Below are positions 1 to 64,000 of a stretch of DNA of 64,000 nucleotides, one piece after another (within the stretch, counting starts at the first letter, position 1; the number at the start of each line of letters is the position of its first letter). The translations under genes were made by a program, and so were the position numbers. Source of the DNA: Bacteroidales bacterium (GTDB lineage: Bacteria > Bacteroidota > Bacteroidia > Bacteroidales > WCHB1-69); NCBI GenBank assembly GCA_017443175.1, contig JAFSOZ010000012.1, positions 38,921 through 102,920 of the forward strand, given 5' to 3'. The notes beneath the pieces are model-generated. The model was not told the origin of the DNA and searched no databases. It saw only the letters and a program-made list of their open reading frames with translations.

Positions 1-373
1 CAGGTTCCTCTTCCATTTTCAGCTCCAACACCGGCTCCGGAGCAGGCTTCTCCACTACCACGGGCTCGGGCTTCGGAGCAGGAACTGGTTCCGGCTCGGG
101 TTGCGGTTCCTCCGCAACTTCGGGCGCACCGTAACTCTCGTGGTCCGTGTCGAAGAAAAGGTCCACATCCTCTTCAATGCCCGGATGAATGTCGTAATTT
201 TCCGGCCTTTCCGGCTCAATTTCGACTTCTTCAATGGACAATGCCTTCAGATACAACTGGCGGATTTTATCCAACAGAATATCCTTCTCAATCTTGGGGA
301 GATTACAATTCTCATCGCAGATAACCAAAAGATTATCAATTATTTCATTGATGTTTTTAAAAGAATTTTGCAT
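1..373 (-). CDS. hypothetical protein, N-terminal part (gene runs off the left edge)
   Basis: The reverse frame from the ATG at 373 stays open to position 1 (MQNSFKNINEIIDNLLVICDENCNLPKIEKDILLDKIRQLYL..., then a Pro/Glu-rich PEPEPVPAPKPEP linker). The listed + ORF 101..388 looks like its shadow. Confidence 0.5.
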   Translation of the reverse strand, partial: MQNSFKNINEIIDNLLVICDENCNLPKIEKDILLDKIRQLYLKALSIEEVEIEPERPENYDIHPGIEEDVDLFFDTDHESYGAPEVAEEPQPEPEPVPAPKPEPVVVEKPAPEPVLELKMEEEP

Positions 374-473
374 TTTACGAACAGTTAATGGTGTTTAGGT
401 GCGCAAATATTGTTAATTTTGCGGCTCAGAAAAAACGGCCAAAAATACAAAATTCTTTAATCGGCATACCAAA

Positions 474-1064
474 ATGTTTTTGGAAAATAAAGCAAGTAGA
501 AAGAACAAAAAAGGATGGATCGAGGTGATTTGCGGCTCCATGTTCTCAGGAAAGACGGAAGAGCTGCTGCGCCGGATACGCCGCGCGGAGTTTGCCCAAC
601 AGGAGATTGAGCTTTTCAAACCGGCCATTGACACGCGTTACGACGAGACGGACGTTGTGTCGCACAACGAGAACTCGCGCATCTCCACACCCGTGCACAA
701 CTCCTCCGAAATCCTGCTCTATGTGAACATGGAATCGGTGGAAGTGGTGGCCATAGATGAAATCCAGTTTTTCGACGACGGCATCGTGGATGTATGCAAC
801 ACGCTGGCCAATGCCGGCATCCGCGTGATTGTCAGCGGCCTGGACATGGACTACCTGGGCAATCCTTTCGGCCCGATGCCCAAGCTGATGGCTGTGGCGG
901 AATACGTGAGCAAACAACACGCCATCTGCACGCATTGCGGCGACTTGGCGCAATATTCGCACCGTATCGTGGCCACTGGCGGACAAGTGCTGCTCGGAGA
1001 GAAAGATTCCTACGAGCCGCTTTGCCGACACTGTTTCAACGAAGCGATGAAAGATTCGCAATAG
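474..1064 (+). CDS. tdk: thymidine kinase
   Basis: 196 aa. It has the P-loop GSMFSGKTEEL and a C-terminal zinc-ribbon cysteine pair (CTHCG...CRHC), both typical of thymidine kinase. Confidence 0.9.
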   Translation: MFLENKASRKNKKGWIEVICGSMFSGKTEELLRRIRRAEFAQQEIELFKPAIDTRYDETDVVSHNENSRISTPVHNSSEILLYVNMESVEVVAIDEIQFFDDGIVDVCNTLANAGIRVIVSGLDMDYLGNPFGPMPKLMAVAEYVSKQHAICTHCGDLAQYSHRIVATGGQVLLGEKDSYEPLCRHCFNEAMKDSQ

Positions 1065-1104
1065 CATGACATTTTTTCAATAAACTAATTAATAATAAGA
1101 TACG

Positions 1105-2112
1105 ATGAATTTAATTGACAAAATCAAAGCAAATGCCATCGAAGCCAACAAGAGAATCGTTTTGGCTGAAGGCGAAGAAGAAAGAACACTGAAAGCTGCT
1201 GACATCATCCTGGACAAAGGCTATGCCGGTATCGTTTTATTGGGTAACAAAGCCAAAATCGAGGCGCAGGCCGCTGAATGGGGCTTGAAGAACATCGGCA
1301 AAGCCGAGATCATCGACCCGATGGACAATCCCAAGAAAGAATATTATGCCGAAATGCTGTGCGAAATCCGCAAGAAAAAAGGCATGACCATTGAAGAAGC
1401 CCGCAAACTGGTGGAAGATCCTCTCTATCTGGCCACGCTGCTCATCAAGAACGGCGACGCTGACGGTGAGGTTACCGGTGCACAGCACGCCACTGGCGAT
1501 GTGTTGCGTCCCGCCTTCCAGATTGTGAAGACCCTGCCTGGCATCTCTGTGGTTTCCGGTGCTTTCATCATGTGCTTCCCCGACAAGAAGTGGGGCGATG
1601 ACGGCATCATGGTGTTCGCCGACTGCGCCGCCGACCCGAACACGGACGAGAACAAGCTGGCTCAGATTGCTGTGGTCACCGCTCAAACCGCCCGCACCAT
1701 CGCCGGCATCGAGCCGAGAGTGGCCATGCTGAGCTTCTCCACCAAGGGTTCCGCTAAACACGAGCTCGTGGATAAGGTGGTGAATGCTACCCGTATTGCC
1801 AAAGAGATGGATCCCAACTTGGTAATTGACGGTGATTTGCAGGCCGACGCCGCCATCATTCCGGAAGTGGCCGCCAAGAAAGCCCCGGGCAGCCCTGTGG
1901 CTGGCAAGGCCAACGTGCTGGTGTTCCCGTCTCTTGAAGTGGGCAACATCGCCTACAAACTCGTACAGCGTATGGCTGGCGCCGACGCCGTGGGTCCTGT
2001 GATGCAGGGTATGGCTGCTCCTATCAACGACCTCTCCCGCGGTTGTTCCGTGGAGGGCATCGTGAGCCTCGTGGCTATTACTGCCTGCCAAGCCGCCGGA
2101 AATAAATTCTAA
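1105..2112 (+). CDS. pta: phosphate acetyltransferase (short form)
   Basis: 335 aa. It shows end-to-end resemblance to PTA_PTB-fold Pta (RIVLAEGEEERTLKAA, SFSTKGSAKH, PINDLSRGCS). Confidence 0.9.
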   Translation: MNLIDKIKANAIEANKRIVLAEGEEERTLKAADIILDKGYAGIVLLGNKAKIEAQAAEWGLKNIGKAEIIDPMDNPKKEYYAEMLCEIRKKKGMTIEEARKLVEDPLYLATLLIKNGDADGEVTGAQHATGDVLRPAFQIVKTLPGISVVSGAFIMCFPDKKWGDDGIMVFADCAADPNTDENKLAQIAVVTAQTARTIAGIEPRVAMLSFSTKGSAKHELVDKVVNATRIAKEMDPNLVIDGDLQADAAIIPEVAAKKAPGSPVAGKANVLVFPSLEVGNIAYKLVQRMAGADAVGPVMQGMAAPINDLSRGCSVEGIVSLVAITACQAAGNKF

Positions 2113-2127
2113 TCAGAATTAAATTAA

Positions 2128-2166
2128 TTGTTGAGACGCACGGCCGTGCGTCTCAACAAATTTTTA
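2128..2166 (+). terminator. rho-independent terminator after pta
   Basis: A perfect hairpin TTGTTGAGACGCACGG/CCGTGCGTCTCAACAA is followed by TTTTT. Confidence 0.75.
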
Positions 2167-2171
2167 TTATC

Positions 2172-2759
2172 ATGAAAAAAATCGCAATCCTTTTGTTGGC
2201 CTTCATTCTCGCCTTTTCCGCAGAGGCACAGAACAGCAATGTGCCGCGGTCCTTGCGCAGCGGTGCCCGTGAGGCTGAAAAAGGCGGGCAAAACGACCAA
2301 AAAGTAACCTTTTTTGTAAGCGGCAACGTCAATAACAATTTCGGACCCCAGCTGGCACTGGATCTGGAAGGAGGTCTTTACGCCACCCCTTGGCTCCGCT
2401 TCGGTGCGGGTCCGCGCTACGAGATGACTTTCAACCAATTTGCCAACAAGGTGTCGCATGCTGCTGGAGCATCCGCATTTGCCGAGTTCATCATTGCCAA
2501 CTACATTATGGGGCACATAGGCTATGAATTTCTGAACTACCCCACATACGAGAAAGATGAATTTGACAATTTCATCCTCACCAAGCCCACCCGCAAAAAC
2601 ATTCACGCGTTGGCTTTGGGTGTAGGTTTTCAAACCCATGTCAGCGAAACGGTCAGAATACAGGCGCAATACATCATCTACCCTTTTCAGACCCAAAACG
2701 ACTATTACGTCAGATTCCTGCCTATGTTCGCCCGCATCGGCGTTTCCGTTGATTTATAA
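2172..2759 (+). CDS. small secreted protein, outer-membrane beta-barrel-like
   Basis: 195 aa with a signal peptide (MKKIAILLLAFILAFSAEA) and a G/Y/F-rich alternating strand pattern. The family was not recognised. Confidence 0.55.
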   Translation: MKKIAILLLAFILAFSAEAQNSNVPRSLRSGAREAEKGGQNDQKVTFFVSGNVNNNFGPQLALDLEGGLYATPWLRFGAGPRYEMTFNQFANKVSHAAGASAFAEFIIANYIMGHIGYEFLNYPTYEKDEFDNFILTKPTRKNIHALALGVGFQTHVSETVRIQAQYIIYPFQTQNDYYVRFLPMFARIGVSVDL

Positions 2760-2771
2760 TCCAGCCTTATC

Positions 2772-4001
2772 ATGTCACGATTCTCCTTTAATTTCTTGCT
2801 GTCCAGACGTGTGCTGAAAGACAAAGGAGATCGTTTTTCCCGTCCGATCGTCTATCTGTCGGTCGGAGGTGTTTCGTTGGGCATAGTGATCATGATGATA
2901 GCCATAGGCGTCACGGCGGGCTACAAGCAGGAGATCCGCAACAAAGTTATTGCGATGGGCTCGCACATCCGCATCACGCACTACGACCAGAACTACTCAT
3001 ACGAGCAGGTGCCCATCAACAAGGAGAGCGAGTGCATTCTGAACCTCAGCCAACACCCAGACGTGCTGCAAGTGCAGAATTATGCCACTAAAGTGGGCGT
3101 GATCAAAACCGACGACCAAGTGGAGGGTGTCGTGCTGAAGGGCGTGGATGAGACTTTTTCTTGGGATTTTTTCAAAAAGAATATCATTCAAGGAGATGGA
3201 TTCAGCACGGCTGACACCGCACCATCCAATAGTATCATCATCTCCAAGCGCATGTCCGACAAGTTGCAGCTGAAGATGGGCGACAAGGTACGCACCTATT
3301 TCGTACAGGACCCGCCGCGCCAGCGCAGTTTCACCATTTCCGGCATCTACGAGACAGGGCTGCCCGAATACGACAACATGTTCGCCCTGGTGGACCTGCG
3401 GCATGTGCAAAAGCTCAACGACTGGAACGACAGCCTCGTGAGCGGCGTGGAGGTGCTCACCCGCGACTACGACAAAATTGACGAAATCGGCGACTATATC
3501 CATCATCGTATTGATTATGACTTGAAGGCGGAGACCATCAAGCAAATTTATCCGGAAATATTCGAGTGGATTGCACTGTTTGACATGAACGTGGCCGTGT
3601 TGCTCATCATCACCACCTGTGTCTGTCTGGTGACCATGATGTCCATCTTCTTCATCATCGTGCTGGAGCAGACGCAGACCATCGGCATCCTGAAGACCAT
3701 GGGCATGCGCACGCGACAGGTAGTCGGCACGTTTGTGCTGGTGGCTGGCGACATTCTGCTGAAAGGTATGTTGATTGGAGATGCCATAGCCCTGCTATTA
3801 GGCTTCTTGCAACAGAAATTCCATCTCGTCAAACTGAACCCCGACACCTACTACGTGGAGTTTGTTCCCATCCACTTTAATTGGGTGCATGTTTTGCTGC
3901 TGAACGCCGGCGTTTTTGCGGTTTGCATGGCGGTTTTGCTGATTCCCGCCTGGGTAGTGAGCAAGAAAATCACCCCTGTGAACGCAGTGCAGTTTGAGTA
4001 A
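2772..4001 (+). CDS. FtsX-like ABC transporter permease (LolC/LolE-type)
   Basis: 409 aa. Architecture is an N-terminal TM helix, a large extracytoplasmic loop and a C-terminal FtsX three-helix bundle (ILKTMGMRTRQV). Confidence 0.8.
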   Translation: MSRFSFNFLLSRRVLKDKGDRFSRPIVYLSVGGVSLGIVIMMIAIGVTAGYKQEIRNKVIAMGSHIRITHYDQNYSYEQVPINKESECILNLSQHPDVLQVQNYATKVGVIKTDDQVEGVVLKGVDETFSWDFFKKNIIQGDGFSTADTAPSNSIIISKRMSDKLQLKMGDKVRTYFVQDPPRQRSFTISGIYETGLPEYDNMFALVDLRHVQKLNDWNDSLVSGVEVLTRDYDKIDEIGDYIHHRIDYDLKAETIKQIYPEIFEWIALFDMNVAVLLIITTCVCLVTMMSIFFIIVLEQTQTIGILKTMGMRTRQVVGTFVLVAGDILLKGMLIGDAIALLLGFLQQKFHLVKLNPDTYYVEFVPIHFNWVHVLLLNAGVFAVCMAVLLIPAWVVSKKITPVNAVQFE

Positions 4002-4019
4002 GTCGTGACCATGGAAACG

Positions 4020-4421
4020 TCACGCGCAAACGGATGCCGGAAATAGCTTGGCGCAGTGGTCAATTATAGCGTTGGCATTATCGAATCCCGCATTACAAAC
4101 TTTTCTATCCACATTGCCGTCGTAACCCATAGACAGGTGCATGGTGTTGTAGCCGGCCACAATGGCTGCCAGTAGTTTTCGGTCGCGTTTGCCAGCGGCT
4201 TCCTTATATTTTTCAATGGAGGGACGACCTTTGCCGTTGCGCACAGCAAGCACAGCATCTAACGCAATAAGACAACCGTTCCACAGCGTGTTTCCCGCCA
4301 TTTTGACGTATTTTCCATCCGTGTAAAACTTCAGGTCGGAATCATAGTTAGCTTTTTGGATGACCTCTTGGGCGTTGGCCACATATCTTCTGGCCTCTTC
4401 AATGGGATTTTGATTTTTCAT
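4020..4421 (-). CDS. hypothetical helical protein (possibly DUF5618-like)
   Basis: 133 aa ORF with its own TAnnTTTG promoter. The family name is from memory only. Confidence 0.5.
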   Translation of the reverse strand: MKNQNPIEEARRYVANAQEVIQKANYDSDLKFYTDGKYVKMAGNTLWNGCLIALDAVLAVRNGKGRPSIEKYKEAAGKRDRKLLAAIVAGYNTMHLSMGYDGNVDRKVCNAGFDNANAIIDHCAKLFPASVCA

Positions 4422-4436
4422 AGTTTTGAATTAAAA

Positions 4437-4481
4437 GTTGAGAGTTTAGAGTTGAGGGGTTAGAGATTTAGGGGTTGGGTT
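4437..4481. repeat. 7-nt period array (GTTGAGA/GTTTAGA/GTTGAGG...)
   Basis: About 6 tandem heptamers lie between the minus-strand promoter box and the ATG at 4421. On the sense strand they read AACTCTA/AACTCTC/AACCCCT. Confidence 0.6.
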
Positions 4482-4495
4482 ATATGTTGTGGTTG

Positions 4496-4503
4496 CAAAG
4501 ATA
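4496..4503 (-). promoter_or_regulatory. Bacteroidota -7 promoter box (TATCTTTG)
   Basis: The reverse complement of CAAAGATA matches TAnnTTTG, about 75 nt upstream of the 4421 start. Confidence 0.5.
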
Positions 4504-4644
4504 CGAAGGATATTTGTTTTATCGGCCGTTTTTTTCAAATAATTTTATTGTTGAAAATGAAGGTGTTAGTAAAATTCAGATGTGTAAATTTTACAACAAT
4601 TTGTTAGTTGTATTTTTGGTTTTCGCAAAAAATTAGATTTAAGA

Positions 4645-4749
4645 GGCAGGCCGTAGGTCTGCCGAGCTTGGTAGGGGAGGTGTCGCGTTGGATATTGTTC
4701 GCGGCGCGGGTGTCGCGTGCGCTGAAAAATTGTGCCCGCCGCCGCGAAA
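4645..4749. repeat. GC-rich structured intergenic element, copy 1
   Basis: It contains the hairpin GGCAGGCC-GTA-GGTCTGCC, then GAGCTTGGTAG, then the long stem TTCGCGGCGCGGG...CCCGCCGCCGCGAA. It shares these blocks with 28464..28698. Confidence 0.6.
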
Positions 4750-4827
4750 TTCAATCACAGGAAGATGGCAGCGTGAAATGTTGAAAGAAAATAAGTTGAC
4801 CTATGTCCGAGCAAAAGAAAAAAAGTG

Positions 4828-4835
4828 TACTTTTG
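4828..4835 (+). promoter_or_regulatory. Bacteroidota -7 promoter box (TACTTTTG) for the rpsF operon
   Basis: TAnnTTTG match about 50 nt upstream of the rpsF ATG. Confidence 0.5.
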
Positions 4836-4885
4836 CCGCCCAATTTAAAAACACACTTTTTTAACAAACAAACAATTAAAAAATT

Positions 4886-5317
4886 ATGGCAAATCAGTAC
4901 GAAACCGTTTTCATTATGACGCCCGTTTTGTCTGAAGAACAGATGAAGGAAACGGTTCAAAAATTCGAGAAGATCCTCACCGACAAAGGCGCTGAGATCG
5001 TGCATCAAGAGAACTGGGGCCTCCGCAAACTGGAGTATCCCATCCAAAAGAAGTCTTCCGGCTTCTATCATTTAATTGAATTCAAAGCAGAAGGTGAAGT
5101 AGTGGAAGCTTTGGAACTGCAATACCGTCGTGACGAGCGCATCATGCGCTTCCTCACCGTGAGCATGGACAAATACGCCATCGCATACGCCGAGAAGAGA
5201 CGTGCCAACCGCAAGGAAAAAGCCGCTGAGAAGGTTGAAGTGAAGGAAGAGGCTCCCGTCGTTGAGCAACCTCAGGAAGTTAACAATGAGTCTAATCAAA
5301 CCGAACAAGCACAATAA
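4886..5317 (+). CDS. rpsF: 30S ribosomal protein S6 (acidic C-terminal extension)
   Basis: [19 protein letters not shown]... is a classic S6 N-terminus, and the gene is followed by S18 and L9. Confidence 0.92.
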
Positions 5318-5319
5318 TT

Positions 5320-5592
5320 ATGGCACAACAATCCGACATCAAATACATTGCTCCCGTAGCAGTTGACATCAAGAAGAAAAAATACTGCCGTTTCAAAAAG
5401 AGCGGTATCAAATACATCGATTACAAAGATGGTGAGTTTTTGAAGAAATTCGTGAACGAGCAGGGTAAGATTCTGCCTCGCCGTCTCACCGGTACTTCTT
5501 TGAAATATCAGAAGAAAGTGGCCCAGGCTGTCAAGAGAGCCCGTCATCTGGCCCTGCTTCCGTTCGTAACCGATAATTTAAAATCTAACTAA
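5320..5592 (+). CDS. rpsR: 30S ribosomal protein S18
   Basis: 90 aa with KKYCRFKK...IDYKD...LPRRLTGT...Q..V..A.KRAR.LALLPF. Confidence 0.92.
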
Positions 5593-5606
5593 AAGGAGGA
5601 ATTGAC

Positions 5607-6068
5607 ATGGAAATTATTTTGAAACAAGACGTACAGAATTTAGGCTATGCCGATGACCTCGTGAAGGTTAAAGACGGTTACGCCCGCAACTACCTCATCC
5701 CTCAGGGATTGGCAGAACTTGCAACACCTGCAAAGAAGAAAATGCTGGCAGAAACGCTGAAACAACGCGCTTTCAAAGCTGAAAAAATCAGAAAAGAAGC
5801 TGAATTCATGGCTGGTAAGATCGAAGGTCTCGAAGTTACCATCCCGACCAAGGCTTCCGAGAAAGGCACCATCTTCGGTTCCGTTACCTCTATCGCCGTG
5901 GCTAACGCTCTGAAAGAGCAACACGACATCGACATTGACCGTCGCAAGATCGTCATGCACGAAGACCACATCAAAGAACTTGGCGACTACACCGCACTTG
6001 TCAACCTGCACAAGGATTTCAACAAGGTAAGCCTCAAGCTTCACGTGGTTGCTGAAACCGAAGAGTAA
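5607..6068 (+). CDS. rplI: 50S ribosomal protein L9
   Basis: MEIILKQDVQNLGYADDLVKVKDGYARNYLIPQGLA is the conserved L9 N-domain. Confidence 0.92.
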   Translation: MEIILKQDVQNLGYADDLVKVKDGYARNYLIPQGLAELATPAKKKMLAETLKQRAFKAEKIRKEAEFMAGKIEGLEVTIPTKASEKGTIFGSVTSIAVANALKEQHDIDIDRRKIVMHEDHIKELGDYTALVNLHKDFNKVSLKLHVVAETEE

Positions 6069-6090
6069 TCAATATTGCTCTTACTCAAAC

Positions 6091-6126
6091 AAAAAACTCT
6101 CCCCGAATACGAGGAGAGTTTTTTTA
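6091..6126. terminator. bidirectional terminator between rplI and pyrG
   Basis: AAAAAACTCTCC-loop-GGAGAGTTTTTTT. Confidence 0.7.
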
Positions 6127-6155
6127 TGGTTGAATTTCAATATGGAGCTGTGTTA

Positions 6156-7766
6156 TCAAATACAGGCTTTTACAAAATCGATAAACAACGGGTGCGGATG
6201 CAGCACGGTGGATGAGTATTCCGGATGGAACTGCGTGCCGATATACCATCGTAACGATGGAATCTCCACAATCTCTACTAAGTTGGCAGCAGGGTTCACG
6301 CCCACGCACTTCATGCCGCTTTGCTCAAACTCCTTTTGATAGCGGTTGTTGAATTCATAGCGATGGCGGTGGCGTTCGCGGATGATGGTCATTTTGCCAT
6401 ACGCCTCCCACGTGCGACTGCCGCTCACCAGCTCGCAATCGTATGCTCCCAATCGCATCGTACCTCCCATCTGCGTGATATTCTTTTGCTCCTCCATCAT
6501 ATCAATGACATTATGCGGGGTGCGTGTGTCCATCTCGCTGCTGTTGGCATCGGCGTAGCCTAACACGTTGCGTGCAAACTCGATGACCATCATCTGCATG
6601 CCGAGGCAGATGCCAAAGGTGGAGATATTGTGCGAACGGGTATATTCAGCGGCGAGGATTTTGCCCTCGATGCCGCGCTGGCCGAAGCCTGGACAGATGA
6701 CGATGCCCGCCATGCCCGCCAGCATTTTCGCCACATTTTCGCGAGTGATGAACTCGCTGTTGATAAAGGTGGTTTTCACCTTGCGGTTGTTGTAGGTGCC
6801 GGCGTGCGCGAGACTTTCGAGAATGCTCTTATAGGCATCTTGCAAGTCGTATTTACCTACCAATCCGATATTTACAATTTCGGTTGCCTTTTCCCTTTTT
6901 TCCAAAAACTGGTGCCACGGAGCCATCTTCTCCTCTTGCACGGCATGTGTGCTTTCAGGCTCCAACCCCATCTTTTTCAAGCAGATGGCATCTAGACCCT
7001 GGCGCTGCATGTTGATGGGGACCTCGTAGATGCTGGGCAGGTCCTGGCTCTGAATCACGGCATCCACATCCACGTTGCAGAAGTGTGCCACCTTGCGCCG
7101 GAGGTCGTCGTTGAGCGTATGCTCGGTGCGCAGCACGAGCACTTCGGGCTGGATACCTTGGCCTTGCAGTTGCTTCACGCTCGTTTGGGTGGGCTTGGTT
7201 TTCAGCTCGCCCGCAGCAGCCAGGTAGGGCACGTAAGTGAGGTGTACATTCAGCGATTGTGTCGGCCCCAGTTCCCAGCGTAGTTGACGGATAGCTTCCA
7301 AAAACGGCTGGCTTTCAATGTCGCCGATGGTGCCGCCGATCTCCGTGATGACGAAGTCGAAGGCCTCCTTGGTGGCGTTGAGCTGAATACGGCGTTTGAT
7401 CTCATCGGTGATGTGCGGTACCACTTGTATGGTTTTGCCGAGGTAGTCGCCGCGCCGCTCGCGCTCGATGACACTCTGGTAGATGCGCCCTGTGGTCACG
7501 CTGTTGTCGCGGGTGGTCTCAATGCCGGTGAAACGCTCATAGTGGCCGAGGTCGAGGTCTGTTTCCTGGCCGTCGGCAGTCACGTAGCACTCTCCGTGCT
7601 CGTAGGGATTGAGGGTGCCCGGATCGATGTTGATATACGGGTCGAATTTCTGGATGGTGATTTTGTAGCCCCTTGCCTGAAGCAACTTTCCGAGGGAGGC
7701 GGAGATGATGCCCTTGCCCAATGAGGAGGCCACACCGCCGGTGATGAAGATGTATCTGGTTCCCAT
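6156..7766 (-). CDS. pyrG: CTP synthase
   Basis: 536 aa with YIFITGGVASSLGKGI at the N-terminus and a C-terminal glutamine amidotransferase domain (GICLGMQ). Confidence 0.95.
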   Translation of the reverse strand: MGTRYIFITGGVASSLGKGIISASLGKLLQARGYKITIQKFDPYINIDPGTLNPYEHGECYVTADGQETDLDLGHYERFTGIETTRDNSVTTGRIYQSVIERERRGDYLGKTIQVVPHITDEIKRRIQLNATKEAFDFVITEIGGTIGDIESQPFLEAIRQLRWELGPTQSLNVHLTYVPYLAAAGELKTKPTQTSVKQLQGQGIQPEVLVLRTEHTLNDDLRRKVAHFCNVDVDAVIQSQDLPSIYEVPINMQRQGLDAICLKKMGLEPESTHAVQEEKMAPWHQFLEKREKATEIVNIGLVGKYDLQDAYKSILESLAHAGTYNNRKVKTTFINSEFITRENVAKMLAGMAGIVICPGFGQRGIEGKILAAEYTRSHNISTFGICLGMQMMVIEFARNVLGYADANSSEMDTRTPHNVIDMMEEQKNITQMGGTMRLGAYDCELVSGSRTWEAYGKMTIIRERHRHRYEFNNRYQKEFEQSGMKCVGVNPAANLVEIVEIPSLRWYIGTQFHPEYSSTVLHPHPLFIDFVKACI

Positions 7767-7898
7767 ATTTTTAAAAAAAGTGCAAAAATAATTTTTTTCA
7801 GGGAAAAACTGTTTCCGGAATGGAAAAAAGGTTCACCCTCTTGTTCTCTGCGATATTCACTGGTTTAACAAGGGTTGTATGTAATTCGACAGTGAAAA

Positions 7899-7938
7899 GA
7901 CAAACAAACCCCGCCCTGGTTTGCTCAGGAGCGGGGTC
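7899..7938 (-). terminator. terminator after the T9SS-cargo gene
   Basis: On the minus strand, GACCCCGC-loop-GCGGGGT is followed by UUGUUUGU. Confidence 0.6.
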
Positions 7939-7970
7939 TTCAAATAATGAGTGGTAAAAAATAGGGGGGA

Positions 7971-9167
7971 TTATCTCTTTACAATCTTGGCGGTTTTGTT
8001 TCCACTCTTGACGAAATAGATGCCGGAAGGCAGATTGTTCACGTCCAACGTGGTAACCTCATCCATGGCTACGGTGCTCATAACCACCGCACCTTGCAGG
8101 TTGTACATCACCACATCGTCATTGATGTTGGTCTGGATGCGGATGCTCTCGGTGCAAGGATTCGGATAGACAGAGAGTTTTTGGCTGTTATATTCATTCA
8201 CAGACACCGGGGAGGGAACAGGGATAACAAGATTCGTCCACACGTATGCATAATCCCAATAGTCGCCCCAAGCGGGATCTTCAATCCATCTGCATTCACC
8301 TAATGAAGCACTCATGTAGCCACCGAATTTCACATAGTCGCCGGCATGGACGGCTTGTGCGTCAGCAGCATCAGCAAAGCTGCCATTGACGTTGTACACC
8401 ACATAATCCGGAGAAATCGTAAGCGTATCGGTACCATTGAAATATTTCAAATCGCTCAGCCAGCTTGTTGTGCCTGCATAGCTGAAGCGCGGATCGGCAG
8501 TGGCAATGTCGTCCAATATAGTGGAAACCAGCACTGACTCGCCGTCAAAGCGGTAACCCCATGCCAAGGCGGAGGAGAAATTATCCCAATCCACGATGAA
8601 GCGGACCTCATTGCTGCCAGTGCCCACCCAATATTGGATTTCAGAAGCACTGATGGTGGCATCTGCTACGGGCACGCCAGGAATCTCAACGGGCTCAATG
8701 GGTGTGGACCAAGTGCTTGTCCAGTTCTCATCCATGTCGGCACAATCCCAGCCACCGAATTTGAGGTAATCATTCGGATAGAAATACTCCAAATCGACGG
8801 TGTTGGCATAACCTCCGTTACGGTTGTAAACAACATAATCGCCAGTGGCTATTTTGAAAGTGTCCGATCCGTCAATATAGATAAGATTTGTAAGCCAACT
8901 GGATGTGCCTTGAGTACTGAAACGAGGATCAGCTGTAGTGATGGCGGTCAGCATGTCAGACACGAGCAGGGAGTCTTCGCTGAATTTGAAACCCCAAGCC
9001 AGTGCGGTGTCAGGTTCGCACCAGTTCACGATGAAAATGGCCTGATTATTGCCCGTACCAACCCAATATTTCACTCGGTTAGCGTTGATAGTGGCGTCTT
9101 GAGCTTGAGCAAAGCTCATAAATGTGCAAAGAATTGCGGCAAATAATAAAAGTTTTTTCATAAGCAT
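7971..9167 (-). CDS. secreted tandem two-domain protein with a T9SS C-terminal sorting domain
   Basis: 398 aa. It has a signal peptide (MLMKKLLLFAAILCTFMSFAQA) and two homologous ~150-aa repeats (YWVGTG...ALAWG..F...ADPRF...VVYN.NG...GDY.KFGG). The C-terminal KLSVYPNPCTESIRIQ...LPSGIYFVK is a Por/T9SS tail. Confidence 0.85.
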   Translation of the reverse strand: MLMKKLLLFAAILCTFMSFAQAQDATINANRVKYWVGTGNNQAIFIVNWCEPDTALAWGFKFSEDSLLVSDMLTAITTADPRFSTQGTSSWLTNLIYIDGSDTFKIATGDYVVYNRNGGYANTVDLEYFYPNDYLKFGGWDCADMDENWTSTWSTPIEPVEIPGVPVADATISASEIQYWVGTGSNEVRFIVDWDNFSSALAWGYRFDGESVLVSTILDDIATADPRFSYAGTTSWLSDLKYFNGTDTLTISPDYVVYNVNGSFADAADAQAVHAGDYVKFGGYMSASLGECRWIEDPAWGDYWDYAYVWTNLVIPVPSPVSVNEYNSQKLSVYPNPCTESIRIQTNINDDVVMYNLQGAVVMSTVAMDEVTTLDVNNLPSGIYFVKSGNKTAKIVKR

Positions 9168-9202
9168 TATTTATTTGTTGTTATTATTGTTGATATATGT
9201 CG

Positions 9203-9231
9203 TAAAACAAAAAAGCCCGTCGCTTACGGCT
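9203..9231 (-). terminator. riboswitch expression-platform terminator
   Basis: On the minus strand, AGCCGU-AAGCG-AC(G)GGCU is followed by UUUUUUGUUUU, about 35 nt upstream of the ATG at 9167. Confidence 0.65.
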
Positions 9232-9313
9232 CCGGGACAACAACTTAAAAACAACCATGGAAAAAATCCACTTGTCCGTAGAAGCCTATCTCCCGAAGCT
9301 TTCAACGTTTTTT

Positions 9314-9480
9314 GATCTGATGGCAGGTTTTCTGACTTGTTCGCCCTCGGAAGTCTTCCCATCGAAACGACAGTGACTTTTTATTGGCTCCTTGGGGTTG
9401 TTTGAACTTACAGCAGCGGGTACTGTGCAGGATTCACACCTGCTTCCCTCTCAAGATTTCCAAAGAAATCTTTCACCATA
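9314..9480 (-). promoter_or_regulatory. cobalamin (B12) riboswitch aptamer
   Basis: The minus strand carries GAGAGGGAAGCAGGUGUGAAUCCUGCACAGUACCCGCUGCUGUAAG, UCACUGUCGUUUCGAUGGGAAGAC and the B12 box AAGUCAGAAAACCUGCC. Order and spacing match the RF00174 core. Confidence 0.85.
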
Positions 9481-9490
9481 AAATCGGGGG

Positions 9491-9498
9491 CAAAGATA
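9491..9498 (-). promoter_or_regulatory. -7 promoter box (TATCTTTG) for the riboswitch transcript
   Basis: The reverse complement of CAAAGATA lies immediately upstream of the aptamer. Confidence 0.5.
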
Positions 9499-9539
9499 CA
9501 TTTTTTATCTCTACATCGGTTAACACGCAATATTATTTG

Positions 9540-9547
9540 TACCTTTG
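9540..9547 (+). promoter_or_regulatory. -7 promoter box (TACCTTTG) for the C69 dipeptidase
   Basis: TAnnTTTG match about 45 nt upstream of the ATG at 9590. Confidence 0.5.
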
Positions 9548-9589
9548 CAACCTGATTCTGAAAATATTCATTATTTAAATACAAAGTCT

Positions 9590-11341
9590 ATGAAAAAATC
9601 ATTTATGCTAACACTGCTCATCGGTCTGCTGTCGCTTGGCACGACCATGGCATGCACCAATTTCATTGTCACAAAAGGGGCCAGCAAGGATGGTTCCTGT
9701 TTCCTGACCTACGCCGCTGATTCGCATCAGCTTTATGGCGAGCTTTACTATCGTCCAGCCAAGGATTATCCCGAAGGAGCCATGATGGATGTCATTGAAT
9801 GGGACACGGGCAAACTGTTGGGTCGGATTCCGCAAGTGCGCCACACCTATTCCGTCATCGGCAACATGAACGAATGGCAGCTGGCCATCGGCGAGACTAC
9901 CTATGGCGGCATCCATGAGTTGGAGCAAGGCCAGGGCATGATTGACTACGGCTCTTTGATTTACATTGCATTGCAGCGTGCCAAAAACGCTCGCGAGGCC
10001 ATCAAGGTGATTGCTGAGCTGATGGACACCTACGGCTACGCCAGCGAAGGCGAGTCTTTCTCCATTGTGGATCCTAACGAAGCTTGGATCATGGAGCTCA
10101 TCGGCAAAGGCGAGAAGATGCTGGATGCCAAGGGCAAGGTGATGAAAGGCTGGAGCAACGGTGCCGTTTGGGTGGCCCGCCGCATTCCGGATGGCTACAT
10201 CAGCGGCCACGCCAACCAGTCTCGTATCACTACTTTCCCGCTTCGCGACGGCAAGACTTCCATCACCAGCAAGGAACTTGACAAAATCTTCTTGCCCGAT
10301 GTGGAGACCGTCTATTCCTACGATGTCATCTCATTTGCCCGCATGAAGGGGCTCTATCCCAGTGATCCCAAAGTTGCCCCTGATGCCGCTTTCAGTTTCT
10401 GCGATGCCTACAACCCTATCACTTTCGACGGTGCCCGCTTTTGCGATGCACGTGTGTGGGCATTCTTCAATCACTGCAACCCCGTAGAAATAGCTAAATA
10501 CGAAGATTATGCCCGTGGCGACAATCTGAGCCATCGTTTCCCTCTGTGGATCAAACCCGCAGATAAGAACAAAATTGACGCACAGTTCATGATGCAGATG
10601 ATGCGCGATCACTATGAGGGCACTTCCATGGACATGACCAACGATCTCGGTGCAGGCCCGTTCAAATGCCCGTACCGCTGGCGTCCGATGACGTGGGAAT
10701 ACAACGGAAAAGGCTACATCCACGAGCGCGCAACTGCCACCCAGCAGACCGGCTTCTCCTTCGTCGCCCAATGTCGCAACTGGCTGCCCAACTGGTTGGG
10801 CGGTATCTTTTGGTTCGGCGTGGACGATGCAGCCAGCACCTGCTATGTGCCCATGTTCTGCGGCATCAATGAGATTCCCAAGGAGTATGCCCAGGGCAAT
10901 GGCTCTATGGTAGAATACTCTGAAACAGCCGCCTTCTGGACCTTCACCAAAGTCAGCAACTTTGTTTACTCACGCTACTGCGACATGATCAAGCATGTGA
11001 ACGAAAAGCAAGCTTATTGGGAAGGGAAATTTGTGAAAGACATTGACAAGATGTCCGAAAAAATGAAAGACCAGTTTGCCAGCAATCCTGACAAAGCCCG
11101 CGCTATGCTCAATGAATACTCTTTGACTGCTGCCAAGATGGTTTGCAAAGAGTGGAACAACCTCTTCATCTACCTGTTGGTGAAATATCATGACGGAAAC
11201 GTAAAGAAAGAGGAGAATGGAAAGTTCAAGGTGTCTGACACTCAAATTCCGCAGAGCGCGTTCCCAGACCAGCCGAAATATCGTGAGGAATGGTACAAGA
11301 TGATTGTGAACGACTGTGGCAAGAACATTGAGGCGAAGTAA
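9590..11341 (+). CDS. C69 family dipeptidase (secreted)
   Basis: The signal peptide ends at the catalytic Cys (TMACTNFIVTKGASKDGS), as expected for peptidase C69. The start was moved to the MKKSF methionine downstream of the promoter box. Confidence 0.85.
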   Translation: MKKSFMLTLLIGLLSLGTTMACTNFIVTKGASKDGSCFLTYAADSHQLYGELYYRPAKDYPEGAMMDVIEWDTGKLLGRIPQVRHTYSVIGNMNEWQLAIGETTYGGIHELEQGQGMIDYGSLIYIALQRAKNAREAIKVIAELMDTYGYASEGESFSIVDPNEAWIMELIGKGEKMLDAKGKVMKGWSNGAVWVARRIPDGYISGHANQSRITTFPLRDGKTSITSKELDKIFLPDVETVYSYDVISFARMKGLYPSDPKVAPDAAFSFCDAYNPITFDGARFCDARVWAFFNHCNPVEIAKYEDYARGDNLSHRFPLWIKPADKNKIDAQFMMQMMRDHYEGTSMDMTNDLGAGPFKCPYRWRPMTWEYNGKGYIHERATATQQTGFSFVAQCRNWLPNWLGGIFWFGVDDAASTCYVPMFCGINEIPKEYAQGNGSMVEYSETAAFWTFTKVSNFVYSRYCDMIKHVNEKQAYWEGKFVKDIDKMSEKMKDQFASNPDKARAMLNEYSLTAAKMVCKEWNNLFIYLLVKYHDGNVKKEENGKFKVSDTQIPQSAFPDQPKYREEWYKMIVNDCGKNIEAK

Positions 11342-11395
11342 GTCATCTTTGTTTTGGAGATTCCGCCGCAAGCGGCGGAATGGTGCTGAACTATA

Positions 11396-11430
11396 ACAAA
11401 AAAGGAGACATCTTGCGATGTCTCCTTTTA
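11396..11430. terminator. bidirectional terminator (C69 dipeptidase / gcvH)
   Basis: AAAAAAGGAGACATC-TTGC-GATGTCTCCTTTT. A second GC hairpin TTCCGCCGCAAGCGGCGGAA lies at 11361..11380. Confidence 0.7.
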
Positions 11431-11450
11431 GTTTGTCACGAGCGTGCTCG

Positions 11451-11828
11451 TTAGCCGATGAGTGCCTGATATGCGGCAGCATCCAGCAAGGTGTCAGCCT
11501 CGGCAGGGTTGGTGACCTTGATCTTCACGATCCAGCCCTCACCGTAAGGATCGCTGTTCACGAGTGCAGGATTGCCCTCGAGTTCGGTGTTGAATTCCAC
11601 CACTTCGCCACCCACAGGAAGCATAAGATCGGATACGGTCTTCACAGCCTCGATGGTGCCGAATACTTCATTTTGCTCCAGCGTCTCACCTTCGGTGGTG
11701 ATGTCGAGGAACACGATGTCACCAAGCTCATTTGCGGCAAATGCAGTAATACCTACGTAAGCAAATTCACCTTCCATTCTCAACCACTCATGGTCGTTGG
11801 AATACTTCAAATTTTCAGGAATATTCAT
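11451..11828 (-). CDS. gcvH: glycine cleavage system protein H
   Basis: 125 aa with the lipoyl-lysine motif EAVKTVSDL and the YSNDHEW N-terminus. Confidence 0.92.
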
Positions 11829-11857
11829 AATTTTTAAGTTTATAAGTTGATAAAAGA

Positions 11858-12415
11858 TTACACTGTCATAATTTCTTTTTCCTTGGCATCCATGATTTTA
11901 TCGACTTTGGCAATGGCCTCGTCGGTAGCTTTTTGAATGTCCGTTTCCAGCTTCTTGATTTCATCTTCCGGAGTGCCGTCGTCTTTCAGCTTCTTGGCTT
12001 CATCGTTGGCGTTGCGGCGAATGTTGCGGATGGAGACTTTGGTCTGTTCAGCCTCCTGTTTGGCTTTCTTCACCAGTTCTTTGCGACGTTCCTCTGTGGG
12101 GGTGGGCACCACCAGACGGATGAATTCGCCGTTGTTTTGCGGGGTAAGGCCGATGTTGGCAGCCAAGATGGCTTTCTCAATCACGGGCAGCATGTTGCGC
12201 TCCCACGGTTGAATCACAATCTGGTGTGCATCGGGCGTGTTGATGTTGGCCACCTGCTCCACGGGTGTGGGGTTGCCATAGTAGTCCACCTTCAGTCCCT
12301 CCAGCATTTGCGGGGAGGCCTTGCCGGCACGTATTTTCTGTAAATCCTTGTCAAAGAAAGCAACCGTAGAGTTCATGCTGTCTTTGGCATTTTTCAAGCA
12401 GGTTTGTGTATCCAT
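11858..12415 (-). CDS. frr: ribosome recycling factor
   Basis: 185 aa with ...[20 protein letters not shown]...IRNIRR.AND.... Confidence 0.92.
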
Positions 12416-12423
12416 AAGGGGGG

Positions 12424-12464
12424 ATAAAGTTTATAAGGTTTGTAAAGTTTTAAAGTTAAAAGGT
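12424..12464. repeat. 9-nt period array, AT-rich variant (ATAAAGTTT/ATAAGGTTT/GTAAAGTTT)
   Basis: It fills the gap between the stop of the 2TM gene and the frr start. It is G-free on the transcribed (minus) strand. Confidence 0.5.
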
Positions 12465-12857
12465 TTATTCAGCGGTTTGTTGCTGTTTTGTTTCGGCGAT
12501 TTTGGCTTTGATTTTCTCGATTTCCGCCAGTTGTTTGGCGCGCTGTTTTTTGAGTCTGGAGAGTTCTTTCTCGATAAAAGTTCTACTCCACTTGTAAGCT
12601 ATACAATAGTGAAGGATCACGATGAGAAGCCAGACGATGGTTATACAGAGGGACACTTTCAGGATGATGTTGCTGGTGTAGGCATCTGTTACCACGGCAT
12701 CAAAAAGAGTGAACCACAAGGCCCAAATTATCAGATTCAAAACAAGAAATACAGCAATGTGTATCTTGAAAATCACGCGGACTTTGGCTACGTTGATCAT
12801 GCGTGCTTCTTCTTCAGGGGAGATGGTTTCGGGGATGATTTTTTCTTCTTCAGACAT
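12465..12857 (-). CDS. 2TM-domain membrane protein with a C-terminal coiled coil
   Basis: 130 aa with two hydrophobic helices flanked by charged segments. Confidence 0.6.
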   Translation of the reverse strand: MSEEEKIIPETISPEEEARMINVAKVRVIFKIHIAVFLVLNLIIWALWFTLFDAVVTDAYTSNIILKVSLCITIVWLLIVILHYCIAYKWSRTFIEKELSRLKKQRAKQLAEIEKIKAKIAETKQQQTAE

Positions 12858-12914
12858 GATTATTATTTTTCGGGACGTGGAGTCGTCACAATGTGGCGGC
12901 TCTACATTAAATTA

Positions 12915-13619
12915 TTATTGTAACAGAGTGCCGATGGGTTCGCCATGGAGCACTTTCCAAAGATTTCCGGGTTTATTTGCGTCATAGACGTAGATGGGCA
13001 TGTGGTTCTCTTTGCAGAGGGTGAATGCCGTCATATCCATGATTTTGAGGTTTTTCTGATAAGCTTCGTCAAAGGTGAGGTTGGTGTATTTGGTGGCGGT
13101 GGGGTCCTTCTCGGGGTCGGCGGTATAGACGCCGTCCACGCGGGTGCCCTTGAGCAGGAGGTCGGCCTTGATTTCCACAGCGCGGAGTGCCGCGCCGGAG
13201 TCGGTGGTGAAGAAGGGGTTGCCGGTGCCACCGCCGAAGATCACGACCTGGCCGCTTTCGAGTGTCTCCACCGCTTTGCGCCAGGAAATCTTCTCGCTCA
13301 CACCCTCGATGGCGAAGGCGGTGAGCACTTTGGAAGATACACCCAGCTCTTCCAGCACAACCTGCATGGCCATGGCATTGATGATGGTGGCCAGCATGCC
13401 CATCTGGTCGCCTTGTCGGCGGTCGAAGCCTTTGGACGAGCCCTGCACGCCGCGGAAGATGTTTCCGCCGCCTATGACTACGCCCACTTGCACGCCCTGC
13501 GCAACGGCGGACTGGATCTCAGTGGCATAATGATGCACATTCTGGTAGTTGATGCCGTAATGGTCATCGCCCATCAGAGATTCGCCACTGAGTTTGAGAA
13601 GGATTCTGTTGTATTTCAT
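12915..13619 (-). CDS. pyrH: UMP kinase
   Basis: MKYNRILLKLSGESLMG... is the canonical PyrH start. The longer ORF to 13901 overlaps the divergent M16 gene and was rejected. Confidence 0.9.
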   Translation of the reverse strand: MKYNRILLKLSGESLMGDDHYGINYQNVHHYATEIQSAVAQGVQVGVVIGGGNIFRGVQGSSKGFDRRQGDQMGMLATIINAMAMQVVLEELGVSSKVLTAFAIEGVSEKISWRKAVETLESGQVVIFGGGTGNPFFTTDSGAALRAVEIKADLLLKGTRVDGVYTADPEKDPTATKYTNLTFDEAYQKNLKIMDMTAFTLCKENHMPIYVYDANKPGNLWKVLHGEPIGTLLQ

Positions 13620-13674
13620 ATCCAAAAAATTGAGTGCAAAAATACAAAAAACTTTTTTTTTATTTTTGCGCGTC

Positions 13675-14916
13675 ATGCTAAATATACGGAAAAAAACTCT
13701 TTCAAACGGCTTGCGTGTGGTAGTGCACGAAGACCACACCACGCCCTTGGCAGCCTGCAACATCGTGTATAATGTGGGCTCCCGCGATGAACACCCCGAC
13801 CATACCGGCTTCGCACATCTCATGGAACATTTCATGTTCACCGGCTCCAGGAATGTGCCCGATTTTGACAAAGTTTTGCAAAAAGTGGGGGCTATCAACA
13901 ACGCCTACACCTCGCAGGACATCACCCATTACTACGAGGTGTTGCCCGCCAACAATCTGGAAACGGCCCTGTGGATAGAGTCGGACCGGATGCTGGAACT
14001 GGCTTTTCGTCAAGAGTCGTTAGATATCCAAAAACAGGTTGTAATAGAGGAGTTCAAGGAAAATTACCTCAACCGTCCATACGGCGACCTGATGATGCTG
14101 TTCAACCGGATGGCTTACGAGCGGCATCCATACCAGTGGCTGCCCATCGGCAAAAAAACCGAGCATATTGCCGAAGTCAATATGGCGATGATCAAAGATT
14201 TCTATTATCATTTTTACCGCCCGAACAATGCCGTGCTCGTGGTGGCAGGCAATGTGCATTACGATAAGGTTATCGAATTGGTAGAGAAGTGGTTCGGCGA
14301 TATTCCAGCAGGTACTCCGGTTTGCAAAGAGTACCCGCGAGAGTTGCCACAGACGGCGGCACGCATCCAGATAGTGGAGCGGCCCGTGCCCTCCGACGTG
14401 CTGATGAAGGGTTGGCACATGTGCGACCGTATGCATCCCGACTATTATGCCTGCGACCTGCTCTCCGACATGTTCGGAACTGGGCAGTCCTCGTATCTGT
14501 ATGAGCATTTTGTTACGGAGAAGAAACTCTTCACCGATATTTCCGCTTCTATCATGGGCACTACCGATGAAGGCCTGTTTCTCATCAGCGGAAGACCTGT
14601 AGAAGGTGTCTCCATCGAAGACGCGGATGCCGCCTTGTGTTCGTATCTGTATGGTTTCAAGCCTGATAAAAACTTTACGCACGATTTGCAAAAAGTGCAG
14701 AATCGCGCCGAAGCAGTGCTGTTGAACAACGAAATCAAGATTGATGACCGGGCCACCAACATGGCTGTTGGCGAAACCATTTCCAATGTGGAATATTTCC
14801 TTGATGAACGCCAACACTATTTTGACGTGACCGAAGAGCAGATGCTGCGCCTCATCTCGGAAATGCTGACCGAGAACAAAAGCAACACACTGTATTACAA
14901 AATGTTAAAACAATAA
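13675..14916 (+). CDS. M16 family zinc peptidase (insulinase-like)
   Basis: It has the inverted zinc motif HLMEH (HxxEH) and starts at MLNIRKKTLSNGLRVV. Confidence 0.85.
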   Translation: MLNIRKKTLSNGLRVVVHEDHTTPLAACNIVYNVGSRDEHPDHTGFAHLMEHFMFTGSRNVPDFDKVLQKVGAINNAYTSQDITHYYEVLPANNLETALWIESDRMLELAFRQESLDIQKQVVIEEFKENYLNRPYGDLMMLFNRMAYERHPYQWLPIGKKTEHIAEVNMAMIKDFYYHFYRPNNAVLVVAGNVHYDKVIELVEKWFGDIPAGTPVCKEYPRELPQTAARIQIVERPVPSDVLMKGWHMCDRMHPDYYACDLLSDMFGTGQSSYLYEHFVTEKKLFTDISASIMGTTDEGLFLISGRPVEGVSIEDADAALCSYLYGFKPDKNFTHDLQKVQNRAEAVLLNNEIKIDDRATNMAVGETISNVEYFLDERQHYFDVTEEQMLRLISEMLTENKSNTLYYKMLKQ

Positions 14917-14917
14917 C

Positions 14918-15514
14918 TTATTTCTGCTGTGCTGCTTTCCAAGCATAATATTCCTCGCGAAGGAGACTGTAAATCACCACATCCTTGAATTTTCCCTGGT
15001 GAAAATAATGCTGTTTAAGGCGTCCTTCTTCTTTGAATCCCATCTTCTTCAACAAAGCAATGATACTCTCGTTGTCGGGAAATACATCATTGGTTATTTT
15101 ATTGAGGTTCAATGTATTAAAACCATAGTCAATGAGCATGACGGAGGCTTCGAAAGCCAGTCCGAGCCCTTGGTATTGCTTGGGGATGCGCAATGTTTTC
15201 CACGTAGCCCGCTGATGACGCATATTGAAATCATAGAGTCCCACCGCACCCAACAGTACCGGTTTCTCATTCGGTTTTTCCTTGTAGAAAATAGACAATG
15301 CCACATCCCCATTGCGGCAGATTTTCTCGTACCACTGCTGCTGGTTGTAGGAAGAGATGGGATTATGGATGATATAATCGGTAAGATCGGCGTCCCAGCG
15401 TTGTTCCATCAAATAGGGAAGATCTTCCGGCTCTACGGGTTTCAAAATAATGCGTTCGCTTTCTAATATTCTCATAATCTGTTTATTATTCAATAGTTTT
15501 TTGATATATTTCAT
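14918..15514 (-). CDS. GNAT family N-acetyltransferase (RimJ/RimL-like)
   Basis: It shows the acetyl-CoA binding pattern QYQGLGLAFEA. An alternative start at 15475 (MRILESERIILKPV) would remove the overlap with the upstream gene. Confidence 0.75.
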   Translation of the reverse strand: MKYIKKLLNNKQIMRILESERIILKPVEPEDLPYLMEQRWDADLTDYIIHNPISSYNQQQWYEKICRNGDVALSIFYKEKPNEKPVLLGAVGLYDFNMRHQRATWKTLRIPKQYQGLGLAFEASVMLIDYGFNTLNLNKITNDVFPDNESIIALLKKMGFKEEGRLKQHYFHQGKFKDVVIYSLLREEYYAWKAAQQK

Positions 15515-16307
15515 CCAAGGACAAAATGGGTGCTTGGATTTTCTGTGCCAAGTTGATAATTTCCATCACCAAATCAAAGGCGCCTTTTTCTCTGTTTTTT
15601 TTCTGTTCGATCATCTCGCTGCTGATGTTGTTGAACTCCTCTCGCGAAAGAGAATCCTTGATTTGCCGCATCCAGGCGATGTAAGGGGTGTTGAAAGCCA
15701 TATTGACGGGATGGAAACTGATAACTTTCAAGCCTGGAGAGGTAAAATGTTTTAGATAGGGTTGGATGGACAAACCGAGTTGGTTATATAGGAAACTGCC
15801 CTCTTCAAAGAAGACGGGTATTTGCAACAGTTTGGATTCCAGCCAGTAAGGGGTGATTCTTTGCGTCAGTGTCGTGATTGTATTGGAGCAGCACTTGAAA
15901 TGGAATTCGTTCTTGAGCATGTGAGCAGTATCCGTCACATCAAAGGCGCGGTGCGAACGCGTGCAGGTGGCCTCCGGAGCGAACGACACGCAAGTTTCAA
16001 TCACTTCACGGAAGGAGTTGCCGTGCGAGGAGCCGGGGAGAAAATTGGGGTGAATACCGCGTGAAATACGGCCTTTCTCGAAATTCTCGCGGATGATTTG
16101 AGAATCGTGGGTAACAAAAGTAGTGAGTTTGAGCAGGTCTAACGGCAGTTTGCGGAAATAATCCTCAATGACATCCTCCGAAGCCCAGTCTATATCCGAA
16201 GTGAAGCAGAAAACCGGTTGGTCATCCCACAAATGCGGTCCGGCGATCTTGTCCACCAAAGCGGCCATCTCATTATCTATATCAGGTTGGAACATATTAA
16301 AAATCAA
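15486..16307 (-). CDS. polysaccharide deacetylase-like protein (WbmS-like, tentative)
   Basis: 273 aa with FTSDIDWASE and a HPNF...H pattern. The family was recalled from memory. Confidence 0.5.
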   Translation of the reverse strand: MIFNMFQPDIDNEMAALVDKIAGPHLWDDQPVFCFTSDIDWASEDVIEDYFRKLPLDLLKLTTFVTHDSQIIRENFEKGRISRGIHPNFLPGSSHGNSFREVIETCVSFAPEATCTRSHRAFDVTDTAHMLKNEFHFKCCSNTITTLTQRITPYWLESKLLQIPVFFEEGSFLYNQLGLSIQPYLKHFTSPGLKVISFHPVNMAFNTPYIAWMRQIKDSLSREEFNNISSEMIEQKKNREKGAFDLVMEIINLAQKIQAPILSLDEIYQKTIE

Positions 16308-16487
16308 TCAAATAGAAAGACAGGAATGATGCTACAAAAATACACTTTTATTCATATCTTTTAATAATTCTTTTCTTCCACATTTTTTGTAACTTTGCAC
16401 GCTTTTTGAAAAACACGGGGAAAGATATCGTTACAGCATACAAATCATTTTTATATATCTAATTCACAACAACTTAATTATAATTTT

Positions 16488-19400
16488 ATGGCAGAAAAAA
16501 AATTTATGACATGCGACGGTAACTGCGCGGCTGCGCACGTGGCCTACATGTTCAGCGAAGTCGCCGCTATCTATCCTATCACGCCCTCTTCCCCGATGGC
16601 TGAGTACATCGACGAGTGGAGCGCTGGCGGCAGAAAAAACATCTTCGGTGAGACCGTCAAAGTGGTCGAGATGCAATCCGAGGCCGGTGCCGCTGGTGCC
16701 GTTCACGGTTCTTTGCAGGCCGGTGCTTTGACCACCACCTACACCGCTTCTCAGGGCCTCCTGCTCATGATCCCCAACATGTACAAGATTGCTGGTGAGT
16801 TACTTCCTGGCGTATTCCACGTGTCGGCTCGTGCATTGGCAGCTCAGGCTTTGTCTATCTTCGGCGACCACGCCGACGTGATGAGCGCCCGTCAGACCGG
16901 TTTCGCCATGCTGGCTACCGGTTCTGTGCAAGAGATCATGGACCTCGCTCCTGTGGCCCACCTGGCCGCTATCGAGGGTCGCGTTCCTTTCTTGCACTTC
17001 TTCGACGGTTTCCGCACCTCTCACGAAATCCAGAAAGTAGAAGCTGCTGATCAAAGCAAAATCGAGAAATTGGTCAACTGGAAAGCCCTCAAGGAGTATC
17101 GCGACCGTGCCCTGAATCCGGAACACCCCGTGACCCGCGGCACCGCTCAGAACCCCGACATCTACTTCCAGACCAGAGAGTTACAGAACAAATACTACGA
17201 TGCTCTTCCCGACATCGTGGCGAAATATATGAAGAAACTGAGCAAGATCACGGGTCGTGAATATGCTCCGTTCACCTTCTACGGTGCTCCCGATGCTACC
17301 GATGTTATCGTCGCTATGGGCTCCATCACCGACGTCATCAAGACAGTCATCGACAAGGAGAACAAAGCCGGCAAGAAGCTCGGTCTCGTCAGCGTTCACC
17401 TCTATCGTCCCTTCAGCGTGAAGTACTTCGGTGCTGTCCTTCCTGAAACAGTGAAGCGCATCTGCGTCCTTGACCGCACGAAAGAACCCGGTGCAAACGG
17501 CGATCCGCTGTATCTGGATGTGGTTGAAGCATTCGCCAACTGCAAAGACATCCCGGCCGAGAACAAACCGATGATCATCGGCGGTCGTTTCGGTCTCTCC
17601 TCCAAGGACACCACTCCTGCTCAGGTGCTGGCTATCTACAAGAACCTCGCTGCTCCCAAGCCGATGAACCAATTCACCGTTGGTATCAACGACGATGTGA
17701 CGCACCGTTCTCTCAAGGTTGGTAAGGAAATCTCCATCCTTCCTAAGGGCACGTTCGAAGCCAAGTTCTACGGCCTCGGTGCTGACGGTACCGTGGGTGC
17801 TAACAAGAACTCCATCAAGATTATTGGTGACAACACCAACAAATACAGCCAGGCTTATTTCGACTATGACTCTAAGAAGTCAGGCGGTTACACCTGCTCT
17901 CACCTCCGTTTCGGTGACCAACCCATCTTGGCTCCTTACCTCGTGGGTACGCCCGATTTCGTGGCCGTTCACGTTCCTTCTTATTTGAAGAAATATGACT
18001 GTCTGCGCGGTTTGAAGAAGAACGGTACGTTCCTCTACAACTCTCCGTGGACCGTGGCCGAGACCAAGAAACATCTTCCTGATTTCGTGAAGAAATACTT
18101 GGCCCTCAACAACATCAACATGTACATCATCGACGCTACGAAGATCGCTGCTGAGATCGGTTTGGGCAACCGTACCAACACCATCCTGCAATCCGCATTC
18201 TTCAAGATTTCCGGCGTCATTCCTTACGACCTCGCTGTGGAGCAGATGAAGAAATTCATCGTGAAGTCTTACGGCAAGAAGGGTGAGGATATCGTGAACA
18301 TGAACTATGCAGCGGTTGACCGCGGCGGTGAAATCACCAAGGTTGACATCCCCGCTGAATGGGCTAAGCTGGATTGCACCACGGACTTCGTGTTCGAGAG
18401 CAACCCCAACGATCCCGAGTTCATCAACAAGGTGATGCGTCCGATGGTGGCACAGTGCGGTAACGACCTGCCCGTCAGTGCCTTCAAGGAAATCGTAGAT
18501 GGTACATTCCCGGCTGGTACCACCGCTTACGAGAAACGCGGTGTCGCTACCGTGGTTCCGGAATGGGATCCCACCAAGTGTATCCAATGTAACCAATGTT
18601 CTCTCGTTTGTCCTCACGCTGCTATTCGTCCTGTGGTGATGACCGACGCTGAGATGAAGAAAGCGCCTAAGGGCATGGCTGCTATCGACATCAAGGCTCC
18701 GAAGGAACTCGCCGGTATGCACTTCCGTATGCAGGTTTCCGTCATGGACTGCACCGGTTGCGGCAACTGCGCCGATGTTTGTCCTGCCAAGGAGAAGGCC
18801 CTGAAGATGAAACCGTTCGAGAGCCAGCTCGGCGAAGCCAAGAACTGGGAGTATGGTCAGAAGAAGGTTACCTACAAGGACAACCTCATCGACAAATATG
18901 CTAACGTCAAGAACAGCCAGTTCGCACAGCCTCTGTTCGAGTTCAGCGGCGCTTGTGCCGGTTGTGGTGAAACTCCGTACATCAAGACCATCACGCAACT
19001 CTTCGGCGAGAGAATGATCGTGGCCAACGCTACGGGTTGTTCCTCCATCTACGGTGGTTCCGCTCCCGCTACTCCGTACTGCAAGAACTGCAGAAGCGGC
19101 AAGGGTGTAGCATGGGCCAACAGCTTGTTCGAGGACAACGCCGAGTTCGGTCTCGGTATGGCTACCGCTACCCGCCAGATGCGCGACCGCGTGGAGCGTA
19201 TCATGAAGGAAGCCATCGCCAACTGCGATTGCTGCGACAAGAAACTCAAAGATCTCTTCCAACAGTGGATCGACAACCGTGAGTGCGGTATCACCACTGC
19301 CGAGCTGGCCGACAAGATCGTTGCCGCTTGCGAGAAATGCGGTTGCGACTACTGCAAACAGATCGTTGACCTGAAAGACCACTTGGTGAAGAAGAGCCAG

Positions 19401-20045
19401 TGGATCTTCGGTGGTGACGGTTGGGCTTACGACATCGGTTTCGGCGGTCTGGACCACGTGCTGGCCAGCGGCGAGGATGTCAACGTGCTCGTGCTCGACA
19501 CCGAGGTTTACTCCAACACCGGCGGTCAGTCCAGTAAGGCTACTCCGGCAGGTGCTGTGGCTAAGTTTGCCGCTTCCGGTAAGAAGGTGCGCAAGAAAGA
19601 CCTCGGCATGATTGCCAAGAGCTACGGCTATGTGTATGTGGCACAGGTCGCTATGGGCGCCAGCCAGGCACAGTACTTCAAGGCCATCAAGGAAGCTGAG
19701 GCATATCATGGACCGTCATTGGTCATCTGCTACGCTCCTTGTATCAACCACGGTATCAAGATCGGTATGGGTCGTTCCCAGCACGAAGAGGCCAAGGCCG
19801 TTGAATGCGGTTACTGGCACCTGTGGCGTTTCAACCCTGCCGAGGAAGAGGCCGGTCAGAACGGCTTCCACTTGGACAGCAAGGAACCCGACTGGAGCAA
19901 GTTCCAAGAGTTCATCATGGGCGAGGTTCGTTACAACAGCTTGTTGAAGACCTTCCCGGAAGAGGCTAAGGAATTGTTTGCAAAGACCGAGCAATTCGCT
20001 AAGCTGCGTTACGAAGGCTACAAGAAGCTGAGCGAAGGGAAATAA
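16488..20045 (+). CDS. nifJ: pyruvate:ferredoxin (flavodoxin) oxidoreductase
   Basis: 1185 aa. It has two ferredoxin-type CxxCxxCxxxCP clusters (CIQCNQCSLVCP, CTGCGNCADVCP) and a TPP domain (GGDGWAYDIGFGGLDH). Confidence 0.95.
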   Translation: MAEKKFMTCDGNCAAAHVAYMFSEVAAIYPITPSSPMAEYIDEWSAGGRKNIFGETVKVVEMQSEAGAAGAVHGSLQAGALTTTYTASQGLLLMIPNMYKIAGELLPGVFHVSARALAAQALSIFGDHADVMSARQTGFAMLATGSVQEIMDLAPVAHLAAIEGRVPFLHFFDGFRTSHEIQKVEAADQSKIEKLVNWKALKEYRDRALNPEHPVTRGTAQNPDIYFQTRELQNKYYDALPDIVAKYMKKLSKITGREYAPFTFYGAPDATDVIVAMGSITDVIKTVIDKENKAGKKLGLVSVHLYRPFSVKYFGAVLPETVKRICVLDRTKEPGANGDPLYLDVVEAFANCKDIPAENKPMIIGGRFGLSSKDTTPAQVLAIYKNLAAPKPMNQFTVGINDDVTHRSLKVGKEISILPKGTFEAKFYGLGADGTVGANKNSIKIIGDNTNKYSQAYFDYDSKKSGGYTCSHLRFGDQPILAPYLVGTPDFVAVHVPSYLKKYDCLRGLKKNGTFLYNSPWTVAETKKHLPDFVKKYLALNNINMYIIDATKIAAEIGLGNRTNTILQSAFFKISGVIPYDLAVEQMKKFIVKSYGKKGEDIVNMNYAAVDRGGEITKVDIPAEWAKLDCTTDFVFESNPNDPEFINKVMRPMVAQCGNDLPVSAFKEIVDGTFPAGTTAYEKRGVATVVPEWDPTKCIQCNQCSLVCPHAAIRPVVMTDAEMKKAPKGMAAIDIKAPKELAGMHFRMQVSVMDCTGCGNCADVCPAKEKALKMKPFESQLGEAKNWEYGQKKVTYKDNLIDKYANVKNSQFAQPLFEFSGACAGCGETPYIKTITQLFGERMIVANATGCSSIYGGSAPATPYCKNCRSGKGVAWANSLFEDNAEFGLGMATATRQMRDRVERIMKEAIANCDCCDKKLKDLFQQWIDNRECGITTAELADKIVAACEKCGCDYCKQIVDLKDHLVKKSQWIFGGDGWAYDIGFGGLDHVLASGEDVNVLVLDTEVYSNTGGQSSKATPAGAVAKFAASGKKVRKKDLGMIAKSYGYVYVAQVAMGASQAQYFKAIKEAEAYHGPSLVICYAPCINHGIKIGMGRSQHEEAKAVECGYWHLWRFNPAEEEAGQNGFHLDSKEPDWSKFQEFIMGEVRYNSLLKTFPEEAKELFAKTEQFAKLRYEGYKKLSEGK

Positions 20046-20082
20046 ACCGATATTGTTGAATTAACAACAATATATACATTCA

Positions 20083-20118
20083 AGATGGGGTAGCCCGCAA
20101 GGATGCCCCATCTTTTTC
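20083..20118 (+). terminator. terminator after nifJ
   Basis: AGATGGGG-loop-CCCCATCT is followed by TTTTT. It is preceded by a second hairpin ATATTGTTG/CAACAATAT at 20051..20074. Confidence 0.7.
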
Positions 20119-20132
20119 AAAATAATAAAATA

Positions 20133-20267
20133 ATGAAAGCGAAACCTTTTATCAAGTGGGTTGGTGGGGAAAGCCAACTCATCGAACAACTGGATGCCTT
20201 CATTCCAGCTGACTTTGATAAATGGGAGAATGTTACAAACATTGAATTCTTAAATAGTAAACTCTAA
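20133..20267 (+). pseudogene. N-terminal remnant of a Dam-type (D12 class) adenine methyltransferase
   Basis: The 44-aa ORF MKAKPFIKWVGGESQLIEQLDAFIP... resembles the KPFLKWAGGK start of Dam-family enzymes, then stops. Confidence 0.55.
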
Positions 20268-20278
20268 AAGACACAAAT

Positions 20279-21022
20279 ATGACCCAAGCACAGGCGGTTA
20301 TAGAAACAATTGACAAGTTGGGCGGCATTGCAACGCTCAACCAAATAAATCAGCATGTGTTTGAGGTTGATGATTGTGTATGGAAAACTAAGACTCCGTT
20401 TGCCAGCGTTCGTAGAATTGTTCAGCAAACAAAGGGTATCTATAAGATAAAACCTGGATTGTATGCACTTGAGACTTACCGCAAGCAGTTGGAACAAGAC
20501 GGAATAACTGTTCAGACGGAAAAGAATAAGAATAGCGAAGAGGTAAAGGCTTTCAACCATTCATACTACCAAGGATTGTTGCTTGAAATTGGGCGAATGC
20601 GGCATTTGGACACATTTGTTCCCAATCAGGACAAGAACAAGATGTTTATTAAAACACCACTTGGCGAGATTCGAACTTTGCAAGCAATACCCCAATATTC
20701 ATACGCTGATCTTGTGGAAAGAAGTTCTACAATTGATGTCATTTGGTTTAACGACCACCGAATGCCTCACTCCTTTTACGAAATTGAACACTCAACCGAC
20801 ATTCAGAACTCCCTTCTCAAGTTCAATGATTTAAAAGACTTTTCCGCCCGTATGGTAATTGTAGCTGACGAGAAGCGCCATGCTGAATTTGGCAGTAAGA
20901 TGAATTACGCAGCCTTTAATGTCCTCCGAGAAAACAAACGTGTGGCATTTCTCAGTTACGAATCGTTAGACAAACAATACGAGCAAGAACTCCAGAAACA
21001 ACAGATGGATTTTATTGTATAA
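20279..21022 (+). CDS. winged-helix plus PD-(D/E)xK-like nuclease, candidate restriction endonuclease
   Basis: 247 aa. The N-terminus has an Mrr_N-like pattern (IETIDKLGGIATLNQINQHV...IYKIKPGLYAL). The C-terminus has IDVIWFND...FYEIEHSTDI (D...ExE/K-like). It sits directly upstream of a DNA methyltransferase. Confidence 0.45.
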   Translation: MTQAQAVIETIDKLGGIATLNQINQHVFEVDDCVWKTKTPFASVRRIVQQTKGIYKIKPGLYALETYRKQLEQDGITVQTEKNKNSEEVKAFNHSYYQGLLLEIGRMRHLDTFVPNQDKNKMFIKTPLGEIRTLQAIPQYSYADLVERSSTIDVIWFNDHRMPHSFYEIEHSTDIQNSLLKFNDLKDFSARMVIVADEKRHAEFGSKMNYAAFNVLRENKRVAFLSYESLDKQYEQELQKQQMDFIV

Positions 21023-21284
21023 CTCAAAAAAAAATTAACAACGAAATAAATAATAAGAAATAAGAACATATAAATAATACGTTTGCTATTTGCTCTATTC
21101 GCATTGAAACCTAGGAAATTTCAAAGAATGGTAAAAGGTAAGCAAATCAGGAAACGGCCGCCAATGCGGGCGTGATTTGTCCTATACCGGGCTTTCCTAG
21201 GGCCTCAATGCGAGCAATCATTGCCCGCATATATTTTGCCCTATTGGAAACCCGCAGGCACGTAGCAGACACAATGCTGCTACT

Positions 21285-22217
21285 ATGAATAAAAAACAAA
21301 TCATTCATGCGGCCGAGGACAATTATGCCATATCGTGCCAAAAGGAAATATTGACTCCCTATTACCATTCCTCCGACCGCGCCTTCACTCTCCTTCATGG
21401 CGATACATTTGAGTTACTGCCACAGTTCAACTTCATGTTTGACATGATATTTGCCGACCCGCCATATTTTCTGTCAAGTGGCGGCATCAGCGTACAAAGT
21501 GGCAAAGTAGTTTGTGTTGACAAAGGAGACTGGGACAAAAGCATGTCTCAAGACGATATAAATGCTTTTAATCTAAAATGGCTTTCACTATGCCGTGAGA
21601 AACTCAAAGATAATGGTGCGATATGGATTTCTGGAACGTACCACAATATCTTTTCTGTTGCCAATTGCCTGACTCAGTTGGGATATAGGATTCTGAATGT
21701 CATTACGTGGGCAAAAACGAATCCACCACCAAATATTTCGTGCCGTTACTTTACATATTCCACTGAATTTATCATCTGGGCAAGAAAGTCACCCAAAATA
21801 CCTCATTATTTCAATTATGAATTAATGAAGCAGCTCAACGACAACAAACAAATGACAGATGTTTGGCGGTTGCCAGCTATTGCCACTTGGGAGAAATCGT
21901 GTGGAAAACACCCCACCCAAAAACCATTGGCTCTCTTGACACGCATCATTCTATCCTCAACAAAAAAGGGAGCATGGATACTCGATCCCTTTGCCGGATC
22001 CTCTACCACAGGTATTGCTTCAAATCTTATTGGACGGCGTTTTCTTGGCATAGAAAAAGAATTTGTAGAAATGAGTAAAAACCGAAAGATTGAAATTGAA
22101 AATGTTGGAACATTCAATGAGTATCGTAGCAAAATAAAGGATATTGCAATTGCAGATTTCTTCGAACCTACAAATATTGTTTGTGAAGAAGCCTTTGATT
22201 ACGGACTACCTTTTTAA
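21285..22217 (+). CDS. beta-class DNA methyltransferase (N6-adenine or N4-cytosine)
   Basis: Motif IV FADPPYF precedes HPTQKPLALLTRII and motif I ILDPFAGSSTTGIAS. This is the permuted beta order. Confidence 0.85.
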   Translation: MNKKQIIHAAEDNYAISCQKEILTPYYHSSDRAFTLLHGDTFELLPQFNFMFDMIFADPPYFLSSGGISVQSGKVVCVDKGDWDKSMSQDDINAFNLKWLSLCREKLKDNGAIWISGTYHNIFSVANCLTQLGYRILNVITWAKTNPPPNISCRYFTYSTEFIIWARKSPKIPHYFNYELMKQLNDNKQMTDVWRLPAIATWEKSCGKHPTQKPLALLTRIILSSTKKGAWILDPFAGSSTTGIASNLIGRRFLGIEKEFVEMSKNRKIEIENVGTFNEYRSKIKDIAIADFFEPTNIVCEEAFDYGLPF

Positions 22218-22220
22218 TTC

Positions 22221-22459
22221 ATGCACAACAACTTGGAAGTTTGGAATCCCGGCAAACTTCATCAGGGAATGACTATTGCAAAATTGAACAAAGAACACAC
22301 TGCAAACCATGTCAATCCTGTGCTTGCCAATCCCATTACTTTACCGGCTATATAGAACAAATCGGAACAGGCACTACAGATATTATCGACCATTGTTTGG
22401 GGTATGGGCTTCGCAAGCCAGAATTCCAACAAGATAATGATTTTCAAGTTATTATATAG
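22221..22459 (+). pseudogene. frameshifted C-terminal remnant of an AlbA_2/HATPase_c_4-type ATP-binding regulator
   Basis: Two frames read ...EVWNPGKLHQGMTIAKL...NPVLANP and then GYIEQIGTGTTDIIDHCLGYGLRKPEF. This matches the conserved C-terminus of that family, with a frameshift near 22345 and no N-terminal part. Confidence 0.55.
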
Positions 22460-22564
22460 AGAAGATAAGATAAAGAGGTGAAGTAAGAGATGATATAGAA
22501 GTACAAGAGTTACACCGGAGGCACCGCCAACTGCACCTTGCATCACGACAAACCATCAAACTCA

Positions 22565-23254
22565 TTATTTAGGTATTTTACTCATACAGTAATCCGTATT
22601 CAATTTTATTTGTTTGTAAAATGATGTATAATCTTTGTACACCCGGAGTGACAAACCTTTAGTATTTATATTAAACAACGGAAGATTTGCACGTACACAG
22701 TATAAAACATTGTTTATTCTATTGTTAGTTGGACAAACAGAAGAAATTAACGGGATTTTATGATGATCAACAAACCCTCTTTTAATATTATCAGGCAATC
22801 TTTTAATATTTTCATTCCAATAAAATTCTTCTGTATTATTTCTAGGAAAAACTTTTTTAGAATTATATGCCAGTTGCCATGTTTCAAAATCTCTCTTCAA
22901 TTTTTCAAAAAGCGTAACATCAATAATTGTAAAGTCCATGTCACTTTTTTCTGAAAAAGACTTTCCATATTGCTGTGGATCAATTGAAAAACCTTGCTTT
23001 GCACTTCCTATTAATTTTATACAGTCTACAGAAACCTCCAATTCTTTTCCTATAAACTGCTTGACCTGATCAAATAATAAAGGAATTGACATAAATGCAT
23101 ACGGCGGATTATCAATAATATAATGATTAATTAAGGATTTCTGCTCTGCTTCGGTTAATTTGCTGTACAAAGCCTTCATCTCCGCGGAACATAAGAAAAC
23201 ATCCTTTATTAATCTACAACTTTCTGAAAGTTGAAAAAATTTATATGTGTTCAT
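22565..23254 (-). CDS. Pol-beta-fold nucleotidyltransferase-like protein, unknown family
   Basis: 229 aa with a hG[GS]...D.D signature (LIGS84AKQGFS...SEKSD105MD107FTIID). Its start overlaps the upstream gene by 14 nt. Confidence 0.6.
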   Translation of the reverse strand: MNTYKFFQLSESCRLIKDVFLCSAEMKALYSKLTEAEQKSLINHYIIDNPPYAFMSIPLLFDQVKQFIGKELEVSVDCIKLIGSAKQGFSIDPQQYGKSFSEKSDMDFTIIDVTLFEKLKRDFETWQLAYNSKKVFPRNNTEEFYWNENIKRLPDNIKRGFVDHHKIPLISSVCPTNNRINNVLYCVRANLPLFNINTKGLSLRVYKDYTSFYKQIKLNTDYCMSKIPK

Positions 23255-23816
23255 AGCGCTCTACTCTTTCTATAATATATCTTACCCGTCTTCTTATCCG
23301 TTCTCGTTGTTTGTCAGTCATAATTCTTGGCTCGGGATACTTTAATCTAGCAACTATCTCAGCACAAATTTCATCAGGAATTACATTATTTTTATCCATA
23401 TTGAACCGTCGTAAAATAGATTCTAAGTTCTGATATTTAGTTCCATAATATGCTATGTTCAAGTATGTAAAAGCAATACTTTTTTTGTCTGCAATACGAT
23501 GCAACCTGGATGCAAGTATTATTTCACGGATTTTCCGTTCAATGGTATATTCATAACGTCCTGTTATAACCCTAACTAATTGTTGCTCAATTGTACTAGC
23601 TCCTTCTCTGGAAGAAAAAAAAGTATGTTTGATAATGGCTCTGAAGATAGCCAAAGGATCGAAACCATGATGCTTAAAAAAACGACGGTCTTCTGCTTGA
23701 ACTAAAAATAAAATCAATCGGTCTGCACATGGACTATCAATACTACTCCGCTTTATTTCATCTGGCAGTTGTTCTTGTATAAATTTCCATTCTTGTGAAA
23801 TAGACATGATTTTCAT
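23241..23816 (-). CDS. anchorless GT51 (peptidoglycan glycosyltransferase)-like protein
   Basis: 191 aa with GT51 motifs 1-5 in canonical order: AEDRRFFKHHG, GASTIEQQ, RKIRE, KKSIAFTYLN, RIRRRVRYIIERV. No signal peptide, lipobox or TM helix is present. Confidence 0.65.
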   Translation of the reverse strand: MKIMSISQEWKFIQEQLPDEIKRSSIDSPCADRLILFLVQAEDRRFFKHHGFDPLAIFRAIIKHTFFSSREGASTIEQQLVRVITGRYEYTIERKIREIILASRLHRIADKKSIAFTYLNIAYYGTKYQNLESILRRFNMDKNNVIPDEICAEIVARLKYPEPRIMTDKQRERIRRRVRYIIERVERYEHI

Positions 23817-24119
23817 TATTCTTATATATTCCCTAAAACTCTACTTTATTTATCTTCTTGATTTTCAAATGGTAAAACAAGTTATATGTTAGATTAACGG
23901 CATTTGTCTTTTTTTCATAATCCTGATACATAAGCCTGGTTATATTGCTCGGAAGTTTTCTGCTCAATATTTTAATCAGTGGTATATTACCCATTTTTTT
24001 AACCCATTAAACATCTTCCATCTGTCCTCTTCCATCTTACATCTATCTCCCCCTCGGCTATAACAAAAACTTGCAATTCCCAAAACACCTTTCAAAATAC
24101 CCTTCCTAATTATCAACTG

Positions 24120-24329
24120 TCAATTATCAACTATCATAATCCCTTCCACCTCATGCTCCACAAACGGGCCTTGCTTGCACTCGAAGATGACGGAGCCGGG
24201 ATCCAGGGATTCCACGCTGTGCCAGACATTCTTTCCCACGTTCACGCCGTAGCGGCCTTCCGATGGGTTGAGGACCATGTTTTCTATAAATGTGTCAACC
24301 CCTCCGTCTTCCCCCTTATTTTGGGTCAT
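24120..24329 (-). pseudogene. C-terminal fragment of a WbuC-like cupin
   Basis: The 69 aa (...VGKNVWHSVESLDPGSVIFECKQGPFVEHE...) correspond to the C-terminal half of WbuC-family cupins. The upstream sequence has no intact N-terminal half. Confidence 0.4.
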
Positions 24330-24614
24330 ACAATTGGCAAAAATAATAATTTTTCATCTTCTATCACTATTCTCCCTAAAACATTTGTCCTCCTTGAGAT
24401 AAAAATTCACCATACATCTTCCGTCTGTCATCCCACTCTTTCCTCGGACTGGCCAGCAATGGCAAAGTGACCGATGCCCAATTTTTAGATATTATTCACA
24501 AATTATAATGAAAACATAAACAAAAAATTATATATTTGCTGTATTAAAAGAATTATTGTAAAACATTCTATTTAACTAAATACAAATTATTTATAAAATA
24601 CAAAACGAAAACTT

Positions 24615-25172
24615 ATGACAACAGAAACAGGATTTATCCCGTCTCATGGCAACTACACAGAGTTGCTCACTTACAAGAAATCGCTCATTATCTATTCCAG
24701 CACGGTGCTTTTCTGCGAGCGCTTCCTAAACAAGCGCGACCGCACCGTTGACCAGATGGTGCAGGCGGCGCGTTCCGGCAAACAGAACATCATCGAGGGT
24801 TCAATGGCCTCGGCCACATCCAAAGAAACTGAAATCAAGCTGACCAACGTAGCAAGGGCCAGTCAAGAAGAGTTGCTGGAAGATTATAAAGACTTCATCC
24901 GCAACAGACAAGGCGTTATTTGGGAAAAAGACAGCAAAGAGGCTTTGTTCGTCAGACGCTTGGCCTACCGAAAGGACGAGTCGTTTGAAACCTACCGCGA
25001 GTTTTTGGAAACACGGGACGGCGTTATCTGCGCCAATATCATGATTTGTCTGGTGAACCAGTGCAATTACCTCTTGGATCGGCAAATCAAGCGATTAGAG
25101 CAGGATTTCGTCAAAGATGGTGGGTTACGCGAGAGGATGAGCCAAGCAAGGAGGAATTTTCGGAAGTATTAG
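24615..25172 (+). CDS. four-helix-bundle protein (23S rRNA-IVS-like, with suffix domain)
   Basis: 185 aa with ...VDQMVQAARSGKQNIIEGS...NVARASQEELLEDYKDFI..., typical of this family. Confidence 0.65.
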   Translation: MTTETGFIPSHGNYTELLTYKKSLIIYSSTVLFCERFLNKRDRTVDQMVQAARSGKQNIIEGSMASATSKETEIKLTNVARASQEELLEDYKDFIRNRQGVIWEKDSKEALFVRRLAYRKDESFETYREFLETRDGVICANIMICLVNQCNYLLDRQIKRLEQDFVKDGGLRERMSQARRNFRKY

Positions 25173-25191
25173 AATCAGGGGAGGGAAGGCC

Positions 25192-25238
25192 GTCCTATGG
25201 GTCCTATAAGTCTTAGAGACTTATAGGACCCATAGGAC
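25192..25238. repeat. perfect 47-nt palindrome (22-bp stem, 3-nt loop)
   Basis: GTCCTATGGGTCCTATAAGTCT-TAG-AGACTTATAGGACCCATAGGAC lies between convergent genes at the right edge of the AT-rich island. Confidence 0.85.
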
Positions 25239-25300
25239 AATCAAAGGAACAATTTTCACCTGACTTTCGGCTTACTGAAGAGGAATGAAAAAGACTATTC

Positions 25301-25747
25301 CTATCCCAATATCTGCTCCGTGTGCGCCTTGGTGTTCACCTTGCCTATGGCATTGATAATGACACCCTGCTCATCAATAATATAAGTGGTACGGAGCGTG
25401 CCTTCCGTCACCTTGCCATACATCTTCTTCTCACCCCAGGCTTCGTAGGCCTTCAGGATGGTAAGGTCGGTGTCGGCGATAAGGTGGAAGGGCAGATTGT
25501 ATTTGGCAATAAATTTCTGGTGCGAGGCGGCGGAGTCGCGGCTCACACCCAGCACCTCGTAACCCATAGAAAGAAAGCGCTGGTAATTGTCGCGCAGGTC
25601 GCAGGCCTCGGCCGTGCAGCCGGGCGTACTGTCTTTGGGATAAAAATAGAGCACCAACTTCTTTCCAGCGAAGTCGCTCAGTTTCACGGTGTTTCCATTT
25701 TCGTCAATGCCCTCAAAATAAGGGGCTTTCGTTCCGATTTGCAACAT
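25301..25747 (-). CDS. bcp: thioredoxin-dependent peroxiredoxin Bcp
   Basis: It has FYPKDSTPGCTAEAC and starts at MLQIGTKAPYF. Confidence 0.9.
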   Translation of the reverse strand: MLQIGTKAPYFEGIDENGNTVKLSDFAGKKLVLYFYPKDSTPGCTAEACDLRDNYQRFLSMGYEVLGVSRDSAASHQKFIAKYNLPFHLIADTDLTILKAYEAWGEKKMYGKVTEGTLRTTYIIDEQGVIINAIGKVNTKAHTEQILG

Positions 25748-25846
25748 TTTTCTGTTTTTTATGCTGCAAAAATAGGAAAAAAACAAACAAGGAGATGAAA
25801 CAACAGACCCCGTAGAGACGTTGCGCGCAACATTCTCTACCTATTA

Positions 25847-26734
25847 TTATTCTTTAATGGGTTCTGTGTGCAGGGTCACGTGCGTGTCTGCGCCGAAACG
25901 CTCCTTGAGTTTCCGCTCAATGTCGGTGGTGCGCGCGTGCACGGTCTGCAGCGACAGGCTGCCGTCCATACGGATGTGCGCCTCGATGGCGATGCGGTTG
26001 CCGATGCGCCGCGTACGCAAATTGTGAGGGTCCGTCACGTCAGGGAAGGAGGTGATGATGGCTTCAATCTCATGCTCGGTCTCTTCAGGCAGCGAACACT
26101 CCGTGAGCTCGTTTACGCTGCCTTTGAGCAGGTCCACGGCCACCTTGACCAGCATTGCGCCCACCACGATGGAGGCTAACGGGTCGAGTACGGTCCAGCG
26201 GTCGCCGAGCAGGATGGCGCCACCGATACCGATGGCCGCCCCAACCGACGACAGCGCGTCGCTGCGATGATGCCAGGCGTTTGCGATAACCGCTTGCGAA
26301 TCAAGAGTTTTTCCCTTGCGTATGGTGTATTGGTAAATGCCCTCCTTCACAAGGATGGATATCAATGCTGCCCATAAGGCGAGCCGGCCCGGTGCCTCCA
26401 ACTGCGCCCCTTTGAGCCAGTCGGCCAGCTTCACGGCCCCCGAGACGATGATGCCCGTGGCGGCGGCAACCAGCGCCAATCCTACAAAGAAGGTGGCTAA
26501 CGTCTCAAACTTGCCGTGACCGTAGTCGTGCGACTTGTCCTGCGGCTTCGAACTGATGTTGACGAATACCAGCACCAGCAGGTCGGTGATAAAATCGGAC
26601 AACGAATGCACGGCGTCTGCCAGCATTGCTGCACTGTTGCCGAGCACACCGGCGATGAATTTGAAGGTCATCAAGGCAACATTGCCCGCCGACCCCACCA
26701 GCGTTACTTTGTAAATCTCTTTTTCCCGTGACAT
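25847..26734 (-). CDS. cation diffusion facilitator family transporter
   Basis: It has six TM helices with HSLSDFITD and HHRSDALSS motifs. The start is at MSREKEIYKV, and the longer ORF was rejected. Confidence 0.85.
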   Translation of the reverse strand: MSREKEIYKVTLVGSAGNVALMTFKFIAGVLGNSAAMLADAVHSLSDFITDLLVLVFVNISSKPQDKSHDYGHGKFETLATFFVGLALVAAATGIIVSGAVKLADWLKGAQLEAPGRLALWAALISILVKEGIYQYTIRKGKTLDSQAVIANAWHHRSDALSSVGAAIGIGGAILLGDRWTVLDPLASIVVGAMLVKVAVDLLKGSVNELTECSLPEETEHEIEAIITSFPDVTDPHNLRTRRIGNRIAIEAHIRMDGSLSLQTVHARTTDIERKLKERFGADTHVTLHTEPIKE

Positions 26735-26801
26735 TATCCTATTTTTATCGTACGGCCCTGCCCACCCCAACATCTGCTCTGTGTGTCCATTGATTCCCTT
26801 T

Positions 26802-28403
26802 TTAGAATCCTGTCCAGAACATTTCCCAGATTTTGTGTTCCATCTCCTGCCAGGTCTGGCGGGTGGCACCGGCAAAGTCGGCAGTATATTGGTTGAGCAA
26901 ATTTTGAGCCTCTTTCTTTTTGCCATCCTTTATCAGATTCACCGCTTTCTGCTCCAAATCAGGCAGTTCGTTGAAAGCTTTTTCTTCGTAACGGGCCACA
27001 TTGCCCAACAACATCTTCTTGGTGCTACCCCAGCGCACTTGAGCCAGCTTATTGGCTTTGCGATAGTGCCAGAGCACGGCATTCTCGTTGTAGCCGAAAT
27101 GTCCGCACACATTGAACCCAGCGGGCAAGGATGTTTCCCCGGCATATATGGGGATGCGCGGACTTTGTCCGGGATTCTCCAGCGAGAACCAGCACAAGCC
27201 GCCCACCTCATCGGGTAGCCAACTGCGGCATTGGATGATGGTGGAATAGGAGCACCACGACATGGCCACACCGCGGTAGAAGGTTACCGTGCCGGGCTTG
27301 AGCATGTTGTACATGGCACGCTCGTTGCCATCCATCCAGGGATTGGCGTTGGGGCACACCACCGTGTCCATCACGATTTCGCCATCCACTTTGCGTTTGC
27401 GGGGATAGAGCAGATTTTGGGTCTGGTCCAGTTCGGGACAACCCTCGTAGTTGGCGCGGAAGAGTTCCATCACGCGCTGCGGGGAGACCTTCTCATCGGG
27501 TTTGATGGAGAAAGGCAGCTCGTCGGCATCGAGGGCAAAGTGCTGGGACGGAGCCAACTGGGTGAAGATATACCACTCGCGTTCCTTGAAATTCTTATTG
27601 CCAGAATAGGAAGACGGGAAGGCTTTCCACCAGATAAAGTCACCTTTGCCATCCCAAAGACCATATTTCTTGGCCACCTTCTCGATGTTGTCGGAGCACA
27701 TGAAGTAATCCTTGTTCTTGCGGTCGAGTTTGCCGATGCGGGCCACGTTGCAGCTCACGGCCACCTCATCGTCGGGCACGCGTTGGGCCGCCCAGATGCC
27801 GCCGATCTTGTCGGGGCCCTCGCCGAGGATTTCCATCTGCCACACCTCCTTTTTGTCAGCAATGGTGATGCATTCGCCGCCGTCGCCATAGCCATATTGC
27901 TCAATCAAATCACCAATGAGACGGATGGCGTCGCGGGCGTTGTCGCAACGTTGCAAGGCAATGCGCTGCAGCTCCTCAATCAGGAACATACCCTTTTCAT
28001 TCAGCAGGGTATCGGGGCCGGAGAAGGTGCTCTCGCCCATGGCGAGTTGCTTCTCATTCATACAAGGATATGCCGTGTTCATGTAGGCATAGGTGTGGGC
28101 CACTTCGGGAATTTCTCCCGCCAGTGTCACATTCTCCATGGCGTTGGGTGTGCTGGTATGCATCGTGCCCTTATACACCTTGTGCATGGTGCCGGGCTCG
28201 TGGTCGGCAGCGGGCTCCATCTTCACCCAAGTGCGGTACTTGCTGTCGCACGTATGCGAGGTAATCACGGAACCGTCGGTGGAGGCCTTGCAGCCCACCA
28301 TGATGGAAGTGCAGTTAGCGCCCACGAGTTCGGTTTCCTGGGCGAAAGTGAATGTCGCGAAGAAGCAAGCGACAACGGTAAGGAGGAGGGTTTTGATTTT
28401 CAT
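26802..28403 (-). CDS. C69 family dipeptidase (secreted), second paralog
   Basis: The signal peptide is followed by the catalytic Cys context GANCTSIMVGCKASTDGS. The start is at MKIKTLLL. Confidence 0.85.
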   Translation of the reverse strand: MKIKTLLLTVVACFFATFTFAQETELVGANCTSIMVGCKASTDGSVITSHTCDSKYRTWVKMEPAADHEPGTMHKVYKGTMHTSTPNAMENVTLAGEIPEVAHTYAYMNTAYPCMNEKQLAMGESTFSGPDTLLNEKGMFLIEELQRIALQRCDNARDAIRLIGDLIEQYGYGDGGECITIADKKEVWQMEILGEGPDKIGGIWAAQRVPDDEVAVSCNVARIGKLDRKNKDYFMCSDNIEKVAKKYGLWDGKGDFIWWKAFPSSYSGNKNFKEREWYIFTQLAPSQHFALDADELPFSIKPDEKVSPQRVMELFRANYEGCPELDQTQNLLYPRKRKVDGEIVMDTVVCPNANPWMDGNERAMYNMLKPGTVTFYRGVAMSWCSYSTIIQCRSWLPDEVGGLCWFSLENPGQSPRIPIYAGETSLPAGFNVCGHFGYNENAVLWHYRKANKLAQVRWGSTKKMLLGNVARYEEKAFNELPDLEQKAVNLIKDGKKKEAQNLLNQYTADFAGATRQTWQEMEHKIWEMFWTGF

Positions 28404-28429
28404 AATAATATCAGAATTCTTTTGAAATG

Positions 28430-28437
28430 CAAAAATA
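28430..28437 (-). promoter_or_regulatory. -7 promoter box (TATTTTTG) for C69 paralog 2
   Basis: It is the reverse complement of CAAAAATA, about 30 nt upstream of the ATG at 28403. Confidence 0.5.
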
Positions 28438-28463
28438 ATATTTTTCCACCATTGCACGATATT

Positions 28464-28698
28464 CCGTTTCTCGGCGGCAGATGAATGGCTACCGGGCTTT
28501 GACCCCTAACGGGGTCCGAGGATTCCACCTTGAATGCGGCGACATGGTTAGGGCAGGCCTTTAGGTCTGCCAGCTCGGTAGCCCAGGGTAAGGCACACGG
28601 TACGGGTGCCGTCACCCTGGGGCACGGCGGCCAGCGGGTGAGCATCGCGGCGAACAACACATTTGCAATGGAACACGACACGCGCCGCCGCGAAACGG
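28464..28698. repeat. GC-rich structured intergenic element, copy 2 (235 nt, closed by a 15-nt inverted repeat)
   Basis: CCGTTTCTCGGCGGC (28464..28478) pairs 14/15 with GCCGCCGCGAAACGG (28684..28698). Internal hairpins are GACCCC-TAAC-GGGGTC, GGCAGGCC-TTTA-GGTCTGCC and CCAGGGT...ACCCTGG. It shares blocks with 4645..4749. Confidence 0.6.
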
Positions 28699-28742
28699 GG
28701 ACACGGGATTAGATGAACAATTTCCGTTGATTTAAAATTTTG

Positions 28743-28750
28743 TACCTTTG
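28743..28750 (+). promoter_or_regulatory. -7 promoter box (TACCTTTG) for rpe
   Basis: TAnnTTTG match about 20 nt upstream of the rpe ATG. Confidence 0.5.
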
Positions 28751-28770
28751 CACGCCAAAATATCGCGTTT

Positions 28771-29427
28771 ATGGAAATCAAACCTATCATCGCCCCTTCC
28801 CTTCTTTCCGCCGATTTCGGCAACCTGAAAAAAGATGTGCAGATGCTGAACAAATCCAAGGCCGACTGGATACATATGGACATCATGGACGGCGTGTTCG
28901 TGCCCAACATCTCTTTCGGAATCCCCGTGGTCAAGGCGGTGCGACAACTGTCGGAGAAGCCCTTGGACACGCACTTGATGATTGTGCAGCCGGAGCGCTA
29001 TATCCACGCCTTCAAAGAGGCGGGTGCCGACATGCTGACGGTACACTGGGAGGCTTGCACGCACCTGCACCGCACCATCTACCAAATCAAGGAAGAAGGC
29101 ATGCTGGCGGGCGTGGCCCTCAATCCGCATACGCCGGTGGCCGGTTTGGAAGACGTTATCAACGATTTGGACTTAGTGCTCATCATGTCGGTGAACCCCG
29201 GATTCGGTGGGCAGAAGTTCATCCCCCGCGCCCTGCACAAAATCGCCGCCCTGCGCGAGATGGTCGAGCGCAACAACGCGGAAACGCTCATTGAAGTGGA
29301 TGGCGGTGTTTGCCGCGACAATCTTGCCGACATCATGGCCGCCGGAGCCGATGCCGTGGTGGCCGGCAACGCTGTCTTCAAAGCCGAAGACCCTAAAAAG
29401 GAAATTTTAACTTTAAAAAACATATAA
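28771..29427 (+). CDS. rpe: ribulose-phosphate 3-epimerase
   Basis: 218 aa with IAPSLLSADF...HMDIMDG.FVPN...MSVNPGFGGQKF. Confidence 0.93.
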   Translation: MEIKPIIAPSLLSADFGNLKKDVQMLNKSKADWIHMDIMDGVFVPNISFGIPVVKAVRQLSEKPLDTHLMIVQPERYIHAFKEAGADMLTVHWEACTHLHRTIYQIKEEGMLAGVALNPHTPVAGLEDVINDLDLVLIMSVNPGFGGQKFIPRALHKIAALREMVERNNAETLIEVDGGVCRDNLADIMAAGADAVVAGNAVFKAEDPKKEILTLKNI

Positions 29428-29428
29428 A

Positions 29429-30055
29429 ATGAAAAAATCTCTCGTACTCTTTTTTGCTTTTGCCTTAAGTGTGTGTTCTTTCGCACAAACTATTACCTAT
29501 CAAGATATTCTGAACCAGAAAACGGCCAAAGATCTGACCGGTCGCAACGGTGGTGACGAAATCACTGCATACGTGGCCTCCAATGGTGTCTCCTATACCA
29601 AAGGTTCGACGATTACATACGGCTATCCTACCAACGGTAAATATTATCTCTATTTCAAGGATGTCACGGGCAGCGTGCTCGGCACCTTGACAGAAGACAG
29701 TAACACTGACGCCTCCACCAGTGCCGCTAACCGAGAAGTGAACGAACGCATATCAAACCGCGCCGGCGGTGTGGCCACTATCAAAAAAATTGAATGTCGT
29801 CCCGTCGATCCTTTCAATCGAAAAACCAGCGGTTGTTATATTTACTTGGTTCTCAACCGTGGCGGCTTGGCCTGCACCAACTTTGAAGAAGCCCTTGCCA
29901 CGAAAGAAATCATCACCAAAGCGGATCCTTCCGACGTGGCTTCCGACGCTGCCTTGGAAGAGCTGAAAAAATGGAAAGAAAAACTCGATCTTCAGATCAT
30001 CACCCAAGAGGAGTACGATGCCAAAAAAGCCGAATTGATGAAAAAAATCAAATAA
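29429..30055 (+). CDS. secreted protein with a C-terminal SHOCT-like motif
   Basis: It has a signal peptide (MKKSLVLFFAFALSVCSFA) and a C-terminal LDLQIITQEEYDAKKAELMKKI. Confidence 0.6.
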   Translation: MKKSLVLFFAFALSVCSFAQTITYQDILNQKTAKDLTGRNGGDEITAYVASNGVSYTKGSTITYGYPTNGKYYLYFKDVTGSVLGTLTEDSNTDASTSAANREVNERISNRAGGVATIKKIECRPVDPFNRKTSGCYIYLVLNRGGLACTNFEEALATKEIITKADPSDVASDAALEELKKWKEKLDLQIITQEEYDAKKAELMKKIK

Positions 30056-30067
30056 ACATCCTGAATA

Positions 30068-31312
30068 ATGACAGAAAAACAAAGAAGCACGGCTTATTGC
30101 ATGTTCGTCATCGGATCCCTGTTTTTCGTGTTCGGATTCGTCACCTGGTTGAACAACATTCTGATTCCATACATGCGCACCTCTTGCGAACTTACCACCC
30201 AGGTGCAGGGTTATCTGGTGACTTTCGCTTTCTACATCGCCTATTTTGTCATGTCGATACCCTCCTCGTTTGTATTGAAAAAAACGGGGTATGGCAACGG
30301 CATGGCGTTGGGCCTCATCGTGATGGCCATCGGGTGCATGATGTTCATACCGGGAGCCATGACACGCAGTTATCCTATCTTCCTGATCGGCCTGTTTTTA
30401 CAGGGAAGCGGCTTGTCGCTGCTGCAAACGGCCAGCAATCCGTATGTTACGGTTATCGGACCAGTGGAATCTGCTGCGCGCCGTATGAGCGTGATGGGCA
30501 TCTGCAACAAGGTGGCCGGCATGATTGGCATCCTCATTCTGTACAATGCCCTGTTCAAAGGCAAGGAACAACTCATCGAAAATATCCAAAAAACTCCTGC
30601 CGGTCCAGCCAAAGAGCAGATGTTGCAGCAGCTTTCCAGCGGTGTTATTCTGCCCTATATCATTATGACCATGGTGCTTATCGCATTGGTCATCTTCATC
30701 AAAACCGCTCATTTACCGGAGATTATTGAGGAAGAAAAGAAAATTGACGGCCATAAAACCAGCATTTTCAGTTTCCCGTACATGTGGCTGGGCGTGTTGG
30801 CCATCTTCTTCTACGTGGGCGCGGAAGTCATTGCCATCGACACGCTGATTCCGTACGGCGACTATTACGGCATCCCCACTTCGGTTTCCCATTATTTCGG
30901 CATCTATGCGCTGGTGGCGTTGCTAATCGGATATTTCTGCGGCATCTTGTTCGTGCCGAAGGTCATCTCGCAGCGCAATGCGTTGATCATTCAACTCTGT
31001 CTGTCGGTGATACTAGTGATTGTGGCCTTATGCACGCACGGTCTGGCGTCCATCGTCGCCATCATCTGCCTCAGTTTCGCACACGCCATCATGTGGCCGG
31101 CCATCTGGCCGCTTGCCATCCACGATTTGGGCGAACATACGGAGTTTGCCTCCGCCCTGTTGGTGATGGCCATCGTGGGCGGCGCCGTTATGCCGCTAAT
31201 CTACGGCAGAATAGCTGACGTGGTGAACCCGCACGACGCCTACGCCCTGCTGTTCGTGTCATACGCTTACATCTTGTTCTTCGCAACGGTGGGGTGCAAA
31301 TTGCGCCGGTAG
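30068..31312 (+). CDS. sugar MFS transporter (FucP/GluP-like)
   Basis: 414 aa with 12 TM helices and a WLNNILIPYM... N-terminal pattern typical of glucose/galactose-fucose permeases. Confidence 0.8.
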   Translation: MTEKQRSTAYCMFVIGSLFFVFGFVTWLNNILIPYMRTSCELTTQVQGYLVTFAFYIAYFVMSIPSSFVLKKTGYGNGMALGLIVMAIGCMMFIPGAMTRSYPIFLIGLFLQGSGLSLLQTASNPYVTVIGPVESAARRMSVMGICNKVAGMIGILILYNALFKGKEQLIENIQKTPAGPAKEQMLQQLSSGVILPYIIMTMVLIALVIFIKTAHLPEIIEEEKKIDGHKTSIFSFPYMWLGVLAIFFYVGAEVIAIDTLIPYGDYYGIPTSVSHYFGIYALVALLIGYFCGILFVPKVISQRNALIIQLCLSVILVIVALCTHGLASIVAIICLSFAHAIMWPAIWPLAIHDLGEHTEFASALLVMAIVGGAVMPLIYGRIADVVNPHDAYALLFVSYAYILFFATVGCKLRR

Positions 31313-31999
31313 ATTGCGATAATCTTGTCGTGACGGACAAGTGCGTAAACTGCCACCGCAAGGGCTCCTACAAAGTTCAGCGTAAGGTCCCACATGGTGT
31401 CGTTCAAAGCATCATGCCCGCATAGGGGAATATCCCCTGCAAGGATGTAAGATCCTGATGTGGAGACCATAAATTGTTGGGCGTTGGTACCTGCAATACC
31501 ATCATAGAAGTGTTCGAGAATTTCCCAAAAGACCCCCATTCCCACAGAAAACATCAGCAGGAAAAAAAAACAATAACCATTTGTTTTGATAAACCAACTT
31601 GGCATTTTTAGCCATGGTCACATGGATCATCCAGAAGGCCACGATTGACATCATCACACCGGATACTGCATGCAAGACAGTATCCCACCACTTGTATTTA
31701 CCGTAACAACCGAGCACGCCACCGGAAATAAACGCCAAGAGACCGAATATCACGATAAAAGCAGAGAGTTTCCATGGCACATATATCTTGAATTTATCCA
31801 GTAACAGAAGCAAACAAAGAACAATCAGCATCGACACATACAATGCCGCTTGAGAAACAACCATAACAAGGGGCATAGGTTTTATAAAAACATCAAAAAT
31901 AGTATCGATTGTCGCCATCGCTAATATAACCCAAAACAACACGATGTTAACTGTACGGATAACATTATTTCCTTTTTGGGATTTATCATTAATCTCCAT
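31267..31999 (-). pseudogene. YjdF/DUF2238-like membrane protein interrupted by a frameshift in a T9 run
   Basis: ORFs 31502..31999 and 31267..31605 are consecutive halves of one membrane protein. The frames switch at the homopolymer 31562..31570 (A9 on +), and one fewer T restores ...KWLLFFFLLMFSVGMGVFWEILEHFYDG.... The 3' end overlaps the convergent MFS gene by 46 nt. Confidence 0.6.
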
Positions 32000-32121
32000 A
32001 TCTGATAGTTTGAAGCCAACCGTAAATATCGGTTTTTTAAGGCGTTGTAAATTGAGTTTGCAAATATAGATAAAATTTTAACATAATTCAAATATGTAAT
32101 TAATTTGTATATTTGCCGCCG

Positions 32122-33921
32122 ATGAAAAAACGGCTTACCAAGCGGAAATACCTCTACTTGTTGTCCCGGACCAGACGCTACATGAAAAAGCATCTGAACC
32201 AGCGGACGTTAGTGTTGATTCTCAGTGTGCTCATCGGCATGCTGGGGGCATTGGCCGCCATTATCATCAAAAACCTCGTTTACATTACCACCAAGGCGCT
32301 CAGCAGTGCTTTTCCTGTGGAGGAGATCAATTACCTGTACCTCATCTTCCCGCCCATTGGCATTATCTTAGCCCTGGTTTTTGTGCGACGGGTGGTGCGC
32401 GACAACATCGGGCACGGCGTGAGCATCGTGCTCAAGTCCATCTGCAAGAGCGATGGCAAGTTGCGATTCCATAACGTCTATTCCTCCATGGTGTCGAGTG
32501 CCATTACGGTAGGCTTCGGCGGATCCGTCGGTCTGGAGGCCCCGATGGTGCTCACAGGCTCCGCCATCGGTTCTAACTTGGCCCGTTTCTTCCACCTCAA
32601 GCCCAAGCAGACCACCTTGCTGCTGGCGTGCGGCTCCACTGCTGCCATGGCGGCTATCTTCAAGGCTCCCATCGCGGCTATCGTCTTCACCTTCGAGGTG
32701 CTTATGCTCGACCTTACCGGCAGCGCCATATTGCCACTGCTCATCTCTGCCGCCACCGGCACCGTGATGTCCATGCTCTTCCTGGGCCGCAATGTGATGT
32801 TCTCCATCGGATCCACCCAGGAGTTCTGGCTTTCCAACATTCCCTTCTATATCATTCTCGGGCTGCTCACTGGATTGTTGTCCGTCTATTTCCTGCGCCT
32901 CTCAAGATGGGTGGAGAAACAGATGCGGCGGATTCGGAAACCCTACGTGCGGGCTGTTTTCGGTGGTTTGCTGCTCAGCGGACTCATTTACTTCTTTCCG
33001 GTTTTCTATGGAGAAGGATACGAAAACATTAACGTGCTTATAAATGGAGACTATACCTCTTTGTTTGCAAACTCCCCGCTGTGGGTGTTCGGGTCCAGCG
33101 TTTGGGTGATGCTGGCCGGCGTGGCGGGTATCATCCTGCTGAAAGTGTTCGCCACCTCGCTTACCACTTCCGCCGGCGGTATCGGTGGCGTGTTCGCGCC
33201 CACCCTGTTCATCGGTGCATTCACAGGTTTCTTTGTGGCTGGATTCTCCAACAACCTGTTGGGCACACATCTCCCATACGTCAATTTCATCCTCGCGGGC
33301 ATGGCCGGCGTGATGACCGGCGTGATGCAAGCCCCCATGACCGCCATGTTCCTCATTGCGGAACTCTCCGGCGGCTACACGCTGCTTATCCCGCTGATGA
33401 TCACCGCCGCATGCTCCTACATCAGCGTCTATCCGTTTGAAAAATACTCCGTCTATACCAAACCTTTGGCTGACAAAGGAAACCTTAAAACCCACAACAA
33501 GAACAAGTTCGCGCTGCGCAAGTTGCAGTGGGACCAATTTATGGACACGAACATCATGACCGTGCCCGCCCACAGCTCCCTGCGTACATACGTGAACATC
33601 ATCGCCCAAAGCAAACGCAATCTCTTTGTGGTCATCAATGAACATAACATCTTCCAAGGCCTGCTCGTCATGGACGACCATCGCGAGGTCATCTTCAATC
33701 AGGATCTCTACGACCTGGTTCGCGTGGAAGACCTGATGATTGAGCCGGAAGATTTTATTTACGAAGACGATACCGCCGCCGTTGCACTGGAAAAATTCAA
33801 AAAAACCGGCAACTTCAACATGCCCGTCATCACCCGCGATCGACAATATCTCGGCTTCCTATCCAGAGCCAAATTCCTGACCCAATACCAGGATTTTGTG
33901 GAGGAAGAGTCGGACGATTGA
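32122..33921 (+). CDS. ClC chloride channel with C-terminal CBS pair
   Basis: It has GSVGLEAP and GIGGVFAP selectivity-filter motifs and CBS repeats at the C-terminus. The start is ambiguous (32122 or 32182) because the -7 box TATATTTG sits at 32108..32115. Confidence 0.85.
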   Translation: MKKRLTKRKYLYLLSRTRRYMKKHLNQRTLVLILSVLIGMLGALAAIIIKNLVYITTKALSSAFPVEEINYLYLIFPPIGIILALVFVRRVVRDNIGHGVSIVLKSICKSDGKLRFHNVYSSMVSSAITVGFGGSVGLEAPMVLTGSAIGSNLARFFHLKPKQTTLLLACGSTAAMAAIFKAPIAAIVFTFEVLMLDLTGSAILPLLISAATGTVMSMLFLGRNVMFSIGSTQEFWLSNIPFYIILGLLTGLLSVYFLRLSRWVEKQMRRIRKPYVRAVFGGLLLSGLIYFFPVFYGEGYENINVLINGDYTSLFANSPLWVFGSSVWVMLAGVAGIILLKVFATSLTTSAGGIGGVFAPTLFIGAFTGFFVAGFSNNLLGTHLPYVNFILAGMAGVMTGVMQAPMTAMFLIAELSGGYTLLIPLMITAACSYISVYPFEKYSVYTKPLADKGNLKTHNKNKFALRKLQWDQFMDTNIMTVPAHSSLRTYVNIIAQSKRNLFVVINEHNIFQGLLVMDDHREVIFNQDLYDLVRVEDLMIEPEDFIYEDDTAAVALEKFKKTGNFNMPVITRDRQYLGFLSRAKFLTQYQDFVEEESDD

Positions 33922-33924
33922 AAA

Positions 33925-33963
33925 GTACATGAGGTGGAATGGGTAAATGGGGTACATAAGGTG
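33925..33963. repeat. 9-nt period array, G-rich orientation (GTACATGAG GTGGAATGG GTAAATGGG GTACATAAG)
   Basis: It starts 4 nt after the ClC stop codon. It is followed by a 7-nt period tract GAACTTT/AAACTTT at 33973..34001 that runs up to the rfbC ATG. Confidence 0.6.
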
Positions 33964-34001
33964 ATTATTATTTTTGAACTTTAAACTTTGAACTTTAAAC
34001 T

Positions 34002-34559
34002 ATGAACATTATAGAAACGCCTATTCCTGGTCTGTTAGTGATTGAGCCCGATGTTTTCAAGGATGCCAGAGGCTATTTTTTTGAAAGCTACAATGAAAAA
34101 CGATTGGAAGAAATTGGCATCCGTGATCATTGGGTGCAGGACAACCAGTCGTGCTCGCAGAAGGGCGTGGTGCGTGGGCTGCATTTCCAGAAGCCGCCCT
34201 TCGCACAAGCCAAGTTGGTGCGCATCCTGCATGGCGCGGCCATCGACTTTGCCGTAGATATCCGCAAGGGGAGCCCCACCTACGGGCAATACTATTCCGT
34301 GTTGCTCTCTGCCGACAATTTCCGCCAGTTCTACATTCCCGAAGGTTTCGCCCACGGGTTTGCCGCGTTGGAGGACAACACCCTCTTCTTCTACAAGTGT
34401 TCCAATTTCTACAACAAGGCCTCCGAAGGCAGCATCCGCTTTGACGATCCCGACCTCAACATCGACTGGCAGGTGAAAAATCCCTTGACCTCGGAAAAAG
34501 ATACAGAAGGCCCTTTTTTGAAGGATTTTGATTCGCCGTTTTTATACACTGAAAAATAA
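34002..34559 (+). CDS. rfbC: dTDP-4-dehydrorhamnose 3,5-epimerase
   Basis: 185 aa with ...FKDARGYFFE...RGLHFQ...QAKLVR...G...DVAVDIRKGSPTYG. Confidence 0.92.
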   Translation: MNIIETPIPGLLVIEPDVFKDARGYFFESYNEKRLEEIGIRDHWVQDNQSCSQKGVVRGLHFQKPPFAQAKLVRILHGAAIDFAVDIRKGSPTYGQYYSVLLSADNFRQFYIPEGFAHGFAALEDNTLFFYKCSNFYNKASEGSIRFDDPDLNIDWQVKNPLTSEKDTEGPFLKDFDSPFLYTEK

Positions 34560-35212
34560 TGACCAAGCTCTGTATATTCGATCTGGACGGCACGTTGCTC
34601 AACACCTTGGAGGATCTTGCCGATGCCGCCAACCACGTTTTAGCCGAACACCATTTTCCCACGCATCCGGTGGATGCCTACCGCTATTTTGTAGGCAATG
34701 GAATGCCTACGCTTATCCAACGCATCTTGCCGGAAGAGCATCGTGACGAAGATACTTTTAATACGTGTTTGCACGAGTTTTTGGAATATTATACCATCCA
34801 CATGCACGACAAGACCACCGTGTATGACGGGTTGACGGAAGTGTTGGAAACCTTACAGCGGCAACACATAAAGTTGGCGGTGGCCACCAACAAGGTTCAC
34901 AGTGCTTTGGCTCCGCTGATGGCCAATTTCTTCCCCACAGTGCAATGGGATGCGCTGTTCGGGCAGCGCGAAGGCGTGCCCGTGAAACCCGATCCGCAGA
35001 TAGTATATGACATCCTCAAAGCCACGGGCTGCACGAAGGAGGAAACCCTCTATTTCGGGGACACGGCAGTGGATATGGACACCGCACACGGTGCGGGACT
35101 GAAAGCCGTAGGCGTGCTCTGGGGCTACCGCCCGCGCACCGAACTGGAAGAAGCGAATGCAGAGATCATCATCAAAAATCCCGATGATATTTTACATTTA
35201 AAATATATCTAA
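34559..35212 (+). CDS. HAD family hydrolase (phosphoglycolate phosphatase-like)
   Basis: It has FDLDGTLLNT motif I, ATNK, and GDTAVDMDTAHGAG. Its start overlaps the rfbC stop (TAATG). Confidence 0.8.
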   Translation: MTKLCIFDLDGTLLNTLEDLADAANHVLAEHHFPTHPVDAYRYFVGNGMPTLIQRILPEEHRDEDTFNTCLHEFLEYYTIHMHDKTTVYDGLTEVLETLQRQHIKLAVATNKVHSALAPLMANFFPTVQWDALFGQREGVPVKPDPQIVYDILKATGCTKEETLYFGDTAVDMDTAHGAGLKAVGVLWGYRPRTELEEANAEIIIKNPDDILHLKYI

Positions 35213-35231
35213 ACTCTCAACTCTAAACTTT
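35211..35231. repeat. 7-nt period tract (AAACTCT CAACTCT AAACTTT)
   Basis: It lies immediately after the HAD stop and just upstream of the -7 box TATCTTTG at 35236..35243. Confidence 0.5.
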
Positions 35232-35285
35232 TTATTATCTTTGCCGCCGTAATTAAAACAATCACCTAATCCAAAAGTTGTACTA

Positions 35286-35534
35286 ATGGAAAAGAGAATT
35301 GGAACGATTACCGTGTTGGTCAAGGACCGCACGGTGGCACCGCTGGTGAACAGCGTGATTTCCCAATATGCAGACATTGTTTTGGCCCGTCAGGGCCTCC
35401 CCTTCCGCGACAGTGCCGTTGCGGTCATATCCCTTATTGTCGAAGGCGACACCAACCATATTAACGCCCTGTCCGGAAAATTAGGGAAAATCGAAAACGT
35501 GGAGGCCAAAGCGGTGGTCACACGATCAATATGA
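35286..35534 (+). CDS. TM1266-family putative [FeFe]-hydrogenase system regulator (ACT-like)
   Basis: 82 aa with ...ALSGKLGKIENVEAKAV, as in the TM1266 family. It is adjacent to hydG. Confidence 0.7.
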   Translation: MEKRIGTITVLVKDRTVAPLVNSVISQYADIVLARQGLPFRDSAVAVISLIVEGDTNHINALSGKLGKIENVEAKAVVTRSI

Positions 35535-35561
35535 TTTGGCCGTTAGCTATTGTTTTTTATC

Positions 35562-35642
35562 CTCCTTCACCCCATGTACCCCATGTACCCCTTGTACCCC
35601 CTTCACCCCTTTTACCCCTTTTACCTCATGTACCTATTCATC
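35562..35642. repeat. 9-nt period C-tract array (9 units, consensus CYCNTKTAC)
   Basis: The units are CTCCTTCAC CCCATGTAC CCCATGTAC CCCTTGTAC CCCCTTCAC CCCTTTTAC CCCTTTTAC CTCATGTAC CTATTCATC. Six C4-5 tracts are spaced by 4-5 nt. Confidence 0.85.
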
Positions 35643-35681
35643 CCTTTTTGCCATAATCATCAATAAAAAAATAACAACATC

Positions 35682-37136
35682 ATGCAATTTCACCCTGAAA
35701 AATGTAGAATTCCCGACGAAATAGGGAGACCCTTCATCGATGCCGATGAACTTTGGGATTACATCAACAACACGAAAAGCACGCCGGAGCGAGTGCGCGA
35801 GATTATCCAAAAATCTCTGGACAAGAACCGCCTGACACTGGAAGAGACGGCCGTGCTCATCAACACCACTGATCCGGAGTTGGTAGAAGAAATCAAGGAG
35901 GGCGCCCGCGAGCTGAAACGCCGCATCTACGGCAACCGCATCGTGCTCTTCGCGCCGCTCTATGTGGGCAACTACTGCGTTAACAACTGCAAATACTGCG
36001 GTTTCCGCTCCTCCAACCACGAGCAGGTGCGCACCACGCTGACCGATGAGGAATTTGTGCGCAACATCGAAGCTTTGGAAGAAGACGGCCAGAAACGTCT
36101 GATTCTCGTCTATGGCGAGTCGCCGAAATACTCTCCCGAGTTCATTGCACACACCACCAAGTTAGCCTACTCGGTGAAGAAAGGCAACGGCTCCATTCGC
36201 CGCGTCAACATCAACGCTGCCCCGTTAGATGTGGAAGGCTTCCGCATCGTGAAAGAGGCCGGCATCGGCACTTACCAGATTTTCCAGGAGACCTACCATC
36301 CGGAGGCCTACGCGTGGTACCATCCTGCCAACACCATCAAGGGCAACTTCGAGTGGCGACTCACCGCCATGGACCGCGCACAGCAGGCCGGCATTGACGA
36401 CAACGGTCTCGGCATCCTCTTCGGTCTGTACGACTGGCGTTTCGAGGTGATGGCCATGATTCGCCACACCAACCACCTGGAAGCCTGTTTCAATGTGGGT
36501 CCGCACACCATTTCCTTCCCGCGAATCAAAGATGCTTCCGGTTTGGACATCGACAAAAAATATTTCGTGGATGATGACACTTTCGAGAAGATCATCGCCA
36601 TCTTCCGTCTGGCCGTACCTTACACTGGCATGATTCTGACCGCCCGCGAGACCGCCGAGTTCCGCGCCAAGGCTATTCAATACGGTATCTCCCAAATTGA
36701 CGGCGGTACCAACCTGCAAATCGGCGACTACAAATATCACCACGAAGAAACCGAAAAGAACAGCGACAAACAGGAAGACCAGAACCTGCACCGTGAGCAG
36801 TTCAAAATCGGCGACGACCGCAACCTCGGCGATATCATCGAAGAACTGCTGGACGGCAACTACATTCCGAGCTTCTGTACAGCCTGCTACCGTCTGGGCC
36901 GCACGGGCGAGCACTTCATGGAGTTCAGCGTGCCGGGCTTCATCAAACGCTATTGCACGCCCAACGCCATCCTCACGCTGAGCGAATACTTGGTTGACTA
37001 CGCCACACCGGAAGTGGCCGCCAAAGGCTGGAAGGTCATCGAGAACAACCTCGTGAATGTGGATGAGAAGTTCCGCGACGAGCTGCTGAAGCGCATCGAG
37101 CGCATCAAGGCCGGCGAACGCGATCTCTATTTCTAA
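35682..37136 (+). CDS. hydG: [FeFe] hydrogenase H-cluster radical SAM maturase HydG
   Basis: 484 aa with the radical SAM motif CVNNCKYCGF and a C-terminal auxiliary cluster motif FCTACYRLGRTGEHFM...YCTPNA. Confidence 0.88.
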   Translation: MQFHPEKCRIPDEIGRPFIDADELWDYINNTKSTPERVREIIQKSLDKNRLTLEETAVLINTTDPELVEEIKEGARELKRRIYGNRIVLFAPLYVGNYCVNNCKYCGFRSSNHEQVRTTLTDEEFVRNIEALEEDGQKRLILVYGESPKYSPEFIAHTTKLAYSVKKGNGSIRRVNINAAPLDVEGFRIVKEAGIGTYQIFQETYHPEAYAWYHPANTIKGNFEWRLTAMDRAQQAGIDDNGLGILFGLYDWRFEVMAMIRHTNHLEACFNVGPHTISFPRIKDASGLDIDKKYFVDDDTFEKIIAIFRLAVPYTGMILTARETAEFRAKAIQYGISQIDGGTNLQIGDYKYHHEETEKNSDKQEDQNLHREQFKIGDDRNLGDIIEELLDGNYIPSFCTACYRLGRTGEHFMEFSVPGFIKRYCTPNAILTLSEYLVDYATPEVAAKGWKVIENNLVNVDEKFRDELLKRIERIKAGERDLYF

Positions 37137-37157
37137 AAAAAGTTAATAAGCCTGTAC

Positions 37158-37202
37158 AATCGGAGCGACAAACCGTCTTATGGCTCGTCGCTCCGATTTT
37201 TT
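37158..37202 (+). terminator. terminator after hydG
   Basis: AATCGGAGCGAC-loop-GTCGCTCCGATT is followed by TTTTT. Confidence 0.75.
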
Positions 37203-37235
37203 ATCTATCTTTGCGGCTCATTTAACACCATCACT

Positions 37236-38126
37236 ATGAAAAACCTGAAAATTATCAAAGCAGAATACCAGCGCGTCGGTTACGATGAAGCCGATATCGA
37301 AAAAGTGGAATTTGTGGAAACAGAAGCCTCCTACAATGAGGCCGGACAGATTGTCCGCGAGGAACGTTTCGATCCCGATGGAAACCGCAACACGCTTACC
37401 ATCAACTATTACAACGAAACCGGACATCTCATCCAGACGGAGCAGTTTGATCAGGACAACATCCTGCTGCAAAAGTCCGTGAACACCTACGATGATAAAG
37501 GACTGATGGTGCAACAGAGCAACTATTTCGGCAATGGCGAAACCGAGTATGTCACCCGCTTCATATACGATGAAAACGGGCATCTGCTTCGCCACGAAAT
37601 GTATGACGACGGCAAGTTGGACTATGTGGAAAGAGAAATGCACTACCAAAACGGCCGTTTGATCAAGGAGTTTGAAAACGACGACTATGGCAAAACCATG
37701 AATATCCATACATACGAATACAATGAAAAAGGTTTGGTTTCAAAATACATTCGCGATGAAGTCCAAAACAAAGACCGTCGCACCTACGAATACACCTACG
37801 ATGAAAAAAACAACTGTGTAAAAGAATTGGTTTACGACTACGAGAACAAGCTCATTGCCAAAACCTACCGCACCTACAACGAGAACAACCAGATGACGGA
37901 GACGGAAACCGAGGATTTGGACAACTATCGCAAGATTACGATGGAGTACGAAGGCGACCGCGTGGTAAAGAACTCCCTGCTCAATAAAAATGACGAGCTT
38001 CAAGGTTGGGCGGAATATACCTACGATGAAAACGGCAAGGAAAACTCTGCCAAGGAATTCATCCAGGACGAAGTGCAACCCGACCATTTCCGCCTGCTTC
38101 GCGAAACACGCTACGAAAGATCCTAA
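37236..38126 (+). CDS. leaderless YD/RHS-like repeat protein
   Basis: 296 aa made almost entirely of ~20-25-aa units (Y.YDE.G.L....YD..G.......Y). It has no signal peptide. Confidence 0.6.
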   Translation: MKNLKIIKAEYQRVGYDEADIEKVEFVETEASYNEAGQIVREERFDPDGNRNTLTINYYNETGHLIQTEQFDQDNILLQKSVNTYDDKGLMVQQSNYFGNGETEYVTRFIYDENGHLLRHEMYDDGKLDYVEREMHYQNGRLIKEFENDDYGKTMNIHTYEYNEKGLVSKYIRDEVQNKDRRTYEYTYDEKNNCVKELVYDYENKLIAKTYRTYNENNQMTETETEDLDNYRKITMEYEGDRVVKNSLLNKNDELQGWAEYTYDENGKENSAKEFIQDEVQPDHFRLLRETRYERS

Positions 38127-38158
38127 TTTACCTCTTGTTCCTCTTTCACCCCATTCAC
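38123..38158. repeat. 9-nt period array, degenerate (CTAATTTAC CTCTTGTTC CTCTTTCAC CCCATTCAC)
   Basis: It begins at the stop codon of the YD-repeat gene and ends just before the serS -7 box TATCTTTG (38169..38176). Confidence 0.5.
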
Positions 38159-38198
38159 CCATTTTTTATATCTTTGCGCCTTTAAAAAATTCAAAACG

Positions 38199-39470
38199 AT
38201 GCTACAAATACAACTTTTAAGAGAAAATCCCCAAGAAGTAATTGACAGACTGAAAATCAAGAATTTCGATGCTACTGATTTGGTGAATGAAATCCGTCAG
38301 TTAGATACCGATAACCGCACCCTTAAAAAGAATTTGGATGACAACCTGATGGAGCAGAACCAGGGTGCCAAGCAAATTGGTCAACTTTTCAAAGAGGGCA
38401 AGCGTGAAGAAGCCGAAGGCTTGAAAGCCCGCATGGCCGAGTTAAAAGAGGCCGAGAAAGTGGGCCGTACCAAACTGCAAGAGCAAGAAGAACTCCTGCA
38501 AAGCAAGATGGTGCTGCTGCCCAACCTGCCCAGTCCGGCAGTAGCCCCGGGCAAGGGCGCCGAGGACAATGAAATCGTCTATACCGAGGGCGACGCTTCC
38601 AACTTCGACTATGACGCCATGCCCCACTGGGATTTGGTAAAGAAATATGACATCATCGACTTCGAGTTAGGCAACAAGATCACCGGTGCCGGCTTCCCCG
38701 TCTATAAAGGCAAAGGTGCCCGCATGCAGCGCGCGCTCATCGACTTTTTCCTTGACAGTGCTGTGGCCGCCGGTTTCACTGAAGTCCAGCCGCCCTACAT
38801 GGTGAACGAAGACTCCGCCTACGGCACAGGCCAGCTGCCCGACAAGGAGGGCCAGATGTACCACTGCCAAGTCGATAACTTCTACTTGATCCCGACCGCT
38901 GAGGTGCCCGTCACGAACATCTACCGCGACGTGATCCTCAAGGAGAGCGACTTTCCGTTGAAGAACTGCGCCTACTCCGCCTGCTTCCGTCGCGAGGCCG
39001 GCTCTTACGGCAAGGATGTGCGCGGCCTCAACCGCCTGCACCAGTTCGACAAAATCGAGATTGTGGTCATCGAGCACCCCGACCGCTCCTACGAGACATT
39101 AGAGAAAATGACCAACTACGCCAAAGGACTGCTCACCAAGTTGGGGCTGCCGTTCCGCGTGCTCCGTCTCTGCGGCGGTGACATCAGCTTCACGTCTGCC
39201 CTTACCTACGACTTGGAGGTCTATTCCAAAGCCCAGCAAAAATGGCTGGAGGTCAGCTCCGTGTCCAACTTTGAATCCTATCAGGCCAACCGTCTGAAAT
39301 TGAGATACAAGGATTCCACTGGCAAGACCCGTCTCGCGCACACGCTCAACGGTAGCGCCCTGGCCCTGCCGCGCGTGCTCGCCGCCATTCTCGAAAACTA
39401 CCAGACCGACAAGGGCATTATCGTGCCCGAAGTGCTCCGTCCTTACACGCATTTCGACATTATCGACTAA
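38199..39470 (+). CDS. serS: serine--tRNA ligase
   Basis: 423 aa with an N-terminal coiled coil and class II motifs (FRREAGS, GSALALPR). Confidence 0.95.
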   Translation: MLQIQLLRENPQEVIDRLKIKNFDATDLVNEIRQLDTDNRTLKKNLDDNLMEQNQGAKQIGQLFKEGKREEAEGLKARMAELKEAEKVGRTKLQEQEELLQSKMVLLPNLPSPAVAPGKGAEDNEIVYTEGDASNFDYDAMPHWDLVKKYDIIDFELGNKITGAGFPVYKGKGARMQRALIDFFLDSAVAAGFTEVQPPYMVNEDSAYGTGQLPDKEGQMYHCQVDNFYLIPTAEVPVTNIYRDVILKESDFPLKNCAYSACFRREAGSYGKDVRGLNRLHQFDKIEIVVIEHPDRSYETLEKMTNYAKGLLTKLGLPFRVLRLCGGDISFTSALTYDLEVYSKAQQKWLEVSSVSNFESYQANRLKLRYKDSTGKTRLAHTLNGSALALPRVLAAILENYQTDKGIIVPEVLRPYTHFDIID

Positions 39471-39478
39471 CCGTCCCG

Positions 39479-41350
39479 ATGAAGCGCGTACTTTTATTTC
39501 TTTTGCTGCTGGTCTCTTTAGGCACGCTCGCCGCCCAACAAAGCGACGACGAGAAGCTTGCTTTGCAGTATTACAAGGACAAGGAGTACGACAAAGCCAT
39601 CGAACTTTTTGAGAAGATCCAGGCTAAAAAGCCCTCTTCCTACATTTACTATTACTACTACAATGCCCTGCTGGAGCTGGAAAGATACGGCGAGTTGGAA
39701 AAACTGGTCAAAAAACAGATCAAGAATTTCGCCAACGTCCAGCGATATAAAGTGGATTTGGGGTATGTATATGAGCGTTCCGGCGATAATACCAAGGCGG
39801 AGAAACAGTATCAGGAACTGCTGAAAAACCTCCAGGCCAAGGAATATGCCGTGCAGGAACTCTACAGCGCGTTCTACTCCAAGTTGAAAATCGACTATGC
39901 CATCGAGACCATCCAAAAGGGACGGCGGTTGATGAACAACCCGCTGCTGCTGTCCAAAGAGCTGATCAATCTGTATCAATACCAGCGCCAGACCGACAAA
40001 GTGATTGAGGAGGTGCTGTTGATGGTAAAGGATGACGACCAGCAGAAATTCATGGATCAGGCCAAGACCGCTATCCAGAACCTGCTCATGGATGACGAGG
40101 ACAACCAGAAGTATAACACGGTGAAAGTCAATCTGCAAAAGATCATCCAGAAAAACCCATCCAACCTCAGCTATCTCACTTTGTTGTATTGGGTCAACCA
40201 ACTGCATAAAGAGTACGGCGAAGCCTTTGTTCTTGCCAAGGCTATTGACAAGCGGATGAAGACCGAATGCGTCAAGACCTACGAGCTGGCGTGTCTGGCT
40301 GCCGACAACCGCGATTTCCCCACAGCCATTGAAGCGTTGGAGTACATCATCAACCTCGGCGATGGTGTTTTCAACTACAATCAAGCCAGAATGAAGATCC
40401 TGGATGTGCGCTACTCACAGCTAACCTCCACTTCTCCTGTCAAACTGACGGAAGCCTTACGGTTGATGAAGGATTATCAAACCGTCATCGATGAGAACGG
40501 CATCAACTCCGGCTCCATGGAATGGATACGAAAATATGCGCATTTGTTGGCTTTCTACGTCAACATGCCGCAGGAAGCCATTGAGGTGCTCAACCAGGCC
40601 ATGAATAACACCCGCGATGCCAAGGAGAAGAACCAATACAAGATCGACCTGGCCGATGTGCAACTCTACATGGGCAACGTATGGGACGCCACACTGAACT
40701 ATTCGCAGGTGGACAAGGATATGCCGAACGACGCCTTGGGAAATGAAGCCAAGTTCAAAAACGCCAAGCTTTCGTTCTATATCGGTGAGTTTGAATGGGC
40801 CAAAAGCCAACTTGACGTGCTCAGTGCGGCCACCTCCAAACTGGTGTCCAACGATGCCATCTACTTCTCCCTGCTCATTTCCGACAATCTGGAAGAGGAA
40901 GAAGAGGATGAGGACGATGAAGACACCACCTATCTGCTGTTTGAGAAAACCTCCACAAACCTTCCGTTGAAAAAATACGCCCAAGCCGATTTTCTCATCT
41001 TTCAAAACAAAGACGAACAGGCGTTGATAGAGCTCGACTCCGTCATTATCCTGTCTCCGTTAGGCACATTGGTGGATGACGCCCTCTATCAAAAGGCGCT
41101 CATCTACATCAAACAGAAAAACTATCTGGGTGCAGAGGCTCTTCTGAAACAGATTGAAGAGAAGCACGGACAGGAATTATTAGGCGACGACGCCGTATTC
41201 AAGCTGGCGGAACTTTACGAGTATTATCTCAAAGATATTCCGCAAGCCATGGAATATTATCTCAAAATCATGCAAAATTACAGCAGCAGTCTCTACGTGG
41301 TGGAGGCTCGCAAACACTACCGCGCCCTGCGTGGAGATGCCATAGAGTAG
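39479..41350 (+). CDS. TPR-repeat protein (secreted)
   Basis: 623 aa with a signal peptide and repeated A..YY....Y..A...F motifs. Confidence 0.7.
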   Translation: MKRVLLFLLLLVSLGTLAAQQSDDEKLALQYYKDKEYDKAIELFEKIQAKKPSSYIYYYYYNALLELERYGELEKLVKKQIKNFANVQRYKVDLGYVYERSGDNTKAEKQYQELLKNLQAKEYAVQELYSAFYSKLKIDYAIETIQKGRRLMNNPLLLSKELINLYQYQRQTDKVIEEVLLMVKDDDQQKFMDQAKTAIQNLLMDDEDNQKYNTVKVNLQKIIQKNPSNLSYLTLLYWVNQLHKEYGEAFVLAKAIDKRMKTECVKTYELACLAADNRDFPTAIEALEYIINLGDGVFNYNQARMKILDVRYSQLTSTSPVKLTEALRLMKDYQTVIDENGINSGSMEWIRKYAHLLAFYVNMPQEAIEVLNQAMNNTRDAKEKNQYKIDLADVQLYMGNVWDATLNYSQVDKDMPNDALGNEAKFKNAKLSFYIGEFEWAKSQLDVLSAATSKLVSNDAIYFSLLISDNLEEEEEDEDDEDTTYLLFEKTSTNLPLKKYAQADFLIFQNKDEQALIELDSVIILSPLGTLVDDALYQKALIYIKQKNYLGAEALLKQIEEKHGQELLGDDAVFKLAELYEYYLKDIPQAMEYYLKIMQNYSSSLYVVEARKHYRALRGDAIE

Positions 41351-41352
41351 CC

Positions 41353-42132
41353 ATGTATAACGATAAAGTACGAGCAAAAAAGAGATTAGGACAACATTTT
41401 CTCAAAAACGAGGATATTGCCCGAAGAATCGCGGAGGCTGTGCGCACTCCCGACGCACACGTGTTGGAAATCGGCCCCGGTATGGGTGTGCTCACTCAAT
41501 ATTTATTGCAACAAAACTTCGCAGACCTCGCCGTGGTGGAACTGGACGAAGAATCCGTGGCCTATCTGCAACAACATTTCCCGCAGTTGGGCGACAACCT
41601 CATCGCTGGCGATTTCCTGCGCATGGATTTAGCCGAACGCTATCAGGACAAGTTCGTCATCATAGGCAATTTCCCCTACAACATCTCCTCTCAAATCCTC
41701 TTCAAAGTGCTGGATTACAAAGATCAAGCCGTGGAGGTGGTGGGCATGTTCCAAAAAGAGGTGGCAGAGCGAGTGACGGCCAAAGCCGGCAACAAGCAAT
41801 ACGGCATTTTGAGTGTGCTTTTGGAGGCTTTCTATGACACCGAATACCTGTTCACGGTCGGAGAGAACGAGTTCAATCCGCCGCCGAAAGTGAAATCCGC
41901 CGTAGTGCGTCTTACCCGCAATTTCGACAAGAAATTGCATTGCGACGAGGCCACCTTTAAACTTGTGGTGAAAACCGCGTTCAACTACCGCCGCAAGACA
42001 CTGCGCAACGCACTGCAATCGCTACCCTTTCCCGCTGACTTGATTGCCTCTGACCCCATCTTCTCCAAACGCGCCGAACAGCTGACCGTACAAGATTACG
42101 AAAATCTATGCCTCCAACTCCATAAATCCTAA
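41353..42132 (+). CDS. rsmA: 16S rRNA (adenine1518/1519-N6)-dimethyltransferase
   Basis: It has KRLGQHFL, VLEIGPGMGVLT and IIGNFPYNISS. Confidence 0.93.
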   Translation: MYNDKVRAKKRLGQHFLKNEDIARRIAEAVRTPDAHVLEIGPGMGVLTQYLLQQNFADLAVVELDEESVAYLQQHFPQLGDNLIAGDFLRMDLAERYQDKFVIIGNFPYNISSQILFKVLDYKDQAVEVVGMFQKEVAERVTAKAGNKQYGILSVLLEAFYDTEYLFTVGENEFNPPPKVKSAVVRLTRNFDKKLHCDEATFKLVVKTAFNYRRKTLRNALQSLPFPADLIASDPIFSKRAEQLTVQDYENLCLQLHKS

Positions 42133-42199
42133 CCCCCATTACCCCCTTTACCCCTTTTACCTCTTGTACCTCATTCACCCCCTTAACCCCTTTACCCCA
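42133..42199. repeat. 9-nt period C-tract array (about 7 units)
   Basis: CCCCCATTAC CCCCTTTAC CCCTTTTAC CTCTTGTAC CTCATTCAC CCCCTTAAC CCCTTTAC fills the entire gap from the rsmA stop to the next ATG. Confidence 0.85.
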
Positions 42200-42577
42200 A
42201 TGAAAAAAGTAATGTATTTGTGCCTGCTCATCTGTATCATGGCAGGCTGTCAGTCGCAAAAGAAATTAGTTTCCGTGAACAAAGAGACAAACGAAGTAGA
42301 ACTCAAGGTAGGTCAATCCTGCGAGATACAGTTCCGCACCAACGCTTCCACCGGTTTTTGGTGGCAAATAGCCAACGCCGACGAAATCACGGTGGTGGAA
42401 TCCGGGGACAAACGCTATGAAAGCAATGCGCCGGAAGGCATGGTAGGCGCCTCCTCCGAGCTTTTCTGGAAGTTCACGGCCAAAGAAAAGGGCACACAAA
42501 CCATAAAATTTGTCTATGCCCGTCAGGATATCGATAAGCCTACCCGCACCCGTGACGTGGTAATCACAGTGAAATAA
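42200..42577 (+). CDS. chagasin-like (I42 family) peptidase inhibitor lipoprotein
   Basis: It has the lipobox LICIMAGC, then FRTNASTGFWW and ...GASSELFWKFTA...G...I.FVYAR, matching the I42 pattern. Confidence 0.65.
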   Translation: MKKVMYLCLLICIMAGCQSQKKLVSVNKETNEVELKVGQSCEIQFRTNASTGFWWQIANADEITVVESGDKRYESNAPEGMVGASSELFWKFTAKEKGTQTIKFVYARQDIDKPTRTRDVVITVK

Positions 42578-43797
42578 TGACACCCACCCGCATCTTTGTG
42601 GCCATTCCGGCCATGGATGAGCTACAGGAACTGCCCCTGACGCTTCAGGATTTGGCAGAACAGCACGTTCGTGTGCCGTTTGAGGTCCATGTCTGCGTGA
42701 ACCAGCCCGAGACCTATTGGCAGGATGAGAACCTCCATTCCATCTGTGTTCACAATCAAGAACTTCTCGCATATTTGAAAAACATTGCCGCGCTGCCGGT
42801 GCAAGTATTGGACTACGCCTCTCCCGGGAGAGGGTGGAAAGGGAAAAACCATGGCGTAGGGTGGGCGCGGAAGATGTTGTTCGACAACATCCTAACAGAA
42901 GCCAACCCCGATGACATTGTCATCAGTCTGGATGCCGACACGCGCATCCAGCCAGGCTATTTGCAGTCAATCGCGGACAATTTCGCGGCGCATCCCGAAT
43001 GGCCTGCCATTGCCGTGCCCTACTATCACCCGCTCACGGGCGACGAGGCACGCGACAGGGCCATTTTGCGCTATGAGCTCTACATGCGCAACTACGCTAT
43101 CAACCTGCTCCGGATCGGGAGCCCGTACGGGTTCACCGCTATCGGGTCGGCGATGGCCTTGCGCGCGGGGGCCCTGCGCAAAGTCGGAGGCATCACCCCG
43201 CTCAAGAGCGGCGAGGACTTCTATCTGATGCAGAAAATGCGCAAGATGGCGGTCGTGGGCCTCTACAACGACGAATGCGTCTATCCCGCCGCCCGCTACT
43301 CCTCCCGCGTGGCTTTCGGCACCGGCCCCGCCATGATGAAGGGCAGCCAGGGCGATTGGGACAGCTACCCCATCTTCGCCAAATCCTGTTTCGATTCCAT
43401 CGCGGAAAGCTATAAGCAGATTCCCCAACTCTTTCATCAAGACCGGCACACGGATTTCCTGGATTTCCTACAGGAAACAAGCCGGTCAGCAACTTCGTTA
43501 TGGCAGCCCATCCGGGACAATGTGAAAGATCTTCCCCACTTTGTACAGGCGTTTCACGAAAAGGCAGACGGGTTGCGAATACTGCAATACGTGCGCCGGC
43601 AGCACAAAAACACCCCAACAGGGGAATCTTCCACCCTCTATGATAATTTGTCTTCATGGATTCCGGAAACAATCCCTTCTTGGTGGAAGCCCGAACTGCG
43701 TTTTGAGCAGTTTTCGGTCGAACAAATGAACAACGTCCGAAATCTTCTTTTCCGCTACGAAAACGAGCTGAGAAAAAAGATTGACGATTACAAATAA
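42577..43797 (+). CDS. glycosyltransferase family 2-like protein
   Basis: 406 aa with the IFVAIPAMDE N-terminus and a SLDADT (DxD) motif. Its start overlaps the I42 stop (TAATG). Confidence 0.6.
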   Translation: MTPTRIFVAIPAMDELQELPLTLQDLAEQHVRVPFEVHVCVNQPETYWQDENLHSICVHNQELLAYLKNIAALPVQVLDYASPGRGWKGKNHGVGWARKMLFDNILTEANPDDIVISLDADTRIQPGYLQSIADNFAAHPEWPAIAVPYYHPLTGDEARDRAILRYELYMRNYAINLLRIGSPYGFTAIGSAMALRAGALRKVGGITPLKSGEDFYLMQKMRKMAVVGLYNDECVYPAARYSSRVAFGTGPAMMKGSQGDWDSYPIFAKSCFDSIAESYKQIPQLFHQDRHTDFLDFLQETSRSATSLWQPIRDNVKDLPHFVQAFHEKADGLRILQYVRRQHKNTPTGESSTLYDNLSSWIPETIPSWWKPELRFEQFSVEQMNNVRNLLFRYENELRKKIDDYK

Positions 43798-43858
43798 TAT
43801 TCTTATTTTTGCAGCCTTAAAAATACAGTATTAAAAAACGTAATTACTTATAAAATAA

Positions 43859-44875
<1,017 letters not shown>

Positions 44876-44911
44876 GAATCTGTTTTTTCAATCTTCTAAA
44901 CTTTTAAAAGA

Positions 44912-45550
44912 ATGAAAAAAGTAGTATCGTTATTGGCAACCGCACTTTTACTGTGCGCCACATTTGTTGTGTCTGCTCAAGAGAATCAAGAAAAGAAGAT
45001 CTCTTACAACATGATTAATGAATACGGATTTTACCTGGGCGGCGGTCCTCAAGGCGGCTCTCAGCAAACCAATGTCGGATTCGAGGGCTTGCTTATAAAC
45101 AGCATTCTCTTCAATCGCACGCAGGATTTGCTCGGTATCGGCTTGGGTTACTCCGTGGATGTTTGTGCCGGTCACGGTGTTCCGATGTTCTTGAACTACC
45201 GCCACTATTTCGATCGCGGCAAGGCTGTCAAACCCCTTGTCAACATCGCAGCAGGTGCCACGTTCATCTTCAGCGGAAACTTTGACTACTACGACGATTA
45301 TTACAACGGTGGATATTATAATGGGATTATCTATGATTTTCCTGGATCTGACAAATACAAAACCGGTTTCGGACTTTATGCTACCATTGCTTCCGGTTTC
45401 CGGTACAAAGCCCTCTCTTTTTCCGCCGGCTTTTATTTGAGAAGCAATCCCGTTAATCACTATGTAATTGATGGCACCGGCCACTATCAACTTGAACGTT
45501 ACAATGCGTTCAACGGTGGCATTCAGGCTAAACTTGGATATACCTTCTAA
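44912..45550 (+). CDS. small outer-membrane beta-barrel-like protein
   Basis: 212 aa with a signal peptide and G/Y-rich strands, ending in the aromatic residue ...KLGYTF. Confidence 0.55.
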   Translation: MKKVVSLLATALLLCATFVVSAQENQEKKISYNMINEYGFYLGGGPQGGSQQTNVGFEGLLINSILFNRTQDLLGIGLGYSVDVCAGHGVPMFLNYRHYFDRGKAVKPLVNIAAGATFIFSGNFDYYDDYYNGGYYNGIIYDFPGSDKYKTGFGLYATIASGFRYKALSFSAGFYLRSNPVNHYVIDGTGHYQLERYNAFNGGIQAKLGYTF

Positions 45551-45570
45551 TACGGAATTTTCTGTAACAC

Positions 45571-45606
45571 AAAAAAAGAACGGTCGCTTGACCGTTCTTT
45601 TTTTTA
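45571..45606. terminator. bidirectional terminator
   Basis: AAAAAAAGAACGGTC-GCTT-GACCGTTCTTTTTTTT. Confidence 0.8.
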
Positions 45607-46389
45607 TTCATCGTAATCGAATTTCAAATGTTTCACTGTCATTCCCTTGTTTATTAGCTGTTTCAGGGAATCGATGCCGATTTGCAAGTGTCGCACACTG
45701 AAATTTTTGCTCACCATCTTATCCGAGGCTTCCGTTTTAACCCCATCGGGTAACATGGGCTGGTCGGAGATTAGAAGCAACGCGCCGGTAGGAATGCGGT
45801 TGTAGAAGCCCACCGAAAACAGCGTGGCCGTTTCCATATCGACTGCCGTAGCCCGGATTTCGCGCAGATACTCCTTGAAATCCTCATCGTGCTCCCATAC
45901 GCGGCGGTTGGTGGTATATACTGTGCCCGTCCAGTAGTCCAGGCCATAATCGCGGATGGTGGTGGAGATAGCTTTCTCCAAATTGAAGGCCGGCAGCGCA
46001 GGCACCTCTTCCGGGAAATAGTCCAACGAAGTACCCTCACCCCGTATGCCCGCAATGGGGAGCAACAGCTCGCCGATGCCGATGTTGGCCTTCAAACTGC
46101 CGCACTTGCCCAAAAACAGGGCCGCCTTGGGTTTGATGGCAGATAGCAAATCCATGATGGTAGCAGCGTTGGCGCTGCCCATCGTGAAGTTGATGATGGT
46201 GATATTGTCCTTCGTCGCACACTTCATGGGATGGCCTTCGCCTTTCACTTCGGCGCCCATCAACTCTGCGAAGTTATTGACGTAATCCTGGAAATTGGTC
46301 AGCAGGATGTACTCGCCAAACTCCTCCAGTTTCATTCCCGTGTAACGCGGGAGCCAGTTTTGCACAATGTCTGATTTTGTCTTAAGCAT
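45604..46389 (-). CDS. amn: AMP nucleosidase (short, PNP_UDP_1 fold)
   Basis: 261 aa with a nucleoside phosphorylase-fold pattern (GKCGSL...DMETATLF) and an N-terminus like Bacteroidota AMP nucleosidases. Confidence 0.7.
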   Translation of the reverse strand: MLKTKSDIVQNWLPRYTGMKLEEFGEYILLTNFQDYVNNFAELMGAEVKGEGHPMKCATKDNITIINFTMGSANAATIMDLLSAIKPKAALFLGKCGSLKANIGIGELLLPIAGIRGEGTSLDYFPEEVPALPAFNLEKAISTTIRDYGLDYWTGTVYTTNRRVWEHDEDFKEYLREIRATAVDMETATLFSVGFYNRIPTGALLLISDQPMLPDGVKTEASDKMVSKNFSVRHLQIGIDSLKQLINKGMTVKHLKFDYDE

Positions 46390-46400
46390 ATTCTTTGTTT

Positions 46401-47381
46401 TTAAAATATCTGTATAAAATTGTTGATCATAGCGTTGCCAATGTCACACAACAGAGTGAAATTGAGTTCTCCGCTACTGTTTTTCTTGTCTTGCAGAAGA
46501 TACGGCCTTAATGATTTTATCAAATCCTCCGACCATTCCGGCACATCATAAAACCGGCAAATCAGTTTATTTATCCGGTTGAATTGCACTTGGCTCAATC
46601 CGGCGTGCTGCATCGAAAGCCGGCTTTCATAGACCATGCCAATAGCCACAGCTTCGCCATGCGTGACGGGCTGGCCTTGCGACCAGTAATAACTCTCCAG
46701 CGCGTGGCCAAACGTGTGTCCGAAGTTCAAAACGTGCCGCTCGTTCCGGTCTTCCGGATCCAAAGCCACCACTTTCCGCTTATAAGCAACGCACCTCTCT
46801 ATCCATTCGGGAAGGATGGTTTCGGCGGTCAGTACTCGGATGGAACAAAGTTGATTGAACAACTCCGGCGAGGCAATGAGCGCATATTTGATCATCTCGC
46901 CAAACCCGCTTTTCAACTCCGCTGCAGGCAGGGTTTTCAGGAATTCCAGATTGGCGGGCATCATGTAGTCGGGTTGGCGCACCGTACCGATGCAGTTTTT
47001 GATATGGCCGAAGTTGATGCCGGTTTTGCCGCCGTGCGCTGCGTCAATCATCGCCAGCAGTGTGGTGGGACAGCTTACCGTATGGATGCCGCGCTTGAAG
47101 GTGGCAGCGGCAAAACCGCCCAAGTCACATACTGTGCCACCCCCGAACAGGATGAGCGTGTCGCTCCTGTCCATCTCGAAGTCCAGCATCCGATTCCAAA
47201 TCCGGATCAATTGCTCTGTGTTTTTGGACTCCTCCCCGGCGGGAACCACCATCGTCTGACACTCGAAAACGGACGACAAACGCTCAAAATACTGCGGGTA
47301 GAGGCCAGCCACATTCGTGTCGGTCAGCACCATCACGCGGCGCGTGGCCCATTGGTTCAGTATTTCGATGAGTTCATCCAT
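46401..47381 (-). CDS. aroB: 3-dehydroquinate synthase
   Basis: It has GGGTVCDLGGFAAATFKRGI and NFGHTFGHALE. Confidence 0.88.
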   Translation of the reverse strand: MDELIEILNQWATRRVMVLTDTNVAGLYPQYFERLSSVFECQTMVVPAGEESKNTEQLIRIWNRMLDFEMDRSDTLILFGGGTVCDLGGFAAATFKRGIHTVSCPTTLLAMIDAAHGGKTGINFGHIKNCIGTVRQPDYMMPANLEFLKTLPAAELKSGFGEMIKYALIASPELFNQLCSIRVLTAETILPEWIERCVAYKRKVVALDPEDRNERHVLNFGHTFGHALESYYWSQGQPVTHGEAVAIGMVYESRLSMQHAGLSQVQFNRINKLICRFYDVPEWSEDLIKSLRPYLLQDKKNSSGELNFTLLCDIGNAMINNFIQIF

Positions 47382-47414
47382 ATCTGATATTTTCGGTGTA
47401 CGGGCGAATAACGG

Positions 47415-49232
47415 CTACTCTACAGAATCGGCGCGCTTTTCGGCACGCTTGCGCTCGAGCTCGTCGAGGATGATCTTGCGCAGACGGAGCGATTGCGGGG
47501 TAATCTCCAGATACTCGTCCTTTGCGATGAACTCCATGTATTGCTCGAGGGAATACTTAATCGCCGGAGCGAGCACGAGCTTCTCGTCGGAGCCGGCAGC
47601 ACGCATGTTGGACAGCTTCTTGGACTTGCACACGTTTATCACCAAGTCGCCTTGGCGGATATGCTCGCCAATAACCTGACCGGCATATACTTGATCGTTG
47701 GGTTCGATGAAGAAACGGCCGCGGTCCTGAAGTTTGTTCAATGAATAGGCGTATGCCTGACCCGTTTCCATCGCAATGAGCGAACCGGCATGGCGACCCG
47801 GAATCTCACCCTTCCACGGTTGGAACTCCATGAAACGGTGCGATACAATGGCTTCGCCTTCGGTGGCCGTAAGCAGCTGGTTGCTCAAACCGATCAAACC
47901 ACGGGAAGGGATGGTGAATGTCAAGTGCACGCGGTCATTGAGCGTGTCCATACTCTGCATCTCACCCTTTCTGCGCGACACATGGTCAATCACACGGCTG
48001 GACATCTCCTCCGGCACCAACACGGTGAGTTCCTCGATCGGCTCGCATTTCTGGCCGTCAATCTCCTTGATGATGACCTGCGGTTGGCCCACTTGCAATT
48101 CGTAACCTTCGCGGCGCATGGTCTCGATAAGGATGGAAAGATGGAGAATGCCACGCCCATACACGTTCAGACGGTCGGGCGAGTCGGTTTCTTCGATGCG
48201 CATGGCCAGGTTGCGTTCCAATTCGGCATACAGACGGTCGCGCAAGTGACGGGAGGTTACATACTTACCCTCTTTGCCAAAGAACGGCGAGTTGTTGATA
48301 GTGAACAACATGCTCATGGTAGGTTCATCCACTTTGATGGGCTGCAGTTGTTCGGGATTCTCAAAGTCGGCCACAGTGTCGCCAATTTCGAAGTCGTCCA
48401 GTCCCAAGATGGCGCAGAGCTCACCGGCCTCGACCGGGGTTTTGATTTTCTCTTTGCCAAGTCCTTCAAACACGTAAAGCTCTTTCACCTTGGATTGTTG
48501 CACAGTGCCGTCGCGTTTGACGAGGGATACATTCTGACCCCAGGAGATGGAACCGCGTTTCACGCGACCCACAGCAATACGGCCCACGTAGGAAGAGAAA
48601 TCCAGCGAGGAGATCATCATCTGCAATGTGCCCGGGTCGGCCTTGGGCGCGGGGATGTATTTCACGATGGTGTCCAGCAAGTAGGAAATGTCGGAGGTCG
48701 GCGTTTTCCAGTCGGGGCCCATCCAGCCGTTTTTAGCAGAGCCATATACGGTCGGGAAATCCAGCTGGTCGTCGGAGGCACCGAGATTGAACATCAGCTC
48801 GAAAACGGCCTCTTGTGCAAGGTCGGGCTGGCAATTGGGCTTATCTACTTTGTTGATGACCACAATGGGTTTCAAACCCAGTTCGATAGCCTTCTGCGTC
48901 ACAAAGCGAGTTTGCGGCATGGGCCCTTCGAAGGCGTCCACCACAAGCAGCACGCCATCGGCCATGTTGAGCACGCGCTCCACCTCGCCGCCGAAGTCGC
49001 TGTGCCCCGGAGTGTCAATCACGTTGATCTTGACACCTTTGTAGCGCACGGAGACATTTTTGGAGAGGATAGTGATACCTCTTTCTCTTTCCAAATCATT
49101 ATTGTCGAGCACCAAATCCTGCACCTGTTGGTTCTCGCGGAACAGGTGCGCTTGGTACAAAATTCTATCTACTAACGTTGTTTTGCCATGATCGACATGG
49201 GCAATAATAGCTATATTTCTAATTTCCTGCAT
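47415..49232 (-). CDS. typA: translational GTPase TypA/BipA
   Basis: It starts at [22 protein letters not shown] and has DTPGHSDF and NKVD. Confidence 0.93.
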
Positions 49233-49324
49233 TTTATAGATTTTCGTTAAAACGCGCAAAGATACAAAAAATGCGTTTTTCCGGTTTTTTTATACTTTTG
49301 CACCTTCATTAAAAAATATTCTTT

Positions 49325-52309
49325 ATGAAAAAGATTCTCCTCTCATTAGTCTGTATCGCCCTTACTGCTTGCTTATGGGCGCAAGATATTCGTCCTGTTC
49401 CCATTACCGTGAGTGAAAAAAAGCCTATGTTCCAGGCTAAAAAAACCATGGAAAAGGATAAGGATAAAACCACATTCTCCACATTCTCCCTGCCCAATGG
49501 TATGGAAGTGGTATTGTGTGAAGACCATTCACAACCCAAAATCTGGGGTGCGGTTTGTGTGCACGCCGGTGGCAAGAACGACCCTGCCGACAACACCGGC
49601 ATGGCCCACTATCTCGAACATCTCATGTTCAAGGGCACAGACCAAATCGGCACATTGAATTGGGCTGAGGAGAAGGAGCTGATGGACCAGATCACCGAAC
49701 TGTACGATAAACTGCATGGCACAACGGATGAGAATACCAGAAGCTCTCTGTTAAACATAATCAATGATTTGAGCAACAAAGCGGTTGAGTACGCCATCCC
49801 CAATGAAGTGGATGTAATACTCAGCAAAATGGGTGGCGAAGGTGTCAATGCTTTCACCTCCAACGACGTGACCGTGTATCTCAACTCTTTCCCTTCCAAT
49901 CAGCTGGAAAAATGGCTGGTTGTATATGCCGAACGGTTCCGTCATCCGGTTTTCCGTCTCTTCCAAAGCGAACTGGAGGCTGTGTATGAAGAGTACAATA
50001 TGTATCAGGACCAACCCATCAGCGTCTTCATGGAAGATGCTCTTGCCGAGGCATACGGCAAACACCCTTACGGTCGCCCTGTCATCGGCTACCAGCAACA
50101 TTTGAAGAATCCGCAAATTTCCGCCATGCAGAATTTCTTCAACACCTATTATCATCCCAACAACATGACCTTGGTGTTGGTAGGTGATTTCAACAGCAAA
50201 GACATACAAGAAATGCTGGACAATACCATGGGCAACTTCCATAACGAATGCGAGAATGTCAATCCGGAAATGGCTCACAACACGGAACGCATGAAAACCG
50301 ACTTGAACCAAAAGGTGAAACCGTTCCAGGGTCATCAGGTTGTCACAGTCAAGGAAACCCCTGTGAAAATGGGTATCATCGGTTTCCAGACAATCGGGGC
50401 CAACGACCGCAATGAGTTTTATCTGGACATCCTGAGCGAATTTCTGAACAATGAGGATGAAACCGGCTTGTTAGACAAGTTAGTGAAGGACAACAAAATC
50501 CTTTCTGCCAATGCTTTCAACTACAGCATGTTGGAGCACGGGGTATTCGCATTCTTCTATGTACCCAAGATTGTGGGCCAGTCGCATGAAAACGCGGAGG
50601 CTTATATCTTCGCCGCTCTCGACTCTCTCAAGACAGGACATTTCAGCGACCAGCTGTTTGACGCCGTCAAGATGAGCTGTCTGAAAGAACACCTGTTGAG
50701 TATGGAAACGTTAGACGAAAAGTTCTACATGGTGCTGACGGCGGTCACCAACAAGCAGAATCCCAAAGTCATCAACGAGCGCGAGCGGATGATCCGCAAA
50801 CTGACGAAGGAGGACATTGTCAAGTTGGCCAACCTTTATTTCAACGACAACTGCCTGATCTATCGTTCCAACATGGGTAGCAAAGAACAAACCAAGCTGC
50901 AAAAGCCCAATTGGAAGCCCATCGTGACGCAAAACACGGAAAAAGCCTCTCAATTCGCCGAAAAGTTGGAGAACATGCCGGTAAGACCCGTCAAGCCCCA
51001 GCTTATCGATTTCAAAGCGGAGGTGAAGGAAATACCTTTGAACGATAATTTTGTGCTTTACTGCGCACCCAATCCATACAATGATCTTTTCACGTTGAAC
51101 CTCACCTACGATTATGGCAATCTTAACGACAGATTGTTCGCCACAGCGGTGAAGTACGTTGCCGGACAAGGCACGCGCGACGAGAATTTTGACCGTTTCC
51201 AGCTGCAATTACAGGAACTGGGCGGAAGCATGGACATGTATTCCACAGAAGACCAGCTTCATATTTCCATCTCCGGATTTGAGAAAGAGTTTCCGAAAAT
51301 CATAAAACTATGTCATGAAAAGCTTTTCAATCCGGGCAATGACAAGAAAGTGTTGCAAACCATCATAGATGACAAAGACGGGGAGGCCAAGATGGCCAAG
51401 GATGATGCCTCCACATGGGGACGCGCTTTGTACTACTATGCGCTCTATGGCCAGGAATCCCCCTATCTTTCCCGTCTTACCGTCAAAGAGCTGAAAAAAG
51501 TCTCTGGTGACAAACTGTTGCAATCCTTTGCCAACGCCCTCAAGTACGGGGGTCACGCCACGTTTGTGGGCAATTTTGACCCGGGCAAAGCTTGGGAACT
51601 TCTCAAAAGCGATTTTGTGAATGAAAAGTCTTTGGAAGGCAAGCGCCAGGTTCGTCAACCGGTCCAGTATGAGCAGCCCACCATTTTCATTGCTTCCAAC
51701 AGCAAGTTCTTGCAGAGCAACATCTATTTTTACAAGATGGGAGAGCCACTGGAGAATCTGGAAGAGCGTGTGGATTGTCAGCTGTACAATGAATACATGG
51801 GCGGTAGTATGGCCAGCGTGATTTTCCAGGAAATCAGAGAGTTGCGCTCTTTGGGATATTCTGCCTACGCGGCATACCAGTACGACAAGCTGAACAGGCA
51901 CCCCGGTTTCCTGATGGGTTTCTTAGGCACTCAATCCGACAAGACCGTGGAGGGATGCCAAGCCATGGGTGCGTTATTGAAAGATTTTCCTGAAAAGCCT
52001 GAGAAATTCGAGATGGCCAAGACCTCCTGTCTCCGCGCCACGGAAGCCAAATACATCAGCATGCGCAACATCCCGGGGCAGGTGCAAAGTTGGAAGGAGC
52101 AGCACTATGAAAGCGACCCGCGCGAAGCCCAACTGAAAATGATTGAAGAAAAAGATATGGAGCAGGTGGCGGAATTCTGCAAACAGAAAATGGGAAACAG
52201 TCCGTTAATCATCACCATCGCCGGTGACAAGAGCCGCATAGATCTCAAAGAGCTGTCCAAGACCTACAAGATTGTGGAATTGAAATATTCGGATTTCATT
52301 AAAGAATAG
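49325..52309 (+). CDS. large (double) M16 family peptidase, secreted
   Basis: 994 aa with a signal peptide, HYLEHLMFKG (HxxEH), and a second M16-like half. Confidence 0.85.
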   Translation: MKKILLSLVCIALTACLWAQDIRPVPITVSEKKPMFQAKKTMEKDKDKTTFSTFSLPNGMEVVLCEDHSQPKIWGAVCVHAGGKNDPADNTGMAHYLEHLMFKGTDQIGTLNWAEEKELMDQITELYDKLHGTTDENTRSSLLNIINDLSNKAVEYAIPNEVDVILSKMGGEGVNAFTSNDVTVYLNSFPSNQLEKWLVVYAERFRHPVFRLFQSELEAVYEEYNMYQDQPISVFMEDALAEAYGKHPYGRPVIGYQQHLKNPQISAMQNFFNTYYHPNNMTLVLVGDFNSKDIQEMLDNTMGNFHNECENVNPEMAHNTERMKTDLNQKVKPFQGHQVVTVKETPVKMGIIGFQTIGANDRNEFYLDILSEFLNNEDETGLLDKLVKDNKILSANAFNYSMLEHGVFAFFYVPKIVGQSHENAEAYIFAALDSLKTGHFSDQLFDAVKMSCLKEHLLSMETLDEKFYMVLTAVTNKQNPKVINERERMIRKLTKEDIVKLANLYFNDNCLIYRSNMGSKEQTKLQKPNWKPIVTQNTEKASQFAEKLENMPVRPVKPQLIDFKAEVKEIPLNDNFVLYCAPNPYNDLFTLNLTYDYGNLNDRLFATAVKYVAGQGTRDENFDRFQLQLQELGGSMDMYSTEDQLHISISGFEKEFPKIIKLCHEKLFNPGNDKKVLQTIIDDKDGEAKMAKDDASTWGRALYYYALYGQESPYLSRLTVKELKKVSGDKLLQSFANALKYGGHATFVGNFDPGKAWELLKSDFVNEKSLEGKRQVRQPVQYEQPTIFIASNSKFLQSNIYFYKMGEPLENLEERVDCQLYNEYMGGSMASVIFQEIRELRSLGYSAYAAYQYDKLNRHPGFLMGFLGTQSDKTVEGCQAMGALLKDFPEKPEKFEMAKTSCLRATEAKYISMRNIPGQVQSWKEQHYESDPREAQLKMIEEKDMEQVAEFCKQKMGNSPLIITIAGDKSRIDLKELSKTYKIVELKYSDFIKE

Positions 52310-52327
52310 AAAAGGCAAAATTTTTTT

Positions 52328-52358
52328 CTGTTGTAGTTTTTTTGCTTTATCTTACGTT
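52328..52358 (+). promoter_or_regulatory. candidate ECF-type promoter A (CTGTTGTAGTTTTT-N10-TTACGTT)
   Basis: It lies directly upstream of the ECF sigma gene. It is near-identical in sequence and spacing to 54337..54367. Confidence 0.5.
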
Positions 52359-52367
52359 TCTATATAT

Positions 52368-52835
52368 GTGAGACTAAGGGATCCTTTCGAAGATATGCTC
52401 CACCGTCATAGGGGGTTGCTTTTTTCTCTCTGTCGTCATTACAGTCGGCGGGGACTTGAAGTTGACGACCTTTTGCAAGAAGTCACTGTTGCATTATGGC
52501 GCGACAGGGAGCGTTTACTTTCTCTACCCGCTTTGCAGCAGGCTGCATTAACGTGGAAAATAGGACGCAACGCAGTAATTGACTGCCTGCGGCGTGTGAA
52601 AGAGACTGAATCTTTGCCAGAGGATTATGATGTGATCAATGAGGATCGCAGCTTGTTGAGAGAATTACATGAGAGGATAAACCTGCTCGATGAACCAGAC
52701 CGATCGATTGTAAGACTGCAACTGGAGGGTTATAATTACAAAGAGATAGGCGAACAAGTAGGAATGACTGAGAAGAATGTGAGCGTGAGGTTGGTCAGAA
52801 TCAAAGAAAAATTAAGAAAATCAATGGAAATATGA
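52368..52835 (+). CDS. ECF-type RNA polymerase sigma-70 factor
   Basis: It has region 2 (DDLLQEVTVALWRD) and a region 4 HTH (YKEIGEQVGMTEKNVSVRLVRIKEKL). The start is uncertain (GTG at 52368 or ATG at 52395). Confidence 0.85.
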   Translation: MRLRDPFEDMLHRHRGLLFSLCRHYSRRGLEVDDLLQEVTVALWRDRERLLSLPALQQAALTWKIGRNAVIDCLRRVKETESLPEDYDVINEDRSLLRELHERINLLDEPDRSIVRLQLEGYNYKEIGEQVGMTEKNVSVRLVRIKEKLRKSMEI

Positions 52836-53101
52836 CAGAGAACGAATTTGATGAATTATGGCAACGAGCTGAAGCTGAAGGCTATAGCCAGCGATTGTCG
52901 GGGGAATACCCTGTTTGGCGGCAGAAACAACGCCGCACAATCAACATAGTAGCCGCTCTTTTGATTGTTGTAGCCTTGACGGTGTCGCTAATTACTACTC
53001 AACTGCACCCGTCTCGGAATTACGAGAAAGTTTATTGTAATCGTATCGGTACCACCGACGCAGAATGGGCTTCTTTGGCCTCAGAAATGTTATTGGAATA
53101 A
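52832..53101 (+). CDS. single-pass membrane protein, candidate anti-sigma factor
   Basis: 89 aa with a TM helix (INIVAALLIVVALTVSLITT). Its start overlaps the sigma stop (ATGA). Confidence 0.6.
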   Translation: MTENEFDELWQRAEAEGYSQRLSGEYPVWRQKQRRTINIVAALLIVVALTVSLITTQLHPSRNYEKVYCNRIGTTDAEWASLASEMLLE

Positions 53102-53508
53102 TGAAACGACTATTAATCATATTGATGCTGATGCTTCCGATAGTGGCCATGGCGCAAAACGACTTGTATAAGCGCTATGCCTCTCGGCAGGATCTTACTG
53201 TCGCGCAAGTAAGCGGCTTCAAGCTCAACGAAAGTGAACGAGTGGATGTTGTGCTTGTTGTGGCTGACAGCGAAACCGCATGGCAGAAACTAACTAAAGA
53301 ATTGAATATCAAGGGAGACGAAGGTGTCGTGAGTTGGTTAGGCAACACCGGAAAACCGGAGCAACGTGTAAAATGGACCGGTTCTTCTGTCTTGCGCGTG
53401 GTGGCCTCCCACACACGACGAACGGTAGCCTTCTACCGCCTTGACACTGAAGCGCAATACGATGCACTTCTTGATTATCAACTGAATAATATGAAACAAG
53501 CAAAATAA
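53101..53508 (+). CDS. secreted protein (possibly DUF4252-like)
   Basis: It has the signal peptide MKRLLIILMLMLPIVAMA, then LYKRYASRQDLTVAQVSG. Its start overlaps the upstream stop (TAATG). Confidence 0.55.
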   Translation: MKRLLIILMLMLPIVAMAQNDLYKRYASRQDLTVAQVSGFKLNESERVDVVLVVADSETAWQKLTKELNIKGDEGVVSWLGNTGKPEQRVKWTGSSVLRVVASHTRRTVAFYRLDTEAQYDALLDYQLNNMKQAK

Positions 53509-53519
53509 AAACTGGTTAT

Positions 53520-54323
53520 ATGAAAAAGATTCTGAAATTTTCCGCTTTACTAACAGTACTGTTTTTTGCCTTCTCAGCATGTGAAAGACCTGACAACAAC
53601 GATCCTGATGGTAATGATGTCAACAACAACCCAAAAGAGCGAGTCATAGTTTACAAAATTGGAAACAACGAATATCGCCAGACTTTGGCAACGGAAGGTC
53701 AATGGGACGCCATGCTGGATGTGCTTTGTAACCAAGTTCAAAGTGGCAGCAAGGTTACATTCTTCAACATGAATCAAACCACCTACTTCCAGAATAATGA
53801 ATCAGGGGGCACTAAAGCCGCCAAAACATTCAGCACTACCAATCGTGATGAGATGAAAGCCTGGATGAAAAAAATGGAGGAAGAAGGTCGAACGGTAGTT
53901 GTCACCTATGACAATGGAACGTGGAACGGCAAAGCATACGCCTTTGCTCCTCCAGCAACTACCTTAAACAATATTATTGGCACTTGGCATTTCAGCTGCT
54001 CGGTGGTAAGTCACATAGATCCGAACGGTGCTTTGATCAACAGCGACCACTATGCTCCTGAAAATGGTGGCGGCTCAATGTATTACACCTTCTATGACAA
54101 TGGAACCATGACACTGACATTCAACGCAATGGATGGCACTGTTGCCACGGACAATTCCACTTGGAACCTCACGGATGAAGGAAAACTCAACTGCGAACTG
54201 CTTCCGAACAACGGATTATGGGACGTAAATTGGATTACCAACAACACCATGATTATCTCCCGTTCCGACCTTGGGACCGAAGAAGGAGACATTCTCTATC
54301 AGTTGCAATTCGATCGGGAATAA
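53520..54323 (+). CDS. lipoprotein (lipocalin-like C-terminal half, tentative)
   Basis: It has the lipobox FFAFSAC and a GTWHF...GTMTLTF pattern. Confidence 0.6.
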   Translation: MKKILKFSALLTVLFFAFSACERPDNNDPDGNDVNNNPKERVIVYKIGNNEYRQTLATEGQWDAMLDVLCNQVQSGSKVTFFNMNQTTYFQNNESGGTKAAKTFSTTNRDEMKAWMKKMEEEGRTVVVTYDNGTWNGKAYAFAPPATTLNNIIGTWHFSCSVVSHIDPNGALINSDHYAPENGGGSMYYTFYDNGTMTLTFNAMDGTVATDNSTWNLTDEGKLNCELLPNNGLWDVNWITNNTMIISRSDLGTEEGDILYQLQFDRE

Positions 54324-54336
54324 AAAAAATTTTTTC

Positions 54337-54367
54337 CTGTTGTAGTTTTTAGATTTCTTGTTACGTT
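54337..54367 (+). promoter_or_regulatory. candidate ECF-type promoter B (CTGTTGTAGTTTTT-N10-TTACGTT)
   Basis: It has the same 14-mer, the same 10-nt spacer length and the same TTACGTT as promoter A. It lies 54 nt upstream of the lipoprotein ATG. Confidence 0.5.
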
Positions 54368-54420
54368 CTTATAGCAGAAACAATCAACAAATTCAATAAC
54401 TAAAAAATTATCTTAAAAGT

Positions 54421-55008
54421 ATGAAAAAAAACATCTTTATTATCGCAATTGCCGCTTTCGCACTTTGCTTGACCTCTTGTAACAGAGAAGACATCGTCCT
54501 TGATGGAGGAAATGGTGACAATCCCGGAAACACTCCCAGAGTAACGGTTACCGCCGACCTCATCAACACCGATTGGACCGCAACCCGTTCCTTTGGCGAT
54601 CTGGTATATGCCATGACTGGTATGAACCTCAGCGACTATGGTTGCCAATTCCCCGACGGTTTCGACACCACGATGGTTTTCCATCTCAACTTCGATCCGA
54701 ACTATGCACATTTTACTTTCAGCGACAACATGGCCTTGATCAATGTGGTTGAAATAGCTGGAGGTTACACCAACGAGGAAATCCAAAATATGGATCTTGC
54801 ATACGTCTATGACGGTCTTACACACACGGGTACGTTAACAGCTGTGGGTACCGATGAAAACGGCGATCCTATCAACTATCAGATTGTCTTCACCTATGAT
54901 GACAATGAGGACACCATTACCATCAATCTGCAGTTTGCCAACGCTGAGGATGAAAACACCATCATCAACTTCCCGCTGGTGTTCCACCGCGACGCAGCAA
55001 CAATATAA
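54421..55008 (+). CDS. lipoprotein, unknown function
   Basis: 195 aa with the lipobox ALCLTSC. Confidence 0.6.
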   Translation: MKKNIFIIAIAAFALCLTSCNREDIVLDGGNGDNPGNTPRVTVTADLINTDWTATRSFGDLVYAMTGMNLSDYGCQFPDGFDTTMVFHLNFDPNYAHFTFSDNMALINVVEIAGGYTNEEIQNMDLAYVYDGLTHTGTLTAVGTDENGDPINYQIVFTYDDNEDTITINLQFANAEDENTIINFPLVFHRDAATI

Positions 55009-55028
55009 ATTGTATTTGAATACTTATC

Positions 55029-55067
55029 AAAAAAAAGCGCCCGCATTGATGTGGGCGCTTTTTTTTA
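55029..55067. terminator. bidirectional terminator (lipoprotein / mreB)
   Basis: AAAAAAAAGCGCCC-loop-GGGCGCTTTTTTTT. Confidence 0.8.
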
Positions 55068-56087
55068 CTTCATCAGGAACGGGAACTTGTCGAAGTTCTT
55101 GAGGGAGATAGCCGTTCCGCGGGCCACGGCCTTCAATGGGTCTTCCGCCACATGAACATCCAAGGTCGTCTTCTTGGCAAGACGTTTGTCGAGGCCACGT
55201 AAGAGGGAACCACCACCTGCCAGGTAGATACCGGTTTTGTAAATATCAGCAGAGAGCTCCGGCGGTGTGTTCTCCAAAGCGTTGATGACAGCCGTTTCGA
55301 TCTGCGCAATGGACCGGTCAATGGCCTGCGCCACCTCGCGGTAGTTCACCTTCACAGCCGTAGGCACACCCGTGAGCAGGTTACGACCATAGAACTCGTA
55401 ATCCGCAGGCGGATTCTCCAAATCCTCCACGGCGGAACCCACATTGATCTTGATCTGCTCTGCCGTTGGCTCGCCGATGGCAATATTGTGTTTCTTGCGC
55501 ATGTACTCTTGAATGTCGCTGTTGAAACGGTCGCCGGCCACCTTCACGGACTTGAACGTCGTGATACCACCCAAGGAGATGACGGCGATTTCAGCCGTAC
55601 CACCGCCAATGTCTATAATCATGTTACCACAAGCGGCCAGCACGTCAATACCGATACCGATGGCAGCGGCCATGGGCTCCTGAATCAGACGCACGTCCTT
55701 GGCACCGGCCTGCTCGGCGGAATCACGCACGGCGCGCTCCTCCACCTCCGTAATACCCGACGGGATACAAATCACCATCTTCAATGCCGGTGGCAGAAAA
55801 TGCCCTTTGTTGCTCGTCATCTTGATGAACTCGCGCAACATCAATTCCGTGGATTGGAAATCGGCGATAACACCGTCGCGCAACGGACGGATGGTGCGGA
55901 TGCCCTCTGGCGTCTTGCCGTGCATCATCAAGGCCTTCTTGCCGACAGCCTTGACCTCTTTGGTCTTTTGATCTATTGCGATAATGGAAGGCTCGTCCAC
56001 CACCACCTGGTTGTTTTGCAAAATAACGGTGTTGGCCGTGCCTAAGTCAATAGCGATTTCTTTTGTGAATATTGAAAATAAACCCAT
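55065..56087 (-). CDS. mreB: rod shape-determining protein MreB
   Basis: 340 aa with IAIDLGTANTV and DIGGGTAEIAVISLGG. Confidence 0.95.
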   Translation of the reverse strand: MGLFSIFTKEIAIDLGTANTVILQNNQVVVDEPSIIAIDQKTKEVKAVGKKALMMHGKTPEGIRTIRPLRDGVIADFQSTELMLREFIKMTSNKGHFLPPALKMVICIPSGITEVEERAVRDSAEQAGAKDVRLIQEPMAAAIGIGIDVLAACGNMIIDIGGGTAEIAVISLGGITTFKSVKVAGDRFNSDIQEYMRKKHNIAIGEPTAEQIKINVGSAVEDLENPPADYEFYGRNLLTGVPTAVKVNYREVAQAIDRSIAQIETAVINALENTPPELSADIYKTGIYLAGGGSLLRGLDKRLAKKTTLDVHVAEDPLKAVARGTAISLKNFDKFPFLMK

Positions 56088-56240
56088 AATTTGCTTTGAA
56101 AAATTTAAGAATGCAAATGTATAAAAAATCTCACTTCTATACGATGTTTTTTTTCTATTGTTACACGAAAAGCCAAAAAAACATTAATTCCACTCAAGGT
56201 GCATGTTAGTGTATGCAATTTTTGTACTTTTGCGGCAAAT

Positions 56241-56633
56241 ATGATGATGAAAAAACTTTGGATAACCTTATCGGTTGTACTGCTCTGTTCTGTGTCGTTC
56301 GCACAGGTACGCTATTCTGTTGATCCGAAAATACAGCAGATTCAATCCGACTATATCAAGGCATGGGAGAAAGTGGACAAAATAGACGGATACCGGATTC
56401 AGATCACCGCCTATTCAGGCAACAATTCCCGCAACAAGGCCGAAGCGGAACGGGCTTCTTTCAAAGCCAATTTTCCAGGCATCGGCGTCTATCTCTCCTA
56501 CTCCGAGCCCTATTTCAAAATCCGCGTGGGCAATTACCTTACCCGACTGGAGGCGTACAAAGATTTAAAGCGCATACAGTTGACCTACCCCAACGCGTAC
56601 ATCGTGCCTGAGAAAATCTCTTTCAAAGAGTAA
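56241..56633 (+). CDS. SPOR domain-containing protein
   Basis: It has a signal peptide and a SPOR pattern (GYRIQITAYSGNNSRNKAEA...YFKIRVGNYLTRLEAYK). The start is at MMMKKLW. Confidence 0.75.
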   Translation: MMMKKLWITLSVVLLCSVSFAQVRYSVDPKIQQIQSDYIKAWEKVDKIDGYRIQITAYSGNNSRNKAEAERASFKANFPGIGVYLSYSEPYFKIRVGNYLTRLEAYKDLKRIQLTYPNAYIVPEKISFKE

Positions 56634-56646
56634 CAGATATAGTGAA

Positions 56647-57858
56647 CTAAACCGTGGCAATGTTGATGATGACCTCCATGGCCTTCACCATGGACTCCAA
56701 CGGCACGTATTCGTATTTGCCGTGGAAGTTGTGCCCGCCCGCGAAAATGTTGGGGCAAGGCAGTCCACGGAACGACAGATTGGCTCCGTCAGTACCGCCG
56801 CGAATGGGTTGCACTACCGGTTTCACTCCCGCCTTCTCCATGGCCTTCATCGCCCGCTCCACCACGTAAAACACCGGCTCCACCTTCTCGCGCATGTTGT
56901 AGTACTGATCCTTGATCTCGCACGTCAGGCGGTTGTTGTACTTCACGTTCAGATAGTCCGTAATCTGTTGAATCTGTTTTTTCTTGGCTTCGAACTTCTC
57001 TTTGTCGTGGTCACGGATAATATAGTTGAGTTGGCTGTTCTCCACGCTGCCCTCCATGTGGATGAGCAGGAAGAAGCCTTCATAATCCTGCGTATATTGC
57101 GGCCGCTCAAATTCGGGCAACATGCTGTTGAACTCCATGGCGATGAGTTGGGAGTTTACCATCTTGTTCTTGGCATATCCCGGATGGATATTGCGCCCCT
57201 GAATCTTGATCACGGCGGAAGCTGCGTTGAAGTTCTCATACTCCAGCTCGCCGATGGCTCCGCCGTCCATGGTGTAGGCATAGTCGCAGCCGAACTTCTC
57301 CACATCGAAATACTTGACCCCTTGGCCAATCTCCTCGTCAGGGGTGAAAGCAACCTTGATAGGGCCATGCTTGATTTCCGGGTGCTGGATCAGATACTCC
57401 ATGGCGCACACAATCTCGGCCATGCCGGCTTTGTCGTCGGCACCCAGCAGAGTCTTACCGTCTGTAGTGAGCAGTGTTTGTCCCTTGTAACCTGCCAATT
57501 CCGGAAAATCGGCCAAGGTGAGGGCGGTGTTGGTTTCAGCGTCCAGCATGATGTCCTGACCATCATAGTTTTCGATGATGCGCGGCGCGCTGATGCCCGG
57601 CATATCCGGCGCAGTGTCCATGTGCGCGATAAACCCGATGGTGGGCTCGTCGCCACCCGCATTGCCCGGCAGCAAGGCCGACACATAACCATATTGGTCT
57701 TTTGCCACCTCTGTCATGCCAATGGATTTCAGTTCCTCCACCATCACATCGGCGAAATCCAGCAATGCCTTCGTGCTGGGATAACTCTCGGAAGTCTCGT
57801 CAGAAGTGGTAGCGAATGAGATATACTTGGAAAATCGTTTCAACAGTTCTTCTTTCAT
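56647..57858 (-). CDS. pepT: peptidase T (tripeptide aminopeptidase)
   Basis: It starts at MKEELLKRFSKYISF..., with HMDTAPD, GADDKAG, and a C-terminal GGTDG. Confidence 0.9.
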   Translation of the reverse strand: MKEELLKRFSKYISFATTSDETSESYPSTKALLDFADVMVEELKSIGMTEVAKDQYGYVSALLPGNAGGDEPTIGFIAHMDTAPDMPGISAPRIIENYDGQDIMLDAETNTALTLADFPELAGYKGQTLLTTDGKTLLGADDKAGMAEIVCAMEYLIQHPEIKHGPIKVAFTPDEEIGQGVKYFDVEKFGCDYAYTMDGGAIGELEYENFNAASAVIKIQGRNIHPGYAKNKMVNSQLIAMEFNSMLPEFERPQYTQDYEGFFLLIHMEGSVENSQLNYIIRDHDKEKFEAKKKQIQQITDYLNVKYNNRLTCEIKDQYYNMREKVEPVFYVVERAMKAMEKAGVKPVVQPIRGGTDGANLSFRGLPCPNIFAGGHNFHGKYEYVPLESMVKAMEVIINIATV

Positions 57859-57960
57859 AGTATGTGATTTTAATGGGTTGTGATGAAATAAAGCGGGGGC
57901 AAATATACAAAAAAAGGAAGGGTATGAAAACAAAAAAGCCCCGAAAAATTCGAGGCTCTG

Positions 57961-58033
<73 letters not shown>

Positions 58034-58150
58034 ATCTCAGTTTTGAGGCTGCAAAAATACAATTTTTTTTCATTCAAACCGCATTTGAAATGAAAAAATT
58101 TATATTTAATTGATATTTAAACAGATAAAAGATTGAAAACACTTATTCTC

Positions 58151-58249
58151 CCCTTTTACCCCCTTCACCTCCTGTACCTCTTTTACCCCTTTTACCCCCT
58201 TTACCTCCTTTACCTCCTGTACCTCTTTTACCTCCTTTACCCCTTGCAC
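58151..58249. repeat. 9-nt period C-tract array (11 clean units)
   Basis: The units are CCCTTTTAC CCCCTTCAC CTCCTGTAC CTCTTTTAC CCCTTTTAC CCCCTTTAC CTCCTTTAC CTCCTGTAC CTCTTTTAC CTCCTTTAC CCCTTGCAC. It abuts the stop codon (58258..58260) of the C-N hydrolase gene. Confidence 0.9.
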
Positions 58250-58257
58250 CCAGCACA

Positions 58258-59028
58258 CTAATCCCATTGTTTTGAAACCGGAAAAGAAGCGCGATATTGC
58301 CGCAACGACTCGAAATCCAAAGAATACATCAACACTTCTTCCTGATGGCATTCCGTTTGTGCAAGAATTTCCCCTTGGGGAGAGATGACAGCGGTACCTC
58401 CCGCGTGCGCATGACCCTCACCATCATAGCCGATGCGGTTCACCACCAACACGTAGGCCTGGTTTTCAATGGCGCGCGCCGTGGCCAATTTCAGCAATAC
58501 CTGCTCGCGAGGCTCCGGGAAATTGGCCGTGTATATCAGACAGTCGTACAGGAATTGTCCGTCCTGAACCGCATTTCGACTCCAAACAGGGAAACGAACA
58601 TCATAGCAGATGAGCGGAAGCCAACGCTGGCCTGAACTTTCCACAATCGTGAACTTATCGCCTGATATGCATATTCTTTGTTCCGAGCCAAAAAAAAGAT
58701 GCTTTTTGTCATACCAACCTCGAACACAGTCCGGCGACATCCAAATCAGGCGATTGACGATTTTCTCCCCGTCCCGAATGGGAAGTGTAGCCACCGTGTC
58801 ACAGTTGTAACGTTGCGCTATTTTTTGCAGAAACGTCACGCTACGGCCCTCCATGGACTCGGCATGTTGGTCAAAATCAGCGGAGAAACCGCAATTGAAC
58901 ATCTCAGGAAACACAATCAAATCTACAGGTTCCTGAATTTTGTCTTTCAACAAGACCTCATAATGAGTAAGATTATCCTCTACATCATGAGGCCGGATAT
59001 CGGACTGAATGAGTGCTACGGTGACCAT
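58258..59028 (-). CDS. carbon-nitrogen hydrolase family amidohydrolase (YafV/omega-amidase-like)
   Basis: 256 aa with the nitrilase-superfamily Glu-Lys-Cys pattern (FPEMF...; LICYDVRFP). Confidence 0.8.
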   Translation of the reverse strand: MVTVALIQSDIRPHDVEDNLTHYEVLLKDKIQEPVDLIVFPEMFNCGFSADFDQHAESMEGRSVTFLQKIAQRYNCDTVATLPIRDGEKIVNRLIWMSPDCVRGWYDKKHLFFGSEQRICISGDKFTIVESSGQRWLPLICYDVRFPVWSRNAVQDGQFLYDCLIYTANFPEPREQVLLKLATARAIENQAYVLVVNRIGYDGEGHAHAGGTAVISPQGEILAQTECHQEEVLMYSLDFESLRQYRASFPVSKQWD

Positions 59029-59030
59029 TT

Positions 59031-59795
59031 TTAATAAGTGATGATGATTTTGTCGCCCACCTTGAAGTCCGCAAGTATGGCCACATCGCCCTGATACATG
59101 GCAATTTCAAGACAACCCAACGCATTACCAGTCAAATAGAATTCCTCTTCCGGGCTGTAACTTTCATGATAAATCTGGCATTTCCATTCTTTTTTGGATT
59201 GAATGGTGGCCTGGAACGTGCCTTTGCCCACCGCTTCCTTGAACATGTTCACCGGAATATTGGTAATGGCATTGAAATAGGCGTCTATATATACAATATC
59301 GCCTTCTATTCTCCTGTCATTGGCAAAATGTATAGGCAACGCGGAGAACATTCTCTTGAAATTCGCATATTCAACGGTGATGGCATCCAACTTGCCGTTT
59401 GCCACCGCCTGGGCCAACTCAATGATTCTGTCCAGTGCGCAGGGAGTGCTGCCGGAATATTGACGGGCGGCAATGGGAAAGTGACGGTTGAACATGAGAC
59501 AGAAGATGCCGTTATCTTCCCCGATGAAGAAATGCTGGTCGTATTCCACCACCACGGGGGCGAAAGTGGAGGTGGCCGTGGCATTGGTCAGCATGATATG
59601 GATGGAACCGGCAGGGAAATTTCGATAGCTCTGCAATGTAAGGAATGCGGTCTGACTCACGTTGAACAAGTCCACCACATGGCTGATATCCATGATTTCC
59701 GCATCGGGAACGGCCGAAAGCAGTTTACCTTTGAACATGGCCACGTACGGATCTCGTGTTCTCCAATCACTGATTAGGGTTACAATGGGTCTCAT
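59031..59795 (-). CDS. SAM hydrolase / SAM-dependent halogenase family protein (DUF62)
   Basis: 254 aa with the IVTLISDWRTRDPYVAMFKG N-terminus typical of the family. Confidence 0.75.
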   Translation of the reverse strand: MRPIVTLISDWRTRDPYVAMFKGKLLSAVPDAEIMDISHVVDLFNVSQTAFLTLQSYRNFPAGSIHIMLTNATATSTFAPVVVEYDQHFFIGEDNGIFCLMFNRHFPIAARQYSGSTPCALDRIIELAQAVANGKLDAITVEYANFKRMFSALPIHFANDRRIEGDIVYIDAYFNAITNIPVNMFKEAVGKGTFQATIQSKKEWKCQIYHESYSPEEEFYLTGNALGCLEIAMYQGDVAILADFKVGDKIIITY

Positions 59796-59864
59796 TGCTT
59801 ATTGGTTTTGCAGGCGCAAAAGTACAAAAAAAGGTGTATTTTTGCACCATCTTAACACGACATA

Positions 59865-60608
59865 ATGATAGAGCAAATATTTATCACTATCGGTGATTAT
59901 TTTATTTTCCTGCGGAAGGTGTTTTCCAAGCCAGACAAGTGGAGCATTTTCTTCAAGAAACTGGTGTTCGAGATGGACACCATGGGCATTGGTTCCATAC
60001 TGATTGTGAGCATAGTGTCCATCGCCATGGGAAGCGTCATCACCACGCAGACAGCCATGCAGATTGAAAGCAGCTGGATTCCCACTTGGACCGTGGGGTT
60101 CGTGTCCCGCACCTCCATTGTGATGGAACTGTGCCCTACTATCATCAGCTTGCTGCTGGTGGGCAACCTCGGTTCCCGCATCACGGCGGAAATTGGCAGT
60201 ATGCGAGTAACAGAACAGATTGACGCCTTGGAAGTTATGGGAATCAACCCCGCTTCATACCTGGTGCTTCCAAAAGTGATTTCATCCCTTATTGTAAACC
60301 CTGTGCTCATCATTTTCAGCATTTTCTTTGCTTTATTAGGCGGCTACCTTACCGTTGCCATAACGGGTTGTGTTTCCACCTACGATTTCATGGATGGTCT
60401 CACCTACTGTTTCCGCGTGTATGATGTGGTCTATGCTGTGGTCAAAACATTCGTTTTCGCCTTCGTGATGTCGTCCGTGGCCGCATTCTATGGCTACAAG
60501 ATTGACGGCGGCGCATTGGAACTGGGCAAGGCGAACACTCAAGGAATTGTAGTTTCCAGTTTTATTGTTTTGGTTATGAACGTGCTGGTCACCCAAATAA
60601 TGCTGTAA
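59865..60608 (+). CDS. MlaE-family ABC transporter permease
   Basis: 247 aa, multi-TM, with ...GSRITAEIGSMRVTEQIDALEVMGINP.... Confidence 0.85.
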   Translation: MIEQIFITIGDYFIFLRKVFSKPDKWSIFFKKLVFEMDTMGIGSILIVSIVSIAMGSVITTQTAMQIESSWIPTWTVGFVSRTSIVMELCPTIISLLLVGNLGSRITAEIGSMRVTEQIDALEVMGINPASYLVLPKVISSLIVNPVLIIFSIFFALLGGYLTVAITGCVSTYDFMDGLTYCFRVYDVVYAVVKTFVFAFVMSSVAAFYGYKIDGGALELGKANTQGIVVSSFIVLVMNVLVTQIML

Positions 60609-60609
60609 G

Positions 60610-61362
60610 ATGATAGAGTTAAAGAAGGTATCGAAATATTTTGGCGACAAACAAGTTTTGTTTGACATTAATACCACTTTTTTGGAAGGCAAAGTGAACC
60701 TGATTATCGGACGCTCCGGTTCCGGCAAAACGGTACTGATGAAGTGTCTGGTGGGTCTTCATTTTCCGGAAGAGGGTGTTGTGTTGTATAACGAGCGCGA
60801 TTTCCATCACATGGAAATGCAGGAACAACGCAAACTGCGCGCGGAGATGGGTATGGTGTTCCAGGGTTCCGCACTGTTCGACTCCATGACCATCCAGGAA
60901 AATGTGATGTTTCCGTTAGACATGTTCACCAACATGACGGACAAGGAGAAGCTGGACCGCGTCAACTTCTGCTTGGAACGAGTGGACCTCCACAATGTAA
61001 ACGCGCTCTATCCTGCAGAATTGAGCGGCGGTATGAAAAAGCGTGCTGCCATCGCGCGCGCCATCGCCTGCAAGCCAAAATACCTGTTCTGCGACGAGCC
61101 CAACTCCGGCCTCGACCCCAAAACCTCGCTGGTTATCGATGAGCTGATCACCGACATCACGCACGAATTCGGCATCACCACGGTGGTGAACACCCACGAC
61201 CTCAACTCTGTCATCACCATCGGGGAAACCATCTCCTTTATTTACGATGGGCATCTTGCCTGGCGCGGCGACAAGGACAATGTGCTGACCTCCGACAGCA
61301 AAGAACTCAACGATTTCATCTATGCCCAACCGCTAACCCAAAGAATCAGACAATCCCTGTAA
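60610..61362 (+). CDS. ABC transporter ATP-binding protein (MlaF-like)
   Basis: It has Walker A GRSGSGKT, the signature LSGGMKKR, and Walker B LFCDEP. Confidence 0.88.
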   Translation: MIELKKVSKYFGDKQVLFDINTTFLEGKVNLIIGRSGSGKTVLMKCLVGLHFPEEGVVLYNERDFHHMEMQEQRKLRAEMGMVFQGSALFDSMTIQENVMFPLDMFTNMTDKEKLDRVNFCLERVDLHNVNALYPAELSGGMKKRAAIARAIACKPKYLFCDEPNSGLDPKTSLVIDELITDITHEFGITTVVNTHDLNSVITIGETISFIYDGHLAWRGDKDNVLTSDSKELNDFIYAQPLTQRIRQSL

Positions 61363-61365
61363 CCC

Positions 61366-61863
61366 ATGACCCTTCTCGACTACATTGTGCTGATTCCGCT
61401 CTGCTGGTTTGCCTTTTTGGGTTTCCGGAAGGGTCTCATTTATGAACTGACCTCCATATTGGCACTCATCCTCGGCGTTTGGGCCTCCTACCGTTTCTCT
61501 GATTCTATAGCGCTATGGCTGCCCGACATGCCCTTTGCAAAACAAATATCTTTCACATTAACATTTTTCATCGTTCTGTTTCTGGTTCATCTGGCCGGAA
61601 AACTGATGTGCAAAGTGGTGAAATTGGTTATCCCCGGCATCGTGGACCATGTCTTTGGACTGCTGTTCGGGGCTGGCAAAGTGATTCTGGTCTGCAGCGT
61701 TCTGTTTTATCTGATTGAGATGATTGACCCGCACGAAATCATCATCAGGAAAGACACCAAAGAAAAATCCCTGGTGTATGAGTATCTCAAGCCTATCGTG
61801 CCGCACGCTTTGGACTGGGAAAAAACAATCTATTCTGAAACACAAGACAACACACAAGAATAA
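61366..61863 (+). CDS. CvpA family membrane protein
   Basis: 165 aa with four TM helices and an N-terminal LDYIVLIPLCWFAFLGFRKG pattern. Confidence 0.75.
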   Translation: MTLLDYIVLIPLCWFAFLGFRKGLIYELTSILALILGVWASYRFSDSIALWLPDMPFAKQISFTLTFFIVLFLVHLAGKLMCKVVKLVIPGIVDHVFGLLFGAGKVILVCSVLFYLIEMIDPHEIIIRKDTKEKSLVYEYLKPIVPHALDWEKTIYSETQDNTQE

Positions 61864-61880
61864 ACAAAACAACATACGTT

Positions 61881-62306
61881 ATGGCTACAATGAAAGAAGT
61901 GGAACAGAATCTGATAGAAGAATTTGAACTCTTTGACGACTGGATGGACAAGTACAACTACATCATCGAGCTCGGCAAAGAGCTGCCCATGATTGACGAA
62001 CAATACAAGACCCCGGAGTTTCTGATTGAGGGATGCCAATCTCAGGTGTGGCTGCACGCCGACTACCACGATGGCAAGGTGTTCTTCACCGCCGACAGCG
62101 ATGCTATTATCACCAAAGGCATTGTGAATCTGTTGATCAGAGTGTTGTCAGAACGCACGCCGCAAGAGATTATCGACAACGATCTCCACTATCTGGACGC
62201 TATCGGATTGAAGGAGCATTTGTCCCCCACGCGTTCCAACGGCTTGGCCTCCATGATCAAGCAAATCAAACTGTATGCCGTGGCTTTCAAAGCAAAAGAG
62301 TGTTAA
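61881..62306 (+). CDS. sufE: SufE-like cysteine desulfuration protein
   Basis: 141 aa with ...EGCQSQVWL...ADSDA.I.KG... (conserved Cys). Confidence 0.85.
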   Translation: MATMKEVEQNLIEEFELFDDWMDKYNYIIELGKELPMIDEQYKTPEFLIEGCQSQVWLHADYHDGKVFFTADSDAIITKGIVNLLIRVLSERTPQEIIDNDLHYLDAIGLKEHLSPTRSNGLASMIKQIKLYAVAFKAKEC

Positions 62307-62326
62307 TATTTAAAACAAAAAAAAGA

Positions 62327-63298
62327 ATGAAAAAGATATTAGGAATCGGAAACGCTTTAGTGGATGTATTGTTAAATATTGAAAATGATGAAATATTGCA
62401 CCAGAACGGCTTGGACAAGGGCGGCATGGTGATGATTGATGCGGACCGGAAGAAAGAGCTGCACGAGCGGATCAAGAATATGAAACAGTCGTGCGCTACG
62501 GGCGGTTCCACTTCCAACACGATACACGGGTTGGCCCGTTTGGGCGCTCCGGCGGGCTACATCGGCAAGATTGGCCATGACGAGATGGGAAACTTTTTCC
62601 GTCGCGAAATGGAACGCTTCCACGTGACCCCGCATCTGATTGAATCGGATGTGGACACGGGCATCGCCACCACCTTTATCTCCAAGGATGCCGAGCGCAC
62701 TTTCGCCACCTACCTCGGTGCCGCCGCCATGATGAATCCTGACGAACTTGACCCCACTGTTTTCGACCAGTATAACTGCGTACATGTGGAAGGTTACCTC
62801 ATCTTCAATCACGACCTCATCTTGAAAGTTTGCCAGATTGCCAAGGAGAAGGGACTGAAAATCTCCATGGACATGGCCAGTTACAACATCATCGAGGCCA
62901 ACTATGACTTTGTGAAGATGCTGCTGACGGACTATGTGGACATCATCTTCGCCAACGAGGAAGAAGCCAAGGCATTCACAAGCAAAGAGGGCCGGGAGGC
63001 GTTGGAAGTGCTGGCAGAATATTGCCCCGTGGCCATCGTGAAAGTCGGCAAGGAGGGTTCCTTCATCAAGATGAACGGCAAAGTCACGCAGGTGGGTGTT
63101 ATTCCGGTGAAAGCCGTAGATACCACCGGTGCAGGCGACATTTATGCTTCAGGGTTCCTTTATGGCTTGATGAATGATTACACGCCAGAGAAAGCCGGCG
63201 AGTTGGCCGCTTATTTGGCCGGTCGTGTCATTGAGCACATTGGCGCCAAGCTCCCCGACGAGGTTTGGGATGAAGTAAGGGAGAAGTTTTTTGCGTAA
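62327..63298 (+). CDS. PfkB family carbohydrate/adenosine kinase
   Basis: It starts at MKKILGIGNALVDVL and has a C-terminal DTTGAGD motif. The longer ORF from 62033 overlaps sufE and was rejected. Confidence 0.85.
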   Translation: MKKILGIGNALVDVLLNIENDEILHQNGLDKGGMVMIDADRKKELHERIKNMKQSCATGGSTSNTIHGLARLGAPAGYIGKIGHDEMGNFFRREMERFHVTPHLIESDVDTGIATTFISKDAERTFATYLGAAAMMNPDELDPTVFDQYNCVHVEGYLIFNHDLILKVCQIAKEKGLKISMDMASYNIIEANYDFVKMLLTDYVDIIFANEEEAKAFTSKEGREALEVLAEYCPVAIVKVGKEGSFIKMNGKVTQVGVIPVKAVDTTGAGDIYASGFLYGLMNDYTPEKAGELAAYLAGRVIEHIGAKLPDEVWDEVREKFFA

Positions 63299-63382
63299 GA
63301 GAGAGAAGAACTAGCAGATAGATACTATTTTTCTATTAAAAAGAGAAAATAGTACATAATACACATACAATTCTTTCAAAAC

Positions 63383-63426
63383 CATATTGATTGTTTAACT
63401 TTTGATAGTTAAATAATCAATATGGA
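63383..63426. repeat. 19-bp inverted repeat (one mismatch) with a 6-nt loop
   Basis: CCATATTGATTGTTTAACT-TTTGAT-AGTTAAATAATCAATATGG lies in an AT-rich intergenic region. Confidence 0.7.
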
Positions 63427-63545
63427 GTTTATATCTCATTGAAAATCAGATATGGAAATATTTTTCAATATTGTTGGAAAATATGAAATATAGCTGTATG
63501 TTTGCAAATCAAGAAAACATTACAATCTTAAAAACAAATAATTGA

Positions 63546-64000
63546 ATGATTATGGAACAAAATATCATTATGAAAACTAACAAATTAGCTTTGTTTGCAG
63601 AATACGAATTGTGGTCCAAAATCCATATCATCCGAGGAGTCCAGGTAATGCTGGATTTCGATCTGGCCGCGATTTACGGATACTCCACAAAACGATTTAA
63701 TGAACAAGTGAAGAACAACATTGAGCGTTTTGACGAGAGTTTTCGCTTTCAACTCACTGATTCTGAGTTTAAATTCTTGAGGTCGAAAATTTCGACCTCA
63801 AGTTGGGGCGGAGCAAGATATCTTCCTTTTGCGTTTACGGAAGAGGGTATCTATATGCTAATGGCTGTGCTGAAAGGCGAACTTGCCGTAAATCAAAGCA
63901 AGAAATTAATCAAGCTCTTCAAACAAATGAAGGACTTCATCATCCAACATCAGAATGTCTTGTCGGGTCCCGAGTTGGTAAGGCTTTCCATGCAGACTAT
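63546..64000 (+). CDS. ORF6N (KilA-N-like) domain protein, partial (runs off the right edge)
   Basis: The frame is open from ATG 63546/63552 to the end of the window. It reads IHIIRGVQVMLDFDLAAIYGYSTKRFNEQVKNNIERF...FRFQLT, the ORF6N signature. Confidence 0.7.
   Translation, partial: MIMEQNIIMKTNKLALFAEYELWSKIHIIRGVQVMLDFDLAAIYGYSTKRFNEQVKNNIERFDESFRFQLTDSEFKFLRSKISTSSWGGARYLPFAFTEEGIYMLMAVLKGELAVNQSKKLIKLFKQMKDFIIQHQNVLSGPELVRLSMQT

Follow-up and report, generated by a model that had tools for sequence, protein, structure and literature searches.

A GT51 domain protein and a nucleotidyltransferase-like partner are encoded by two overlapping genes in a low-GC island of a Bacteroidales contig. 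Comparison with related loci strongly supports the view that the two form an obligate, conserved two-component module, the members of which are adjacent or fused almost always, in bacteria of many phyla. The genes that surround the module suggest a role in defence or as a toxin-antitoxin pair. The reading that we favour, at a probability of roughly 40%, is a mobile two-enzyme cassette that serves in conflict, as a toxin-antitoxin or an abortive-infection module, in which a cytoplasmic GT51 enzyme would use lipid II and an MNT-like nucleotidyltransferase (NTase) would restrain it. Below, we describe the pair and its relatives, and weigh this reading against the alternatives.

The gene pair and its island

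The window is the whole stretch of 64,000 nucleotides that was analysed. Gene 1 (23241..23816, minus strand) is an open reading frame for an anchorless GT51 domain protein of 191 aa, recognised by its matches to the Pfam Transgly family and to GT51 structures in the PDB. Gene 2 (22565..23254, minus strand) encodes a 229-aa partner from an uncharacterised family, described here from its reading frame, its invariant columns, an AF2 model and an hhalign comparison. The preliminary description had reported two minus-strand reading frames with a 14-nt overlap, and both are present exactly as it claimed; the overlap (23241..23254, minus strand) contains the stop codon TAA of gene 1 and the start codon ATG of gene 2.

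The pair had also been placed in an AT-rich island with a restriction-modification pair and decayed genes, and that picture is borne out by low GC, by REase_II and MTase_II matches and by two gene fragments. The island runs from about 20.0 to 25.2 kb and has a GC content of 32-42%, versus 50-56% in its flanks; att-type direct repeats or a tRNA were looked for at its borders and none was found. A putative type II restriction enzyme (20279..21022, plus strand; PADLOC REase_II, a weak match at E 2.5e-6) and a type II N6/N4 DNA methyltransferase (21285..22217, plus strand; PADLOC MTase_II, E 3e-91; Pfam N6_N4_Mtase, E 6e-55) lie outside the module and serve as context only. The same holds for a decayed 72-aa fragment with the C-terminus of HATPase_c_4 (22241..22459, plus strand; Pfam E 4.2e-5, covering the last 40 profile positions alone) and for a decayed 69-aa C-terminal fragment of DUF6016 (24120..24329, minus strand; Pfam E 3e-8, profile positions 102-140 of 141). 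A further context gene encodes a four-helix-bundle suffix domain protein of the 23S rRNA intervening-sequence protein family (24615..25172, plus strand; NCBIfam TIGR04258, E 8e-22, and TIGR02436, E 4e-5), and it lies at the edge of the low-GC island. In the close relatives L001, L003 and L004 the DUF6016 gene is intact, encodes 175 aa and occupies the position that corresponds to that of the fragment in the window.

A complete GT51 domain without an anchor

The 191-aa product matches the Pfam family PF00912 (Transgly) with an E value of 5.3e-30 and 104.6 bits (cut-off 27), over profile positions 22-177 of 178, and it carries no additional Pfam domain. Solved GT51 domains align with it as well, including Aquifex PBP1a (E 1e-16) and S. 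aureus MtgA (residues 38-186). All five GT51 motifs that had been claimed for the protein are confirmed, namely E42-D43, G72..Q79, R94-K95..E98, K111..Y118 and R177, and the predicted catalytic residues are E42 and E98. The window protein also agrees with the GT51 patterns for motif 1 (EDxxFxxHxG), motif 2 (GxSTIxQQ) and motif 3 (RKxxE). Among 90 non-redundant copies from the module, which share a median of 35% identity with the window protein, fourteen positions are invariant: E42, D43, H49, D53, G72, T75, Q79, R82, R94, K95, E98, Y118, G125 and R177.

The earlier statement that this protein has no signal peptide, lipobox or transmembrane helix likewise holds, the most hydrophobic 19-residue Kyte-Doolittle window scoring 0.67. 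A 19-residue hydropathy of at least 1.9 is reached by none of 106 GT51 copies; two copies attain 1.6, in both cases within sequence 5' of the likely start codon. Most of the relatives have a short N-terminal amphipathic helix, which is absent from the copy in the window. As read from its sequence, then, the window GT51 is a complete domain with its catalytic residues intact and no membrane anchor. It is not a truncated PBP or MtgA, because there is an in-frame stop 9 codons 5' of the ATG, because the 304 nt upstream encode no hydrophobic segment in any of the three frames, and because homologues, of which there are more than 100, are equally short (188-202 aa).

How does this protein relate to the housekeeping enzymes? 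MtgA and the GT51 domains of class A PBPs share with it the five motifs, both glutamates, the canonical spacing and a near full-length alignment. They differ from the module protein in that the latter lacks a transmembrane anchor or signal peptide, is only 188-202 aa long, carries the family signature RLKYPEP, and is mobile, sporadic and always coupled or fused to a partner. It also falls far below the NCBIfam equivalog cut-offs, with 59 versus 182.65 bits for MtgA, 97.3 versus 508.75 for PBP_1a and 77 versus 494.2 for PBP_1c (the housekeeping models compared were TIGR02070, TIGR02074, TIGR02071 and TIGR02073). In a variant of the module found at loci L048 and L066, the upstream gene encodes an anchorless GT51 domain together with a transpeptidase-like domain that has SxxK, SxN and KTG motifs, and we count this second domain in favour of peptidoglycan as the substrate.

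A divergent partner

The 229-aa partner has no match in Pfam, NCBIfam or PADLOC, and its family comprises 689 representative clusters at 50% identity. The nucleotidyltransferase signature attributed to it in the preliminary description is indeed there: G83-S84 and D105-x-D107 are present and, together with G88, invariant in 122 family sequences. D163, invariant in a subset of 27 sequences, is probably a further residue of this signature. The sole Pfam family to recur among the 122 members is NTP_transf_2 (PF01909), found in 10 of them with a best E value of 0.011, short of the gathering score. An hhalign comparison with two MNT antitoxins gave a probability of 74% and an E value of 2.8e-5, with the GS and DxD motifs aligned; a search of the fetched loci for further MNT comparators returned only the same two. 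An AF2 model built with 122 sequences reached a pLDDT of 97, and the order of its secondary-structure elements fits alpha-beta(GS)-alpha-beta(DxD)-alpha...beta(D); the model has no structural match in the PDB or BFVD. The partner is probably a divergent MNT-like nucleotidyltransferase of the Pol-beta type.

Pairing, fusion and co-evolution

The pairing of the two proteins was assessed in a set of 140 loci, made up of 120 metagenome loci, retrieved with a fixed-gap DNA pattern for the partner motif alone, and 20 others. A GT51 gene lies immediately upstream of the partner gene on the same strand in 125 of these loci, is fused to it in 2 and is nearby in 3; a contig end truncates 11 loci, and GT51 is missing from only 2, both of them weak partial matches. 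Single-chain fusions of GT51 and partner were found in P0021, P0045, P0049, P0108 and P0090. Overlap is the rule where the genes are separate: it was seen in 105 of 118 related loci, most often with a length of 14 nt, which suggests that translation of the two is coupled. Moreover, the distance matrices of the two proteins are correlated with a Mantel r of 0.84, a value attained in 0 of 999 permutations. The earlier proposal of a two-component module therefore stands, on near-absolute synteny, fusions, coupled evolution and a retained overlap.

A third conserved gene was sought in 50 representative loci and none emerged, the biggest cluster of neighbours being present in 4 of the 50. DUF6016 was considered as a third component and rejected, since it is linked to the pair in the closest Bacteroidales relatives alone. 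Some copies of the module have decayed. GT51 is broken next to an intact partner at L028, L070 and L133, and the partner is broken next to an intact GT51 at L049 and L140; taken together, these copies do not discriminate.

Distribution and neighbourhood

Named carriers of the module belong to the Bacteroidota, Campylobacterota, Thermotogota and Pseudomonadota, and its loci range from 27 to 66% GC. The distribution is sporadic, with only 7 close clusters. The Enterobacter pair lies at L014 9419-10660, and a blastn search with it gave no match in any of the complete E. coli genomes. Neither did a tblastn search with the partner against 50,697 phage genomes.

Mobile and defence genes are frequent neighbours. 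An Aliarcobacter plasmid carries the pair with IS21 on one side and genes for DUF4365, PLD, TIR and DUF4917 proteins on the other; at L020 it is found among Phd, VapB, two MNT-HEPN pairs and FitA-PIN; and the fusion P0045 adjoins an integrase and an excisionase-type HTH protein. Across loci, the neighbours include restriction-modification systems of types I, II and III, Mrr, ATPases of the AbiL, Gabija and OLD types, SoFic and PD-T4-6. The neighbours vary among loci and many are ordinary housekeeping or metabolic genes, and cell-wall genes are not conserved near the module. Near-constant pairing together with frequent defence neighbours makes the pair a candidate toxin-antitoxin or anti-phage module.

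A phage lysis cassette was also considered. It was rejected because viral contigs hardly ever carry the module: two pattern scans of them gave 5 matches, none with a GT51 gene. What the viral contigs, which are prophage-like, do contain is a distant relative of the NTase core without GT51, in a 4-nt overlap with a gene for a GmrSD_N/NsnA-like protein. This pair and phrog_32008 share with our partner the NTase core (HMM positions ~57-225, with IGSAK.GFS and SDxDL), and they differ from the module in that GT51 is absent, the NTase lies upstream, and it is paired with a DUF262/GmrSD_N protein, after which a KAP NTPase gene follows. Since the viral relative has a different companion, the NTase appears to be an element common to different pairings.

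Comparison with known systems

A close parallel in organisation is the type VII toxin-antitoxin system HepT-MntA (HEPN-MNT), which occurs also as a fused MNT-HEPN protein (PMC13000451, PMC11586414). Like the module, it is a small two-gene cassette that joins a minimal GS...DxD Pol-beta NTase to an enzymatic effector and resides in toxin-antitoxin and defence islands, and the copy at L020 adjoins two bona fide MNT-HEPN pairs. The effector here, however, is GT51 rather than a HEPN RNase; a HEPN toxin with the Rx4-6H motif was looked for, and no HEPN match was found. Compared with MntA, the NTase is twice as large and has additional helices, along with an insert of 10 residues that separates GS from DxD; it falls below the Pfam thresholds and has no fold match. 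Gene order is reversed as well, and modification of the effector is hypothetical.

MenT and AbiEii (DUF1814) resemble the module as two-gene cassettes with a downstream NTase in a mobile and defence context. They differ in that the module NTase has no DUF1814 similarity in Pfam or PADLOC and that its upstream partner is a conserved enzyme, not an antitoxin of the COG5340/MenA kind. Predicted immune effectors of the Lipocone/Min-Wnt group have been proposed to attack lipid II before it is flipped (PMC12419801). What these and TelC (PMC12419801) have in common with the module is the proposed way of arresting growth in conflict systems, by acting on lipid II or another undecaprenyl-linked precursor that may not yet have been flipped. 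In fold and chemistry there is no relation, since ours is a GT51 polymerase and theirs a phosphoester-cleaving Lipocone, and TelC works extracellularly. With regard to CBASS/SMODS, in which a CD-NTase or SMODS cyclase is joined by an effector that has a nucleotide-sensing domain, neither protein nor the fusions match PADLOC, and the GT51 protein has no extra domain. The assertion that no named defence or toxin-antitoxin system has this composition agrees with our results: PADLOC 2.0 contains a model for neither protein, and a search of the full-text literature found no description of a GT51-NTase pair.

Possible modes of action

How might the favoured cassette work? With no membrane-spanning anchor, the GT51 protein should stay on the cytoplasmic side, where the amphipathic helix of most relatives could keep it on the inner leaflet. 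From there it could bind and polymerise lipid II prior to flipping, and the resulting drain on undecaprenyl-phosphate and the lipid II pool would stop wall synthesis. The conserved overlap suggests that the NTase is made together with GT51, and by analogy with the action of MntA on HepT, it may restrain GT51 by attaching a nucleotide to it, a block that would be lifted once the cell is infected or loses the cassette. Several observations count against this main reading. The effector-first, NTase-second order is the opposite of that in MntA-HepT and most toxin-antitoxin pairs, and no sensor or DNA-binding domain is recognisable in either protein. Many neighbours are housekeeping genes, the broken copies do not discriminate, and PADLOC recognises neither gene.

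A bolder version, which we consider doubtful, would make the module a new class of abortive-infection or addiction system. GT51 would polymerise unflipped cytoplasmic lipid II (and at L048 and L066 perhaps also cross-link it), thereby collapsing the pool of undecaprenyl carrier. It would be gated, by covalent nucleotidylation, through a structurally new family of NTases, which would gate other effectors too, such as GmrSD_N proteins in prophages.

Perhaps the two enzymes instead share a substrate. Pol-beta-fold NTases are well known to adenylylate hydroxyls on sugars, and by comparison with ANT and Lnu acting on aminoglycosides and lincosamides, GT51 might bind or polymerise lipid II while the NTase transfers a nucleotide to a sugar hydroxyl in lipid II or in the growing glycan. 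The outcome could be capped, unusable precursors (the pair then being a joint toxin), a modified glycan, or inactivation of an antibiotic that binds GT51. A single chain with GT51 followed by NTase is typical of substrate-sharing enzymes, and the conservation of both active sites and the tight gene overlap, consistent with coupled translation, fit as well. We nevertheless consider this unlikely, given that no similarity to the ANT or Lnu families was detected, that no third gene is conserved to provide the separate immunity which a joint toxin would require, and that a cytoplasmic location is ill-suited to resisting drugs that act on GT51 outside the membrane.

Could the roles be reversed? The NTase might be a toxin, for example one that nucleotidylates tRNA acceptor ends or another essential target as in MenT/AbiEii, and the GT51-like protein would then be its antitoxin or would sense the state of lipid II or the cell wall. 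Known systems such as MenAT and AbiE have the antitoxin gene upstream of an NTase toxin, the order of GT51 then NTase fits antitoxin then toxin, and the NTase core is paired with a GmrSD_N/NsnA-like protein in viral contigs that lack GT51. But the GT51 catalytic residues are all invariant at about 35% identity, which neither an antitoxin nor a sensor should require. Considering also the lack of resemblance to DUF1814/AbiEii, and that loci with a broken partner and intact GT51 occur, as does the converse, we regard this reversal as rather improbable.

An accessory envelope role outside any conflict, such as specialised or stress-induced peptidoglycan synthesis or repair encoded on mobile DNA, would agree with the RefSeq name of one GT51 homologue, 'biosynthetic peptidoglycan transglycosylase', and with the loci that lie among ordinary metabolic genes. 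It has little to recommend it in view of scores far under the curated cut-offs for MtgA, PBP1A, 1B and 1C and the missing anchor or export signal. The sporadic occurrence over loci of such varied GC, with few close clusters and no conserved cell-wall neighbours, and the frequency of restriction-modification, toxin-antitoxin, IS and integrase genes nearby also speak against it. Finally, that the 191-aa protein is a 5'-truncated PBP or MtgA fragment beside the partner by accident, as the decayed fragments in the island might hint, is scarcely credible when the same short architecture recurs in more than 100 independent loci, with invariant catalytic residues and in fusions, and when the upstream stop and the lack of an upstream transmembrane segment point the same way.

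Significance

GT51 enzymes are extracytoplasmic, membrane-anchored wall synthases and antibiotic targets. An anchorless GT51 that is predicted to be catalytically intact and is tied to an NTase-like protein implies a hitherto undescribed use of lipid II chemistry on the cytoplasmic side. No Pfam model covers the partner family, and its fold is neither solved nor recognisable, so structural work on it would be worthwhile; the soluble GT51 domain could serve biochemistry and inhibitor work. If the GT51 protein is a true toxin or defence effector, the cell-wall precursor pool would join the known targets of abortive infection, and enzymatic control of the type VII kind would extend past the HEPN RNases.

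The gene pair and its island

The two overlapping minus-strand open reading frames of the preliminary description lie exactly where it had placed them: a GT51 gene (23241-23816) encoding 191 residues and, overlapping it by 14 nt, a partner gene (22565-23254) encoding 229. The pair sits within a low-GC stretch (32-42% GC, approximately 20.0-25.2 kb) whose flanks are at 50-56%, with what we take, from the translations, to be a pyruvate:ferredoxin oxidoreductase-like gene on one side and a peroxiredoxin gene on the other. This AT-rich island had been described as holding a restriction-modification pair and decayed genes, and the corresponding elements are present: a type II methyltransferase, a weak restriction-enzyme match and two fragmentary genes, which retain the C-termini of HATPase_c_4 and DUF6016 respectively. 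At its edge the island also encodes a four-helix-bundle protein with a TIGR04258 suffix domain (23S rRNA intervening-sequence protein family; 24615-25172, plus strand), and a perfect 22-nt inverted repeat (25192-25238) follows that gene. Neither a tRNA nor flanking direct repeats were found at the island borders.

The decayed DUF6016 remnant is a 69-aa C-terminal fragment (24120-24329). In the closest Bacteroidales relatives a same-strand DUF6016 gene lies directly upstream of the pair, intact at 175 aa in three related loci (L001, 6749-7276; L003; L004) and 87 aa long in a fourth (L002); the linkage is absent in more distant relatives.

Pairing across genomes

Close relatives of the partner are scarce, forming seven clusters at 90% identity. 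All of the contigs with partners of 89% and 57% identity have a 188-191-aa GT51 gene directly upstream, with the same 14-nt overlap as in the window; one set has DUF6016 and Eco57I/AccI-type restriction-modification genes as neighbours, the other Fic and a gene of no known kind. A profile search covering 1.84 billion representative proteins extended the partner family to 689 clusters (E<=1e-3), 108 of which remain at E<=1e-30. The same search returned proteins of 430-634 aa with the partner domain at the C-terminus, five of which (P0021, P0045, P0049, P0108 and P0090) have an N-terminal Pfam Transgly domain (E 1e-26 to 4e-36) and are thus fused versions of the two genes, with the order of the pair kept.

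For sampling that did not depend on GT51, a degenerate DNA pattern built on the partner GSA[KR]xG[FY]S...SDLD motif was run over metagenome contigs, and a true partner homologue was present in 120 of 120 loci. When GT51 position was tabulated for these and 20 other loci, the pair proved to be syntenic in other genomes, with GT51 immediately upstream of the partner on the same strand in 125 loci, fused to it in 2 and near it in 3. The upstream region is cut by a contig end in 11 loci, and the 2 that have no GT51 are both weak, partial partner matches. In 105 of 118 loci the partner is predicted to begin before the GT51 gene has ended, most commonly with 14 nt shared, as in the window. Pairwise distances among the GT51 proteins correlate strongly with those among the partners (Mantel r 0.84, a value reached by 0 of 999 permutations). 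In a set of 50 non-redundant loci, each flanked by 3 kb or more, there is no third conserved gene, the largest neighbour family occurring in four. The pair is an obligate module, found in loci of 27-66% GC whose named sources include Bacteroidales, Thermotogaceae, Aliarcobacter, Enterobacter and Alphaproteobacteria, and its two proteins almost certainly form a functional pair.

At one locus (L018, 9342-10125) the public gene call omits the GT51 gene upstream of the partner, where a full-length GT51 ORF is present (HMM positions 8-203, E 3e-59); annotation-based surveys would therefore undercount the pairing.

The GT51 protein

The window GT51 protein matches Pfam Transgly at E 5.3e-30 over profile positions 22-177 of 178, aligns with the GT51 domains in the solved structures of Aquifex PBP1a and S. 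aureus MtgA, and carries all five GT51 motifs at the residues first reported for them. In 90 non-redundant module GT51 sequences (median 35% identity to the window protein) the invariant residues are E42, D43, H49, D53, G72, T75, Q79, R82, R94, K95, E98, Y118, G125, R157, K159, Y160, P161 and R177. This set takes in both catalytic glutamates and every canonical motif, and selection therefore acts on GT51 catalysis.

The reported absence of a transmembrane helix also holds, the highest 19-residue hydropathy in the window protein being 0.67, and none of the 106 GT51 copies with a complete N-terminus has a hydrophobic segment of transmembrane grade. The idea that the window protein is a truncated fragment or artefact is refuted: an in-frame stop lies 9 codons before the ATG, and there is no hydrophobic segment in any of the three frames of the 304 nt upstream. 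In most module GT51 proteins the first element is a helix some 16 residues long (MRALARMVSLVALWLLRREW type), which lies just before a conserved Trp (examples are L105, L054, L069 and L009). This helix is hydrophobic, punctuated by arginines and positively charged on both sides; its shortness and polarity rule out spanning the membrane, and it is a possible in-plane anchor in the cytoplasmic leaflet. It is missing from the window copy (MKIMSISQEW) and from that of Enterobacter. While it falls within the GT51 domain definition, the window protein scores far under the NCBIfam cut-offs for MtgA and for PBP1A, 1B and 1C and is therefore a member of the domain family but of no housekeeping equivalog; curated scores and anchor alike place it outside the housekeeping GT51 families.

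In one variant (L048, 5062-6549, and L066; metagenome contigs Ga0209726_10001053 and Ga0209211_10068070) the gene upstream of the partner encodes a 496-aa anchorless protein, in which the GT51 domain is followed by a compact, transpeptidase-like C-terminal region with GSTLKPF, SNN and KTGTT motifs. The only PDB sequences matching this region are the transpeptidase domains of FtsI and PBP1A, weakly (E 0.008-0.14; FtsI at 0.008, PBP1A at 0.05), and the variant is a tentative hint that the module acts on a peptidoglycan precursor.

Two further proteins may be mentioned. An E. coli IncFIB NDM-4 plasmid (NZ_CP050167.1; L146, 4977-6875) encodes a 181-aa anchorless GT51 protein whose motifs have the same flavour as those of the module (EDHR, GASTIDQQ, RKIRE, ARIKYP); it is followed by a gene for a 271-aa Cys-rich protein (CxYC...REHILP), and no partner-family match occurs anywhere in the locus. 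The 634-aa fusion P0090 ends in some 180 additional residues (~455-634), which could form a sensor domain.

The partner protein

The partner had been read as a nucleotidyltransferase. The GS...DxD signature behind that reading stands, with G83, S84, G88, D105 and D107 invariant in an alignment of 122 sequences, but a match to the fold of a solved NTase was not obtained, and the Pfam matches are sub-threshold. Near-invariant in the same alignment are P51, F54, P58, S90, G97, S104, F116, W146, N149, G160, F161, P168, R204 and Y206. A subset of 27 sequences shows no variation at D163, which belongs to a GF[IV]D motif. An AlphaFold2 model built with the 122 sequences (pLDDT 97, pTM 0.92) has helix 58-72, strand 79-82 ending in GS, short helix 84-87, strand 105-111 with the DxD, helices 113-131 and 140-158, strand 161-163 with D163, helix 175-194, strand 200-206 and helix 209-226, a predicted order that fits a Pol-beta NTase core plus insertions.

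The window partner has no match in Pfam, NCBIfam or PADLOC. NTP_transf_2 is the sole Pfam family to recur among partners (10 of 122, all sub-threshold, best E 0.011), and the deep partner profile found no significant match among PDB sequences. Aligned by hhalign with two bona fide MNT antitoxins of L020, a related locus, the partner scored 74% probability (E 2.8e-5), GS falling on GS and DxD on DxD across a 10-residue insert. All source names for the family are 'hypothetical protein'; among the proteins listed, no precomputed Pfam domain covers the partner region, the one precomputed entry being PF00912, assigned to a 407-aa GT51 fusion. The partner has the Pol-beta NTase motif and is likely an NTase; its family is NTase-like with an unrecognised fold and, NTase or not, is uncharacterised. 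Taken together, the GT51 protein and its partner are very probably both active enzymes.

Genomic surroundings

A scan of 229 ORFs around module loci, taken as a raw listing of families, turned up parts of type I, II and III restriction-modification systems, Mrr_cat, ResIII, AAA_15/AAA_21 ATPases (AbiL, Gabija, OLD, PARIS-like), SoFic, PD-T4-6, DUF4365, integrases and IS elements, and ordinary metabolic genes as well. On Aliarcobacter cryaerophilus plasmid pM830MA (L013, 130105-139047) the pair, with a 14-nt overlap, has an IS21 element on one side and DUF4365, PLD-like, TIR and DUF4917 genes on the other. This pair is inside a dense defence-type island, and its 647-aa DUF4365 protein is also encoded downstream of the pair in L063. 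The L020 pair is found among Phd, VapB, two MNT-HEPN pairs and FitA-PIN, the fusion P0045 adjoins an integrase and an excisionase-type HTH gene, and the Enterobacter pair is in a small island of uncharacterised genes after proBA.

The module is essentially missing from the phage genomes and viral contigs searched, the few viral matches being a distant NTase core without GT51. In the two whose neighbours were read, on prophage-like IMG/VR contigs (L141, 3298-4967; L144, 6450-10366), the gene for this core has a 4-nt overlap with that of a GmrSD_N/DUF262 protein, itself a PADLOC NsnA match (E 1e-40), and in L144 a KAP-family NTPase (PDC-S20) comes after it. On this evidence the NTase may be the fixed member, joined to varying partners, and the NTase and GmrSD_N pair may be a separate NTase-gated system.

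Proposed mechanism and relation to known systems

The genes form a co-evolving obligate pair, usually overlapping and sometimes fused; both proteins look enzymatically intact and lack an export or anchor signal; and the surroundings are mobile, variable and often defence-rich, with no third gene. The model that fits best is a two-enzyme conflict cassette. A conflict role is itself somewhat more likely than not, and an accessory wall function with no such role is improbable. In the full model, to which we assign a probability of about 0.4, the cytoplasmic GT51 protein would be a growth-arresting effector that uses up unflipped lipid II, and the MNT-like NTase would nucleotidylate it and so hold it in check, on the pattern of HepT-MntA, a system also known in fused form (PMC13000451). 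Unflipped lipid II has been proposed as the target of other predicted immune effectors (PMC12419801). Two other arrangements are unlikely: that both enzymes share one glycolipid substrate and, slightly less probable still, that the NTase is the toxin and GT51 the antitoxin or sensor. Broken copies of the genes are too scarce to favour either direction of control.

HepT-MntA differs from the module, which is without HEPN. Identity with CBASS was rejected (there is no PADLOC match), as was identity with AbiE or MenAT. PADLOC 2.0 has no model for the module, and the full-text literature searched yielded no description of a GT51-NTase pair or of a cytoplasmic GT51 effector, so the earlier statement that no named system has this composition agrees with both sources. 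We classify the module as a putative NTase-partnered two-gene conflict cassette with an unprecedented effector.
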